Shown here: positions 1 to 31,918 of the stretch, one piece after another | Layout: each line of letters opens with the position of its first letter | Position numbering within the stretch: the stretch's first letter is position 1 | NCBI GenBank assembly: GCA_016211955.1 | Contig: JACRHX010000009.1 | Location: 1-31,918 of the forward strand | Length of the DNA: 31,918 nucleotides | DNA from: Parcubacteria group bacterium | GTDB lineage: Bacteria; Patescibacteriota; Minisyncoccia; UBA6257; JACRHW01 | Reading direction: 5' to 3' | Program-made: the position numbers and the translations under genes | The notes under the pieces: model-generated | Told to the model about the DNA's origin: nothing | What the model saw: the letters and a program-made list of their open reading frames with translations, nothing else | The model's database searches: none

Positions 1-2
1 AA

Positions 3-563
3 GGTAATACACGAGGAGTAAATGATGGAGACATACGGGTAGGAAAAGACGATCTCATGCAAAGTGCCAAAGAACTTCTTTTGACTGAATTTACTGAAAA
101 ATCAAAAGGATATGTTTTAATGGAGGGGGCTATTATCTATAAAGTTACAAATGTTTCTCCTCATTATAAAACAGGGGAGGCGACATCCTTATTTCAACTT
201 ACGGGTACGGTTGAACTACGCGCCATAGGGTTTAAGGAAGAAGATGTAAAATTACTCGCTAAAAAATTACTCGAAACACAGCCCGACGCAAAAGACTTTA
301 TTGATCTTTCTGTTTCCTATGGTACTCTGCGTGTAAATGACAACGGTACTCTCGCTGCTTTTTCTTATGAAGCAACATCTGCAATGCGCGAAAAAATAAA
401 TACCGAAGAGCTAAAAACACGCATTGTGGGGAAAAAGATGAGTGAAATAAGAGGAGTTCTTGCAAAATACGACTCTATAGCAAACGCGAAGGTATCTTTA
501 TGGCCCTTCTGGGTAACAAGTGTTCCCCGCAATAAAGACAAAATACAGGTCACTATTGACTAA
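3..563 (+). CDS. 3' part of a conserved hypothetical protein (possibly the CPR baseplate-J-like domain family); 5'-truncated by the window edge
   Basis: The frame is open from position 3 (GNTRGVNDGDIRVGKDDLM...) through the listed ATG at 57 to TAA at 563. The C-terminus 'AKVSLWPFWVTSVPRNKDKIQV' resembles this CPR family from memory. Product call is weak. Confidence 0.55.
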   Translation, partial: GNTRGVNDGDIRVGKDDLMQSAKELLLTEFTEKSKGYVLMEGAIIYKVTNVSPHYKTGEATSLFQLTGTVELRAIGFKEEDVKLLAKKLLETQPDAKDFIDLSVSYGTLRVNDNGTLAAFSYEATSAMREKINTEELKTRIVGKKMSEIRGVLAKYDSIANAKVSLWPFWVTSVPRNKDKIQVTID

Positions 564-584
564 TTGAGTGGATTTGATTACTAT
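556..584 (+). promoter_or_regulatory. sigma70-type promoter candidate for the infA/ribosomal protein operon
   Basis: TTGACT (556-561), 17-nt spacer, TACTAT (579-584). Confidence 0.5.
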
Positions 585-652
585 ATCTAGGAAGCTCGGC
601 TAAGGCTTTTTCTTTTTACAAAGCCAATGCCCCGTTTTTTCGTCCATATTTT

Positions 653-859
653 ATGCAAAAAAAGACAGTTGGTGGCATCGTAGAGGAGGCTCTGCCTGCT
701 GGCACATTTCGTGTCCGTTTAAATGCCAATTCAGTCATTCTCGCCCACCTCTCTGGTAAGATGAGAATTTATTATATTAAAGTAATTCCTGGTGATTATG
801 TGACGGTAGAATTAAGCCCTTACGACGAAACAAAGGGAAGAATCATAAAACGCAGATAA
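653..859 (+). CDS. infA: translation initiation factor IF-1
   Basis: EALP..F.V.L...[12 protein letters not shown]...PGD.V.VELSPYD.TKGRI signature. Confidence 0.97.
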
Positions 860-866
860 ATACGAA

Positions 867-930
867 GTATTTAGTTCTTAGGACTTAGAACGATTACGTT
901 TTACTAAGCACTAAGCACTAAGCACTAATA
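867..930. repeat. TTAG/CTAA heptamer inverted array (CTAAGCA subfamily)
   Basis: Left arm tatttag-ttcttag-gacttag, core aacgattacgtt, right arm (ctaagca)x3-ctaa. Confidence 0.9.
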
Positions 931-933
931 CAC

Positions 934-1047
934 ATGCATGTACGCGCATCAGTAAAAAAAGTGTGTCAAAAATGTAAGCTCGTGCGAAGAAAGGGTCGCC
1001 TTCGTGTTACCTGCGCCATTCCAAAACATAAACAACGACAAGGATAA
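934..1047 (+). CDS. rpmJ: 50S ribosomal protein L36, Zn-ribbon form; absent from the ORF track
   Basis: Manual translation [37 protein letters not shown] (37 aa) between infA and rpsM. Confidence 0.97.
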
Positions 1048-1051
1048 AAAT

Positions 1052-1140
1052 AACTTTAGTGCCTAGTACTTAGGACTTAGAAATTAGTAGGTTATCGTAA
1101 CCTACGACTAAGCACTAAGCACTAAGCACTAAGCACTAAA
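1052..1140. repeat. TTAG/CTAA heptamer inverted array
   Basis: Left arm ttag/ctag heptads, central hairpin gtaggtta-tcg-taacctac (1087-1105), right arm (ctaagca)x4-ctaa. Confidence 0.9.
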
Positions 1141-1143
1141 AAC

Positions 1144-1530
1144 ATGGCACGTATTAGCGGAGTTAATCTTCCAGAACAAAAAAATATAGAAACTGCACTT
1201 ACTTATGTGTATGGTATTGGATCACATCTTTCCAAAAAAATTCTTGATAAGGCGGGTGTTGAACCAAGAAAGAAGGTGAAAGACCTCGATGCCAAAGAAA
1301 TAAAATCCCTCCAGGATGTTATAGAAAGTAAATATAAAACAGAAAACGATTTAAGAAGAGAGGTGAAAACAAACATAAAGCGCCTTAAGGACATTGGGGC
1401 ATACCGAGGAGTACGTCACTCAAAGCATCTTCCTACACGAGGACAAAGAACGAAGACAAATTCAAGAACGGTGCGAGGAAATGTGCGTAAGACCGTCGGA
1501 AGTGGTCGCAGAAAAGTTGATCTCAAGTAA
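1144..1530 (+). CDS. rpsM: 30S ribosomal protein S13
   Basis: MARISGVNLP..K.I..ALTY.YGIG; YRG.RH...LP.RGQRTKTN.RT. Confidence 0.98.
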   Translation: MARISGVNLPEQKNIETALTYVYGIGSHLSKKILDKAGVEPRKKVKDLDAKEIKSLQDVIESKYKTENDLRREVKTNIKRLKDIGAYRGVRHSKHLPTRGQRTKTNSRTVRGNVRKTVGSGRRKVDLK

Positions 1531-1534
1531 TAAA

Positions 1535-1608
1535 GTTTGTTAGGGTTTAGGGGTTAGCATGTTAGGAACGTCCTAAAAAACTAACACCTAAAAAACTAAC
1601 ACCTAATA
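1535..1608. repeat. TTAG/CTAA inverted array (TTAGGAACGTCCTAA core subfamily)
   Basis: 49 bp (1547-1595) are identical to 2745-2793. Confidence 0.9.
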
Positions 1609-1611
1609 CAC

Positions 1612-2064
1612 ATGGGTAAAAAACGTGTTATAGAAGAAACAGGAGACCAAGCACTCAAAGCGAGTAGCGCTCTTGAAGATAAAATTAAAGACGGTGCAAG
1701 CAAGGGTTCAAGTAAACTACTCGAGCGTGGAAAGGCATATATCAATGCCACGTATAATAACACCGTGATCTCAATTACAGATATGCATGGTAATGTGCTC
1801 GCGTGGAATTCCGCAGGAGCGCTTGGATTTAAGGGTCCGAAGAAAGCAACACCATTCGCAGCTGCAAAAGTAGTTGAATCAGTAAGCGAAAAAATAGCGA
1901 AGTCTGGTCCAACAAAAATAGATGTTATCGTGAAAGGTGTTGGTGGAGGAAGAGATTCCGCAATCCGTGCCTTTGCAGGAAGAGGATTTGAAATAGATTC
2001 TATTATCGATATGACTCCTATCCCACACAACGGTCCACGTCCTCCAAAAGTGCGAAGAGTCTAA
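1612..2064 (+). CDS. rpsK: 30S ribosomal protein S11
   Basis: ATYNNT.I.ITD..GN..AW.SAG..GFKG.KK.TPFAA; D.TPIPHNG.RPPK.RRV. Confidence 0.98.
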   Translation: MGKKRVIEETGDQALKASSALEDKIKDGASKGSSKLLERGKAYINATYNNTVISITDMHGNVLAWNSAGALGFKGPKKATPFAAAKVVESVSEKIAKSGPTKIDVIVKGVGGGRDSAIRAFAGRGFEIDSIIDMTPIPHNGPRPPKVRRV

Positions 2065-2098
2065 CCGTTTCTAATAAGCTAAAAACTAAAAAGCTAAT
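2061..2098. repeat. CTAA-arm-only remnant of the array
   Basis: ctaa-ccgttt-ctaataag-ctaaaaa-ctaaaaag-ctaa; the first CTAA contains the rpsK stop codon. Confidence 0.7.
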
Positions 2099-2107
2099 TG
2101 CTCGTAT

Positions 2108-2731
2108 ATGATTGGTCCTAAATGTAAAAAATGTAGAGCAGCAGGAGAAAAACTCTTTATGAAAGGGGAGCGTTGTCTTTCTCCAAAATGTGGAGCAGTG
2201 CGACGCCCTTATCGACCTGGTGTTCATGGTCCAAGCAAAAAACGAAGAAATGTAACCGAATTTGGAAAACAACTTCTTGAAAAACAAAAATTAAAGTGGA
2301 GTTACGGACTACGAGAACAGCAGTTCAAAAAATACTTCAAAGAAGCTCTTGCAGCAAAAGGTGTTACCATTAATCGCCTCGTCCAAACATTAGAGAGGAG
2401 ACTTGATAACGTAGTTTTCCGCCTTGGTTTTGTTCCTTCACGAAGTATGGGGCGGGCATTAGTACGTCATGGGCACTTTCTCGTAAATGGAAGAAAGGTT
2501 ACTATTCCTTCTTTTGCGGTTAAACCGGGAGATATCGTTTCCATCCGTGAAGGCTCAAAGGATAAGGGAGATTTTAAGGATATGGGGATGAAAATGACAC
2601 ACCATGAATCTCCAGCGTGGCTTTCTATGAACAAGGAGTCTCTTGAGGCAAAAATAACAACACTTCCAGAATTACAAGACGTAAGTATTCCATTCAATAT
2701 CAATCTAATCGTCGAATTTTATTCTCGTTAA
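2108..2731 (+). CDS. rpsD: 30S ribosomal protein S4, Cys-containing (Zn-binding) form
   Basis: CKKCR...EKLF.KG.RC...KC; LE.RLDNVVFRLGF; HGHFLVNG.KV.IPSF. Confidence 0.98.
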   Translation: MIGPKCKKCRAAGEKLFMKGERCLSPKCGAVRRPYRPGVHGPSKKRRNVTEFGKQLLEKQKLKWSYGLREQQFKKYFKEALAAKGVTINRLVQTLERRLDNVVFRLGFVPSRSMGRALVRHGHFLVNGRKVTIPSFAVKPGDIVSIREGSKDKGDFKDMGMKMTHHESPAWLSMNKESLEAKITTLPELQDVSIPFNINLIVEFYSR

Positions 2732-2736
2732 ATAAT

Positions 2737-2793
2737 CTAGTTTGTTAGGGGTTAGCATGTTAGGAACGTCCTAAAAAACTAACACCTAAAAAA
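2737..2793. repeat. TTAG/CTAA inverted array (TTAGGAACGTCCTAA core subfamily)
   Basis: Near-copy of 1535-1608; ends 2-3 nt before the rpoA ATG. Confidence 0.9.
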
Positions 2794-2795
2794 TC

Positions 2796-3560
2796 ATGAA
2801 CATTCCTCTTCCTCAAGAACCAATTTTTGAAGATCAAAAAAATAACGTCGGCATTTTTAAGATAGAAGGTCTCTATTCTGGTTATGGTATTACGTTAGGA
2901 AACGCGCTGCGACGAGTTCTTCTTTCTTCTTTAGAAGGTGCAGCAGTTACGTCGTTTAAAATAGAAGGAGTCGATCATGAATTTACAACAATACCAGGTG
3001 TTCTTGAAGACGTTATTCAAATAATGCTTAACCTTAAAAAATTGAGAGTTAAGATTCTTAGCGATGGTCCGGAGACTCTTTTTATACGCGTAAAAGGAGA
3101 AAAAAAAATAACAGGACGCGACATTGAAAAGAATGCAAATGTAGAAATTATCAACAAAGATCTCGTACTCATGACAGTCACCGATAAAAAAGCCTCATTG
3201 GTTATGGAAATTACCGTAGCACATGGTCTTGGTTATCAAACATCAGATAAGATTCAAACAGAAAAACTTTCTATTGGCACCATCGCCGTAGACGCAATCT
3301 TTACACCAGTCAGAAGTGTTCAAGATTCAGTGGAAAAAATGCGTGTAGGAGAACGCACTGACTATGATCGTCTCGTTCTAAAGGTTGAGACAGATGGAAG
3401 CATTTCTCCTCAAGATGCATTTTCTGAAGCAGTAACAATTCTTATCAATCAATTCAAAGCACTTAACGTTGGAACGTCAGAAAATGAAAAAGAGACAGAG
3501 GATGTAACAGAAGAAGAGAGCGAGGAAAAACCTAAAAAAGCAAAAAAGGCAAAAAAGTAA
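2796..3560 (+). CDS. rpoA: RNA polymerase alpha subunit, N-terminal domain only (no alpha-CTD)
   Basis: GYG.TLGNALRRVLLSSL.GAAV...I.GV.HEF..IPGV.EDV; RVGERTDYD.L.L..ETDG.I.P. Only 254 aa, ending in an acidic then Lys-rich tail. Confidence 0.97.
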   Translation: MNIPLPQEPIFEDQKNNVGIFKIEGLYSGYGITLGNALRRVLLSSLEGAAVTSFKIEGVDHEFTTIPGVLEDVIQIMLNLKKLRVKILSDGPETLFIRVKGEKKITGRDIEKNANVEIINKDLVLMTVTDKKASLVMEITVAHGLGYQTSDKIQTEKLSIGTIAVDAIFTPVRSVQDSVEKMRVGERTDYDRLVLKVETDGSISPQDAFSEAVTILINQFKALNVGTSENEKETEDVTEEESEEKPKKAKKAKK

Positions 3561-3564
3561 ACGA

Positions 3565-3639
3565 AGTTTTGGTTTGTTAGGGATTAGTAAGTTAGGAACG
3601 TCCTAATAAGCTAACGTCCTAATAAGCTAACGTCCTAAT
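3565..3639. repeat. TTAG/CTAA inverted array with a 16-bp tandem unit
   Basis: Core ttaggaacgtcctaa; right arm (acgtcctaataagcta)x2 plus acgtcctaa. Confidence 0.9.
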
Positions 3640-3641
3640 GT

Positions 3642-3989
3642 ATGAAACACGTTAACAAGGTACGAAAATTTAGCAGAAAAACCTCCGAACGCAAAGCGTT
3701 TATTAAAAGCTTGAATCACAATCTCGTTATGCACGGTAAGATGGAAACAACCCTCACTCGCGCAAAAGCCATTAAAAGCACGGTAGAAAAACTTGTCACC
3801 GTTGCGAAGAAACAAAACGTTGCCTCTCTACGTCTTTTAATGCGTCGTCTTCCAAAAGTATCTTCAAAAAAACTTTTTCATGAAATCGCCCCAAAATACA
3901 AAGAACGCGCTGGTGGATATACCCGTATTATTAAAGGAAAGAGTCGCATAGCCGATGGAACAACAATGGCTATAATTGAATTTGTCTAA
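3642..3989 (+). CDS. rplQ: 50S ribosomal protein L17
   Basis: MKH....RK.SR....RKA; ETTL.RAK..K...EKL.T.AK; Y.ER.GGYTRI.K...R..DG..MA.IE.V. Confidence 0.98.
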   Translation: MKHVNKVRKFSRKTSERKAFIKSLNHNLVMHGKMETTLTRAKAIKSTVEKLVTVAKKQNVASLRLLMRRLPKVSSKKLFHEIAPKYKERAGGYTRIIKGKSRIADGTTMAIIEFV

Positions 3990-3993
3990 AGAT

Positions 3994-4353
3994 ATGCCTA
4001 CTACTACCAAACCACAAATAATCGAAATGGATGTACAAGAAAAGATGCTTGGCCGTGTTGCCTCAGAAATAGCGTCTCTTTTGCAAGACAAGAATAGCCC
4101 ATTCTACGAACCACGACTTGGAGGAAACAATGTGGTAAGGGTGTTAAATGTACAAAAAATAAAATTGAGTGGTAGAAAAATGGAACAAAAAATCTATTAC
4201 AAACACACCCGGTATCCAGGTCATCTTAAGCAGCTCAGTGCCGAAAAGGTATTTGAAAAAGACCCCACACGTCTCCTAAAAACAGCCGTTTATCGAATGC
4301 TTCCTAAGAATAAGCTACGCGCCAAAAGAATTAAACGACTTATTTTTATTTAA
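3994..4353 (+). CDS. rplM: 50S ribosomal protein L13; probable start is ATG 3994, not the listed 3976
   Basis: LGRVAS.IA..L..K..P.Y.P; YYKHT.YPG.LK; L..AV..MLP.NKL. Confidence 0.96.
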   Translation: MPTTTKPQIIEMDVQEKMLGRVASEIASLLQDKNSPFYEPRLGGNNVVRVLNVQKIKLSGRKMEQKIYYKHTRYPGHLKQLSAEKVFEKDPTRLLKTAVYRMLPKNKLRAKRIKRLIFI

Positions 4354-4357
4354 ACAG

Positions 4358-4441
4358 GTACCTAGTTCTTAGGACCTAGGGCTTAGAACGATTACGTTTT
4401 ACCAAATCCTAACTACTAAGCACTAAGTCCTAAGCACTAAT
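4358..4441. repeat. TTAG/CTAA heptamer inverted array (CTAAGCA subfamily)
   Basis: Shares tagttcttaggac and cttagaacgattacgttttac with the 867-930 copy. Confidence 0.9.
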
Positions 4442-4443
4442 CT

Positions 4444-4899
4444 ATGCCTACTGCTACTAAAGTTAAAAAGACAACTGTAAAAAAAGAGTCTGCCACAAAG
4501 ACGGAAGATACCGAAAAATATTTTTATGGTTTTGGGAGAAGAAAGACAGCTATCGCACAAGTACGCCTTTATCCGAAAAGAAAAGATATTGTGATAAATG
4601 GTAAGGAATTTCATCTCTACTTTCCAGTAAAACGTACACAACTCACCATAGAAGCGCCTTTCAAAAAAATGAAGATTGCTGAATATTTCGGAGGAGATGT
4701 AAAAGTTCTTGGTGGGGGAGTCACGGCACAAGCAGAAGCGATACGTCTCGGTATCAGTAAAGCACTCCTTGCCTTTAACGGAGAGTTCAAACGAAGACTT
4801 AAGCGTGCAGGATATCTCACCCGAGATCCTCGCATGGTGGAACGCAAAAAATACGGTCTCAAGAAAGCAAGAAAAGCGCCACAATGGGGAAAGCGATAA
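4444..4899 (+). CDS. rpsI: 30S ribosomal protein S9 with a short Lys/Thr-rich N-terminal extension
   Basis: GRRKTA.A.VRL; GGG..AQAEAIRLGI.KAL; LTRDPR.VERKKYGLKKARKAPQW.KR. Confidence 0.98.
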   Translation: MPTATKVKKTTVKKESATKTEDTEKYFYGFGRRKTAIAQVRLYPKRKDIVINGKEFHLYFPVKRTQLTIEAPFKKMKIAEYFGGDVKVLGGGVTAQAEAIRLGISKALLAFNGEFKRRLKRAGYLTRDPRMVERKKYGLKKARKAPQWGKR

Positions 4900-4903
4900 A
4901 CGT

Positions 4904-5122
4904 GTATTGAGTATCTAGTATTTTGTATCTGGTATAGCCTTCCCTCCGGAGGACTATTAATTTTGTCATTCTGAGGCATCAGACGAAGAATCTCTCGTTT
5001 TCAGAATTAGCAAAAATAAAGAGATCCTTCGTTGCACTCAGGATGACATGTTATTTTTAATGTTTAAACACATCCACCGTAGACGGATTAATACTAGCTA
5101 CTAGATACAAGATACTAAATAC
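4904..5122. repeat. GTAT/ATAC heptamer inverted array enclosing a REP-like doublet
   Basis: Left arm gtattga-gtatcta-gtatttt-gtatctg-gtat (4904-4934); right arm atactagct-actagat-acaagat-actaaat-ac (5091-5122). Confidence 0.8.
4965..5047. repeat. REP-like doublet (GTCATYCTGAG...GAAGRATCT family)
   Basis: gtcattctgagg...gaagaatctct / agagatccttcg...ctcaggatgac in inverted orientation; relatives at 7112 and 18050. Confidence 0.85.
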
Positions 5123-5168
5123 AAAAACCCCTACACCGGGCAAAACTCCTTAACATAAACAAAGGCTG

Positions 5169-5177
5169 TGTTATTAT
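5169..5177 (+). promoter_or_regulatory. extended -10 candidate, 6 nt before the murA ATG (leaderless geometry)
   Basis: TG-t-TATTAT at 5169-5177; ATG at 5184. Confidence 0.45.
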
Positions 5178-5183
5178 CATAGT

Positions 5184-6479
5184 ATGAAATTCATCGTACA
5201 AGGAGGTAAAAAACTTAAAGGGGAAATTACCCTTGGTGGTGCGAAAAATGCCGCGACCAAGATGCTTGTCGCCTCCCTCCTTACAAGTGAGCCAATGGTA
5301 CTTCGTAATACCCCAAATATAGGGGATGTCGCGATCACCCAAGAGCTCTGTGAGCTCGTAGGAAGCTCTATAACGAGGAATAAAAATATAGTCACTATTC
5401 ACACCCCTGAAATCAAAAACACACGTGTTATCTCCTTGAGTCGTAAAAACAGAATTCCTGTGCTTGCGCTCGGGCCCCTCCTCGCTCGTACCGGAGAGGC
5501 AGAAATCCCACTCCTCGGAGGAGATAAAATAGGCCCAAGACCAATAGACATGCACCTTGAGGCGCTCAAAGAAATGGGGGCAACTATCGAAAAACGAGAA
5601 TCTTCGTACTATGCGCACGCAAAAAATGGCTTAAGGGGGGTAAAGATACAACTGCGCTATCCAAGCGTTGGCGCAACAGAGAACACCATTCTTGCCGCAA
5701 CGCTCGCAAGAGGAAGAACCGTCATAGAAAACGCAGCAACCGAACCAGAGATTATCGATCTCATAAAAATGCTTCAAAATATGGGAGCAATTATTGAGCT
5801 TGGCGCAAATAGGGCGATCTACATAGATGGCGTAAAAACTCTTCGCGGTGTCGAACACACCATTCTACCAGACCGTAACGAAGCGGCTTCTTTTGCATGT
5901 CTCGCTGTCGCCTCTCGCGGAGACGTGTTTGTACGCAACGCGCAACAGGATCACCTCATCACCTTCTTAAACGCCCTGCGAAAGGTGGGGGGCGAGTACA
6001 AGGTAGAAAATACAGGAATTCGCTTTTGGAAAGAAAAAAACCTTCAAAGTATCGAGCTTGAGACAGACACTCACCCCGGCTTTATGACCGATTGGCAACA
6101 GCCTTTTGCTCTTCTCCTCACACAAGCAAAAGGAAGCTCCATCCTTCATGAAACAGTATACGAAGACAGGTTTGGACACGTGGCCGACTTAAACGCAATG
6201 GGAGCCGACATACGTGTCTTTTCAAAATGTCTGGGAGAAATTAATTGTCGATTCAATGGCAAAAATCATGGACACAGCATTTTGGTAAATGGGCCAACAG
6301 CGCTCAGGGGCACAACACTTACCATAAAAGATCTCCGTGCGGGCATGGCGCATCTCATAGCCACCCTTATCGCAGACGGCGAATCAACGATCGAAAACAT
6401 AGAAGAACTCGACAGGGGATATGAAAACATTGATACTCGCCTCCAAAATCTAGGGGCAGATATCACCCGTAGTATCTAA
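5184..6479 (+). CDS. murA: UDP-N-acetylglucosamine 1-carboxyvinyltransferase, Asp at the catalytic Cys position
   Basis: GAKNAA; GGDKIGPRPIDMH; SVGATEN..LAA; ENAA.EPEI.DL; PGF.TD.Q; YEDRFGHV..L..MGA.I; DLRAG.A; .DRGYE. Confidence 0.97.
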   Translation: MKFIVQGGKKLKGEITLGGAKNAATKMLVASLLTSEPMVLRNTPNIGDVAITQELCELVGSSITRNKNIVTIHTPEIKNTRVISLSRKNRIPVLALGPLLARTGEAEIPLLGGDKIGPRPIDMHLEALKEMGATIEKRESSYYAHAKNGLRGVKIQLRYPSVGATENTILAATLARGRTVIENAATEPEIIDLIKMLQNMGAIIELGANRAIYIDGVKTLRGVEHTILPDRNEAASFACLAVASRGDVFVRNAQQDHLITFLNALRKVGGEYKVENTGIRFWKEKNLQSIELETDTHPGFMTDWQQPFALLLTQAKGSSILHETVYEDRFGHVADLNAMGADIRVFSKCLGEINCRFNGKNHGHSILVNGPTALRGTTLTIKDLRAGMAHLIATLIADGESTIENIEELDRGYENIDTRLQNLGADITRSI

Positions 6480-6487
6480 CCTTCCTT

Positions 6488-6513
6488 GTCATTCCCGCGA
6501 AGGCGGGAATCCA
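6488..6513. repeat. REP-like palindrome (GTCATTCCCGCG..GCGGGAATCC family)
   Basis: gtcattcccgcgaaggcgggaatcca just after the murA stop; reverse-oriented relative at 18094-18120. Confidence 0.85.
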
Positions 6514-6594
6514 GCAGTCGTGTCATTCTAAGACATCATTAGAAATTTAACCTGTGTATTCCTTCCCCACATTAATTCTTGTATACTATTAGAT

Positions 6595-7104
6595 ATGGCA
6601 TTTGATTTTGTCTTATTCAACAACACCCCTGTACGCATTATTATTATTCTTGCTGTTTTTTGGTTCTTGAAATCTATGGTACGCCCCATCGCACGCCAAC
6701 TCATTCATATTAGTAAATCAAAACCAAAACTCATTCAAGAAAAACGAATCAAAACGACAGTCGGTTTCATCAACAGTATTGCGAGCATCATTCTCTGGCT
6801 CATAACGCTTATCACCATACTCGCCCAATTTAATGTCGACATTAAGACCCTTCTCGCTGGAGCCGGTGTTTTTGGTGTTGCATTTGGATTAGCGTTTCAA
6901 TCAACCATCAAAAATTTCATCACAAGTTTTGGCTTATTTTGGGGTGGCTACTACGAGGTAGGAGACACCGTCACAATTGCCGCCGTCAAAGGAGTGGTCC
7001 AGGAAATAAATCTCAAAAACACCATTCTCGAAGACGAAGGAGGCATCATCCACTACGTCCCTAACAGCGAAATAAAAGTCATCACTAACCACTCAAAGAA
7101 ATAA
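6595..7104 (+). CDS. mscS: small-conductance mechanosensitive channel family protein (short form)
   Basis: TM helices, then LAGAGV.GVA.GLA.Q..I.NF..., Y.VGD.V.I....G.V.EI.L..T.L......IPN..I. Confidence 0.88.
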   Translation: MAFDFVLFNNTPVRIIIILAVFWFLKSMVRPIARQLIHISKSKPKLIQEKRIKTTVGFINSIASIILWLITLITILAQFNVDIKTLLAGAGVFGVAFGLAFQSTIKNFITSFGLFWGGYYEVGDTVTIAAVKGVVQEINLKNTILEDEGGIIHYVPNSEIKVITNHSKK

Positions 7105-7111
7105 CTCACCT

Positions 7112-7196
7112 GTCATCCTGAGGCATCAGCCGAAGGATCTCGCAATTTCAGTACTAATCTGAAAACGAGAGATTCTTCATTGTTATTCAGAATGAC
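7112..7196. repeat. REP-like doublet
   Basis: gtcatcctgaggcatcagccgaaggatctc ... gagattcttc...ttcagaatgac; its spacer is related in reverse to that of the 4965 copy. Confidence 0.85.
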
Positions 7197-7207
7197 GAAA
7201 AAAATTC

Positions 7208-8527
7208 ATGACGGCCAAACAAAAAAAAATAATTTTATACTCCGGAATAATTTTTGTATGTATGGTTATGTTATATACAACCACGCACGCAGCAGGAATT
7301 TTCGATAATCCTGACGTAGACCCATTACAGGGAAAGGACCTGCCTGATATTATAAACAATATTAATACCTTCATAAGAGACCTCGGGCTTGCCCTCGTTG
7401 TTATTTTTATTATCTATGGAGGTATTCAACTCATGACCTCAGGAGGCACTCCTGCAAAAATACAAGCAGGTCAAAATACGCTTCTCTATAGTGCAATCGG
7501 CCTCGGTGTTATTCTCCTAGCCCAAGGCCTCATCTATGCAGTTCTAGAAACTTTGAAAGTTAAGCCAGAAAATATGCCAAACCTAACACAGCAGGATCAA
7601 AATACAAACGATGATATAAAAGGAAATTTTGATGATACGCAATCTGTGGTAACAGACAATCCGGATGATACTAAGCAAGAAAATGCTATCCAAACAGTAG
7701 ACGATGAAGCATCAGCTGCTTTTGCAAGAAGTGGCGGAACCGGAACAGGAACACCAATTGTTGGCACTACGGACACCCAACAACTCACGGAAAGCATGAA
7801 TTGCGATACAGCAAAAACAAGTGCACGACTCGATACTTTGTTTACAAAGTGTCTCAAGGAATATGGTACTGGTCTAAAAATAGCTAGTAAAGCAACAAGT
7901 TTAATAGGAACAGAAACTCAAGCAGTCTCTTCATTGGGTGAGACAGGGGCTGCCCCAGGAGTGCGCTGTGCCCTTTTTACTGGTATAGCTGTCAATTCTG
8001 TGGTTCCAGGGGCAAAACTTACTCAATTAGCCCCCGAAAACTGGGCAAATCTTGCAGGAAAAAGATATGTCCCTTAACCAGGAGAATCAACCTCAAGTTT
8101 TGTATCAAAACTAACACCAGGAGCACAATTATTCTTTACCAATAACAGTACAGATAAAATAACGGGGGGGCTAGTAGGGCGTGGGGATAGTTATTCTGAT
8201 GATGGAAACTTGAGACGAAAAGATGGTTCAGCTTATTATCAACAAGGGGATCATGTTCCGCTTCATGTGGCAATTTATCAACCTTTTGTTACGATAACAG
8301 CTCAACAAGTTCAAGCTATCCGTACTAAATATCCTGATGGGAAAAATATCACCTTTCCACCAAAGAATAGTGATGGTACATATACAATAAGAAATGCAAT
8401 GATACACAACCAATCGGGTATAGTTGTGGTGGAATCTATATCGAACTACCAACAACGAAAAAAAATAGCAGCGGATAAAAATAATGTACAAAATGCAGGT
8501 GATTTTATGGGTGCAAAAATATACTAG
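7208..8527 (+). pseudogene. VirB2/TrbC-like (CPR T4SS-type) pilin fused to a putative NlpC/P60-superfamily domain, interrupted by one in-frame TAA at 8075-8077
   Basis: Pilin motif IIYGGIQLMTSGG.P.KI..GQ..L.YSAIG. The listed ORFs 7208-8077 and 8210-8527 share a frame, and the 44 codons between them have no stop. Joined C-terminus: RCALF...LTPGAQLFF...HVAIY...MIHN. Confidence 0.75.
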
Positions 8528-8556
8528 ACTGAATTAAAAATTCCTATCTTAGTTAA

Positions 8557-9561
8557 ATGATTAAAAAGATTTCTTTTTTTATTTTCCCCCTCCTTTTCCT
8601 TTTTTTATTTTCCCCTCTCACCACCTCCGCAGCGGGTCTCGTTTCTTGTACCGAACTCACCTGTAGTCTTTGCGATCTTCTCGTTTTAGTAAATACTATT
8701 TACCTCTGGATACTAGGAATCAGTGCCTTACTTGCTTCTGGACTCATTACCTTTGCGGGAATACAAATGATTGTAAATAGCGCAAATCCAGGAAAATCTA
8801 TTCAGGCGCGTGGGTTACTTATCCAAACCCTTATTGCGCTCGCTATTGTTTTTGGATCGTGGTTGATTGTAAGCGAAGTATTACGAGCGGTTACGGGGGC
8901 ACCAAGAGAGGATTTCTTTACGTTTAGTTGTAAATCACAGGCTCCGAAGTTTGCTGATAATCCGATTAAGGATGTGGGGGTGCGCTCGAGGCAGGACAAT
9001 AGCGAAAGTGTAACCAATGAAGGACCAGAAACACCTGGTGATGCAACGGTAGGATCTGGCGGGACAGCAGATGGAAAAACGATAGCTCAAAAGGCCATAG
9101 AAGTTAAAAACAAATTACCAGGCGATCTTGACTGCAGTGCATATGCTCAATACGTACTTAAGCAGGTCGGAATCAATGCTCCGAGAACGGCAGATTGGCA
9201 GGCTGGAAATCCTGAAGCATACAAAGGAGGAAAAATGACACCTATTCTTGGAGCTGGTCCAAACAATACAATAGGACCCGCAAATAATGGAACCCCTTAC
9301 TCCACAGATTCATCAAAAGGAAAGGGCACCAAACTTGATATGAGTAAACTTCAACCAGGCGATCTTGTTTTTTTTGGTCACACCACTCGTACTACAACTG
9401 CAGATAATACCGGAAGTAATGGCATAACTCATGTAGGTATCTATATAGGGAATGGTCAAATGATTCATGACGCCGCAGGAAGAGGTACTAAAACAGTACC
9501 CTTAAATACGGACTACTGGCGTGAAAAATTCTATGGCGCAGTAAGAGTCTCTGAACAGTAA
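8557..9561 (+). CDS. VirB2-like pilin fused to an NlpC/P60 (C40) cell-wall peptidase
   Basis: GLVSC....CSLCD pilin N-terminus with two TM segments, G/S/T linker, then DCSAYAQYV, LQPGDLVFF, HVGIYIGNGQMIHDA, YWREKFYGAVRV. Confidence 0.9.
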   Translation: MIKKISFFIFPLLFLFLFSPLTTSAAGLVSCTELTCSLCDLLVLVNTIYLWILGISALLASGLITFAGIQMIVNSANPGKSIQARGLLIQTLIALAIVFGSWLIVSEVLRAVTGAPREDFFTFSCKSQAPKFADNPIKDVGVRSRQDNSESVTNEGPETPGDATVGSGGTADGKTIAQKAIEVKNKLPGDLDCSAYAQYVLKQVGINAPRTADWQAGNPEAYKGGKMTPILGAGPNNTIGPANNGTPYSTDSSKGKGTKLDMSKLQPGDLVFFGHTTRTTTADNTGSNGITHVGIYIGNGQMIHDAAGRGTKTVPLNTDYWREKFYGAVRVSEQ

Positions 9562-9565
9562 TTTT

Positions 9566-10543
9566 GTGAAAAATAAATACTTAGTTTTTTTACTTGTTCT
9601 GTCGTCAATACCACTTTCTACATCAGCCCAGGGGCTTATTCCTTGTAGTGGTCCAAATTGTAGCCTTTGTGATCTTTTTGTCCTTGTTAATAACATTTTT
9701 CTATTTCTCGTGCAGTGGAGTCCGATTCTTGCTTTTTTCATTATCGGATATGCCGGTATTTTGATGATCACCTTTGGATCAAACTCCAGTAAGGTAAATC
9801 AAGCCCGGGGGATGATATGGACAACTCTCCAACGACTCATTATTATTTATTGCTCTTTTCTCATAGTAAACGTCGTGATTCATTTTGTTGTGGGCGAAAA
9901 CAAACTTGCCGGAACATGGTATAAATTTTCCTGTAAATCTACGGCCGCCCAATTTGCTAATACTGAAATTAAGAATGTGCAAATACATTCAAAAGATGAT
10001 GGAAGAGGGGGTATTGTAGGCGGAGGAGGTGCCGGAACAGAATATTTAGGAGGTGGGTCGCCCGGCGGAGGAAACAACGATGCGGTAGCAAATGAGGCAC
10101 TAAAACAGGTTGGACGAAGTAGTTACAAATATAATAGCGATGCGGGCAACGCTTGTGCGAGTGTTGTGAGTACCGTACTTATCAACCAAGGAGTAATGCA
10201 AAAAAGTGAATTTCAAGCTGGCGTAGGAGGACTTGCAACGAAACTTTATGCACAAAAAGGATATACAACTATTATTACTGATCCATCACAACTACGCCCA
10301 GGGGACATTGTATTTGTAAACCCACACAGTCTAGATGGGAAGACAAATAGTCTATACCCCAACAAGGATTTACAAAACCTACTCAAAAAGAGAGGTGTTG
10401 AGCCATGGCACGTGGGCATATGGACAAATACGGGTCTCGTTAATAACAGTACCAGCCAGCTTAAGGTAGCAAAATGGAGTGGCGTTAAGCCCCTAGGACA
10501 AGGTGGGTTTGAGCAAATGGCTTTTGCTCTTAGAAAACAATGA
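9566..10543 (+). CDS. VirB2-like pilin fused to a divergent NlpC/P60/CHAP-like amidase domain
   Basis: GTG start; GLIPCSGPNCSLCD pilin, Gly-rich linker, then NACASVVSTVL, LRPGDIVF, HVGIW, VNNST (Cys-His-Asn order). Confidence 0.85.
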   Translation: MKNKYLVFLLVLSSIPLSTSAQGLIPCSGPNCSLCDLFVLVNNIFLFLVQWSPILAFFIIGYAGILMITFGSNSSKVNQARGMIWTTLQRLIIIYCSFLIVNVVIHFVVGENKLAGTWYKFSCKSTAAQFANTEIKNVQIHSKDDGRGGIVGGGGAGTEYLGGGSPGGGNNDAVANEALKQVGRSSYKYNSDAGNACASVVSTVLINQGVMQKSEFQAGVGGLATKLYAQKGYTTIITDPSQLRPGDIVFVNPHSLDGKTNSLYPNKDLQNLLKKRGVEPWHVGIWTNTGLVNNSTSQLKVAKWSGVKPLGQGGFEQMAFALRKQ

Positions 10544-10574
10544 TATTCAATGCTCTAGTTTAAGGTCTTCTTCT

Positions 10575-11396
10575 TTAATGATTAAGAAAATTTCCAGACA
10601 CTGGTTTCTTTCCTTCGATTTGGATGGTATCTAAAATAAGTTTTTCGTTTTCTACATGAGCTTTGAGAACCTTAATACGCTTTCCGTCTTTTATAAAATA
10701 TGTTCCTGGTTCGGGATTTAGAGCACGTACCTGACAATCTAGTTCTTCGGCTATTTTATTAAAATCCAATAATCCATCTTCGCCTTTATATATTCGTGTG
10801 TATGTTGCTTGGGAATCATCCTGCGGCTCTTGGTTTATTTCACCATTCATCCACTTGGGTATAGTTTCAATAAGCAACCCGGCTCCCAATATGGCTAATT
10901 CTTTAGATAATTCTCCATAATTTTGATTTTTAATATTTGATTTTTCATTTTTCAAGATTGCACCGTGATCCATTTTCTCATCCATCAACATTATAGTTAC
11001 TCCCGTCTCTTGATCACCGTTCAGGATTGCTGTTTGAATAGGCGTAGGGCCTCGATATTTAGGGAGAAGTGATGGGTGCACATTAATACTCCCATGTTTT
11101 GGAATTTCAAGAATTGATTTTGGAATAAGTTTGCCGTAAGCAGCGACAATAAAAAGATCAGGTTGTAGTGCTGCAAGCTGTTCCCTTATCTCACTTAACT
11201 TTTCCGGTTGGAATATCAAACTATTGAGATTCAATCTCAATAGTTGTTGTTTTATAGGTGGGGGAGTAATAGTATGTTTTCTCCCTACTGGCCTGTCGGG
11301 ATTGGTGACGATAGCACTTGGAACATAGCCAGCCTCGATAAGACGCTCGAGGATGGTGACTGCAAAATCAGGAGTCCCAAAAAAAATATACTTCAT
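10575..11396 (-). CDS. fmt: methionyl-tRNA formyltransferase; start at ATG 11396
   Basis: MKYIFFGTPDFA; VT.PDRP.GR; VAAYG...P; INVHPSLLPKYRG..PIQ.AILNGD..TGVTIM.MDE.MD.G. Confidence 0.96.
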   Translation of the reverse strand: MKYIFFGTPDFAVTILERLIEAGYVPSAIVTNPDRPVGRKHTITPPPIKQQLLRLNLNSLIFQPEKLSEIREQLAALQPDLFIVAAYGKLIPKSILEIPKHGSINVHPSLLPKYRGPTPIQTAILNGDQETGVTIMLMDEKMDHGAILKNEKSNIKNQNYGELSKELAILGAGLLIETIPKWMNGEINQEPQDDSQATYTRIYKGEDGLLDFNKIAEELDCQVRALNPEPGTYFIKDGKRIKVLKAHVENEKLILDTIQIEGKKPVSGNFLNH

Positions 11397-11397
11397 G

Positions 11398-11877
11398 CTA
11401 TGACAGATGTTCTGGTTCAATTCGATACGTATTCTTCGCACGATCGATAAATAGCTTGCCATTTAAGTGGTCCATTTCGTGTTGAAAGATGCGCGCTAGG
11501 AGCCCCACCGCCTTAATTTTTACAAGTTTTCCACGCATATCCGTTCCCTCTATGGTTACTCTTGCTGCCCGCTTCACAGGCCCGTACACCATAGGGACAC
11601 TCAGACACCCTTCTTCTGCCTCCTCTTCCTCTGCTGAGCTTTTTATAATTTCTGGATTAATGAGAGTATAAAATTTCCCGGCATGAATCGCAACGAACAC
11701 CTTGCATTCCTCACCAATCTGATTTGCAGCAAGTCCAATACCATTTGCGGCAATCATTGTTTTTTTCATATCACTGATAAAACCACGCGTAATGGCGCGC
11801 GGATCAGAAACTTCTTTCGTCTTTTTTCTCAAAAAAGCTTCGGATTCTTTTGTAGCAATAGTAACAATAGTAAGCAT
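11398..11877 (-). CDS. def: peptide deformylase
   Basis: GIGLAA.QIG, EGCLS and HEMDH motifs. Confidence 0.97.
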   Translation of the reverse strand: MLTIVTIATKESEAFLRKKTKEVSDPRAITRGFISDMKKTMIAANGIGLAANQIGEECKVFVAIHAGKFYTLINPEIIKSSAEEEEAEEGCLSVPMVYGPVKRAARVTIEGTDMRGKLVKIKAVGLLARIFQHEMDHLNGKLFIDRAKNTYRIEPEHLS

Positions 11878-11907
11878 ATGAGGTTTTTACTTTTTTACCA
11901 TAAAATA

Positions 11908-13692
11908 CTAGAGTATGGAAGATGCGCCAATATTTACAGTAAACCCGCGTGGTACAAGTGACAAAAGACGATTTCGCGTACGTAGATCCTCGTCGGTAAT
12001 TTCTGTAAGACCCTTTTTGAGGCGCACAAGAATGTGGTAATAAAAACGACGATTTATTTTGCTTATAAACGCGGGAGAGGGGTCAGAAACCTCAAGCAGT
12101 GCCTCAAAATGATTACTTACAATAAACTCCCGCATTCGCGCAGTAAGAGTAGACATGGTACTTTCGATACTTTCCTTGCTACTGTGTGCATAGATGATTT
12201 TAGTAAGCTCTACGAATGGGGGGTATCCATATCGTTCTCTCGCCCCGCTCTCTCGTTCAAAAAATTTCTCCGGTGTATTAATATATCCAAAGATGGGGCG
12301 TGTACTGTCGCGAGTACAGATATAAACATGTTTTGAAGAAGATCCAAGCGTACGTATCATACGAAATACACGCTCTTCGCTTCCAAAATCAGGAATATTA
12401 AGCATACGATCTGTATCAATAATAAGCGAAGCATCAAGCTGAGGAAGGGAATGTTTAAAAACAAGCTCTGTGGCAACAAGAACACCCCGTGACGACTCAA
12501 CAAATTGTTTAAGTATCGCCTCTTCTTTTTTAGAGGTTTTAGCTGTGTCAGAGTCAAACGCAAAAAATGTATGACTAGGAAGTATCCACCTAAACGCCTC
12601 TGTGACTTTTTCTGTTCCTACACCAGAAAAACCAGTTAAAAAACCGTGACATTCCGGACAAATATCTTGAGGATTTTTTTCTACATAGCGACAGTGGTGG
12701 CAAATGAGACGCTTTGCACGAGATGCATCGTTTTCGTGGGAAACAAGCCCCACAGAACACTTTGGACAACGATACATATACCCACACGAAACACAAAGTA
12801 CGAAAGGGGTATATCCACACCGATTTACGAGAATAATAATTTTATTACATTGTTGTAATTCTTGTTGTGGTAAGTTCTGTATTAGCCGAGAAAATAGGTC
12901 TCGTTGCATCCTCCTCGTAGGATCTTTTTTATCCTCGATGAGTGAGTATTCTATTTGCCTAGCTACAATCTTGCTGGTGGTATGATACATCATATCACCC
13001 AAAGAAGAAGTATGGATTTTAGCAAGTTCTTGAACGAGAATATGTGTCTCAAAAAACGGAGAAGATATGTTTTTATATAAACCGTTATCTGCATCATAAA
13101 TCTCAATAGAGGAGAGGCTGTGCCATGGCAGAAAAAGCGCTGAGGATAATCCAATCACCGTTACAGGATCTCCACTCAAGATTCTTATCCAGGTCTCTCG
13201 CTGCTCTTTTGCTGGCAAAGACTTCTTATAAATAATAGTCTCCTGATCACCAAGCTCTGTGACAACATGATTAATAAACGCCTCTGTGGGAACAAGGATA
13301 AGCCGCTGAGAAAGGGTGCCTTCAAAACGTTTTGGGATAGGAACGCTAGGGAAATGAAGGAATGTTTTCGTGGGAGAGGGGAGAGCATATTTGAGAACAA
13401 GAGGAAGAACAATGTTATAACGCAACGCTACACGTTCAAAAAAAAGCTTTTGTCGTGGGCTAATGATAGGCGCCTCGCTTATCACGCCCATTATGGGTTG
13501 CAGGGCGTATCCGGCATGTTTTACCGAAAGCTTGGTCTCTTTTATAGGTGTTGAAGAGACCACAAATGCTATAACAGCTTTTCCGCGAAGAGGGACGGTA
13601 ATTAAGTTACCCCGCGCAAGAGGTTGTTTAGAATAATACGTAAGAACAGGGTCTGGGATAGACTCTAAAACAAGAGCTTTAATAATATACAT
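11908..13692 (-). CDS. priA: primosomal protein N' homologue with degenerate helicase motifs; start at ATG 13692
   Basis: N-terminal LTYY...RG.L.VPLR domain; Cys-rich CVSC..CPKC..CHHC..CPEC; G.GTEKV; PDF.SEER; YPPF..L. No GSGKT and no DEEH. Confidence 0.88.
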   Translation of the reverse strand: MYIIKALVLESIPDPVLTYYSKQPLARGNLITVPLRGKAVIAFVVSSTPIKETKLSVKHAGYALQPIMGVISEAPIISPRQKLFFERVALRYNIVLPLVLKYALPSPTKTFLHFPSVPIPKRFEGTLSQRLILVPTEAFINHVVTELGDQETIIYKKSLPAKEQRETWIRILSGDPVTVIGLSSALFLPWHSLSSIEIYDADNGLYKNISSPFFETHILVQELAKIHTSSLGDMMYHTTSKIVARQIEYSLIEDKKDPTRRMQRDLFSRLIQNLPQQELQQCNKIIILVNRCGYTPFVLCVSCGYMYRCPKCSVGLVSHENDASRAKRLICHHCRYVEKNPQDICPECHGFLTGFSGVGTEKVTEAFRWILPSHTFFAFDSDTAKTSKKEEAILKQFVESSRGVLVATELVFKHSLPQLDASLIIDTDRMLNIPDFGSEERVFRMIRTLGSSSKHVYICTRDSTRPIFGYINTPEKFFERESGARERYGYPPFVELTKIIYAHSSKESIESTMSTLTARMREFIVSNHFEALLEVSDPSPAFISKINRRFYYHILVRLKKGLTEITDEDLRTRNRLLSLVPRGFTVNIGASSIL

Positions 13693-13695
13693 GGT

Positions 13696-13816
13696 AGAAT
13701 TTGCATATTTGGCGATTTCTTCGTCAGAAACTGCGGTACTCAACGCAGTACTATCTTCGTACGGCTTTTTCCGTTCCTCATTTCTTCCTTGAACTGCATT
13801 CAAATATGCAAATTCT
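13696..13816. mobile_element. non-autonomous palindromic element, family C copy 1
   Basis: Perfect 16-bp terminal inverted repeat agaatttgcatatttg/caaatatgcaaattct; interior homologous in reverse to 20975-21098. Confidence 0.75.
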
Positions 13817-13878
13817 AAATTCAACAATTCGATAAATTGACACGAAGAACGAAAAACTTGATACTTATAAGATACCAT

Positions 13879-15135
13879 ATGAAAAATATATCTAAACTTC
13901 TGATCTTCATCAAAGGGGCTGGAATAGCGATAAAAATCCTAGTTTTTATTATATCGTTTCTCCTTGTGGGCATAGGGAGTTTTTATGTAGGAAGAATTTC
14001 GGCGACGATACTTCCCCCTCAAATTATAATCCCGGCACACGTCACCTCACCAACCAAACCAAATCTTGATTTTGGTATTTTTTGGGAGACATGGAATACC
14101 GCACAAGATCTTTATATTTCAAAGGCAAAGATAGATGAGAAAAACATGGTATATGGAGCAACTAAGGGGATGGTAAAATCTCTTGGTGATCCTTACACAG
14201 AATTCTTTACTCCGGAAGAAAATAAAACATTCTCTCAAGAAGTTGGAGGGGCTTTTGGGGGTATCGGCGCAGAAATAGGTTTTAAAAATGGAGATCTTAC
14301 TATTGTTGCACCACTCAAAGGAAACCCCGCAGAAGCAGTTGGGCTTCACGCAGGAGATAAAATACTCAAAATCGATGATAAGATAGTTACCAAAGACATG
14401 TCTCTCGATGAAGCCATTCGTATTATCCGAGGTCCCATAGATACAAAAGTAAAACTCCTCATACTTAGAAAAGACGTACAGGCTCCAAAAGAATTTGAGA
14501 TAACAAGGAAAGAAATCGTAATTCCTACTGCTGAACTTGATATGCTCGAAGGGGGTGTGGCACATATAAAACTTTACAACTTCAACGCACGAGCAGCATC
14601 AAAATTTTACAGCCTCCTCTACGAATCTCTCCTGGGCGGTGCCAAAGGATACATCATCGACGTACGCAATAACCCAGGCGGTTTCCTCGAGGTGGGGATA
14701 AACATCGCAAGCCACTTTATCGAACCAGGACAAGTTGTAGTGAAAGAAGAAAACTACAAAGGACAAGTTCAACTCCACCGTTCAAACATTAATGGGAGCG
14801 CGGTGTTACGGCAATTTCCTGTGATCCTTCTCGCAAACGAAGGGTCCGCATCGGCTTCCGAAATTCTTATCGGTGCATTACGAGATAATAGGGGGATAAA
14901 ACTGGTGGGTAAAAAGACCTTTGGAAAGGGAACGGTGCAAGAATTAAGAACACTAAGCGATGGGTCCTCTCTCAAGGTAACAATTGCAAGGTGGCTGACA
15001 CCAAAAGGAATATCGCTTGCGAACGGTGGTCTCATTCCTGATTATGAGGTAGCTTTTACCGAAGAAGATGCCGAAAATAAACGCGATCCGCAACTCAAAA
15101 AAGCCATCGAAATCCTTAAAGAGCAGATAAAATAA
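13879..15135 (+). CDS. ctpA: S41A carboxy-terminal processing protease with PDZ domain and N-terminal membrane anchor; start at ATG 13879
   Basis: GM..SLGDPYTEFF; GIGAEI; D.RNNPGG.L; SASASEI; KTFGKGTVQ; K.TIA.WLTP.G. Confidence 0.92.
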   Translation: MKNISKLLIFIKGAGIAIKILVFIISFLLVGIGSFYVGRISATILPPQIIIPAHVTSPTKPNLDFGIFWETWNTAQDLYISKAKIDEKNMVYGATKGMVKSLGDPYTEFFTPEENKTFSQEVGGAFGGIGAEIGFKNGDLTIVAPLKGNPAEAVGLHAGDKILKIDDKIVTKDMSLDEAIRIIRGPIDTKVKLLILRKDVQAPKEFEITRKEIVIPTAELDMLEGGVAHIKLYNFNARAASKFYSLLYESLLGGAKGYIIDVRNNPGGFLEVGINIASHFIEPGQVVVKEENYKGQVQLHRSNINGSAVLRQFPVILLANEGSASASEILIGALRDNRGIKLVGKKTFGKGTVQELRTLSDGSSLKVTIARWLTPKGISLANGGLIPDYEVAFTEEDAENKRDPQLKKAIEILKEQIK

Positions 15136-15347
15136 TGGACATCCCCACACTAAAACTGGTCGCTCTTGTTGTTTTTCTCCTCTCAACTCTTTTTGTATTC
15201 ATACTGAGCATTATTCTTAATTATCACTGGACGAACTACAGCATCGACACAGCATCTCTTAAAAAAATACGATTTGTTTACCTACTTATTACAAGTATTT
15301 TGTTTTTCCTCACCATTGCTTTATTTCTCAACACACTTACTTCATGA
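15135..15347 (+). CDS. small two-TM hypothetical membrane protein
   Basis: Start overlaps the ctpA stop and its stop overlaps the next ATG; two hydrophobic helices around HW..Y. Confidence 0.75.
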   Translation: MDIPTLKLVALVVFLLSTLFVFILSIILNYHWTNYSIDTASLKKIRFVYLLITSILFFLTIALFLNTLTS

Positions 15348-15737
15348 TTCAACCCTACGAAAACGAAACTATTACAAAAACGGTACGACGTCACTGGTTT
15401 GTTGTCGCTATTGATATTTTTATGTTCCTTGTCTTTGCATTGGTTCCCCTCATTGGAATTACCATGTTTTTAAATAATGTGACGGTGGGAAAAGACACAT
15501 CAAGTTACAATGCTTTTATTGCCTTCTTTTACCTCGTGTGGCTTGAATTTGCATGGATCATGTTTACGATTGCGTGGACGACAAACTACTACCTTGACGT
15601 AGTCCTCATCACAAATCGTCGTCTTCTAAAGATAGATTATCGTAGATGTGCCTAATCCAAATTCAATTAAAAATATCATCTTTGAACATCACGACGTGGC
15701 GCCACAAAATGAACCACCCAAAAAACCAACACAATGA
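15344..15737 (+). pseudogene. PH-domain-type membrane protein with an apparent internal deletion and frameshift
   Basis: VRRHW, two TM segments, YYLDV.LITNRRLL.ID, then it stops early at 15655. Another frame continues IVDVPNPNSIKNIIFEHH... to TGA 15735-15737, overlapping the rplI ATG. Confidence 0.6.
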
Positions 15738-16177
15738 AACTTATTTTTCTTAAAGATGTATCTGGAGTAGGAAAGAGGGGGGAGATTAAAGAATGCAAAG
15801 AAGGTTATGCAAAAAATTTTCTTCTTCCTAGCGGGCTCGCAAGATTAGCTACCAGCGAGGCGCTCTCTTCATTGGTGCAACAGAAAGAAGCTCAAGAATT
15901 ACGCAGAAAAAAGGAACATGCAATCCAAATCGAACTCGCGCAACAACTAAAAAACATGGAGCTTGTTTTTACACTTAAAACATCAAAAGAAAGCGCGTTC
16001 GGATCAATCACAAAAAACGATATTCTTCTTAGGCTTGAAGAAGGGGGGATTGAGCTTTCAAAAGACGCGCTCGAGCTCGATCGCCCCATAAAAAAAACAG
16101 GGGTAGTTGAAATCCCTGTTTCCCTAAAAGACAACCTCCGCTCAACACTAAAAATAAGGGTCGAGAGCTCTTCTTAG
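15734..16177 (+). CDS. rplI: 50S ribosomal protein L9
   Basis: MK.IFLKDV.G.GK.GEI.E.K.GYA.NFL.P.GLA..AT; FGSIT..DI; PIK..G. Confidence 0.97.
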
Positions 16178-16446
16178 ATTACGTTAATTACTGTAATCTT
16201 TTTACGTGATCCATCAAATGCGGTTTTTTGACGTGACGAAAACTTGACGCTTCCAGGAACGATAGCATAAAGTGTATCGTCACCTCCACGTCGAACATTT
16301 TTACCTGGGTGCCACTTTGTACCTCTTTGACGTATCAAAATAGTTCCTGCTTTTACGGGCTGTCCATCGAATTTTTTTACTCCTAAACGTTTTGAGCGTG
16401 AATCTCTGCCCAACTTGGTAGAGCCGCCCGCTTTGGTATGTGCCAT
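16174..16446 (-). CDS. rpmA: 50S ribosomal protein L27
   Basis: [46 protein letters not shown]. Confidence 0.98.
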
Positions 16447-16448
16447 AT

Positions 16449-16547
16449 GTTAGTAATTAGCTTTTAGTATGTTAGGCTATTAGGATATCAAGTTAGAAAT
16501 TGAAAGTTCCGATCTGCTAATACCCTAAAACCTAACCCCTAATAAGC
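16449..16547. repeat. TTAG/CTAA inverted array filling the predicted rpmA 5' leader
   Basis: ttagtaa-ttagctt-ttagtatg-ttaggcta-ttagg ... ctaatacc-ctaaaac-ctaaccc-ctaataag. Confidence 0.85.
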
Positions 16548-16553
16548 TTGTAG

Positions 16554-16582
16554 ATTATGACAAATTTCATCAAAAAAGTCAA
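16554..16582 (-). promoter_or_regulatory. sigma70-type promoter candidate for rpmA
   Basis: Minus strand TTGACT, 17-nt spacer, CATAAT, with a TGn extension. Confidence 0.6.
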
Positions 16583-16730
16583 AACCTTCTACGAAGAGCA
16601 CAGAACGCTCATTATTTTCGGATTTCTCATCTTCCTTAGCACAACCATCGCCTTTGGTTTTGGCGTCATAGTAGGGGAAGAGCTAGTAGCAAAAACACCC
16701 CTCATTTACTCAACTCCCCTAAAAAAATAA
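16557..16730 (+). CDS. 57-aa single-TM membrane protein; absent from the ORF track
   Basis: MTNFIKKVKTFYEEHRTLIIFGFLIFLSTTIAFGFGVIVGEELVAKTPLIYSTPLKK*, followed directly by a terminator hairpin. Confidence 0.65.
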   Translation: MTNFIKKVKTFYEEHRTLIIFGFLIFLSTTIAFGFGVIVGEELVAKTPLIYSTPLKK

Positions 16731-16758
16731 AAAACGACGGGGGAGTCGTTTGTGTTTT
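16721..16758. terminator. bidirectional intrinsic terminator between convergent genes
   Basis: aaacgac-ggggga-gtcgttt hairpin with T-tracts on both strands. Confidence 0.7.
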
Positions 16759-17094
16759 TTATCTATTATTTCCTAGTCTAATATGTGCGATGAGCACAAC
16801 ATTAAAATTCTTTGACTCAAGGGGGTTATAGCGCTTGGTATCAATGTTCTTCAACACACGCTTGCGGTCGCCCCACGCCTCAAGAAGATCGTATTCATGA
16901 AGAAGTCCAAAGTATGCGTCCCACGACTCCTCAACAGAAACCTTACCGCCATGAACAAGGTTATCAACCTTATGTTCGTACTCACGAAGAACACGCAATT
17001 GTTGTTCTGGCCCCAAGTTTGGATAATCTAAAGCGCCCAAACTGCAATCAAGATCATTAATCAAATTATTTACACGATCTGGTTCTGGAAGCAT
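16759..17094 (-). CDS. hypothetical protein, 111 aa
   Basis: ATG preceded by GGAGG, with its own terminator; no recognisable motif. Confidence 0.65.
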   Translation of the reverse strand: MLPEPDRVNNLINDLDCSLGALDYPNLGPEQQLRVLREYEHKVDNLVHGGKVSVEESWDAYFGLLHEYDLLEAWGDRKRVLKNIDTKRYNPLESKNFNVVLIAHIRLGNNR

Positions 17095-17247
17095 AACGCA
17101 CGACCTCCAAGTTGATAAAGTTCTGCATACTGTATAGCATATCCTTTTATATTATCCAATTTTCAAATTAAGCAGGGGAGCGGGCTTATTTCAAAGAAAC
17201 TCCCAAGAAGATACGTCGCACAATATATGTTTTCGGACATATTAAGT

Positions 17248-17273
17248 AAAACAAAAGCCCCGCAATGAGGGCT
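17248..17273 (-). terminator. intrinsic terminator candidate
   Basis: Minus strand agccctc-attgc-ggggct followed by tttgtttt. Confidence 0.55.
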
Positions 17274-17297
17274 GTTCAATCTACTTCTAGTAGCTCT

Positions 17298-17582
17298 TTA
17301 GCTTCGCACGATTCTTCGAATCACCGTATAATTAATATAATCGCTGGGATCGTAGAGATCGTATCCAATACAGTACACGTGAGTGTATTCGGATGAGATT
17401 TCGATGTCTTCAAAACTCACACCAGGCCACTTTTCCTGAATGCGATCGAGAAGATATTGAAAACTCATTTCACCAGAGATATACATCGTATTCTCGTCAT
17501 CCTTTGGAGTCTGGGAATTCTCAGCCCGTCGCCTTTCAGAATCACGGATACCCACAAGAATCTGTTCGGTTGTCAAACACAT
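17298..17582 (-). CDS. hypothetical acidic protein, 94 aa
   Basis: ORF bracketed by a promoter candidate and a terminator; C-terminus HVYCIGYDLYDPSDY.NY.VI. Confidence 0.6.
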   Translation of the reverse strand: MCLTTEQILVGIRDSERRRAENSQTPKDDENTMYISGEMSFQYLLDRIQEKWPGVSFEDIEISSEYTHVYCIGYDLYDPSDYINYTVIRRIVRS

Positions 17583-17636
17583 TTTACTCTATGTCCTTTC
17601 TTTTTGTGTAAACCTCGCGAAAAGATTTACGTGTAC

Positions 17637-17664
17637 ATAATAACACAATGTACTTTTTTGTCAA
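17637..17664 (-). promoter_or_regulatory. sigma70-type promoter candidate
   Basis: Minus strand TTGACA, 16-nt spacer, TATTAT, with a TGn extension. Confidence 0.45.
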
Positions 17665-17677
17665 CTCAAAAATTACT

Positions 17678-18013
17678 TCAAAATAAATTTTTTAAATACT
17701 CAAGAAAACTAACAACTAGCTTAAAAAAGAAAATTGCTATTTGAATAACAATTTTAATAAGAGGCTTGAAGAGGGTATCAACTATTTTCTTGCCTGTATC
17801 CCCCATCATTTTTTTAACTTCAGAAAAAGATGTGTTGAGTCCTCCCCTATCTATTTTATACACATCCTTCTTTATTTCTTGTACTGCAATCGTAACGTCT
17901 TTGGATACAGAAAAATTATCTACAGCTGCAACAGAAACAAAATGAACTTGAAAAACAAATAAGAACACAGCTACTATCACGATAAGATACATTCCCAAAG
18001 GAACTTTTCTCAT
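17678..18013 (-). CDS. hypothetical exported or membrane protein, 111 aa
   Basis: N-terminal signal-like helix and an amphipathic, hydrophobic C-terminal helix. Confidence 0.7.
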   Translation of the reverse strand: MRKVPLGMYLIVIVAVFLFVFQVHFVSVAAVDNFSVSKDVTIAVQEIKKDVYKIDRGGLNTSFSEVKKMMGDTGKKIVDTLFKPLIKIVIQIAIFFFKLVVSFLEYLKNLF

Positions 18014-18019
18014 ATTCTT

Positions 18020-18028
18020 ATTATAGCA
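18020..18028 (-). promoter_or_regulatory. extended -10 candidate, 6 nt before ATG 18013 (leaderless geometry)
   Basis: Minus strand TG-c-TATAAT-aagaat-ATG. Confidence 0.55.
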
Positions 18029-18049
18029 TATCCCTTATGTACTAGTGCT

Positions 18050-18120
18050 AAATAAAGAGATTCTTCACTACGTTCAGGATGACAGACCGGTGCTGGATTC
18101 CCGCTTACGCCAGGAATGAC
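18050..18120. repeat. two adjacent REP-like units from different families
   Basis: 18050-18083 aaataaagagattcttc...caggatgac matches the right half of the 4965 doublet; 18094-18120 is a reverse relative of 6488-6513. Confidence 0.8.
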
Positions 18121-18132
18121 AGTGAGGATGTA

Positions 18133-18240
18133 GCCACCCAGACCACAAGCGAGTCCTCAAGGAGGAGTCAAGTGTTATCGCTATGATAGGAGGGTTATAA
18201 GAGTCACCCCCTTGGAGACGAGTGTTGGTTTGGGTGGGGC
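18133..18240. ncRNA. candidate structured RNA or palindromic element (long interrupted hairpin); family not assigned
   Basis: Outer stem ccacccagacca/tggtttgggtgg, inner stem gtcctcaagg/ccttggagac, purine-rich bubble, terminal hairpin ttatc-gctat-gatag. Confidence 0.4.
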
Positions 18241-18243
18241 CAA

Positions 18244-19506
18244 TTACAGATAGTCCTTAGGATTGACGGTGACTCCCACAGGAACTAGTCCTGCTGCTGG
18301 AGGAACCGATTTAAATTTTATGCTTGGCGTCCAATATACCCCAAAATGAAGATGCGGCCCCGTTGCGTATCCGGTGTTACCAGAATAACCAATAAGATCA
18401 CCTCGTTTTACCGACTGCCCAATGGAAACCAAATTATTTTGAGATAGATGTGCGTACAGTGTCGTAAGATTATTATCATGGGAAAGGAGTATGTGTTTCC
18501 CATACTGAAAACGATCAAAGCGCGAACTCCCTCTATCATTATTACTAATCGCAAACACCTTACCATCTGCAACCGCATATATAGGTGTTCCCACACTCAC
18601 CCCATAATCAATCCCATTATGAAACTTTGTACGGTAGGCACGCTGAGCAAAATCGGTTGCACCATATCCCTGTGTTAAAACACCCCCCCTTATGGGACTT
18701 ATAAAAGTACCGCGTCGTGGCGAGAGTAAAGAATTATCAAATGAAGCACGTAACTGACGTTCTAAGTCATCTATTTCTTTTCCAATTTTTTCTTGCTTCT
18801 GCTCAAGCGTACTTAACTGTTTTTGATAAATCGCCTCTGTATTTTTTGTCTGCCTAAGAAGACTATCCTTCATCTCTTTTTCTTCCGCCACAATGCTCTT
18901 TTTTGCTTGTAATCGCCCCTGCTCTGTTGCTTTTTGTTCTTTCTTATCTTGCGTTTCACCAAGAGTACCATCAAGTTCACCCTGTAGCTGTTTCAAATCG
19001 TCTACCGCGGCATAAAGCGATGTATTTATAGCAGAGAGGCTTTCAACATCAGCAAGGCTCTCGGAGAGACTCTTGGTACGTAAAAGTACAAAAAGGGGTG
19101 GCTCTCTGTCACTTCCATGCATATCTCGTAATACTGCACCAAGCGCCTCTTCCTTTTGCTGTATCTTTATCTTTAAGTCATTGATTTCATACTGTAGCGC
19201 ACTTGCCTCTGAACTCAGTTTTTGTATTTGAATCTGACTCTCTTTTATCCCAAGATTAAGCTTCGTAATCGAAGAGGTGATACTCCCTAGTTCACGCTGG
19301 AGAGTTTTTTTTTCTGATTGTACTCCGGAGAGGTTTTCGTGAACCTCCTTAATCTGTTGGTGCACCACCTCTAGCTCCTTCGCCTTTTGCTCGATAACGC
19401 CCTTAAGGTCTGACGGTACTGCTGCATCACTATATAACCCATGAAATAATGACGTTGCCAAAACGCCCATGAGCACCGTGCGCAATAATAAGGTACCTAA
19501 ACGCAT
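18244..19506 (-). CDS. coiled-coil M23 family murein endopeptidase (EnvC/NlpD-like architecture)
   Basis: Signal/TM, long coiled coil, then HNGIDY (HxxxD), LYAHL and TGPHLHF (HxH); Zn ligands intact. Confidence 0.92.
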   Translation of the reverse strand: MRLGTLLLRTVLMGVLATSLFHGLYSDAAVPSDLKGVIEQKAKELEVVHQQIKEVHENLSGVQSEKKTLQRELGSITSSITKLNLGIKESQIQIQKLSSEASALQYEINDLKIKIQQKEEALGAVLRDMHGSDREPPLFVLLRTKSLSESLADVESLSAINTSLYAAVDDLKQLQGELDGTLGETQDKKEQKATEQGRLQAKKSIVAEEKEMKDSLLRQTKNTEAIYQKQLSTLEQKQEKIGKEIDDLERQLRASFDNSLLSPRRGTFISPIRGGVLTQGYGATDFAQRAYRTKFHNGIDYGVSVGTPIYAVADGKVFAISNNDRGSSRFDRFQYGKHILLSHDNNLTTLYAHLSQNNLVSIGQSVKRGDLIGYSGNTGYATGPHLHFGVYWTPSIKFKSVPPAAGLVPVGVTVNPKDYL

Positions 19507-19507
19507 G

Positions 19508-20932
19508 TTATTTTTGTTGTGTAAGTTTCTGGAGAGCAGACGCTATGCGCACCAAAGAATCCTCCTTTCCTAAAATATCTGCTATCTCAAAAGGTCCCGG
19601 AGAATGAGACTGTCCAGAAAGCGCGACCCTGAGAGGCCATAACACCTCTCCCCTCCCCCTCGATTCTGTAAGAGGCATTATGAGCGACTCTAGTGCGGCG
19701 CTACCCCATGTTCCATCATAGACACCAAGTATATCTGCGACATCTCTAAGATTACTAGCTACTGTCTCTGAAGACATAGTTTTCCAGACAAGGAGCTGAG
19801 GGTCATATTCTTGCATATCAAAAAAGAAACGAGCAAGATCGGTAAACTCAGAAAGTCGTTTCATACGTTCCCGTTCAAGAGATGCGATCCTGATGAGTTT
19901 TTCTTTATGTTTTGTCCACTCCTCAGGCACAAAGGAACCTAAAAATACGGCGAGTTCCTCCGGTGTTTTTTCCTTGATATAGTGAGCGTTCATCCAATTT
20001 AATTTTTCAATATCAAAAATAGCACCCGCCTTCTGAACACGCGAGATGTCAAATTGCGCAATGAGTTGATCTTGTGTTAAAAGCTCCGTGTCAGAAGCAC
20101 TGGGATGCCACCCCAACAATCCAATAAAATTAAATAGTGCGTTTGGCAGATATCCAGTATTCTTATATTCGAGAATAGAAACCGCATTAAAACGCTTAGA
20201 AAGCTTTGCTCTGTTTTTATCGAGAATAAGGGGGAGGTGTGCATATTCTGGAGTTGTAAACCCAAGCGCCTTTTGTAATGCAATCTGTTTTGGTGTGTTT
20301 GAGATATGATCTTCTCCGCGAATCACATGACTAATATTCATTTCAAAATCATCAACCACCACTGCAAAATTATAAAGCGGGATGCGCAAATTTTTTGCTA
20401 TTACCACATCGCCAAAAAGACTCGTATCGAACTCCACACCCCCACGAATCATATCCTGAAAAATAATACGTGTTTCAGGCATTTTGAACCGGATAACAGA
20501 TAATTCGCCTTGCGTTATCCGCCGACGTGCATCCTCAGAGGAGATACTCCTACATCTTCCAGAATACTTAGGCGCAATCCCGCGTGTCATCATTTCCTGC
20601 CGCTCTATTTCAAGCTCCTCCTCTCGACAAAAACAATAATAAACATCTCCTTGCTCAAAAAGTTGGATAAGATATTTTTCATAAATATCTAAGCGTTCTG
20701 ATTGTCGATATGGCCCCTCGTCCCACGTTATGCCAAGCCAAGTCAAATGCTCTAAGATGTCTTTTTCAAAAGTAGGTTTTGATCGTTCAAGGTCAGTGTC
20801 CTCGATACGCAACACAAACGTACCTCCTATTTTTTTTGCAAAAAGATAGTTAAAAAGGCCTGTTCTTGCAGTACCTATATGAAGCGATCCTGTAGGAGAT
20901 GGTGCCAAACGAACACGTATATTAGAATTCAT
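19508..20932 (-). CDS. gltX: glutamate--tRNA ligase
   Basis: RLAPSPTG.LHIGTART.L.N; RIEDTD; RGEDH.SNTPKQ; KLSKR. Confidence 0.97.
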   Translation of the reverse strand: MNSNIRVRLAPSPTGSLHIGTARTGLFNYLFAKKIGGTFVLRIEDTDLERSKPTFEKDILEHLTWLGITWDEGPYRQSERLDIYEKYLIQLFEQGDVYYCFCREEELEIERQEMMTRGIAPKYSGRCRSISSEDARRRITQGELSVIRFKMPETRIIFQDMIRGGVEFDTSLFGDVVIAKNLRIPLYNFAVVVDDFEMNISHVIRGEDHISNTPKQIALQKALGFTTPEYAHLPLILDKNRAKLSKRFNAVSILEYKNTGYLPNALFNFIGLLGWHPSASDTELLTQDQLIAQFDISRVQKAGAIFDIEKLNWMNAHYIKEKTPEELAVFLGSFVPEEWTKHKEKLIRIASLERERMKRLSEFTDLARFFFDMQEYDPQLLVWKTMSSETVASNLRDVADILGVYDGTWGSAALESLIMPLTESRGRGEVLWPLRVALSGQSHSPGPFEIADILGKEDSLVRIASALQKLTQQK

Positions 20933-20974
20933 ATTTTTATAGTGTAAATATTATAATAAAAATTTGGAAAGGGT

Positions 20975-21098
20975 GGAGCTTGCGCAGTTCGAACTGCAGT
21001 TCGAGGAAGAAACGAGGAACGGAGTAAGCTGTACATAAGAAGTACTGCATCGAGTACCGGAGTTTCTGACAAAGAAATGCGCCGAATGCGCAAGCTCC
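20975..21098. mobile_element. non-autonomous palindromic element, family C copy 2
   Basis: Perfect 12-bp terminal inverted repeat ggagcttgcgca/tgcgcaagctcc; interior gcagttcgaggaagaaacgaggaacgg...gtttctgacaaagaaat is homologous to copy 1. Confidence 0.75.
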
Positions 21099-21102
21099 AA
21101 AA

Positions 21103-22227
21103 TTAGTGAGCTGCGCCAGTTAATAATATTTCCCATGCAATCTGCTCTGCCGCATGTGGAGCTGCAAATTTTTTTGCCCCCTCAACCATCTTGGTACGTA
21201 CCTCCTCGGTATCGAGAATACGAAATAATCTTTCAAGAAATAGGTGGGGTAACAAATTTGCCTGCTCAAAAATTTCTGCGCCACCATACTCGGCGTACTC
21301 CTGAGCATTAAAAAGTTGGTGATCATTTGCAAGCCCGGAAATAGGTATAAGAATCGCTGGTTTATTAAGCGCCGCAAGTTCAAAAATAACACCCGCCCCA
21401 GCTCTTGAAATCACAAGATCCGCGGCATAGAGGGCGTTATGGTACTCCTCACCTTCGAGAAACCCAACTATTTTGTAATCATCCTTGTTCTGTACCCTTC
21501 CGAGATCCTCCATAGCAGCAACTTCCCCTCGCATTCCCCCATAATTCGCACTTCCCACTTGATGTAGTACTTGTGTCTTTTGAAGCAGCTGGGGAAGGAG
21601 GTTCACGATAAAATCATTAATAGCGACTGCGCCCTGCGACCCCCCCAAAACAAGTATAAGTGGCTTCTCCACACTAAACCCAAAATGCTTCTTAGCCTCC
21701 TCATGTGCAATGGGGGTATATAGCCCCATACGCAAAGGGTTACCCACCATAATTGGTTCCTTTGTTTTAAAAAATTGCTTTGCGTGTTCAAAAGAAACCA
21801 TAACCTTCTTTGCAAATCGTACGGCAAAAAAATTAGCGTTTCCTGGAATACTATCAGACTCGTGAATAACAACAGGAATGCGATATAACCACGCAACAAT
21901 AACTATTGGCAATGAACCATACGAGCCCTTAGAAAACACAACGTCGGGCATATAAGACAGGAGAAGCCAAAGCGACTGAATGATGCCTAAAAATGTCTTA
22001 CACACCCCCAAAAAACCACCATTTCCAGCAATGATCTTGTGGATCTGTAAACTGCTCTTATCTAAAAAACCAATCGATTTATCATCCGGACCAAAATAAT
22101 GCACCTCCACGCCAACGTGCTCCTCTCCAGCCACCTTTTGAATACCCTCAAGAATTGCAAGAAGAGGGAACACGTGTCCCCCACTTCCACCAGCAGTAAA
22201 TGCCACGCGAATAGTAGAATTTGCCAT
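21103..22227 (-). CDS. murG: lipid II GlcNAc transferase
   Basis: GGSGGH.FP; HESD..PG.AN; GNP.R; GGSQGA..IN; ISRAGA; HQ..NA. Confidence 0.96.
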   Translation of the reverse strand: MANSTIRVAFTAGGSGGHVFPLLAILEGIQKVAGEEHVGVEVHYFGPDDKSIGFLDKSSLQIHKIIAGNGGFLGVCKTFLGIIQSLWLLLSYMPDVVFSKGSYGSLPIVIVAWLYRIPVVIHESDSIPGNANFFAVRFAKKVMVSFEHAKQFFKTKEPIMVGNPLRMGLYTPIAHEEAKKHFGFSVEKPLILVLGGSQGAVAINDFIVNLLPQLLQKTQVLHQVGSANYGGMRGEVAAMEDLGRVQNKDDYKIVGFLEGEEYHNALYAADLVISRAGAGVIFELAALNKPAILIPISGLANDHQLFNAQEYAEYGGAEIFEQANLLPHLFLERLFRILDTEEVRTKMVEGAKKFAAPHAAEQIAWEILLTGAAH

Positions 22228-22331
22228 ATAATACCTTCTTATTTGTATTTACTATATCGTAAAAAACCCAATAAATCAAAGAAAAAATATCTGACATCTT
22301 GTAGCTAGCACTTTATATATCCCATAACGTA

Positions 22332-22377
22332 ATGTCCGCTATAAGCGGACATATACTAGATACACAATACTAAATAC
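22332..22377. repeat. hairpin plus ATAC-heptamer arm, same family as 5091-5122
   Basis: atgtccgct-ata-agcggacat, then atactagatacacaatactaaatac. Confidence 0.7.
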
Positions 22378-22388
22378 AACATGCTGTT

Positions 22389-23480
22389 TTATCGTACGGT
22401 ATATCGTGACACATTAGCTATAAACCCCGAACAAGCCAAAACGACAATAAGAGACGTCCCTCCATAACTAACAAAAGGAAGTGGAAGCCCTGTAAGGGGA
22501 AGTAGTCCGCTAATAGCTCCGATATTAATAAAACCCTGCAGTACGATTGTCGAAATCATGCCTACAGTTGCAAGTTGTGAAAATGAATCAGGAGCATCCC
22601 TTGCTATCTTAAATCCGCGCACTAAAAACAAAAGGAAAAGCCCTATAAGAAACACTGCGCCCACAAATCCAAGCTCTTCGGCAACAAGTACAAAAATCGA
22701 ATCTCCTATTGGTTCAGGGAGATAGGATGTTTTTGCCATACTATTTCCAAACCCTATTCCAAACATACCACCAGAACCAAGCGCGATAAGCGCCTGATTA
22801 ATATGATACCCTTTCCCTTGAGGATCAGAGTTGGGATCAAAATAGGTAAGAAGCCTGTCTTTGCGATAAGGAGTAACCATAACCACAAGCGCAAGAACAA
22901 GACCGATAAAAAACGTTAAAAAAAAGATATGATGAAGACGGGCTCCCCCTATAAAATACATACAAAGTGCTGTTATAAAAATAAGTGCAAAAATTGCAGT
23001 CGCTGGTTGCTTGAGAAGAAGACCCGCAATAAGACCTATAACAATGAGGAAGGGCAAAAAACCTTCTTTGATACTTCGAGATTTTTTTGCTCGAGCACCA
23101 AAAAAGGCAGCAATGTAAATAATAAAGGTAAATTTAAGAAGCTCTGCCGGCTGAAAAGTAAGGGGACCTAACTGCAACCATCTTGTTGCACCCCCAGCAG
23201 AAACCCCAAGAGGTGTAAAGACAAGAATTAATAAAACAATATTCAATACTAACAAAATCAAAGATGCTTTTTGAAAAAAACGATAGTAGCAATAGTATCC
23301 GATTAAGAAAAAAAGAGTACCAAATCCCAAAGAAAAAAGTTGATGTTTAAAGTAGTAATACACATCGTCAAATTTTTGTTTTCCAAGAACCGAAGAGGCG
23401 CTAAGAAGCATTGCAAACCCAAACACAAGCAGTGTGCCTATAATTACGAGAAAAACGTAATCAGGTTGATGGCGCCGCAT
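22389..23480 (-). CDS. ftsW: SEDS family peptidoglycan polymerase, FtsW by position upstream of murG
   Basis: GA.RW..LG...QP.E..K; GYH..Q.LIA.G.GG..G.G; LPE...D.IF....EE.GF; P.TG..LPF.SYGG.S. Confidence 0.88.
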   Translation of the reverse strand: MRRHQPDYVFLVIIGTLLVFGFAMLLSASSVLGKQKFDDVYYYFKHQLFSLGFGTLFFLIGYYCYYRFFQKASLILLVLNIVLLILVFTPLGVSAGGATRWLQLGPLTFQPAELLKFTFIIYIAAFFGARAKKSRSIKEGFLPFLIVIGLIAGLLLKQPATAIFALIFITALCMYFIGGARLHHIFFLTFFIGLVLALVVMVTPYRKDRLLTYFDPNSDPQGKGYHINQALIALGSGGMFGIGFGNSMAKTSYLPEPIGDSIFVLVAEELGFVGAVFLIGLFLLFLVRGFKIARDAPDSFSQLATVGMISTIVLQGFINIGAISGLLPLTGLPLPFVSYGGTSLIVVLACSGFIANVSRYTVR

Positions 23481-25037
23481 TTAGTGTAAAAAGGATTGAA
23501 TAAGTTGACCTGATACAGAATTCAAAAAATTTCCACGCTCGTAGGAGAGTACTCCGTTCACAAAAACCATGATAATACCTTCTGGATAATGAGCGGGTTC
23601 CTGAAAGGTGTTTTTTTCAGTTATCTGTGAAGGATCAAGTACAACAAGATCGGCATTATTCCCTATTTTAATAACACCTCGTTTTTTAAATCCATATTTT
23701 TCTGCAACAACCCCCGTAATCTTGTGAATCGCCTCTTCAAATGATATTTTTCTTTTTTCTCGCACTATACGAAGAAAACGAGGAAATGCGCCAAAAGAAC
23801 GTGGGTGGATTTTTGGACGATTTAAAACACCTATCTGGTCATAACCAACTCCGTGTGAACTAATACACGCGAGGGGATGAAAAAGAAGTTCATCATGAAG
23901 AACCTCATCGCTATCGGCAATGAAACCACCCACCTGATTTTCAGAAATTTGAAGTATTTTGAGCAATGCCTCACTAATACTTATGTTTTGATTTAAGGCA
24001 ACCTCATTGATACGCTTCCCATGAATAATCCACTGATTTTTCGCATAAGAAACCATAATCTCACCTATTTCTTTTTGTTGAGATCCAATATCATTTAATA
24101 TTTGTGCCCTTGTGTCGTCTGTCGCAAGATAACGCAAGAGCTGATCAAAACCACGCTGTACCGCCCACGTAGGTAATAATGTGAAAAGAGGTTTTACGCT
24201 TATGTGATAGGGGGAAATATCAAAATGAATAGAGACGTCGTGAGACGCTTGCTCGATATGTTCTAAACTTCTTCTAAAATCATCGGTCCTTGGAGTCGTA
24301 AGGTGAGTAATTTCTGTAATGAGATCATGTTCTTTTGCAAGAGAAATTACCTCTTTGACACCTGATTCAATCCCCTGCTCTCCCTTTGGATAACAATTAT
24401 AAACACCTTTCCTGTGAGCGATGCTTTTAGTAAGTTCGAAAAGTTCTTCAGTGCTTACATGAGATGCTCGACTATAGGCAAGACCGGTCGAAAACCCAAG
24501 TGCACCCTCCTTAAGACTCTGGTTAATAAGATAGACGAATTTCTTATACTCGTCCTTACCGAGAGGAATGAGAGAGTCTCCCATGAGCCCCCTTCGAATT
24601 GTCGAATGCCCCACGAGACTTCCAAAATTTATGCCAAATTTACGCGTGCGAAGCCACGTCATAAATTCAGCAAACGAACCCCAGTTGATATTTATCTGGT
24701 TAGGGTCAGCCCATTTTCGAAGCGAGAGAATACCATCTCCAAAGAGGGGTGCAAGCGAAGTCCCCGAATTCCCCCCAACAATAGAGGTTATTCCCTGTGC
24801 CAAAAGACTTTTCTGTCCAGGATCGCTAAACAACGTGAAATAGTGGTCTGAATCAACATTTACGTCAATAAAACCAGGAGTCACCGTAAGCCCAGCAAGA
24901 TCAAGCACCTTATCAGCCTTAACATTAGGAAATGAACCAATATCCGAAATTATGTTGTCCTTAATTAAAATATCAGACTGCGCCCCAGGCGTACCAGTAC
25001 CATCAACAAGAAAACAATTTCTAAGTAATATAAGCAT
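23481..25037 (-). CDS. D-aminoacylase-like amidohydrolase homologue with substituted metal ligands
   Basis: PGFID.., GALGFSTGL.Y, HPR..G.FPR.L, G.I..G..ADLVV.DP fold motifs; HxH appears as NVD and the catalytic Asp as His. Confidence 0.8.
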   Translation of the reverse strand: MLILLRNCFLVDGTGTPGAQSDILIKDNIISDIGSFPNVKADKVLDLAGLTVTPGFIDVNVDSDHYFTLFSDPGQKSLLAQGITSIVGGNSGTSLAPLFGDGILSLRKWADPNQININWGSFAEFMTWLRTRKFGINFGSLVGHSTIRRGLMGDSLIPLGKDEYKKFVYLINQSLKEGALGFSTGLAYSRASHVSTEELFELTKSIAHRKGVYNCYPKGEQGIESGVKEVISLAKEHDLITEITHLTTPRTDDFRRSLEHIEQASHDVSIHFDISPYHISVKPLFTLLPTWAVQRGFDQLLRYLATDDTRAQILNDIGSQQKEIGEIMVSYAKNQWIIHGKRINEVALNQNISISEALLKILQISENQVGGFIADSDEVLHDELLFHPLACISSHGVGYDQIGVLNRPKIHPRSFGAFPRFLRIVREKRKISFEEAIHKITGVVAEKYGFKKRGVIKIGNNADLVVLDPSQITEKNTFQEPAHYPEGIIMVFVNGVLSYERGNFLNSVSGQLIQSFLH

Positions 25038-25038
25038 A

Positions 25039-25153
25039 CCAGGTAGTAGAAATTCGACTGTTGTTATCGAATTCTATATTTAGAATTAATTACTATTTTG
25101 AATAAAAAAACCATCGTAGAAAAATATTCTCATGTCGAATTTTCACTACCTGG
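25039..25153. mobile_element. MITE family A copy 1 (115 bp)
   Basis: 20-bp imperfect TIR ccaggtagtagaaattcgac/gtcgaattttcactacctgg flanked by CATA at 25035-25038 and 25154-25157. Confidence 0.88.
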
Positions 25154-25214
25154 CATACCCAGTACCTTTATTATAACCTATTCCATGTCAAACAGTATCC
25201 ACAGGACAGCCCTG

Positions 25215-25242
25215 AAAAATAAAAAAGCCGAGATATCTCGGC
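25215..25242 (-). terminator. intrinsic terminator after the methyltransferase
   Basis: Perfect palindrome gccgagatatctcggc followed on the minus strand by ttttttatttt. Confidence 0.7.
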
Positions 25243-25258
25243 ATGTTGATATTAAATA

Positions 25259-25783
25259 TTACACCCTTCTCACGAACATGCATTTTAGTTGATTTATATA
25301 GTTACCCACCTCTTCTGATTCAAAAACAGAATCTTCGATTACCAAACCCTCTGTTTTTACCTCACCGAAATCAGAAAGAATGCTGAACATTTTATTATAT
25401 TTAACACTATCACTAACAAAAGTAACGACAACTAGCTCACCACCATCAGACACCAAGTTCCATGTTCTCCCAAGAAAGTCTTCGTATCTAGAAACATCTT
25501 TTGGCATTACCTGAGACAATAGAACAAGATCGTAGGTACCATGAACCTCAATAGACGGAAACACGCCTTCCAACACCCTAAGCCCATCTTTTCTCAGAGA
25601 ACCGGCCCTTTCTGGATCCGATTCAACAGCGACATAATCTTTAATGTTAGGCAAAAGAGAGAGACCTAAAAATGAATCACCCGCCCCAACATCGAGTAAT
25701 GACTTAGCGTGTTGTTCTTGTACGTGCCTTAAGATATGCTTGAATTTAAAACTATAAATTTGATCTGCTTCGACAAAAGACAT
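25259..25783 (-). CDS. class I SAM-dependent methyltransferase; ATG start 25783
   Basis: LLDVGAG motif I; AVE motif II; YDLVLLSQV; L..GG.LVV. Confidence 0.82.
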   Translation of the reverse strand: MSFVEADQIYSFKFKHILRHVQEQHAKSLLDVGAGDSFLGLSLLPNIKDYVAVESDPERAGSLRKDGLRVLEGVFPSIEVHGTYDLVLLSQVMPKDVSRYEDFLGRTWNLVSDGGELVVVTFVSDSVKYNKMFSILSDFGEVKTEGLVIEDSVFESEEVGNYINQLKCMFVRRV

Positions 25784-25850
25784 GAGCAAAAATACATTAA
25801 ATATATTTTAATAGATCCTCATACAACTCGCCGGGACTTCCTCGCTTGGT

Positions 25851-26915
25851 TTATGAATTAGAGGGAAATTTTTCTGATACTGAATTCCATAAACTATCGA
25901 TTTCTTCCTGCGACAAGACGTCTTTTGTGATTGATTTAAAAAGTTCTTCTGCCAAAGGGCGATCAATAAATTGATTCGGTCCACCCGAAGGACGTCCTCT
26001 TTGTTTCCATTTTTCATATAGTATCTTCGAAATCCTAATTGGAAAAATTACCAAAACGATATCATCAATTTTGTCTTCTTTAACAAGTTGCTCCTTTGAA
26101 AACGACACTTGTTGTTTCTTTCTCTCGACACGATGAACATTTGTAGTAAATTGAATTCCTATATTCTTTAGAACTCCACCCGTCTCGACACCAACCCTCC
26201 TTCTCTTTTCCTTCCGAGTCAAAATAAAATCTATTTTTTGTTCCACATCCTGATATGCATCGGCATCAGAAATTGAATAAGGTGCAGCGTTGTCCCACTG
26301 GAGTTTTTTAAAAATGTTTTTTACTATCCTCTCAGAAATAAATCCAGATCCTACTTTTTCAATATTTTCGTGAGACGCTTTTAATCCCGCATAAGCCGTT
26401 TTTAGACCCTCACGGACGCCTTCATTTTCAATAATTTGATTATCAAGAAGGCACTGAAGTCGGTATTTCGTCTTTTCTAAAAGATATCTTCTCTGTAATC
26501 CTCTGGGGACATTTGCATCAAATTGATAAAAAATACCCCACTCCAAATCTGTCAGCACATCACCAAACGAAGCAGTGCGTTTTTGACGACGATCATCCCA
26601 ATACAAAAATACATTTTCATTTACATCATATGTTGCTTGGCGTGTCAATTCTTTTTTTTCATAATGACACGCGGGATCATCTAGACACCTAAGCTCACTT
26701 CGCAACTCATCTATTATCTCCTGCTTTTCTTTTTGTATCGAAAAGATGTGTTCCTGGACCTCTTTTGGTGTATTTTGTTGTTTTGCTGCCCGCTCAATAT
26801 GCCAATCAATCACGATTTTAAGACGCTCTAGTGCTTCCCCTTCCTCCTCTACTTGTTTTTCCTCCTTTGCCAAGGCACTAAGGTCGTATAAATTTTTTTC
26901 AAAACTCTTTTTCAT
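25851..26915 (-). CDS. hypothetical protein; C-terminal half resembles a PD-(D/E)xK nuclease fold
   Basis: Helical N-terminus; G..SE..V ... QD.EQKIDFI ... GIQFT motif order. Confidence 0.6.
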   Translation of the reverse strand: MKKSFEKNLYDLSALAKEEKQVEEEGEALERLKIVIDWHIERAAKQQNTPKEVQEHIFSIQKEKQEIIDELRSELRCLDDPACHYEKKELTRQATYDVNENVFLYWDDRRQKRTASFGDVLTDLEWGIFYQFDANVPRGLQRRYLLEKTKYRLQCLLDNQIIENEGVREGLKTAYAGLKASHENIEKVGSGFISERIVKNIFKKLQWDNAAPYSISDADAYQDVEQKIDFILTRKEKRRRVGVETGGVLKNIGIQFTTNVHRVERKKQQVSFSKEQLVKEDKIDDIVLVIFPIRISKILYEKWKQRGRPSGGPNQFIDRPLAEELFKSITKDVLSQEEIDSLWNSVSEKFPSNS

Positions 26916-26923
26916 ATAAAAAA

Positions 26924-27967
26924 CTACTTGTACTTATCGAGGAAGAAAATGATAAGTCCTAAACTAGTGGTTATTCCCGAAACAATCCAAAATTTCATAG
27001 TGATATTTGTTTCTGGTAAGCCTAGCGCTTCAAAATGGTGATGAATGGGGGTGGAAAGAAAAACCTTTTTTCCACGAATTCTTTTACTTAATACCTGAAT
27101 AATCACAGACAATGACTCCAATACTAAAATCGAGGCAAAGAGTGGTAATAAAAGCGCTGTATTAGTAAGCATAGCAATAACCCCCAACACAATGCCCAAC
27201 GACATTGCCCCTGTATCCCCCATAAAAAAGCGGGCAGGGTAGATGTTGTTCCATAAAAAAGCGATAAGTGCACCAAGAAGCGTCGCAATAAACACGGCAA
27301 GATCATATTTATGATTTAAAAACGCTACCACCCCCAATGCAATAAAAGGGGAAACAAGCACCCCCGCTGCTAAGCCATCTAAGCCATCTGTTTCGTTGGT
27401 TGAAAAAGCGGTCGCAGTAAGTACAAAAATAAAAAGAGGGATATACCAAATTCCAATAGAGATATCTCTCCATAGGGGAATATGAATAATGTTCCAATCA
27501 AGACGAAAATAAAACCAAAGGGCGCCAAGTGTAGCAACAAGAATATATAACAATAGCTTTCCTTTCATACTTAGCCCACCCCCCCTAGGTCCTAAGTGTA
27601 AAACCCCTAGCACGTCGTCTACTAAACCAATGAACGCTGCGATACATAATGCAGCAAGAGGAAGATAGGTCTCACCACGATTAATGAAATTAAGCTGAGA
27701 AAACACCCCACCAAAAAATTTATCACCAAAAAACATAACAGTTGCAATACTTAGTATAGTAAACCAAATTACAATACCACCCATGGTAGGGGTACCCTCT
27801 TTTTTCTTATGGAGCCCAGCAAACACTGGGGTATCTTTTTCTGAACGTATCTGTTTGCCAAGTTGATACTTCTTCAAAAGATAAAGAAGGGGTGTCGAAA
27901 GAAGTATTGCAATAAGAAAAGAGAGGGTGCCAAGCGAGAGAAAACGAATAGCTTGTGTGACGATCAT
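26924..27967 (-). CDS. mraY: phospho-N-acetylmuramoyl-pentapeptide transferase
   Basis: K.GTPTMGG; G..DD; N.TDGLDGL; N.YPA..FMGDTG; P.HHHFE..G..E..I..KFW. Confidence 0.97.
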   Translation of the reverse strand: MIVTQAIRFLSLGTLSFLIAILLSTPLLYLLKKYQLGKQIRSEKDTPVFAGLHKKKEGTPTMGGIVIWFTILSIATVMFFGDKFFGGVFSQLNFINRGETYLPLAALCIAAFIGLVDDVLGVLHLGPRGGGLSMKGKLLLYILVATLGALWFYFRLDWNIIHIPLWRDISIGIWYIPLFIFVLTATAFSTNETDGLDGLAAGVLVSPFIALGVVAFLNHKYDLAVFIATLLGALIAFLWNNIYPARFFMGDTGAMSLGIVLGVIAMLTNTALLLPLFASILVLESLSVIIQVLSKRIRGKKVFLSTPIHHHFEALGLPETNITMKFWIVSGITTSLGLIIFFLDKYK

Positions 27968-28005
27968 AATTGGAGGTGTAGCTTTTAGAAATTAGTTTAA
28001 GTAAT

Positions 28006-28169
28006 TTTGAATCACAACATGTATATTTCGAACCGTTCCGTAGGCGCGGAGCAGGGTACTGTCAATCCCGAATTGAAAATGAGTTGGATTGACAACGAAG
28101 CGCCTGCGGACGAGTGAGGATACCGCTGGGTATCCGAATGGGTGAGAAATATACATGTTGTGATTCAAA
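28006..28169. mobile_element. 164-bp multibranched palindromic element with a perfect 24-bp TIR
   Basis: tttgaatcacaacatgtatatttc/gaaatatacatgttgtgattcaaa; inner stems ccgtaggcgc/gcgcctgcgg, tgtcaatcc/ggattgaca and ggatacc/ggtatcc. Confidence 0.8.
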
Positions 28170-28177
28170 GCCCATAC

Positions 28178-29245
28178 CTATTTAAACACGTAGGCACGCT
28201 TAGTCCATTGTAATAACGCCTCAACATCCTTAAATCGATCAGTGGATCCCAATAGAATAATAGAAATAGTATGATTGTTATGCTCAAAAAGCGCAACAAT
28301 ATTCTGCCCCGATTCATCAATAGTACCTGTCTTCCCTCCCAAAAAACCAAGTTCTGGATGAAGAGCAAGATAATCAATATTAACAAGCTTGTGTTTCTTT
28401 GATGCAGAAGAGATAACAACTTCACGTGCTTTTGTCATATGAAACAGTTCTGGGTGCACACGATATATGTATTGTACTATACTCTTAAGCTCGCGGGGAG
28501 TAGAAACATTCTGTGGGGAAAGACCCGTCACTTCTTCGATATGTGAACGAGAGAGTCCTAGTCCCGTTATTATACTTCGCATACGTACAAGAAGCTTAGA
28601 ACCAAGCTCTTCCTCAATTGCTTTAGCGGCATCATTTGAAGAAACGAGAAGCATTAGCTGTACGAGATTATCGAGATAGAATTTTTCTCCTACCACAAGA
28701 TTACCACTACTACCTTCTATACCAACTGCCTCCTTACTAATAATGATGGGTTGTTTTGGAGTACTTATCTCTTCCGCTGCGGCAGCAGTAAGGAGTTTTG
28801 TGACTGAAGCAATAGGCCACACAAGATCTTGGTTTTTTGCAAACAAATCTACCTGCGTAGTAAGGTCTGTAATGAGTACAGCATAAGCCCCCACCTCAAT
28901 ATCGGGCACATCAAAATTACTAATAAGCGCGGTGAGTGGTTGATGAGAAACACTTAGGTGTGGTTGTTCCAAGTCCCCCATCGTACGATATCTACCAGAT
29001 ATGATATCTTTCGAATTTACCGGTGATACACTTTTCTGCTCCACCACTTTTATCCGTGTAGAAAGCATCGTACTATACGAAAACCATCCTATTCCCAATG
29101 CTCCAAAAGTAAGCGCAAATAATCCCCACGAAGAAAAATAAGCGCGATGACCCATATCGGATGTTACTCCTCTATCTTCTTCCTCGCCCTTATGTACTAT
29201 TTGTTCTTCAACATATGTTTCTTGAACCAACTCCTCTGTCTCCAT
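28178..29245 (-). CDS. S11 family D-alanyl-D-alanine carboxypeptidase with N-terminal TM anchor
   Basis: IASVTK (SxxK), SSND (SxN) and GGKTG (KTG) motifs are all intact. Confidence 0.92.
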   Translation of the reverse strand: METEELVQETYVEEQIVHKGEEEDRGVTSDMGHRAYFSSWGLFALTFGALGIGWFSYSTMLSTRIKVVEQKSVSPVNSKDIISGRYRTMGDLEQPHLSVSHQPLTALISNFDVPDIEVGAYAVLITDLTTQVDLFAKNQDLVWPIASVTKLLTAAAAEEISTPKQPIIISKEAVGIEGSSGNLVVGEKFYLDNLVQLMLLVSSNDAAKAIEEELGSKLLVRMRSIITGLGLSRSHIEEVTGLSPQNVSTPRELKSIVQYIYRVHPELFHMTKAREVVISSASKKHKLVNIDYLALHPELGFLGGKTGTIDESGQNIVALFEHNNHTISIILLGSTDRFKDVEALLQWTKRAYVFK

Positions 29246-29246
29246 A

Positions 29247-29384
29247 CCGGGTAGTAGAAAGTCGACTTTCGCAAAAAGCGAATTAATCAGCCTTTCCTAA
29301 AAAAATAATAATGTTTTTTGCGCCCATCGTTTTAGTTACGCCCAACAATGAAATTGACCATACTGTCGACTTTTCACTACCTGG
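29247..29384. mobile_element. MITE family A copy 2 (138 bp)
   Basis: TIR ccgggtagtagaaagtcgac/gtcgacttttcactacctgg flanked by CATA at 29243-29246 and 29385-29388. Confidence 0.9.
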
Positions 29385-29407
29385 CATACTAGGTAACAAA
29401 AAAATTA

Positions 29408-29947
29408 TTATTTCTGCGAATAGCTTTTATGAATATTTACCAATCGTTCCTTGAAATCATTGTACGCAGGAAGGTGTTCCCTGCTTGTAATCCCTAAATA
29501 TCTCAATGTATCAAAGGTAATATCATAAAGAGAACCTCCCCCCTCCCAATCTCTCTTCTCTATAAGTCCACGAATCGAAAGGCTTTTAAGAGTAAAGTAC
29601 GAATTCACCCCCCTCATCTCATCTATATCAACTTTTGCAATAGGGCCAAGATAAGCAATAATCGAAAGTGTCTCGAGGCTCGATTGAGTAAGGGGCTCTT
29701 CTAGGTTTTTTGCAATAATATCTTTGAGTACATCTGAAACGTCTGGGTGTGTTGAAAAAGAAAAATTGCCTCCATGGGCAAGGAGCACCACCCCCCTCTC
29801 CCGATACTCCTCCTTAAGCTCGTCGAGAATACGAAGCACTTCGTCTTCTTTTATTTTCACCATCTTTGCGATCTCACGAGAAGAAAGCGGCTCGCCGTGC
29901 ACAAAAAGAAGTGCTTCTATGCTCTTTTTACGCAATAAATCCTCCAT
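29408..29947 (-). CDS. scpB: SMC-Scp complex subunit ScpB; true start ATG 29947
   Basis: IEALLFV.GEPL; L..SSLETLSIIAY..P......I.E.RGVNS; L..L..RGLI. Confidence 0.94.
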   Translation of the reverse strand: MEDLLRKKSIEALLFVHGEPLSSREIAKMVKIKEDEVLRILDELKEEYRERGVVLLAHGGNFSFSTHPDVSDVLKDIIAKNLEEPLTQSSLETLSIIAYLGPIAKVDIDEMRGVNSYFTLKSLSIRGLIEKRDWEGGGSLYDITFDTLRYLGITSREHLPAYNDFKERLVNIHKSYSQK

Positions 29948-29948
29948 A

Positions 29949-30207
29949 CCGGGTAGTAGAAAGTCGACTTTCGCAAAAAGCGAATTGGTCAACCTTTCTT
30001 AAAAAAATAATAATGTTTTTGCACCCATCATTTTAGTTACGCCCAACAATGAAATTGACCATACTGTCGACTTTTCACGGCGCTGTTCGATAATCTCATA
30101 ATTACTAGTGCCTGAGCCTGTCGAAGGCCTACATTTCTTTAAGGAAACCCTTCGACTTTGCTCAGGGAATATCATGTTTCCGAACAGCGCCACTTTTCAC
30201 TACCTGG
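29949..30207. mobile_element. MITE family A copy 3 (137 bp plus nested insertion)
   Basis: Seven differences from copy 2 outside the insertion; flanked by CATA at 29945-29948 and 30208-30211. Confidence 0.9.
30079..30191. mobile_element. MITE family B (113 bp) nested in family A copy 3
   Basis: Perfect 11-bp TIR ggcgctgttcg/cgaacagcgcc; 9-bp duplication acttttcac at 30070-30078 and 30192-30200. The site is single-copy in copy 2. Confidence 0.9.
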
Positions 30208-30262
30208 CATAGAGTTTTAAAAAATTATACGTTATTTATAACACATTGTCACTCGTGAATAT

Positions 30263-30943
30263 CTACCTCTTACCGACAGTGATACCACCAAACCCCTCCT
30301 CCTGTGTTGGTGTCACAACCCCCGCCTTCATAAGTTCAAGAAGGGCGAGAAAAAGTACTATTATCTCAATCCTCTCCTTCTCCCTAAAAAGTTCGTTAAA
30401 TTGAAAATGTAACCCCGACTCCAACCGTTTTAGAATATCCCCCACCTTTTCTTCAATCCGCACAATCCTTCGTTCGACTCTTGATGAAACATGCGGTGTA
30501 TTCAATACAAAAAAATGAGAAAGGCTTTTTTCAAGGAAAGAGAGGGTAAGATTGGGTCCAGGAAGAAATTCAGGCGCACACCCTTCAAAATACCCTCTTC
30601 CAAACATGAGATGTGCTAGGTATGTTTCAGCAAGAAGCTTGCTAACACGCTTAATCTCTCTGTATAGTTGCAACTGCAACTCTAAATTACCCTCCTCCTC
30701 TTCCTCAATGGGAGTAAGTTTTGGGAGAATTTCTCGCGACTTAATAAAAATGAGACGAGCCGCCACCACTAAAAAATCTCCAATTTCAGCATAATTTTTC
30801 TCCTGAAGTTGGCGCACATAAGCCAAAAAATCAGCAGTAATCTGAGAAATGCTCAACTCCGTAATTTCAAGTTTCTTCCCCTCAATCATCGAAAGAAGCA
30901 TATCAAATGGCCCATTAAATTTTTCCTGTGTCACCTGAAACAT
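30263..30943 (-). CDS. scpA: segregation and condensation protein A
   Basis: F.GPFD.LL.MI...KL.I..LSI..IT..F; FL..AA.LI.IKS..LP; IIV.FLALLEL.K. Confidence 0.95.
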   Translation of the reverse strand: MFQVTQEKFNGPFDMLLSMIEGKKLEITELSISQITADFLAYVRQLQEKNYAEIGDFLVVAARLIFIKSREILPKLTPIEEEEEGNLELQLQLYREIKRVSKLLAETYLAHLMFGRGYFEGCAPEFLPGPNLTLSFLEKSLSHFFVLNTPHVSSRVERRIVRIEEKVGDILKRLESGLHFQFNELFREKERIEIIVLFLALLELMKAGVVTPTQEEGFGGITVGKR

Positions 30944-31018
30944 AATACTATCAGAATATCACGTGGCATTCGTTTTTAAAAACAAAAAACGAGAGGTTGC
31001 CCTCTCGCGTAGATTTAC

Positions 31019-31918
31019 CTACAAAAATACACACATCTGTTTAATTGCATTTTCGATTCCCGCACCTATCTCGTCATTAGAAAGAAATACATAAGGAATA
31101 TCCGATTTTAACGCCTCCGCATCCCACTGTCTGCAATCGTCGATACGCCCTTGAATCATCCCCTCATCATCGCCTCGAGCACGAAGACGTCTTCGTAATT
31201 CGTCTTCCGGGGGTGAGAGCACATAAAAAGAGACAATGTTCCGTTCATGATTTTCAAACTGCTTGAGATAGATATGGAGAAGTGATACCGCCTCAGGAAC
31301 AAGAATCATGCATTGTGGACCAAAAGATCTATGAAAAACAAAAGCCTCTAAAACCGCTTTTTTGGGAGTAGCATAATAATTTCCGTGAGCAGGAAGCACC
31401 CATAAAAAATCTTCAGCATGTTTCTCAAATCGTTCTCTCGGCATCTCACATTCATATTCACCAGAAAGATCGGTCATCCTTGCAGGGCGTGTAGTAAGGC
31501 TTGTAACGAGCTTCGTACCGGGTCTTAGCTCTATTACTCTTCTTACGAGCGTGCTCTTACCTACTCCTGAAGCGCCTGTCAGGGTAACAATCATCGGTTG
31601 TATCACTTTTTCATATCCAGGAAGAACCCTGTATTCAATAGGCTGTCTAAACTCAACAGTTTTTCGAACACCAAGGTACATCCCCTTCGACATACCTCTG
31701 TTTATATACACAACAGTTGCGTCGGATCTCTTCTTCCAAGCAAATCCCGCCTCAATTCCCAACATTCTTTCTTCAGGAATCTTATCATCGAGAACTCCTT
31801 CTTGTGTGTAGAGAAGGTGGCTCGCAAAGGGCGCTTCGCCATGCAAAAGACAATCGTGCATACACAATCGTGCAAATCGTATATTTTCCTCAGTAGCTTC
31901 ATAATTATTTCCCTTATA
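31019..31918 (-). CDS. fusion of an N-terminal NDT-fold/DUF7768-like domain and a guanylate-kinase-like domain; 5'-truncated by the window edge
   Basis: The frame stays open to the window end (...YEATEENIRFARLCMHDCLLHGEAPFASHLLYTQ.GVLDD..PEER.LGIEAG.AW....DATVVY..RG.S.GM), then TGASGVGKST, S.TTR..R, GNYY, PP..EL.RRL..RG. Confidence 0.85.
   Translation of the reverse strand, partial: YKGNNYEATEENIRFARLCMHDCLLHGEAPFASHLLYTQEGVLDDKIPEERMLGIEAGFAWKKRSDATVVYINRGMSKGMYLGVRKTVEFRQPIEYRVLPGYEKVIQPMIVTLTGASGVGKSTLVRRVIELRPGTKLVTSLTTRPARMTDLSGEYECEMPRERFEKHAEDFLWVLPAHGNYYATPKKAVLEAFVFHRSFGPQCMILVPEAVSLLHIYLKQFENHERNIVSFYVLSPPEDELRRRLRARGDDEGMIQGRIDDCRQWDAEALKSDIPYVFLSNDEIGAGIENAIKQMCVFL

Follow-up and report, generated by a model that had tools for sequence, protein, structure and literature searches.

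Open reading frame-bearing intervening sequences (IVS) in the 23S rRNA of Leptospira and Coxiella encode the PF05635/S23p protein. Heterocystous cyanobacteria carry short tandemly repeated repetitive (STRR) heptamers. Tandem heptamers abutting start codons, such as STRR and the TAACTGA repeats, have been known for decades without an explanation. TAACTGA heptamer direct repeats were described in marine Beggiatoaceae, cyanobacteria, and Bacteroidetes (MacGregor 2015, PMC4679880), in a study which found one inverted repeat only and did not report a link to PF05635. PF05635 ORFs within 16S and 23S rRNA insertions of CPR bacteria have already been published (PMC11270868).

Here, we describe heptamer arrays in a window of 31,918 nucleotides, i.e., the whole stretch of DNA that was analysed, from a groundwater CPR bacterium of the Parcubacteria group. 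The arrays, of the form (TTAGNNN)n-loop-(CTAANNN)n, occupy seven of the eight spacers of the ribosomal-protein operon infA-rpsI. In our best reading, these spacers add a further case to a class of repeats that has hardly been explained, and they are not regulators of r-protein genes.

Arrays in the infA-rpsI operon

The array elements and the genes surrounding them are listed in Table 1. The only array-free spacer is that of rplQ-rplM with its 4 nt, and in the others the final CTAA stops 3–10 nt upstream of the next ATG. An earlier note on this DNA had already placed arrays in seven of the eight spacers and let them end about 2–10 nt from the next ATG; it had also described the rpsK-rpsD spacer as containing the CTAA arm alone, positions 1547–1595 and 2745–2793 as identical over 49 nt, and unit numbers as differing among copies. 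All of these claims were borne out when the arrays were compared, and the coordinates and gene names hold. Typical CTAANNN units are CTAAGCA, CTAAGTC, CTAACAC, and CTAAAAAA. Outside the operon, a two-armed copy precedes rpmA, the identity of which (L27) was established via Pfam, and a second heptamer family with GTAT/ATAC cores follows rpsI.

Table 1. Genes and heptamer array elements in the window, with predicted folds of the spacer elements
Feature	Position	Strand	Fold (kcal/mol)	z	Details
infA	653-859	+			
Hairpin element, infA-rpmJ spacer (860-933)	866..928	+	-19.7	-4.8	TTAG arm 871-891; loop ~892-903; CTAA arm 904-928 = CTAAGCA x3 + CTAATAC; rpmJ ATG at 934
rpmJ	934-1047	+			
Hairpin element, rpmJ-rpsM spacer (1048-1143)	1055..1139	+	-34.7	-6.45	Degenerate TTAG/CTAG arm ~1056-1090; perfect inner hairpin 1087-1105; CTAA arm 1108-1139 = CTAAGCA x4 + CTAA; rpsM ATG at 1144
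rpsM	1144-1530	+			
Subfamily B element, rpsM-rpsK spacer (1531-1611)	1540..1606	+	-23.4	-3.4	TTAG arm 1540-1565, then core palindrome TTAGGAACGTCCTAA; CTAA arm 1573-1606 = (CTAAAAAA CTAACAC) x2 + CTAA; rpsK ATG at 1612
rpsK	1612-2064	+			
One-armed copy, rpsK-rpsD spacer (2065-2107)	2071..2097	+		-0.03	CTAA units only; fold not significant; rpsD ATG (2108) 10 nt downstream
rpsD	2108-2731	+			
Subfamily B element, rpsD-rpoA spacer (2732-2795)	2745..2789	+	-17.0	-3.3	Identical to 1547-1595 over 49 nt (repeat family D2)
rpoA	2796-3560	+			
Subfamily B element, rpoA-rplQ spacer (3561-3641)	3577..3638	+	-26.2	-4.2	3 TTAG vs 5 CTAA units; CTAA side = (CTAATAAG CTAACGTC) x2 + CTAA; 11 nt just 5' of ATG unpaired in fold
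rplQ	3642-3989	+			
rplM	3994-4353	+			
Subfamily A element, rplM-rpsI spacer (4354-4443)	4359..4440	+	-26.3	-4.0	Left arm CTAGTTC TTAGGAC CTAGGGC TTAGAAC; CTAA arm 4409-4440; rpsI ATG at 4444; loop same as in the 860-933 spacer copy; 79% identical to 861-928 (repeat family D3)
rpsI	4444-4899	+			
Second heptamer family, GTAT/ATAC (inverted pair I2)	4904..5125	+			GTATNNN x5 at 4904-4935, first unit 4 nt past rpsI stop; ATACNNN units ~5091-5125; ~150 nt between arms with nested hairpin repeat
Two-armed copy before rpmA (L27)	16450..16542	-			Outside infA-rpsI range; in mRNA sense, CTAA arm ends 3 nt before rpmA start at 16446

Distribution and orientation

The array family is dispersed, genome-wide, and heptamer-specific. 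Thirty-one TTAG and 33 CTAA arrays of at least three units were counted genome-wide versus 0–4 in shuffles, and 46 arrays of at least four units occurred at period 7 versus 0–4 at periods 5, 6, and 8–11. The family also precedes atpC/D/G/A/F, grpE, dnaK, lepA, gatC, sod, rsmH, obg, and others, and likewise the rpsL-rpsG-fusA (str) genes. In the S10/spc operon (contigs C51 and C29), the spacers are tiny and contain a single 2-unit mini-array. The preferred sites are in a small set of core operons (alpha, str, atp, and dnaK), not at r-protein genes per se. The claim in the earlier note that the family occurs only next to r-protein/rpoA genes stands for the window, where the extra copy precedes rpmA, but fails genome-wide with atp, dnaK, lepA, etc., and its claim that nearly every r-protein spacer is filled is contradicted by the nearly array-free S10/spc operon. 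Adjacent filled spacers were found eight times where 2.3 were expected (p about 0.001), which indicates local clustering of copies.

In the mRNA sense, the CTAA arm is proximal to the start codon in 32 of 33 clusters, and TTAG-sense arms sit beside stops. The CTAA arm of one-armed copies faces the start codon in all cases (13/13), and 25 genes have at least three units upstream in the CTAA sense, versus none in the TTAG sense. For 24 of the 33 clusters, the first base of the last CTAA lies between -6 and -10 (exactly at -7 for 11 clusters), and CTAA is the most enriched 4-mer between -20 and -1 (4-fold). CTAA units are more numerous than TTAG units in 27 of 33 clusters, and those of the right (CTAA) arm are more uniform (p = 0.003). 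This asymmetry of the arms is consistent with growth via tandem duplication of 7 nt (or 15 nt).

The strict polarity, including that of all 13 one-armed copies, favors a domesticated translation element, in which (CUAANNN)n would be a positively selected, Shine-Dalgarno (SD)-independent ribosome landing pad, e.g., for the four-domain bS1. The UUAG arm would mask the pad until the stem is opened from its base by a ribosome that terminates at the upstream stop. Operons encoding multi-subunit complexes could in this way couple the translation of their genes and tune the output. The preferred position of the last CTAA, the enrichment of this tetramer before starts, the surplus of uniform CTAA units beyond the pairing capacity of the TTAG arm, and the nature of the host genes (ribosome, ATP synthase, and chaperone subunits) point in the same direction, and published TAACTGA heptamers are likewise forward and start-abutting (PMC4679880). 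However, a start-side position is a trivial outcome for two-armed copies, which are symmetrical and insert into spacers of 2–20 nt. The S10/spc operon does without arrays, cores vary between lineages as well as inside this genome, and the same class occurs in bacteria retaining SD pairing (PMC4679880). We regard a domesticated translation element as rather unlikely.

Folding and expression signals

Two-armed spacer arrays fold significantly better than shuffles (z -3.3 to -6.5; dG -17 to -35 kcal/mol), with predicted stems made of 4–8-bp helices broken by 1x1 to 3x3 internal loops. A stem with regular internal loops, in which the tetramers pair and the spacer bases mostly mismatch, had been proposed earlier; the predicted pairing goes beyond such a pattern of 4 bp plus 3 mismatches. 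In the folded window spacers, the stems start 2–8 nt past the upstream stop, which also agrees with a translation element. Fold stability, compared between the strands as a test for RNA-level selection, was equal in sense and antisense; the folds thus give no sign that the hairpin is a feature of the RNA level and not of the DNA level.

Rfam at gathering thresholds gave no match across the whole window, including to known r-protein leaders. Counts in a promoter and terminator scan were at or below shuffle expectation; the array spacers contained no promoter-like matches (-35/-10 hexamers), and the sole match in them to a terminator, sought as a GC stem plus T-run, lies on the antisense strand (1105–1087). 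Identity as an intrinsic terminator or a sigma-70 promoter was dropped, as there is no signal above chance in the spacers.

The 3' tail of the 16S rRNA (on contig C46) reads GGAACAAUUAUUUCAACUAG and is without CCUCC (cf. PMC9297842), and in 12 relatives no conserved CCUCC occurs further downstream. The absence of an anti-SD, together with the presence of a bS1 with four domains, suits the translation element. A UUAG partner for CUAA is absent from the 16S tail, and the array as an SD site was dropped since CUAA lacks a complement there. Strong GGAGG-type motifs at SD distance precede 71 of 495 ATG genes; the premise that this organism largely lacks SD sites is thus supported by the 16S tail but not by these genes. 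Pairing to the 16S 790 loop (GAUUAGAUACC) was dropped as well, given that the start-side cores of the two families, CUAA versus AUAC, would be opposite in sense with respect to the loop.

PF05635 genes within the same arms

PF05635 genes encode Avd-like four-helix-bundle proteins, for which the annotation reads “23S rRNA intervening-sequence protein”. In this genome (G000), a PF05635 gene (C22:3837-4154) lies in the atpG-atpD spacer with a TTAG arm on one side and a CTAA arm on the other, and the right arm of this cassette has 21 nt in common with an empty copy on contig C58. The second family has its counterpart in the congener G001, where GTAT/ATAC arms enclose a PF05635 gene (C26:7924-8295). 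Of 24 PF05635 loci examined in relatives, the majority are flanked by periodic inverted arms with the right arm abutting the next ATG, and the members of each of the three best-supported sister groups of PF05635 proteins have arm cores in common. The same-order relative G012 carries a heptamer-armed PF05635 cassette inside its 16S rRNA, in the helix-6 region. A link to four-helix-bundle genes, which the earlier note had raised, is hereby verified in this genome and in relatives.

CTAA arrays exceed the control count in the relatives G010 and G026, neither of which gave a PF05635 match, and G014 has 40 arrays versus 2 in the control with only a sub-threshold match (Pfam cut-off). In 30 rpoA neighbourhoods, PF05635 copy number and array count showed no correlation (rho 0.10, p = 0.6) with a noisy detector. 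No classical DGR context was seen, as the two reverse-transcriptase genes are not beside PF05635 genes. All of 20 relatives have RNase III, which was not found in this assembly (84% complete).

The strict 7-nt period with its conserved tetramer and free spacer bases could also reflect binding arrays, i.e., rows of sites on RNA or DNA at which an oligomeric protein like HutP or TRAP reads a 4-nt core per 7 nt. HutP binds UAG-N4 repeats, and the left arm, with UAG at 7-nt intervals, would fit the HutP site rule. A PF05635 pentamer is also a candidate, given that PF05635 proteins and arm cores are co-inherited and that the protein has a homologue of five chains in PDB entry 2GSC. The wide variation of cores between and within genomes makes a conserved cellular regulator unlikely, and arrays are present in genomes in which a PF05635 gene was not found. 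Altogether, binding arrays appear very improbable to us.

Turnover among congeners

Three states of the rplM-rpsI junction are found in the genus: 2 nt in G001, the TTAG/CTAA element in G000, and an AGCT/CTAAAAG element in G002. The rpsD-rpoA junction has the same three-state pattern across these genomes, and the element at rpoA-rplQ has a mosaic copy as its ortholog in G001. Orthologous junctions in the two congeners are thus empty or contain different or mosaic fillings, and turnover of the family within the genus is, judging from these sequence comparisons, fast. No target-site duplication was seen at filled versus empty junctions of G000, G001, and G002, and no mobilising enzyme was identified for the arrays. 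The dispersal of the family, near-identical copies, loops common to subfamily members, and one mosaic ortholog support the earlier reading of a spreading repeat element. A translation element is disfavored by congener junctions which are array-free or carry unrelated arrays.

Fast turnover, mosaicism, and the many lineage-specific cores, with core motifs differing even within this genome, could also be expected from purely selfish or neutral repeats, that is, MITE-like cassette remnants with slippage of tandem units which are kept where harmless and have no role in RNA processing or as leaders. The clustering of copies in few operons and folding without strand bias fit such repeats too, and contigs of the source metagenome break at the arrays as at other repeats. 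No unit-number variants were seen among these contigs, and the sequencing runs containing the sequence are DNA metagenomes only. Neutral repeats do not predict the 13:0 start polarity of one-armed copies or the TTAG-sense arms by stops, and they leave the asymmetry of the arms in unit number and uniformity unexplained. We find purely selfish or neutral repeats quite improbable.

A proposed cassette model

On balance, we lean towards the arrays being gene-less (“empty”) copies of an IVS-type hairpin cassette, looped out from the mRNA and probably cut by RNase III, with a G-poor arm as leader. The cassette would consist of two complementary arms of 7–8-nt unit runs, with the PF05635 gene as the loop content of full copies. 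Within a polycistronic mRNA, the two arms may zip together so that the insert is looped out, leaving a gap between stop and AUG which would match the spacer lengths of most insert-free relatives. In six window spacers, about 2–19 unpaired nt remain between the upstream stop and the downstream AUG when folded; a gap in the range of insert-free spacers suggests that tightly packed operons can tolerate the insert. By analogy with the same cassette type in rRNA, the stem is probably a substrate of RNase III, and cleavage would split the cistrons from each other. The CUAA units left unpaired at the end could then serve as a short, G-poor, SD-free leader for the downstream gene in a host without a 16S anti-SD. 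One-armed copies cannot form the hairpin, and they count against the cassette, as do the equal folding of both strands, the missing RNase III in this assembly, and the failure to identify a target-site duplication or a mobilising enzyme.

More speculatively, the heptamer arms may act as cis sites in a type of gene cassette that has gone unrecognised, with the pentameric Avd-like PF05635 protein as trans factor. Each cassette lineage would have its own arm core and spawn gene-less, MITE-like copies with it. The cassette would live only where both loop-out and excision at the RNA level are possible, namely in helices of rRNA and at stop-start junctions within core operons, and the G-poor arm on its downstream side would double as a portable SD-free translation leader. 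This extension we consider unlikely.

If the cassette model is true, heptamer repeats, rRNA IVS, and Avd-like proteins form one element class, and it shows how an insert survives within tightly coupled operons. The genus is a compact test case, as it offers two array families each with a gene-bearing partner, a cassette in the 16S of a relative, three-state congener junctions, and a clear polarity relative to transcription. For annotation, such spacers should not be taken for regulatory leaders of r-protein genes.

Comparison with known systems

MITEs are similar in being short gene-less derivatives which have their ends in common with a gene-bearing partner and vary in presence between close relatives. 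In contrast to their fixed terminal inverted repeats, the window arms are tandem arrays with variable unit number, and the junctions have no visible target-site duplication. We know of no transposase for such arrays. REP/BIME elements with their RAYT (Y1) are likewise small, dispersed, hairpin-forming intergenic repeats in operons, but REP elements have no unit periodicity. A Y1_Tnp-like gene is present in this genome (C56:8830-9534), and a RAYT/REP model was rejected since this gene is flanked by a non-periodic TGAGGTTCAACCTCA-type hairpin and not by heptamer arms.

STRR resemble the arrays as dispersed intergenic tandem heptamers with several sequence families per genome. They have been described as direct arrays, whereas paired arms, abutment to start codons, and a cassette gene are outside that description. 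TAACTGA repeats consist of 2–6 tandem 7-nt units which are mostly intergenic and forward and end a few nt from the start, usually without SD, and they occur also in r-protein operons at strain-specific positions (PMC4679880). Unlike these, the window arrays have CTAA as their core, and in most copies a complementary arm lies upstream, with which they fold into hairpins.

The window copies differ from rRNA IVS in being gene-less, located in mRNA spacers, and welded to start codons, and heptamer periodicity of the arms is not described in the published IVS literature as far as searched. Common to both classes is the PF05635 family of cargo genes, placed between complementary arms of a long stem, and in G012 a heptamer-armed cassette of this kind resides in the 16S rRNA itself.

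Structure of the TTAG/CTAA arrays

The TTAG/CTAA arrays are gene-less members of a family of heptamer-armed cassettes, turn over quickly and sit at stop-start junctions. The assembly that holds them comprises 701.6 kb in 67 contigs (42% GC, 84% complete), of which the window is contig C49, and the sole sequencing run containing the window sequence is a groundwater metagenome. Pfam supports the gene order infA, rpmJ, rpsM, rpsK, rpsD, rpoA, rplQ, rplM, rpsI. As an earlier note had described, arrays occupy seven of the eight spacers: 7-8-mers built on TTAG come first, then a short palindrome or loop, then 7-8-mers built on CTAA. The final CTAA was found to lie 3-10 nt upstream of the next ATG; the rpsK-rpsD spacer has the CTAA arm without a TTAG arm, and the 4-nt rplQ-rplM spacer has no array. 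The two subfamilies it distinguished were recovered, A with the loop GAACGATTACGTTTTAC or an inner hairpin and CTAAG-type units, B with the core TTAGGAACGTCCTAA and CTAAAAAA/CTAACAC units, as were the two copies identical over 49 nt. RpoA of this operon has 254 aa, with Pfam matches to the N-terminal dimerisation and insert domains only; no alpha-CTD domain is reported.

Six of the seven array spacers fold much better than shuffles (z -3.3 to -6.5, dG -17 to -35 kcal/mol). The proposed stem with regular internal loops stands as to the small internal loops, but pairing is more extensive than assumed, since helices reach 4-8 bp between them. Folding is equally good for the sense and the antisense strand, and the folding energy is therefore silent on the level at which the hairpin matters. 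One of the main rival readings is a protein-binding array. No promoter or terminator signals above chance were found in the array spacers; promoter-like sites lie 5' of infA and 5' of the gene after rpsI.

Coordinates of features in the window and on other contigs (G000, genome holding the window; G012, same-order relative; C, contig)
Feature	Position	Remark
49-nt identical copies	window 1547-1595; 2745-2793	
RpoA	window 2796-3560	
GTAT/ATAC arms with nested hairpin repeat	window 4900-5130	behind rpsI
(GTATNNN)5	window 4904-4935	right after rpsI stop
(ATACNNN)n	window about 5091-5125	about 190 nt downstream
GTAT/ATAC family, further site	window 22353-22377	
16S rRNA 3' end	G000:C46:1-120	
ORF overlapping first array unit	G000:C35:3705-3708; C59:637-640; C22:5167-5170	predicted; 4 nt each
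CCAGGTAGTGAAAAGTCGAC ... GTCGACTTTCTACTACCTGG palindromes	G000:C51:7691-7841; G000:C29:388-500	S10/spc spacers
Genes directly 3' of ACTACGGCGAGGCAAAGGAGG	G000:C7:3214-3975; C15:11712-12458; C28:2876-3370; C47:4700-5026	
Reverse-transcriptase genes	G000:C6:1830-2444; C36:2255-2833	
Y1_Tnp-like gene with flanking hairpins	G000:C56:8790-9590	IS200/RAYT-type
PF05635 gene in 16S rRNA	G012:C80:880-1330	locus L104

Genome-wide distribution

Across the genome, 31 TTAG and 33 CTAA arrays of at least three units form 46 clusters, against 0-4 in shuffles. When any 4-mer core with at least four units is allowed, 46 arrays occur at period 7 and 0-4 at each of periods 5, 6, 8, 9, 10 and 11, while periods 7 and 8 combined give 74 arrays versus 0-1 in shuffles. 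The dominant families are TTAG/CTAA and GTAT/ATAC, the latter with about 20 arrays. Between the GTAT and ATAC arms behind rpsI lies a nested hairpin repeat; its k-mers have word depths of up to 138x in the source metagenome, versus about 5x for the flanks.

Most TTAG/CTAA clusters (33/46) lie at most 16 nt from the start of a sizeable ORF. The genes downstream encode L36, S13, S11, S4, RpoA, L17, S9 and L27 in the window and, elsewhere, S16, S12, S7, GrpE, DnaK, LepA, five ATP-synthase subunits, GatC, superoxide dismutase, RsmH, Obg, an ABC ATPase and several unknowns. Flanking genes are co-directional at 36 of 40 filled spacers, and filled spacers cluster (8 adjacent pairs vs 2.3 expected, p about 0.001). 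The restriction to r-protein genes and rpoA seen in the window does not extend to the whole genome: spacers of the atp and dnaK operons are filled as well, and the large S10/spc ribosomal operon (C51, C29), whose genes overlap or lie 1-14 nt apart, is nearly empty, with a single 2-unit mini-array. What the arrays favour is thus a small set of core operons (alpha, str, atp, dnaK) rather than ribosomal genes as such.

Some S10/spc spacers hold a further palindromic family with ends like CCAGGTAGTGAAAAGTCGAC ... GTCGACTTTCTACTACCTGG. In three cases the ORF predicted upstream of an array runs 4 nt into its first unit, so that the ORF's stop apparently lies inside that unit; at fusA (C35) this is the TAG within TTAG. 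Three or more heptamer units put TAG or TAA into all reading frames.

Polarity and arm asymmetry

The arrays are polar in transcription sense: the G-poor arm lies beside the start. Read as mRNA, 32/33 clusters have CTAA as the arm nearest the start, which for two-armed copies follows from symmetry and therefore carries no weight. For one-armed copies at starts the polarity is non-trivial, and CTAA faces the start in 13/13; TTAG-sense one-armed arrays adjoin stop codons instead. Among 654 genes, 25 have at least three CTAA units ending just 5' of the start and none has at least three TTAG units. Of 33 clusters, 24 have a final CTAA that begins between -6 and -10, and in 11 it begins at -7.

CTAA units outnumber TTAG units in 27/33 clusters, and the CTAA arm is more uniform (mean unit identity 0.43 vs 0.18, p = 0.003) and frequently consists of perfect or two-unit (15-nt) tandem repeats, which suggests that units next to the start were recently duplicated in tandem. 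Another main rival reading is a purely neutral repeat.

Turnover among relatives

The rpoA neighbourhood was retrieved from 29 relatives, and spacers were read in eight. In the congener G001, whose RpoA is 90% identical, solely the rpoA-rplQ spacer holds an array, a mosaic of two copies from the window's genome. Three of its other four spacers measure 2-20 nt, and rplQ-rplM (L014) carries an unrelated 126-nt palindromic insert; the CCAGGTAGTGAAAAGTCGAC/GTCGACTTTCTACTACCTGG-ended family occurs in this spacer. Elements in a second congener, G002, differ; in some of them, left arms of AGCT type go with runs of (CTAAAAG)5-6. The rplM-rpsI and rpsD-rpoA junctions are thus in a different state in each of the three congeners: empty in one, filled by the TTAG/CTAA type in another and by the AGCT/CTAAAAG type in the third; no target duplication is visible between filled and empty junctions.

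CTAA triplets number 113 in the window's genome, 68 in G002, 46 in G001, and only 8 and 1 in the two other genera of the family, and recur in a few other families. Arrays in other families of the order have other cores, such as ACGAA/TTCGT and TTGAC/GTCAA. The arrays behave as a fast-turning repeat, not a conserved regulatory leader: of the two readings offered earlier, a spreading repeat fits the turnover, whereas the differing fillings of orthologous junctions speak against such a leader. A third main rival reading is that the element has been genuinely domesticated, for translational coupling or as a landing pad.

Link to PF05635 cassettes

The link to four-helix-bundle genes, suggested earlier by analogy with other bacteria, was borne out here. 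One of the two PF05635 genes of this genome (Avd-like, "23S rRNA intervening-sequence protein") lies directly between TTAG and CTAA arms in the atpG-atpD spacer; a 21-nt stretch of this cassette's right arm, which ends beside the atpD start, recurs in an empty copy on C58. Among 41 genomes from the order, this one included, 29 were found to have PF05635 genes, and most of 24 inspected loci lie between periodic complementary arms, the right arm abutting the next ATG. In 18/24 cassettes the G-C skew is higher in the upstream arm (p = 0.004), which is thus the richer in G, the downstream arm being the richer in C.

Arm cores are shared within the three best-supported sister groups of PF05635 proteins. 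In a copy from G001 the arms are GTAT/ATAC, as in the second array family of the window's genome, and the protein of this copy is closest to those of two relatives, G015 (also GTAT/ATAC) and G031 (different arms). In G012, a PF05635 gene with GCAATTx/AATTGCT heptamer arms lies inside the helix-6 region of 16S rRNA, fitting the PF05635 ORFs published from CPR rRNA insertions (PMC11270868). The PF05635 protein has a homologue in PDB entry 2GSC, and the family resembles the DGR protein Avd (PMC10053308).

The cassette link has limits. In two relatives (G010, G026) CTAA arrays exceed the control count yet no PF05635 match was obtained, G014 has 40 arrays vs 2 in the control with a sub-threshold match only, and array number, crudely counted, showed no correlation with PF05635 copy number. 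A literature search found no publication linking heptamer arms to PF05635.

Of the two reverse-transcriptase genes in the genome, one has an in-frame TGA, and neither adjoins a PF05635 gene. A Y1_Tnp-like gene has TGAGGTTCAACCTCA-type hairpins on both sides and a REP/RAYT-like look.

Translation context and proposed mechanism

After helix 45 the 16S rRNA ends in GGAACAAUUAUUUCAACUAG, without CCUCC, and 12 relatives of the order have a similar tail, matching the anti-Shine-Dalgarno (SD) loss reported in a Parcubacteria subgroup (PMC9297842). bS1 is present with four domains. CTAA is the most enriched 4-mer at -20 to -1. This tail agrees with the view that the organism largely lacks SD sites, but strong GGAGG/AAGGAGGT motifs lie 7-10 nt 5' of the start in 71 of 495 genes that begin with ATG. 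These genes appear grouped on contigs C4, C9, C15, C19, C62 and C67; the motifs are either read by something else or marks of recently acquired DNA. Two other upstream motifs were seen, ACTACGGCGAGGCAAAGGAGG directly 5' of four genes, and TACCTTGAAAA plus an SD-like run 5' of at least five small genes.

In the mechanism that we propose for these arrays, the arms would zip up in mRNA and, according to predicted folds, leave stop and start about 2-19 unpaired nt apart; relatives' spacers without an insert mostly measure 1-40 nt. By analogy with rRNA intervening sequences, RNase III probably cuts the stem. The enzyme was found in 20/20 relatives and was not found in the incomplete assembly of this genome. 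The unpaired last CUAA units may then act as an SD-free leader.

Comparison with known repeats

The arrays belong to a known yet unexplained kind of repeat, and those of this genome are a good test case for it. Kin include STRR repeats and ORF-bearing rRNA intervening sequences. Among published repeats the nearest is the heptamer direct repeat TAACTGA, known from Beggiatoaceae, cyanobacteria and Bacteroidetes, which is forward-pointing, abuts start codons mostly without an SD, is present in r-protein operons and is likewise unexplained (PMC4679880).

Follow-up and report, generated by a model that had tools for sequence, protein, structure and literature searches.

In Saccharibacteria, the pilin arrays are essential for epibiotic growth, and a pilus is suspected in these bacteria (PMC10633639, PMC12857230). 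VirB1 homologues were reported not to be closely associated with virB4 in most classes (PMC12102498), and the domain classes listed for monoderm VirB1 proteins are CHAP, SLT, MUR and LytM (Fig. 3 in PMC12857230). No mention of hydrolase fusions to pilins was found in the two papers on Patescibacteria pilin arrays (PMC10633639 and PMC12102498), and a literature search retrieved no paper describing a pilin–hydrolase fusion class.

The window analysed here is the whole stretch of 31,918 nt from the genome of a Parcubacteria group bacterium (GCA_016211955.1, contig JACRHX010000009.1, positions 1–31,918, forward strand). The source organism is an ultrasmall groundwater bacterium (Patescibacteria/CPR), and its genome assembly is 84% complete. 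A preliminary description of this DNA reported a tandem cassette of three pilins, each fused to a different wall hydrolase; as a whole, this observation is mostly real and was confirmed in part. The three ORFs were indeed found to be co-oriented and separated by gaps of only 29 nt (8528–8556) and 4 nt (9562–9565). Their common plan comprises a signal peptide, a VirB2-like two-helix T4SS_pilin hairpin, a disordered linker of 50–80 residues and a predicted wall-cutting domain. The proposal of one architecture for all three genes thus holds for the signal peptide, pilin hairpin, linker and C-terminal domain, but the frame of gene 1 is interrupted. The features of the cassette are listed in the table.

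Table. Features of the three-gene cassette; positions refer to the window.
Feature	Position	Strand	Residues	Basis or remark
Gene 1	7208–8527	+		Signal peptide, T4SS_pilin module, T/D/N/Q-rich linker, "tip A" domain
Gene 1, T4SS_pilin module	7340–7540	+	45–111	Pfam PF18895
Gene 1, candidate nucleophile	7967–7969	+	Cys254	Motif PGVRCALF; upstream of TAA
Gene 1, in-frame stop	8075–8077	+		TAA; codon in ortholog P0121 is AAA (Lys), one base different
Gene 1, candidate His	8264–8266	+	His353	Downstream of TAA
Gene 2	8557–9561	+
Gene 2, signal peptide and VirB2-like pilin module	8557–8961	+		Near-invariant Cys31, Cys36, Cys39, Cys125
Gene 2, low-complexity linker	8932–9111	+	126–185	Composition
Gene 2, NlpC/P60 domain	9124–9546	+		PF00877, E = 9.3e-19, 67.8 bits, cut-off 23
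Gene 2, predicted triad	9133–9135; 9430–9432; 9466–9468	+	C193; H292; H304
Gene 3	9566–10543	+
Gene 3, signal peptide and pilin module	9566–9964	+		Helices 34–69 and 74–109, then small hairpin with Cys123
Gene 3, Gly-rich linker	9935–10081	+	124–172	Predicted disordered
Gene 3, tip, divergent NlpC/P60-like	10082–10540	+		Profile–profile comparison; no Pfam match
Gene 3, candidate triad	10154–10156; 10409–10411; 10445–10447	+	C197; H282; N294	Alignment

The N-terminal modules were compared with the T4SS_pilin profile (PF18895, curated cut-off of 26.6 bits). Gene 1 matched it with E = 4e-11 and 43.3 bits, while gene 2 scored on either side of the cut-off (E = 2.6e-5; 24.6 bits using hmmscan and 28.7 bits in a six-frame genome search). 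Gene 3 alone scored under the cut-off (E = 0.35, 11.4 bits) and was placed via gene 2, and its module matched the subfamily profile with E = 8e-62. The homology of the gene 2 and gene 3 pilins noted previously was supported by 44% identity between the modules and by a common C..CxxC...FxC pattern. Modeling of gene 3 using AlphaFold2 led to a signal helix (residues 2–19) and, after it, two hydrophobic helices that form a hairpin (34–69 and 74–109; pLDDT > 90 over the hairpin), as in VirB2-like pilins, with disorder across linker residues 127–169. The model of gene 1 contained the same helices with lower confidence. Four cysteines are near-invariant in the carrier module, and the homology between carriers stops just past the FxC motif that closes it. 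Close relatives of the carrier are stand-alone pilins. At the DNA level, the pilin-coding parts of genes 2 and 3 were found to share no repeats. Note that in a congener, a glutaredoxin-like domain is fused to one carrier.

The C-terminal domain (tip) of gene 2 was confirmed as a canonical NlpC/P60 domain (C40; E = 9e-19) with a Cys-His-His triad (C193/H292/H304), the positions of which were taken from an alignment with 13 NlpC/P60 proteins. The gene 2 tip looks active. The tip of gene 3 had been described as CHAP-like. However, a profile search did not reveal CHAP matches in the three cassette genes or in the rest of the genome, and the five-member tip family of gene 3 (A6) gave a probability of only 9% against the CHAP-type tips of relatives. 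Instead, this family matched the NlpC/P60 profile with a probability of 95.5% (E = 1.6e-8), with the Cys and His residues in register, and its member in the congener G002 matched NLPC_P60 directly at E = 9e-5. The gene 3 tip is, by profile comparison, a divergent NlpC/P60 domain below every curated threshold, and it also looks active. A sequence search of the gene 3 tip against PDB chains gave chance-level matches only, and with Foldseek, the gene 3 model had no match in the PDB at E ≤ 0.001; the helical hairpin dominates this model and the tip has medium confidence. Feature look-ups in the ESM Atlas provided leads only, namely NlpC/P60, CHAP and Amidase_5 clusters among phage hypothetical proteins.

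All three catalytic domains had been regarded as intact, which is not the case for gene 1. Its frame is truncated by TAA between the candidate Cys and His residues, and the product as encoded is 289 aa long (7208–8077). An intact ortholog, P0121 (412 aa), was found in the syntenic position; it is 47% identical to gene 1 end to end, and both Cys254 and His353 are conserved in it. The same TAA recurs in a separately assembled contig of the source groundwater run X1 (word depth of about 4). An assembly error was rejected because this independently assembled contig contains the TAA, although its depth is low and the sample is probably the same one. Recoding of the stop codon was also rejected: TAA closes 19 of the 24 genes of the window. 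Gene 1 is knocked out by a nonsense codon, which fits the repeated loss of the position-1 tip in relatives. As for the tip itself, no Pfam match and no PDB sequence match beyond chance level were found, and the AlphaFold2 model of the read-through gene was of too low quality to be of use (pLDDT 41.6). A comparison using hhalign led to weak matches with the gene 3 tip family and CHAP-type tips (20–24%, E of about 1e-3), in which the Cys residue and the PGxxxFF motif were in register with those of other tips. Against the NlpC/P60 profile, a local match of 16 columns with a probability of 3% was obtained. These comparisons weakly suggest a papain-like fold of the gene 1 tip.

The cassette is located between murA-mscS and fmt, the latter being convergent and following gene 3. 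The cell's own wall-synthesis genes murA, murG, ftsW and mraY were confirmed in the window, and it also contains genes for a DD-carboxypeptidase and an M23 peptidase. The genome also encodes hydrolases that are not fused to pilins, namely an NlpC/P60 protein on contig C45 and M23 peptidases. As previously stated, no obvious candidate for an immunity gene lies beside the cassette: the two gaps are 29 and 4 nt long, and the next gene is the convergent fmt. A cognate immunity gene directly downstream of each toxin, as in polymorphic toxin loci, was thus not found. Small unannotated ORFs (83–156 aa) are present within the cassette of some relatives. A mobile island was rejected, as the window lacks tRNA genes, its GC content is flat (0.40–0.41) and synteny is conserved.

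The locus was then compared with the syntenic loci of four related genomes (G001–G004) and with metagenome contigs L027, L028 and L029. The position between murA-mscS and fmt is shared by five genomes of the family, including the one studied here (G000–G004), and by L027 and L028. Across the loci, the carriers are 49–73% identical, and the tips are unrelated or shifted between positions. The tip types include NlpC/P60, CHAP, glucosaminidase-like and lysozyme-like domains, or there is none. A tip of the gene 3 type occupies position 2 in G001, and a CHAP tip is found at position 1 in G002 and at position 2 in G004. The metagenome contig L029 contains two carriers with 97% protein identity and 90% DNA identity (dS 0.55, dN/dS 0.02) that bear different tips, M23 and C39_2-like. 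These comparisons indicate that the hairpin module is under strong purifying selection and that the enzyme domain is replaced by recombination directly after the FxC motif. Of the eight position-1 genes examined in seven loci, five have lost their tip or carry a broken one, with no other tip in its place. The pilin 1 orthologs of G001, G003, L027 and L028 have no tip, which suggests an independent role of the module. The G002 and G004 cassettes contain an inserted beta-propeller protein; a transmembrane beta-propeller protein beside VirB4 on contig C10 of the studied genome has no detectable relationship to it.

In order to evaluate the wider family, the closest 150 pilin clusters in a library of 1.84 billion proteins were surveyed. 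A C-terminal extension of at least 90 aa was found in 84 of them, forming 38 similarity groups. Most of the tips recognised by Pfam are peptidoglycan hydrolases: SLT (10), SLT_3 (8), VanY/M15 (7), C39_2 (2) and one each of M23, NLPC_P60, Glucosaminidase, Destabilase and Phage_lysozyme2. A conserved carrier with a variable tip, as had been suggested, is strongly supported by the syntenic loci together with this survey. In the wider family, the tips go beyond the papain-like domains of the preliminary description and also include lytic transglycosylases, lysozymes, M15/M23 metallopeptidases and a glucosaminidase. About half of the 61 sampled genomes of the order contain a pilin of this type within a long reading frame.

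The preliminary description had recommended looking for a cognate VirB4 locus; a VirB4-like gene was found on contig C10, not adjoining the cassette. The VirB4-like ATPase (TraG P-loop, E = 1.4e-24) is 84–96% identical in the four relatives, and a second pilin-domain protein is encoded two genes away from it. In the congener G002, a full T4SS operon (PrgI, VirB4 and a pilin protein) is located beside dnaA. Pfam did not identify a hydrolase in this operon, which contains three large proteins (1041, 838 and 472 aa) without annotation. Complex prediction for the pilin module of gene 2 and a short pilin encoded on contig C32 of the same genome (three copies) gave a score of 0.00, which is uninformative either way.

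These results allow us to propose, with roughly an even chance of being right, that the locus is a family-conserved three-gene cassette of pilin-tethered putative peptidoglycan hydrolases that is part of the Patescibacteria T4SS pilin system. The proteins would be exported via Sec. The loop between the helices, which bears Lys/Arg residues, would lie inside the cell, and the C-terminus with the enzyme would therefore be outside. The pilin module may recruit the enzymes to the pilin pool or to the T4SS assembly site, where local opening of the peptidoglycan by these enzymes would let the machine or pilus through a wall. This would be the same task as that of the VirB1-type hydrolases (PrgK, TraG, CwlT) of other monoderm T4SSs, with the hydrolases supplied from a separate locus and divided over several redundant, interchangeable enzymes. 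Their minimal target would be the cell's own wall; at the contact site, they may also act on the wall of the host. The architecture, synteny, tip exchange, selection on the carrier, the survey, the presence of VirB4 in the genome and the hydrolase-free operon of G002 argue for such a tethered cassette; its site among housekeeping and wall-synthesis genes, outside the T4SS operon, argues against it. Since the tips turn over very fast and differ at every position between genomes, a variable external target would explain them better than the cell's own wall. The preliminary description went further in this direction, with minor pilins that display the enzymes on a filament. In such a model, the fusions would co-polymerise in an extracellular T4SS pilus with their C-termini outward, and the enzymes would reach the host wall and breach or loosen it, the tip diversity following host wall chemistry or an arms race. 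The termini of VirB2-type pilins are surface-exposed in F and T pili, which is in line with this arrangement. We regard it as possible, though doubtful. It is favored by the rapid replacement of tips between congeners, even on 97%-identical carriers, by the strong purifying selection on the carrier, by several paralogs per genome with differing predicted bond specificities, by forms with and without a tip in one pilin subfamily and by the essential pilin arrays and suspected pilus of Saccharibacteria (PMC10633639, PMC12857230). On the other hand, an immunity gene is lacking despite the peptidoglycan of sister cells, and the position-1 tips were repeatedly lost or broken unreplaced. A tentative elaboration is that the CPR T4SS forms an extracellular filament with the fusions as minor subunits, whose interchangeable enzymes would drill the host peptidoglycan at the attachment site, exchange tuning the set to host wall chemistry. 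In this scenario, the head-to-tail cyclisation known from classical VirB2/TrbC pilins would give way to a disulfide that links the two terminal segments of the module, N and C, so that cargo could be attached to a free C-terminus. The disulfide idea draws on the four near-invariant cysteines and the glutaredoxin-like domain on the congener carrier.

The proteins could also be housekeeping autolysins without a tie to the T4SS, in which the hairpin is a mere membrane anchor and the enzymes serve space-making or division of the cell's own sacculus. The core chromosomal site beside murA, conserved across the family, the other wall genes of the window (murG, ftsW, mraY, DD-carboxypeptidase and M23 peptidase) and the absence of an adjacent T4SS gene are consistent with this. 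However, we consider it unlikely: the carrier scores above the curated T4SS_pilin cut-off and near relatives of it are stand-alone pilins, the dN/dS of 0.02 and the four cysteines would be unexpected of a mere anchor, orthologous housekeeping enzymes are rarely swapped for cutters of a different bond within one genus, the genome has other hydrolases without a pilin fusion, and gene 1 is dispensable. Secreted interbacterial toxins, with the pilin module as a T4SS export signal and the tips as bacteriolytic effectors against competitors in the style of polymorphic toxins, are very improbable. Variable C-terminal enzymes on a conserved N-terminal module, and enzyme classes such as those of wall-degrading T6SS/T7SS effectors, would suit them, but neither an immunity gene nor orphan tip–immunity cassettes downstream were found, CPR genomes are minimal and host-dependent, and the Sec signal peptide with two transmembrane helices behind it points to proteins that stay in the membrane and are not released.

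The T4SS and pilin array are essential for epibiotic growth of the sole genetically tractable Patescibacterium (PMC10633639). A widespread family that unites a T4SS pilin with interchangeable predicted wall-cutting enzymes provides assayable candidates for crossing the own or host wall, and a lead on how host-dependent CPR cells get past cell walls, with the pilin kept and the enzyme exchanged. The family is also a natural case of a VirB2-type pilin bearing cargo, and its tip repertoire could serve as a genomic read-out of host wall type.

Compared with known systems, the cassette is closest to the VirB2-like pilin arrays of the Patescibacteria T4SS (Wang et al. 2023, PMC10633639; Quinonero-Coronel et al. 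2025, PMC12102498), with which it shares the family PF18895, divergent pilin paralogs in tandem in CPR chromosomes and a monoderm-type VirB4 in the genome. Unlike the published arrays, which have been described as consisting of pilins alone, its pilins carry enzyme domains of about 150–250 aa, and it is located away from virB4. Of the tips, that of gene 2 clearly belongs to the NlpC/P60 family (MEROPS C40) of MepS/Spr, CwlO, LytE and RipA, with Cys-His-His, and that of gene 3 is a distant member, with Cys-His-Asn; those enzymes have LysM, SH3 or coiled-coil domains, whereas the cassette tips are fused to a pilin module. Similarly to polymorphic toxins and modular phage endolysins, a conserved module is combined with a recombining, variable C-terminal enzymatic domain, with the breakpoint at the linker. 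However, the cassette is without the immunity gene or orphan cassettes of polymorphic toxins, and what it conserves is a membrane hairpin and pilin instead of a trafficking or wall-binding domain. Like the VirB1-type hydrolases PrgK of pCF10, TraG of pIP501 and CwlT of ICEBs1, the cassette proteins are predicted to be membrane-anchored extracytoplasmic peptidoglycan hydrolases, a topology suggested by the signal peptide and hairpin, and the pilin-fusion family covers the same classes, namely CHAP/NlpC-P60, SLT, muramidase/glucosaminidase and LytM/M23. They differ in that the anchor is a VirB2-like hairpin and not a single N-terminal helix, each protein has a single enzyme domain, with several paralogs in place of one multidomain protein, the cassette is located between mscS and fmt with the T4SS operon elsewhere, and the enzyme domain is swapped between close relatives.

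The cassette of three pilin–hydrolase genes is located in core chromosome, where the end of a ribosomal operon, murA and a small MscS gene are followed by genes 1–3 and then by the convergent genes fmt, def and priA. An M23 peptidase, MurG, FtsW, MraY and a DD-carboxypeptidase are encoded farther along the window (assembly: 702 kb, 67 contigs, 84% complete). The order murA-mscS-[pilin 1][pilin 2][pilin 3]-fmt was also found in four other fetched genomes of the family and two metagenome contigs. For eight genomes belonging to other families of the order, the stretch retrieved next to fmt contained no pilin. The 88 nt that separate mscS from gene 1 (7111–7198) form a palindromic element (RNA fold −32.7 kcal/mol, z = −4.8), and its 30-nt left arm is repeated after rpsI (4965–4994, 3 mismatches). 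Because the word depth of this arm in metagenome runs was about 100-fold versus about 5 for genes, with many different flanks, the arm is classified as a short dispersed repeat common to many genomes in the sample. Note that RpoA (2796–3560) has only 254 aa, and Pfam matches its N-terminal/insert domains only, as would be expected if the alpha-CTD were absent.

Three co-oriented frames with gaps of 29 and 4 nt were found, in agreement with the preliminary description; gene 1 is not the single open frame assumed there, since a TAA codon at 8075–8077 limits the product to 289 aa and leaves 149 further codons in frame behind it. TAA ends 19 of the 24 long ORFs of the window, and recoding of the gene 1 stop was therefore ruled out. 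The same TAA is present, with zero differing letters, in an independently assembled groundwater metagenome contig, where the word depth is only ~4 and the run, which contains 94% of the region, is probably the source sample. P0121, an intact 412-aa ortholog in a related genome, shares 47% identity with gene 1 over the full length, including both tip halves, and has AAA (Lys), a single base from TAA, at the stop site. Gene 1 is a disrupted version of a genuine gene.

The pilin module of gene 1 strongly matches the Pfam family T4SS_pilin (PF18895, E=4e-11; T4SS, type IV secretion system), that of gene 2 lies near the cut-off (24.6 bits with hmmscan, 28.7 bits in a six-frame genome search) and gene 3 gives only a faint Pfam match. 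Over their first 135 residues, the products of genes 2 and 3 show 44% identity and have the pattern C..CxxC...FxC in common. In the AlphaFold2 model of gene 3, a signal helix is followed by long helices 34–69 and 74–109 with pLDDT above 90, then by a small hairpin, on which the last cysteine lies, and finally by a linker predicted to be disordered (127–169). Four near-invariant cysteines flank the pilin hairpin (C31, C36, C39, C125 in gene 2 numbering), and in a congener (G002) the position-2 carrier (pilin module; L016:5786–7063) follows a signal peptide and a fused domain of glutaredoxin/thioredoxin type (CGAC motif; PF00462, E=5.5e-7). These two features suggest that extracytoplasmic disulfides may join both ends of the pilin module.

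The tip of gene 2 is an NlpC/P60 domain of the canonical type (E=9e-19; C193, H292, H304). No match to the gene 3 tip was found in Pfam, NCBIfam or PDB sequence searches; together with tips of relatives, it forms a five-member family whose profile matches NlpC/P60 with 95.5% probability (E=1.6e-8); C197, the PGD-strand, H282 and N294 line up in this alignment. Because the probability for CHAP-type tips was only 9%, the gene 3 tip is assigned to divergent NlpC/P60 domains rather than to CHAP. The gene 1 tip had no family or PDB match, and its AlphaFold2 model was poor (pLDDT 41.6). Cys254 and the motif PGAQLFF align weakly with the gene 3 family and CHAP-type tips (20–24% probability, E about 1e-3), and this tip is probably papain-like.

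Frames of the cassette and tips at each position (G001–G004, other genomes of the family, G002 being the congener; L027 and L028, metagenome contigs)
Feature	Coordinates	Strand	Content
Gene 1 frame	7208–8527	+	Interrupted by in-frame TAA
Gene 2 frame	8557–9561	+	Co-oriented with genes 1 and 3
Gene 3 frame	9566–10543	+	Co-oriented with genes 1 and 2
Position 1 tips			Tip A (gene 1 tip): broken in window gene 1, intact in G004
Position 1 tips			CHAP: G002 (E=2.4e-10)
Position 1 tips			None at all: G001, G003, L027, L028
Position 2 tips			NlpC/P60: window (gene 2)
Position 2 tips			Gene 3-type tip: G001, L027
Position 2 tips			Glutaredoxin-pilin-NlpC/P60-like: G002
Position 2 tips			Without family assignment: G003
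Position 2 tips			CHAP-like: G004 (49% identical to G002 position-1 tip; spans scaffold gap)
Position 3 tips			Gene 3-type tip: window
Position 3 tips			Without family assignment: G001
Position 3 tips			Glucosaminidase-like: G002 (E=3.6e-6, below cut-off)
Position 3 tips			Lysozyme/SLT-like: G003, G004, L027 (weak Pfam matches)

Among the genomes of the family, the pilin modules of each position are 49–73% identical, and most tip pairs are without significant similarity. Carrier homology stops just past the FxC motif, where the linker starts. The clearest case is the JGI contig L029, on which the pilin 2 module occurs twice (97% protein and 90% DNA identity, dS 0.55, dN/dS 0.02) with different tips, Peptidase_M23 (E=3e-8) and a C39_2-like domain. 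Modules of this type (73–96% identity) bear two more tips in proteins from other samples (P0002, P0006). Invariance of the tips among relatives, which the preliminary description named as a refutation of its model, is therefore clearly not what is seen. At the sequence level, the carrier was found to be conserved under purifying selection and the tips to be exchanged and lost.

The cassettes of G004 (L014:2559–3998) and G002 (L016:4380–5771) also contain inserted genes for a small TM protein (83–99 aa) and for a beta-propeller protein of the PD40 type with a TM anchor (374–378 aa, 55% identical between the genomes), both absent from the window. In the public G004 assembly, the CHAP-like tip is separated from the pilin 2 module precisely by an N run, a scaffold gap (L014:1570–2590). 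Repeated pilin modules probably break assemblies, and the copy numbers of pilin–tip genes in MAGs are therefore likely underestimates.

The pilin module profile was searched against 1.84 billion representative proteins, and 9805 clusters were matched at E≤0.001. Among the best 150 of these 9805, 63 clusters were pilin-only and 84 had at least 90 residues past the module (38 similarity groups). Recognisable cargo in these 150 was mostly peptidoglycan hydrolase: SLT (10), SLT_3 (8), VanY/M15 types (7), C39_2 (2) and single matches to M23, NLPC_P60, Glucosaminidase, Destabilase and Phage_lysozyme2, along with some Ig/fn3 domains. The pilin subfamily was present in 58 of the 61 sampled genomes of the order, and in 31 of the 61 one or more copies lie in frames of at least 250 aa (counted from the table of genomes).

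The genome under study contains nine PF18895 matches, including an array of four short pilins (C32:37–1696, 107–156 aa each) and, on contig C10, a pilin-domain protein encoded two genes from a VirB4-like ATPase. A 390-aa paralog (C44:421–1593) has its pilin module at the C-terminus (318–380), behind a long Ala/Gly/Asn-rich N-terminal region. Hydrolases free of pilin fusion are an NlpC/P60 protein on contig C45 and M23 peptidases. The VirB4-like ATPase is 84–96% identical in four relatives and is better kept than Fmt (63–80%); the values for the congener are 96% and 78%. The complete T4SS operon of the congener (L030), with genes for PrgI, VirB4 and a protein with a pilin domain, is located within a few genes of dnaA/rnpA/yidC, the position published for CPR (Patescibacteria). 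It encodes no Pfam-recognisable wall hydrolase; proteins of 1041, 838 and 472 aa there have no Pfam match.

It can be proposed that Sec exports the fusion proteins with the inter-helix loop inside and the tip outside, that the pilin module would recruit the enzyme to the T4SS or the pilin pool, and that the tips would hydrolyse peptidoglycan. The tips belong to the same enzyme classes as the VirB1 proteins of monoderms (PMC12857230), the wall-opening hydrolases of T4SSs, the congener's operon encodes no recognisable hydrolase and no immunity gene is evident; for these reasons, we assume with middling confidence a pilin-tethered, VirB1-equivalent wall opening supplied from a separate locus. The main rival, display of the fusions on the pilus towards the host wall as in the model of the preliminary description, accounts better for the speed of tip turnover than VirB1-equivalent wall opening does, and we consider it possible, if doubtful. 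Pure housekeeping autolysins, which are improbable, and secreted toxins, which are very improbable, fit less well.

CPR T4SS pilin arrays and their essentiality have already been published (PMC10633639, PMC12102498, PMC12857230). Hydrolase-fused pilins are not mentioned in these papers, and a full-text literature search found no other description. Added here are a triple pilin–hydrolase cassette located away from the T4SS operon, a comparison of each position in which tips move between carriers, different enzymes on carriers that are 97% identical, and repeated loss of tips, one instance being a recent nonsense allele. The cassette combines known kinds of components, namely CPR VirB2-like pilins and VirB1-type hydrolases.

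Follow-up and report, generated by a model that had tools for sequence, protein, structure and literature searches.

Small inverted-repeat elements at start codons in Parcubacteria and their relatives encoding a GIY-YIG nuclease

Three short inverted-repeat elements in the window (the whole stretch of 31,918 nucleotides analysed here, from a groundwater Parcubacteria genome) adjoin the start codons of three host genes, a placement far beyond chance. Insertion generates a 4-bp duplication, and in most copies of the family the four duplicated bases are the (T)ATG of the host start codon. We consider it probable, though well short of settled, that the window elements are non-autonomous MITEs of a Parcubacteria-wide family, that the full-length form of this family combines the same ends with a nuclease of about 90 residues of the Slx1/UPF0213 GIY-YIG type, and that the elements take over the promoter and the ATG of their hosts. 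The full-length relatives, in which the nuclease gene is the only gene, suggest a kind of transposon that is very small, seems not to have been described and exploits host start codons.

The window copies were located by direct sequence reading and by repeat finding (families D7/D8), and both approaches reproduced what a sequence-only reading had described: three MITE-like elements with inverted ends of about 20 bp, each flanked on both sides by CATA, which is TATG on the gene strand. The elements and their host genes all lie on the reverse strand. Copy 1 (115 bp, 25039-25153) has its A end at 25039, facing a gene for an amidohydrolase-family protein of 518 aa (23481-25037; Pfam Amidohydro_3, PF07969, E = 1e-16), and its B end at 25153. 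Copy 2 (138 bp, 29247-29384) turns its A end towards the gene for a D-alanyl-D-alanine carboxypeptidase of 355 aa (28178-29245; Pfam Peptidase_S11, PF00768, E = 3.7e-27), and copy 3 (259 bp including a nested element, 29949-30207) towards scpB (179 aa, 29408-29947; Pfam SMC_ScpB, PF04079, E = 1e-39). The gene-proximal CATA of copies 1, 2 and 3 lies at 25035-25038, 29243-29246 and 29945-29948, respectively, and contains the native start codon in each case, the CAT at 25035-25037, 29243-29245 and 29945-29947 being the reverse-complemented ATG of the three host ORFs. Since the duplicated bases include the start codon, which is kept in the gene-proximal copy, the host ORFs are intact, as the same reading had held. 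The distal CATA lies at 25154-25157 for copy 1, at 29385-29388 for copy 2, 19 nt past the scpB stop, and at 30208-30211 for copy 3. Its displaced ATG does open an upstream ORF (uORF), as had been proposed: MPGSENST and a stop in copy 1 (25156 down to 25130), a 34-aa ORF in copy 2 (29387 down to 29283) and, by direct reading, MPGSEKWRCSET and a stop in copy 3.

Read from the outside to the inside, the gene-proximal A end is CC(A/G)GGTAGTAGAAA(G/T)TCGAC and the distal B end CCAGGTAGTGAAAA(G/T)TCGAC. Two fixed mismatches between the arms (AG/GA) are present in every copy, and the matched G/T difference noticed earlier at the two ends of copy 1 was confirmed. Copies 2 and 3 are near-identical once the nested insert is set aside (repeat families D4/D5, 87-95%). 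Copy 3 owes its greater length to this insert, a second and unrelated MITE within its B arm (30079-30191, ends GGCGCTGTTCG...CGAACAGCGCC) that is flanked by a 9-bp duplication, ACTTTTCAC, at 30070-30078 and 30192-30200. The nested MITE has 19 near-identical copies in the genome, 18 of them not adjoining a start codon. The transcripts of copies 1 and 2 are predicted to fold into hairpins of -37.8 kcal/mol (z -7.2) and -46.5 kcal/mol (z -4.8), respectively; an Rfam scan of 24000-31918 returned no covariance-model match up to E = 1.

Empty sites in two congeners establish that the flanking repeats are a true 4-bp duplication. In one of them (G002) a single CATA and no element is found at all three window sites. 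In the other (G001) the scpB site is likewise empty with a single CATA, and the amidohydrolase site is occupied by a different member of the family. The start codons of leuS, rpsT and the amidohydrolase gene are occupied both in G001 and in the window genome (G000); these are independent hits, because the interiors are unrelated and two of the three shared targets carry the element in opposite orientation. The assembled contigs of a groundwater metagenome contain many further copies with the same ends and CATA flanks, including one form whose ends are 269 letters apart; none of these contigs shows the window's own sites in the empty state.

All copies were then counted. The family was found in 50 of the 401 genomes of the order, with MITE copies of 113-138 bp, 23 in the window genome and 21 in G001. 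Start codons are the insertion site of 19 of the 22 paired copies of the window genome (20 of 23 including the nested copy at C34), of 14 of the 21 copies in G001 and, across other Parcubacteria, of at least 31 of 63. Gene calling for these counts relied on ORF length alone, and related genomes are not independent samples. The competing explanation offered by the sequence-only reading was survivorship, in which elements insert at any TATG and only insertions at start codons escape purifying selection. Insertions within ORFs would certainly be purged, the genome is compact, and a T directly precedes the ATG in 51% of the genes of the window genome, so that start codons account for a considerable share of the tolerated TATG sites. 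That share, however, is expected to be about 0.20 of the non-genic TATG sites, and 33/37 (0.89) was observed. Of 32 copies of three further hairpin repeat families in this genome, intergenic and 114-166 bp long, just one adjoins a start codon (p = 1.5e-10). Identical start codons have been hit independently in sister species, as described above, and a sister subfamily with GGAAGT ends is located in A4/T4 tracts instead. Placement at start codons is characteristic of the family itself rather than a product of survivorship, which as a sole explanation we regard as scarcely credible.

TATG is not a strict target, contrary to what had been suggested from the window copies: at non-start sites the duplications differ (CAAT, TCAA, CCTA, TTTG, TTTGA, TCTAA). 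No convincing extended motif was found that separates start-codon TATGs from other TATGs, and the only signals, both marginal, are the lack of a T at +4 and an A at +8 (the A of ATG being +1). A TAnnnT motif shows a modest genome-wide peak 6-8 nt 5' of the ATG and is present at 9 of 27 target sites. Targeting of transcription start sites or open-complex bubbles can be dismissed as a general rule because five target sites, rplE and ndk among them, lie within an operon, only 3-38 nt past the stop codon of a co-directional upstream gene.

A promoter-like site, GTGACA-17-TATAAT, matching in 11 of 12 positions, lies on the reverse strand at 30224-30252, a short distance 5' of the distal TATG of copy 3. 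It is probably the native scpB promoter, now directed into the element; the empty scpB alleles of the congeners have an identical TATAAT 13 nt 5' of the ATG. Shine-Dalgarno sites are almost absent from the window genome, and its promoters lie a few bases from the start codons. After insertion the distal TATG remains behind the host promoter and a short leader and opens into the B end of the element.

The claim that the same end always faces the gene stands in part. The A end is gene-facing in 58 cases and reversed in 4, so the orientation is nearly constant but not fixed, and the rpsT and leuS copies of the window genome are among the reversed ones. Such a bias could also be read as the mark of a mobile regulatory cassette of benefit to the host, a portable promoter or translational control hairpin of which selection, rather than targeted insertion, has kept one orientation. 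A semi-conserved GG..TAtAaTAAAA about 40-50 nt from the B end in some 12 of 42 copies, a covarying small hairpin adjoining the A arm and the presence of housekeeping genes among many targets are in line with that idea. We nonetheless do not favour an internal, outward-directed promoter, since -10-like motifs are as frequent on the reverse strand of the AT-rich interiors as on the gene strand and a consensus scan of the three window copies identified no promoter on the gene strand within them. Selection moreover cannot explain a register exact to the nucleotide, and the way in which the nuclease ORF points in full-length copies also accounts for the bias in orientation. We therefore judge the cassette explanation improbable. 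Positioning of the uORF stop for tight translational coupling is likewise rejected for the MITEs: their uORFs mostly terminate 40-75 nt before the host ATG, so that there is no fixed overlap with it.

A search for an autonomous partner yielded coding elements with the same ends, but the enzyme that they encode is a GIY-YIG nuclease and not a known transposase. These full-length elements are 297-324 bp long and contain a single ORF of about 90 aa (PF01541, E = 1.8e-14). They were found at the start codons of recO, dnaX, recA and other genes in at least 9 genomes, including G001, and their presence goes together with high numbers of MITEs (p = 5.6e-5). The window genome, at 84% completeness, yielded no full-length copy, and its six GIY-YIG genes are flanked by other ends. 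The nuclease ORF runs from the distal end towards the host gene, beginning about 25 nt past the displaced host ATG and stopping about 20 nt before the host ATG. In some copies it is in frame with the displaced ATG, while in others it overlaps a short uORF; in two genomes (G386 and G119), and in several sister families with different ends, the reading frame stays open as far back as the flanking ATG. The element need not capture the start codon, since the nuclease ORF of several full-length copies possesses its own ATG, in a different frame from that of the host. In one full-length copy (L194) the AG/GA asymmetry of the ends is inverted relative to the ORF.

The nuclease proteins consist of the catalytic domain alone (87-91 aa, 56-71% identical), with residues Y6, Y17, R27, H31, N32 and E63 invariant. 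Their best matches in sequence and fold are UPF0213 (YhbQ-like) proteins and the nuclease domain of Slx1, the structure model having a pLDDT of 91, and the catalytic Tyr, Tyr, Arg, His and Glu are kept. Judged from these residues and the model, the enzyme looks functional. Slx1 cuts branched DNA, an activity that would suit an element with hairpin-forming ends. It is, however, a cellular repair enzyme that requires Slx4 and has a RING domain. To our knowledge UPF0213 proteins have no mobile context, whereas the element nuclease gene is bounded by inverted repeats and present in multiple copies.

The main alternative is that the elements are ordinary DDE-type MITEs, of an IS1380-like or another family with 4-5-bp duplications, moved in trans by a transposase yet to be found, the GIY-YIG gene being a passenger or a nested selfish gene in some copies. 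A duplication of 4-5 bp is the classic mark of a DDE transposase, and the Parcubacteria elements combine such duplications, including the variable ones at non-start sites, with inverted ends that start with CC, the likeness on which a tentative IS1380 assignment had been based. Both features are common to other families, however, and therefore do not single out IS1380. GIY-YIG enzymes are not known transposases, and transposase genes are often lost from MAG assemblies. Against this, no DDE transposase was found between these ends in the genomes examined. Among about 200 ends followed in about 50 genomes the partner end always lay within 60-320 bp, leaving no transposase-sized element and none longer than 324 bp. 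Twenty seemingly solitary ends, when traced to 3 kb, all had partners within 60-290 bp, and no long autonomous element emerged. The nuclease ORF occupies the whole length of the element and evolves under purifying selection. Homologous GIY-YIG ORFs of equal size are enclosed by other types of end in at least four sister families, and the similarity of the proteins follows the type of inverted end. The IS1380 assignment thus found no support, the longer elements carrying only the GIY-YIG gene, and we consider the wider DDE alternative unlikely.

The elements differ from the known systems that they resemble. Correia/CREE elements of Neisseria are short, non-coding and multi-copy, have terminal inverted repeats and target duplications, and are co-transcribed with their neighbours as hairpins. 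They duplicate TA and vary in intergenic position, and no autonomous partner of the GIY-YIG kind is known for them, whereas the Parcubacteria elements duplicate the 4 bp of the start codon itself, are oriented almost uniformly and have a candidate GIY-YIG partner. With respect to IS1380, the coding elements described here are only about 300 bp long and encode a GIY-YIG enzyme. Palindrome-associated elements derived from IS200/IS605 lack inverted ends and duplications and insert 3' of a fixed tetranucleotide, in contrast to the clear inverted ends and site-dependent direct repeats seen here. GIY-YIG homing endonuclease genes (I-TevI, T4 Seg) are likewise selfish genes placed between or before host genes. 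Homing enzymes of the I-TevI type have a long DNA-binding domain, however, and are copied into one cognate site by homologous repair, while the element protein is a bare catalytic domain of 90 aa and is associated with inverted ends, duplications and dozens of unrelated genes. MIRUs and IStrons are repeats at gene junctions that preserve host translation or mRNA integrity. MIRUs are direct repeats in tandem that lack inverted ends, and their mini-ORFs overlap the stop and start codons on either side; IStrons are chimeras of a ribozyme and IS605 that splice out. Neither duplicates a start codon, as the Parcubacteria elements do. Ty3 is a conceptual analogue only: it integrates, precisely to the nucleotide, at RNA polymerase III start sites, also an initiation site of gene expression, but it is a eukaryotic retrotransposon guided by transcription factors, and several of the Parcubacteria targets lie within operons with no promoter nearby. 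A literature search, which was not exhaustive, revealed neither start-codon MITEs in CPR bacteria nor GIY-YIG elements with inverted ends.

In the explanation that we prefer, a non-autonomous family dependent on the GIY-YIG form, an element with no expression signals of its own would borrow the promoter and the ATG of its host by landing on a start codon, and the host gene would thereby become the second cistron. The MITEs, whose interiors are highly diverse and are not clear deletion derivatives of the nuclease gene, would be mobilised in trans by the same nuclease and would therefore share its preference for site and orientation. Translation of the uORF (MPGSENST... in copy 1) through the 5' arm might melt the mRNA hairpin and so free the host AUG. 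A stronger claim, which we put forward tentatively and hold to be somewhat less probable than its negation, is that these elements constitute a new prokaryotic class of transposable element, the autonomous form of which would consist, in about 300 bp, of two hairpin-forming ends and the bare 90-aa Slx1-like nuclease. This enzyme, not one of the DDE, HUH, serine or tyrosine type, would drive cut-and-paste movement with specific, directional insertion at start codons for expression from the host promoter and ATG. A possible mechanism would be staggered 4-nt cuts at the element boundary and at the target; TATG being asymmetric, such cuts could also account for the near-fixed orientation. We know of no GIY-YIG nuclease that catalyses transposition with inverted ends and target duplications.

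If this is correct, the family would represent a type of mobile element based on a family of nucleases with no known role in DNA transposition, and possibly the smallest autonomous transposon. Insertion at the start codon, by which the element becomes the first cistron, would be a new parasitic strategy. In practical terms, the elements break MAG assemblies and can mislead the calling of start codons in Parcubacteria. The finding also bears on translation initiation in CPR bacteria: the essential genes leuS, alaS, rpsT, rplE, recA and dnaX tolerate a hairpin of 130 nt before the AUG.

The three copies of the element family in the window were read directly from the sequence of region 24700-30500, where each lies on the side of a minus-strand gene. 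Copy 1 (25039-25153, 115 bp), copy 2 (29247-29384, 138 bp) and copy 3 (29949-30207, 259 bp) have inverted ends of ~20 bp and are flanked on both sides by CATA (TATG when read along the gene). On the opposite strand, the CAT next to each gene is the ATG at which an ORF of 518, 355 or 179 aa begins; Pfam assigns these ORFs, in that order, to an amidohydrolase, a D-Ala-D-Ala carboxypeptidase and ScpB. Outside inwards, the end facing the gene (A end) is CCNGGTAGTAGAAANTCGAC and the distal end (B end) is CCNGGTAGTGAAAANTCGAC; they are distinguished by an AG/GA difference that is fixed in all copies examined. As RNA, copies 1 and 2 are predicted to form long hairpins (-37.8 kcal/mol, z-score -7.2, and -46.5 kcal/mol, z-score -4.8). 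Short ORFs starting MPGSE(N/K)... open at the distal ATG, as the sequence-only reading had described.

Copy 3 is equivalent to copy 2 with an unrelated 113-bp element (30079-30191; ends GGCGCTGTTCG) nested in it with a 9-bp duplication. This nested element has 19 copies in the window's own genome (G000), including those at C56:17344-17457 and C4:2273-2386, and is also present in two congeners, G001 and G002. Identity among the 19 copies is 86-100% (≥94% for 18), so the element looks recently active; the copy at C15:16618-16731 directly adjoins another member of the start-codon family.

The congeners are syntenic with the window at 70-85% DNA identity and supplied the empty alleles that the first reading had called for. 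No family copy was found in G002 when the genome was scanned with two end patterns, and a single CATA is present there at all three host start codons; in G001 the scpB site is empty. The single CATA of the empty alleles shows that insertion truly duplicated these four bases and that each ATG was the gene's own start codon.

G000 (0.70 Mb, 67 contigs, 41.8% GC), in which the window is contig C49, contains 22 copies with paired ends, 113-259 bp long (113-138 bp apart from copy 3 with its nested insert). With genes inferred from ORF length rather than by a gene caller, 19 of the 22 lie on the ATG of ORFs of 65-825 aa, and a 23rd copy, itself carrying a nested insert, is on the L25 start codon. 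The three off start codons are flanked by TATG (two) or CAAT (one). In G001, 14/21 copies are at start codons, the remaining seven having duplications such as TCAA, CCTA, TTTG, TTTGA and TCTAA. Of the 401 genomes of the order that were sampled, 50 have the family ends, and related matches place the family in Parcubacteria; at least 31 of 63 elements in other Parcubacteria are at start codons, a minimum figure since several of these loci were truncated. All genomes compared are MAGs, and related ones are non-independent samples. The proposed position on start codons is thus borne out, while two companion claims need qualification. TATG is only the commonest duplication: CATG, AATG and GATG also occur at start codons, so that ATG is the constant part, and other 4-5-bp duplications occur elsewhere. 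A single orientation is likewise a strong bias, the A end facing the gene in 17/19 start-codon copies in G000 (rpsT and leuS reversed), 14/14 in G001 and 27 in other Parcubacteria, where 2 are reversed and 2 have no assigned orientation.

Could this position have arisen by survivorship, through purging of insertions made elsewhere, as the first reading had allowed? A crude ORF-based gene model of G000 with the elements removed gave 328 TATGs at start codons and 1280 lying entirely outside genes, and therefore an expected start-codon share of ~0.20. The observed share among TATG-flanked copies of G000 and G001 is 33/37 (p ~5e-19; still p = 5e-7 if the null is raised to 0.5). G000 itself supplies a better control: three further hairpin repeat families in its intergenic DNA (19, 5 and 8 copies, 114-166 bp) adjoin a start codon in only 1/32 copies, versus 19/22 for the family (Fisher p = 1.5e-10). 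What is more, G000 and G001 both carry an element at the leuS, rpsT and amidohydrolase start codons, each time with unrelated interiors (identity ~0.55-0.6, which does not exceed the reverse-complement control, with flanks at 0.78-0.87), and two of the three pairs are in opposite orientation, which indicates independent hits on the same nucleotide. Finally, the copies of a sister subfamily that has GGAAGT ends occupy A4/T4 tracts. Survivorship is therefore not enough to explain the position at start codons. No extended target motif beyond the start codon was found at the insertion sites. Targeting of promoters or open complexes was also considered and fails for start codons inside operons.

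Other small elements were noted in the course of this analysis. Short members of ~60-125 bp in other Parcubacteria (loci L048 (G328:C8), L052, L045, L057, L117 and L129) lie at promoter-like hexamers, flanked by TCAA/TTGA inside TTGACA-like or TATA(A) inside TATAAT-like hexamers, and the duplication restores the hexamer on one side. A ~70-bp sister subfamily in G000 (C22:1105-1176, C30:4139-4209, C40:9072-9140, C50:2109-2178, C67:10565-10633, C12:3325-3409) has ends CCAGGAAGT(AG/GA)AATTTGGAC, with the same asymmetry as the family, and is flanked by AAAA/TTTT tracts, not start codons. In the window, an element of 166 bp (28005-28170) whose inverted arms are 29 bp long separates the carboxypeptidase stop from the mraY start; it has dozens of copies at 75-92% identity in both congeners, and its contig depth in the source metagenome is ~25x that of its flanks.

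Full-length members have the same ends around one small ORF. The 319-bp element at L106:1819-2137 (a Komeilibacteria MAG) encodes a 91-aa GIY-YIG nuclease (PF01541, E = 1.8e-14), and G001, G392, G386, G119, G136, G089 and other genomes have further full-length copies, 297-324 bp in size. Six or seven of ~10 are on start codons, including those of recO, dnaX and recA. The ORF always runs from B to A, in the direction of the host gene, beginning 20-30 nt past the displaced host ATG and ending 15-21 nt before the element end. In G386 and G119 the host ATG reads into the nuclease frame without a stop (MPGSENSTAIMFYY...), in L106 the short uORF ends in a stop codon that overlaps the nuclease ATG (ATGA), and in other copies the two frames differ. 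In one full-length element (L194, G089:C65:1454-1720 region) the AG/GA asymmetry is flipped relative to the nuclease ORF, and so does not strictly follow the direction of the gene. Identity among the ten family proteins is 56-71%, and Y6, Y17, G19, R27, H31, N32 and E63 are invariant. The predicted fold (pLDDT 91) best matches UPF0213 and the Slx1 nuclease domain (TM 0.55-0.68), with I-TevI and UvrC far behind. Family-type nuclease genes and high MITE counts coincided in 4/7 versus 3/144 of the first 151 genomes (p = 5.6e-5, inflated by kinship).

Sister families with quite different ends (e.g. CCCGGTGCTACAACTTTAAT) enclose homologous ORFs, also TATG-flanked and often open from the flanking ATG (MPRATTST..., MPSNTTSS...); G119 (L212) has a full-length GIY-YIG element with GGAAGT ends. 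G000 has six small GIY-YIG genes, all with other ends and none a full-length copy of the family. Three of them (C37:2821-3098, C37:7223-7576, C18:8338-8689) are each bounded by a separate set of inverted repeats (ATCCCGTTAGAGAT; TGTCATTCCCGCGAAGGCGGGAATC; TTTGTCATCCTGA). The window, too, has TGTCATCCTGAGG-type arms, at 4964-5048 and 7111-7178, and the family copy at G000 C34:831-1083 contains a nested element of this kind.

No element with family ends exceeded 324 bp, even where 20 apparently solitary ends were followed for 3 kb. The GIY-YIG element is a candidate for the autonomous partner with the same ends, and no DDE transposase was found among the ends followed. The tentative IS1380 assignment is not supported, since the search for the transposase that defines this family came up empty.

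Formally, the short copies are MITEs. Their nearest analogues are Correia-type MITEs in form, MIRUs and IStrons as repeats placed so that host expression is spared, free-standing GIY-YIG homing genes in enzyme family, and Ty3 in its precise landing on an initiation site; no single one of them joins inverted ends, a start-codon duplication and a putatively autonomous, nuclease-only form. We found no description in the literature of start-codon MITEs in CPR or of GIY-YIG elements with inverted ends.

The inverted ends, 4-bp duplication, start-codon position, orientation bias and nuclease-only full-length form are established features of the family. Among the long ORFs of G000, GGAGG lies upstream of only 5.6%, the base in front of the ATG is T in 51%, and TAnnnT hexamers peak at 6-8 and 12-13 nt upstream of the start codon, which suggests that leaders are very short or missing and that translation begins without a Shine-Dalgarno site. 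In the empty alleles of scpB and the amidohydrolase gene, TATAAT is located 13 nt upstream of the ATG. We propose that the element lacks its own promoter and start context, and that landing on a start codon would place its B end behind a host promoter, short leader and ATG. The rarity of GGAGG, the T before the ATG and the TATAAT 13 nt upstream support such borrowing. The host gene would become the second cistron, and in the MITEs a ribosome translating the uORF across the 5' arm would unfold a hairpin that otherwise buries both AUGs.
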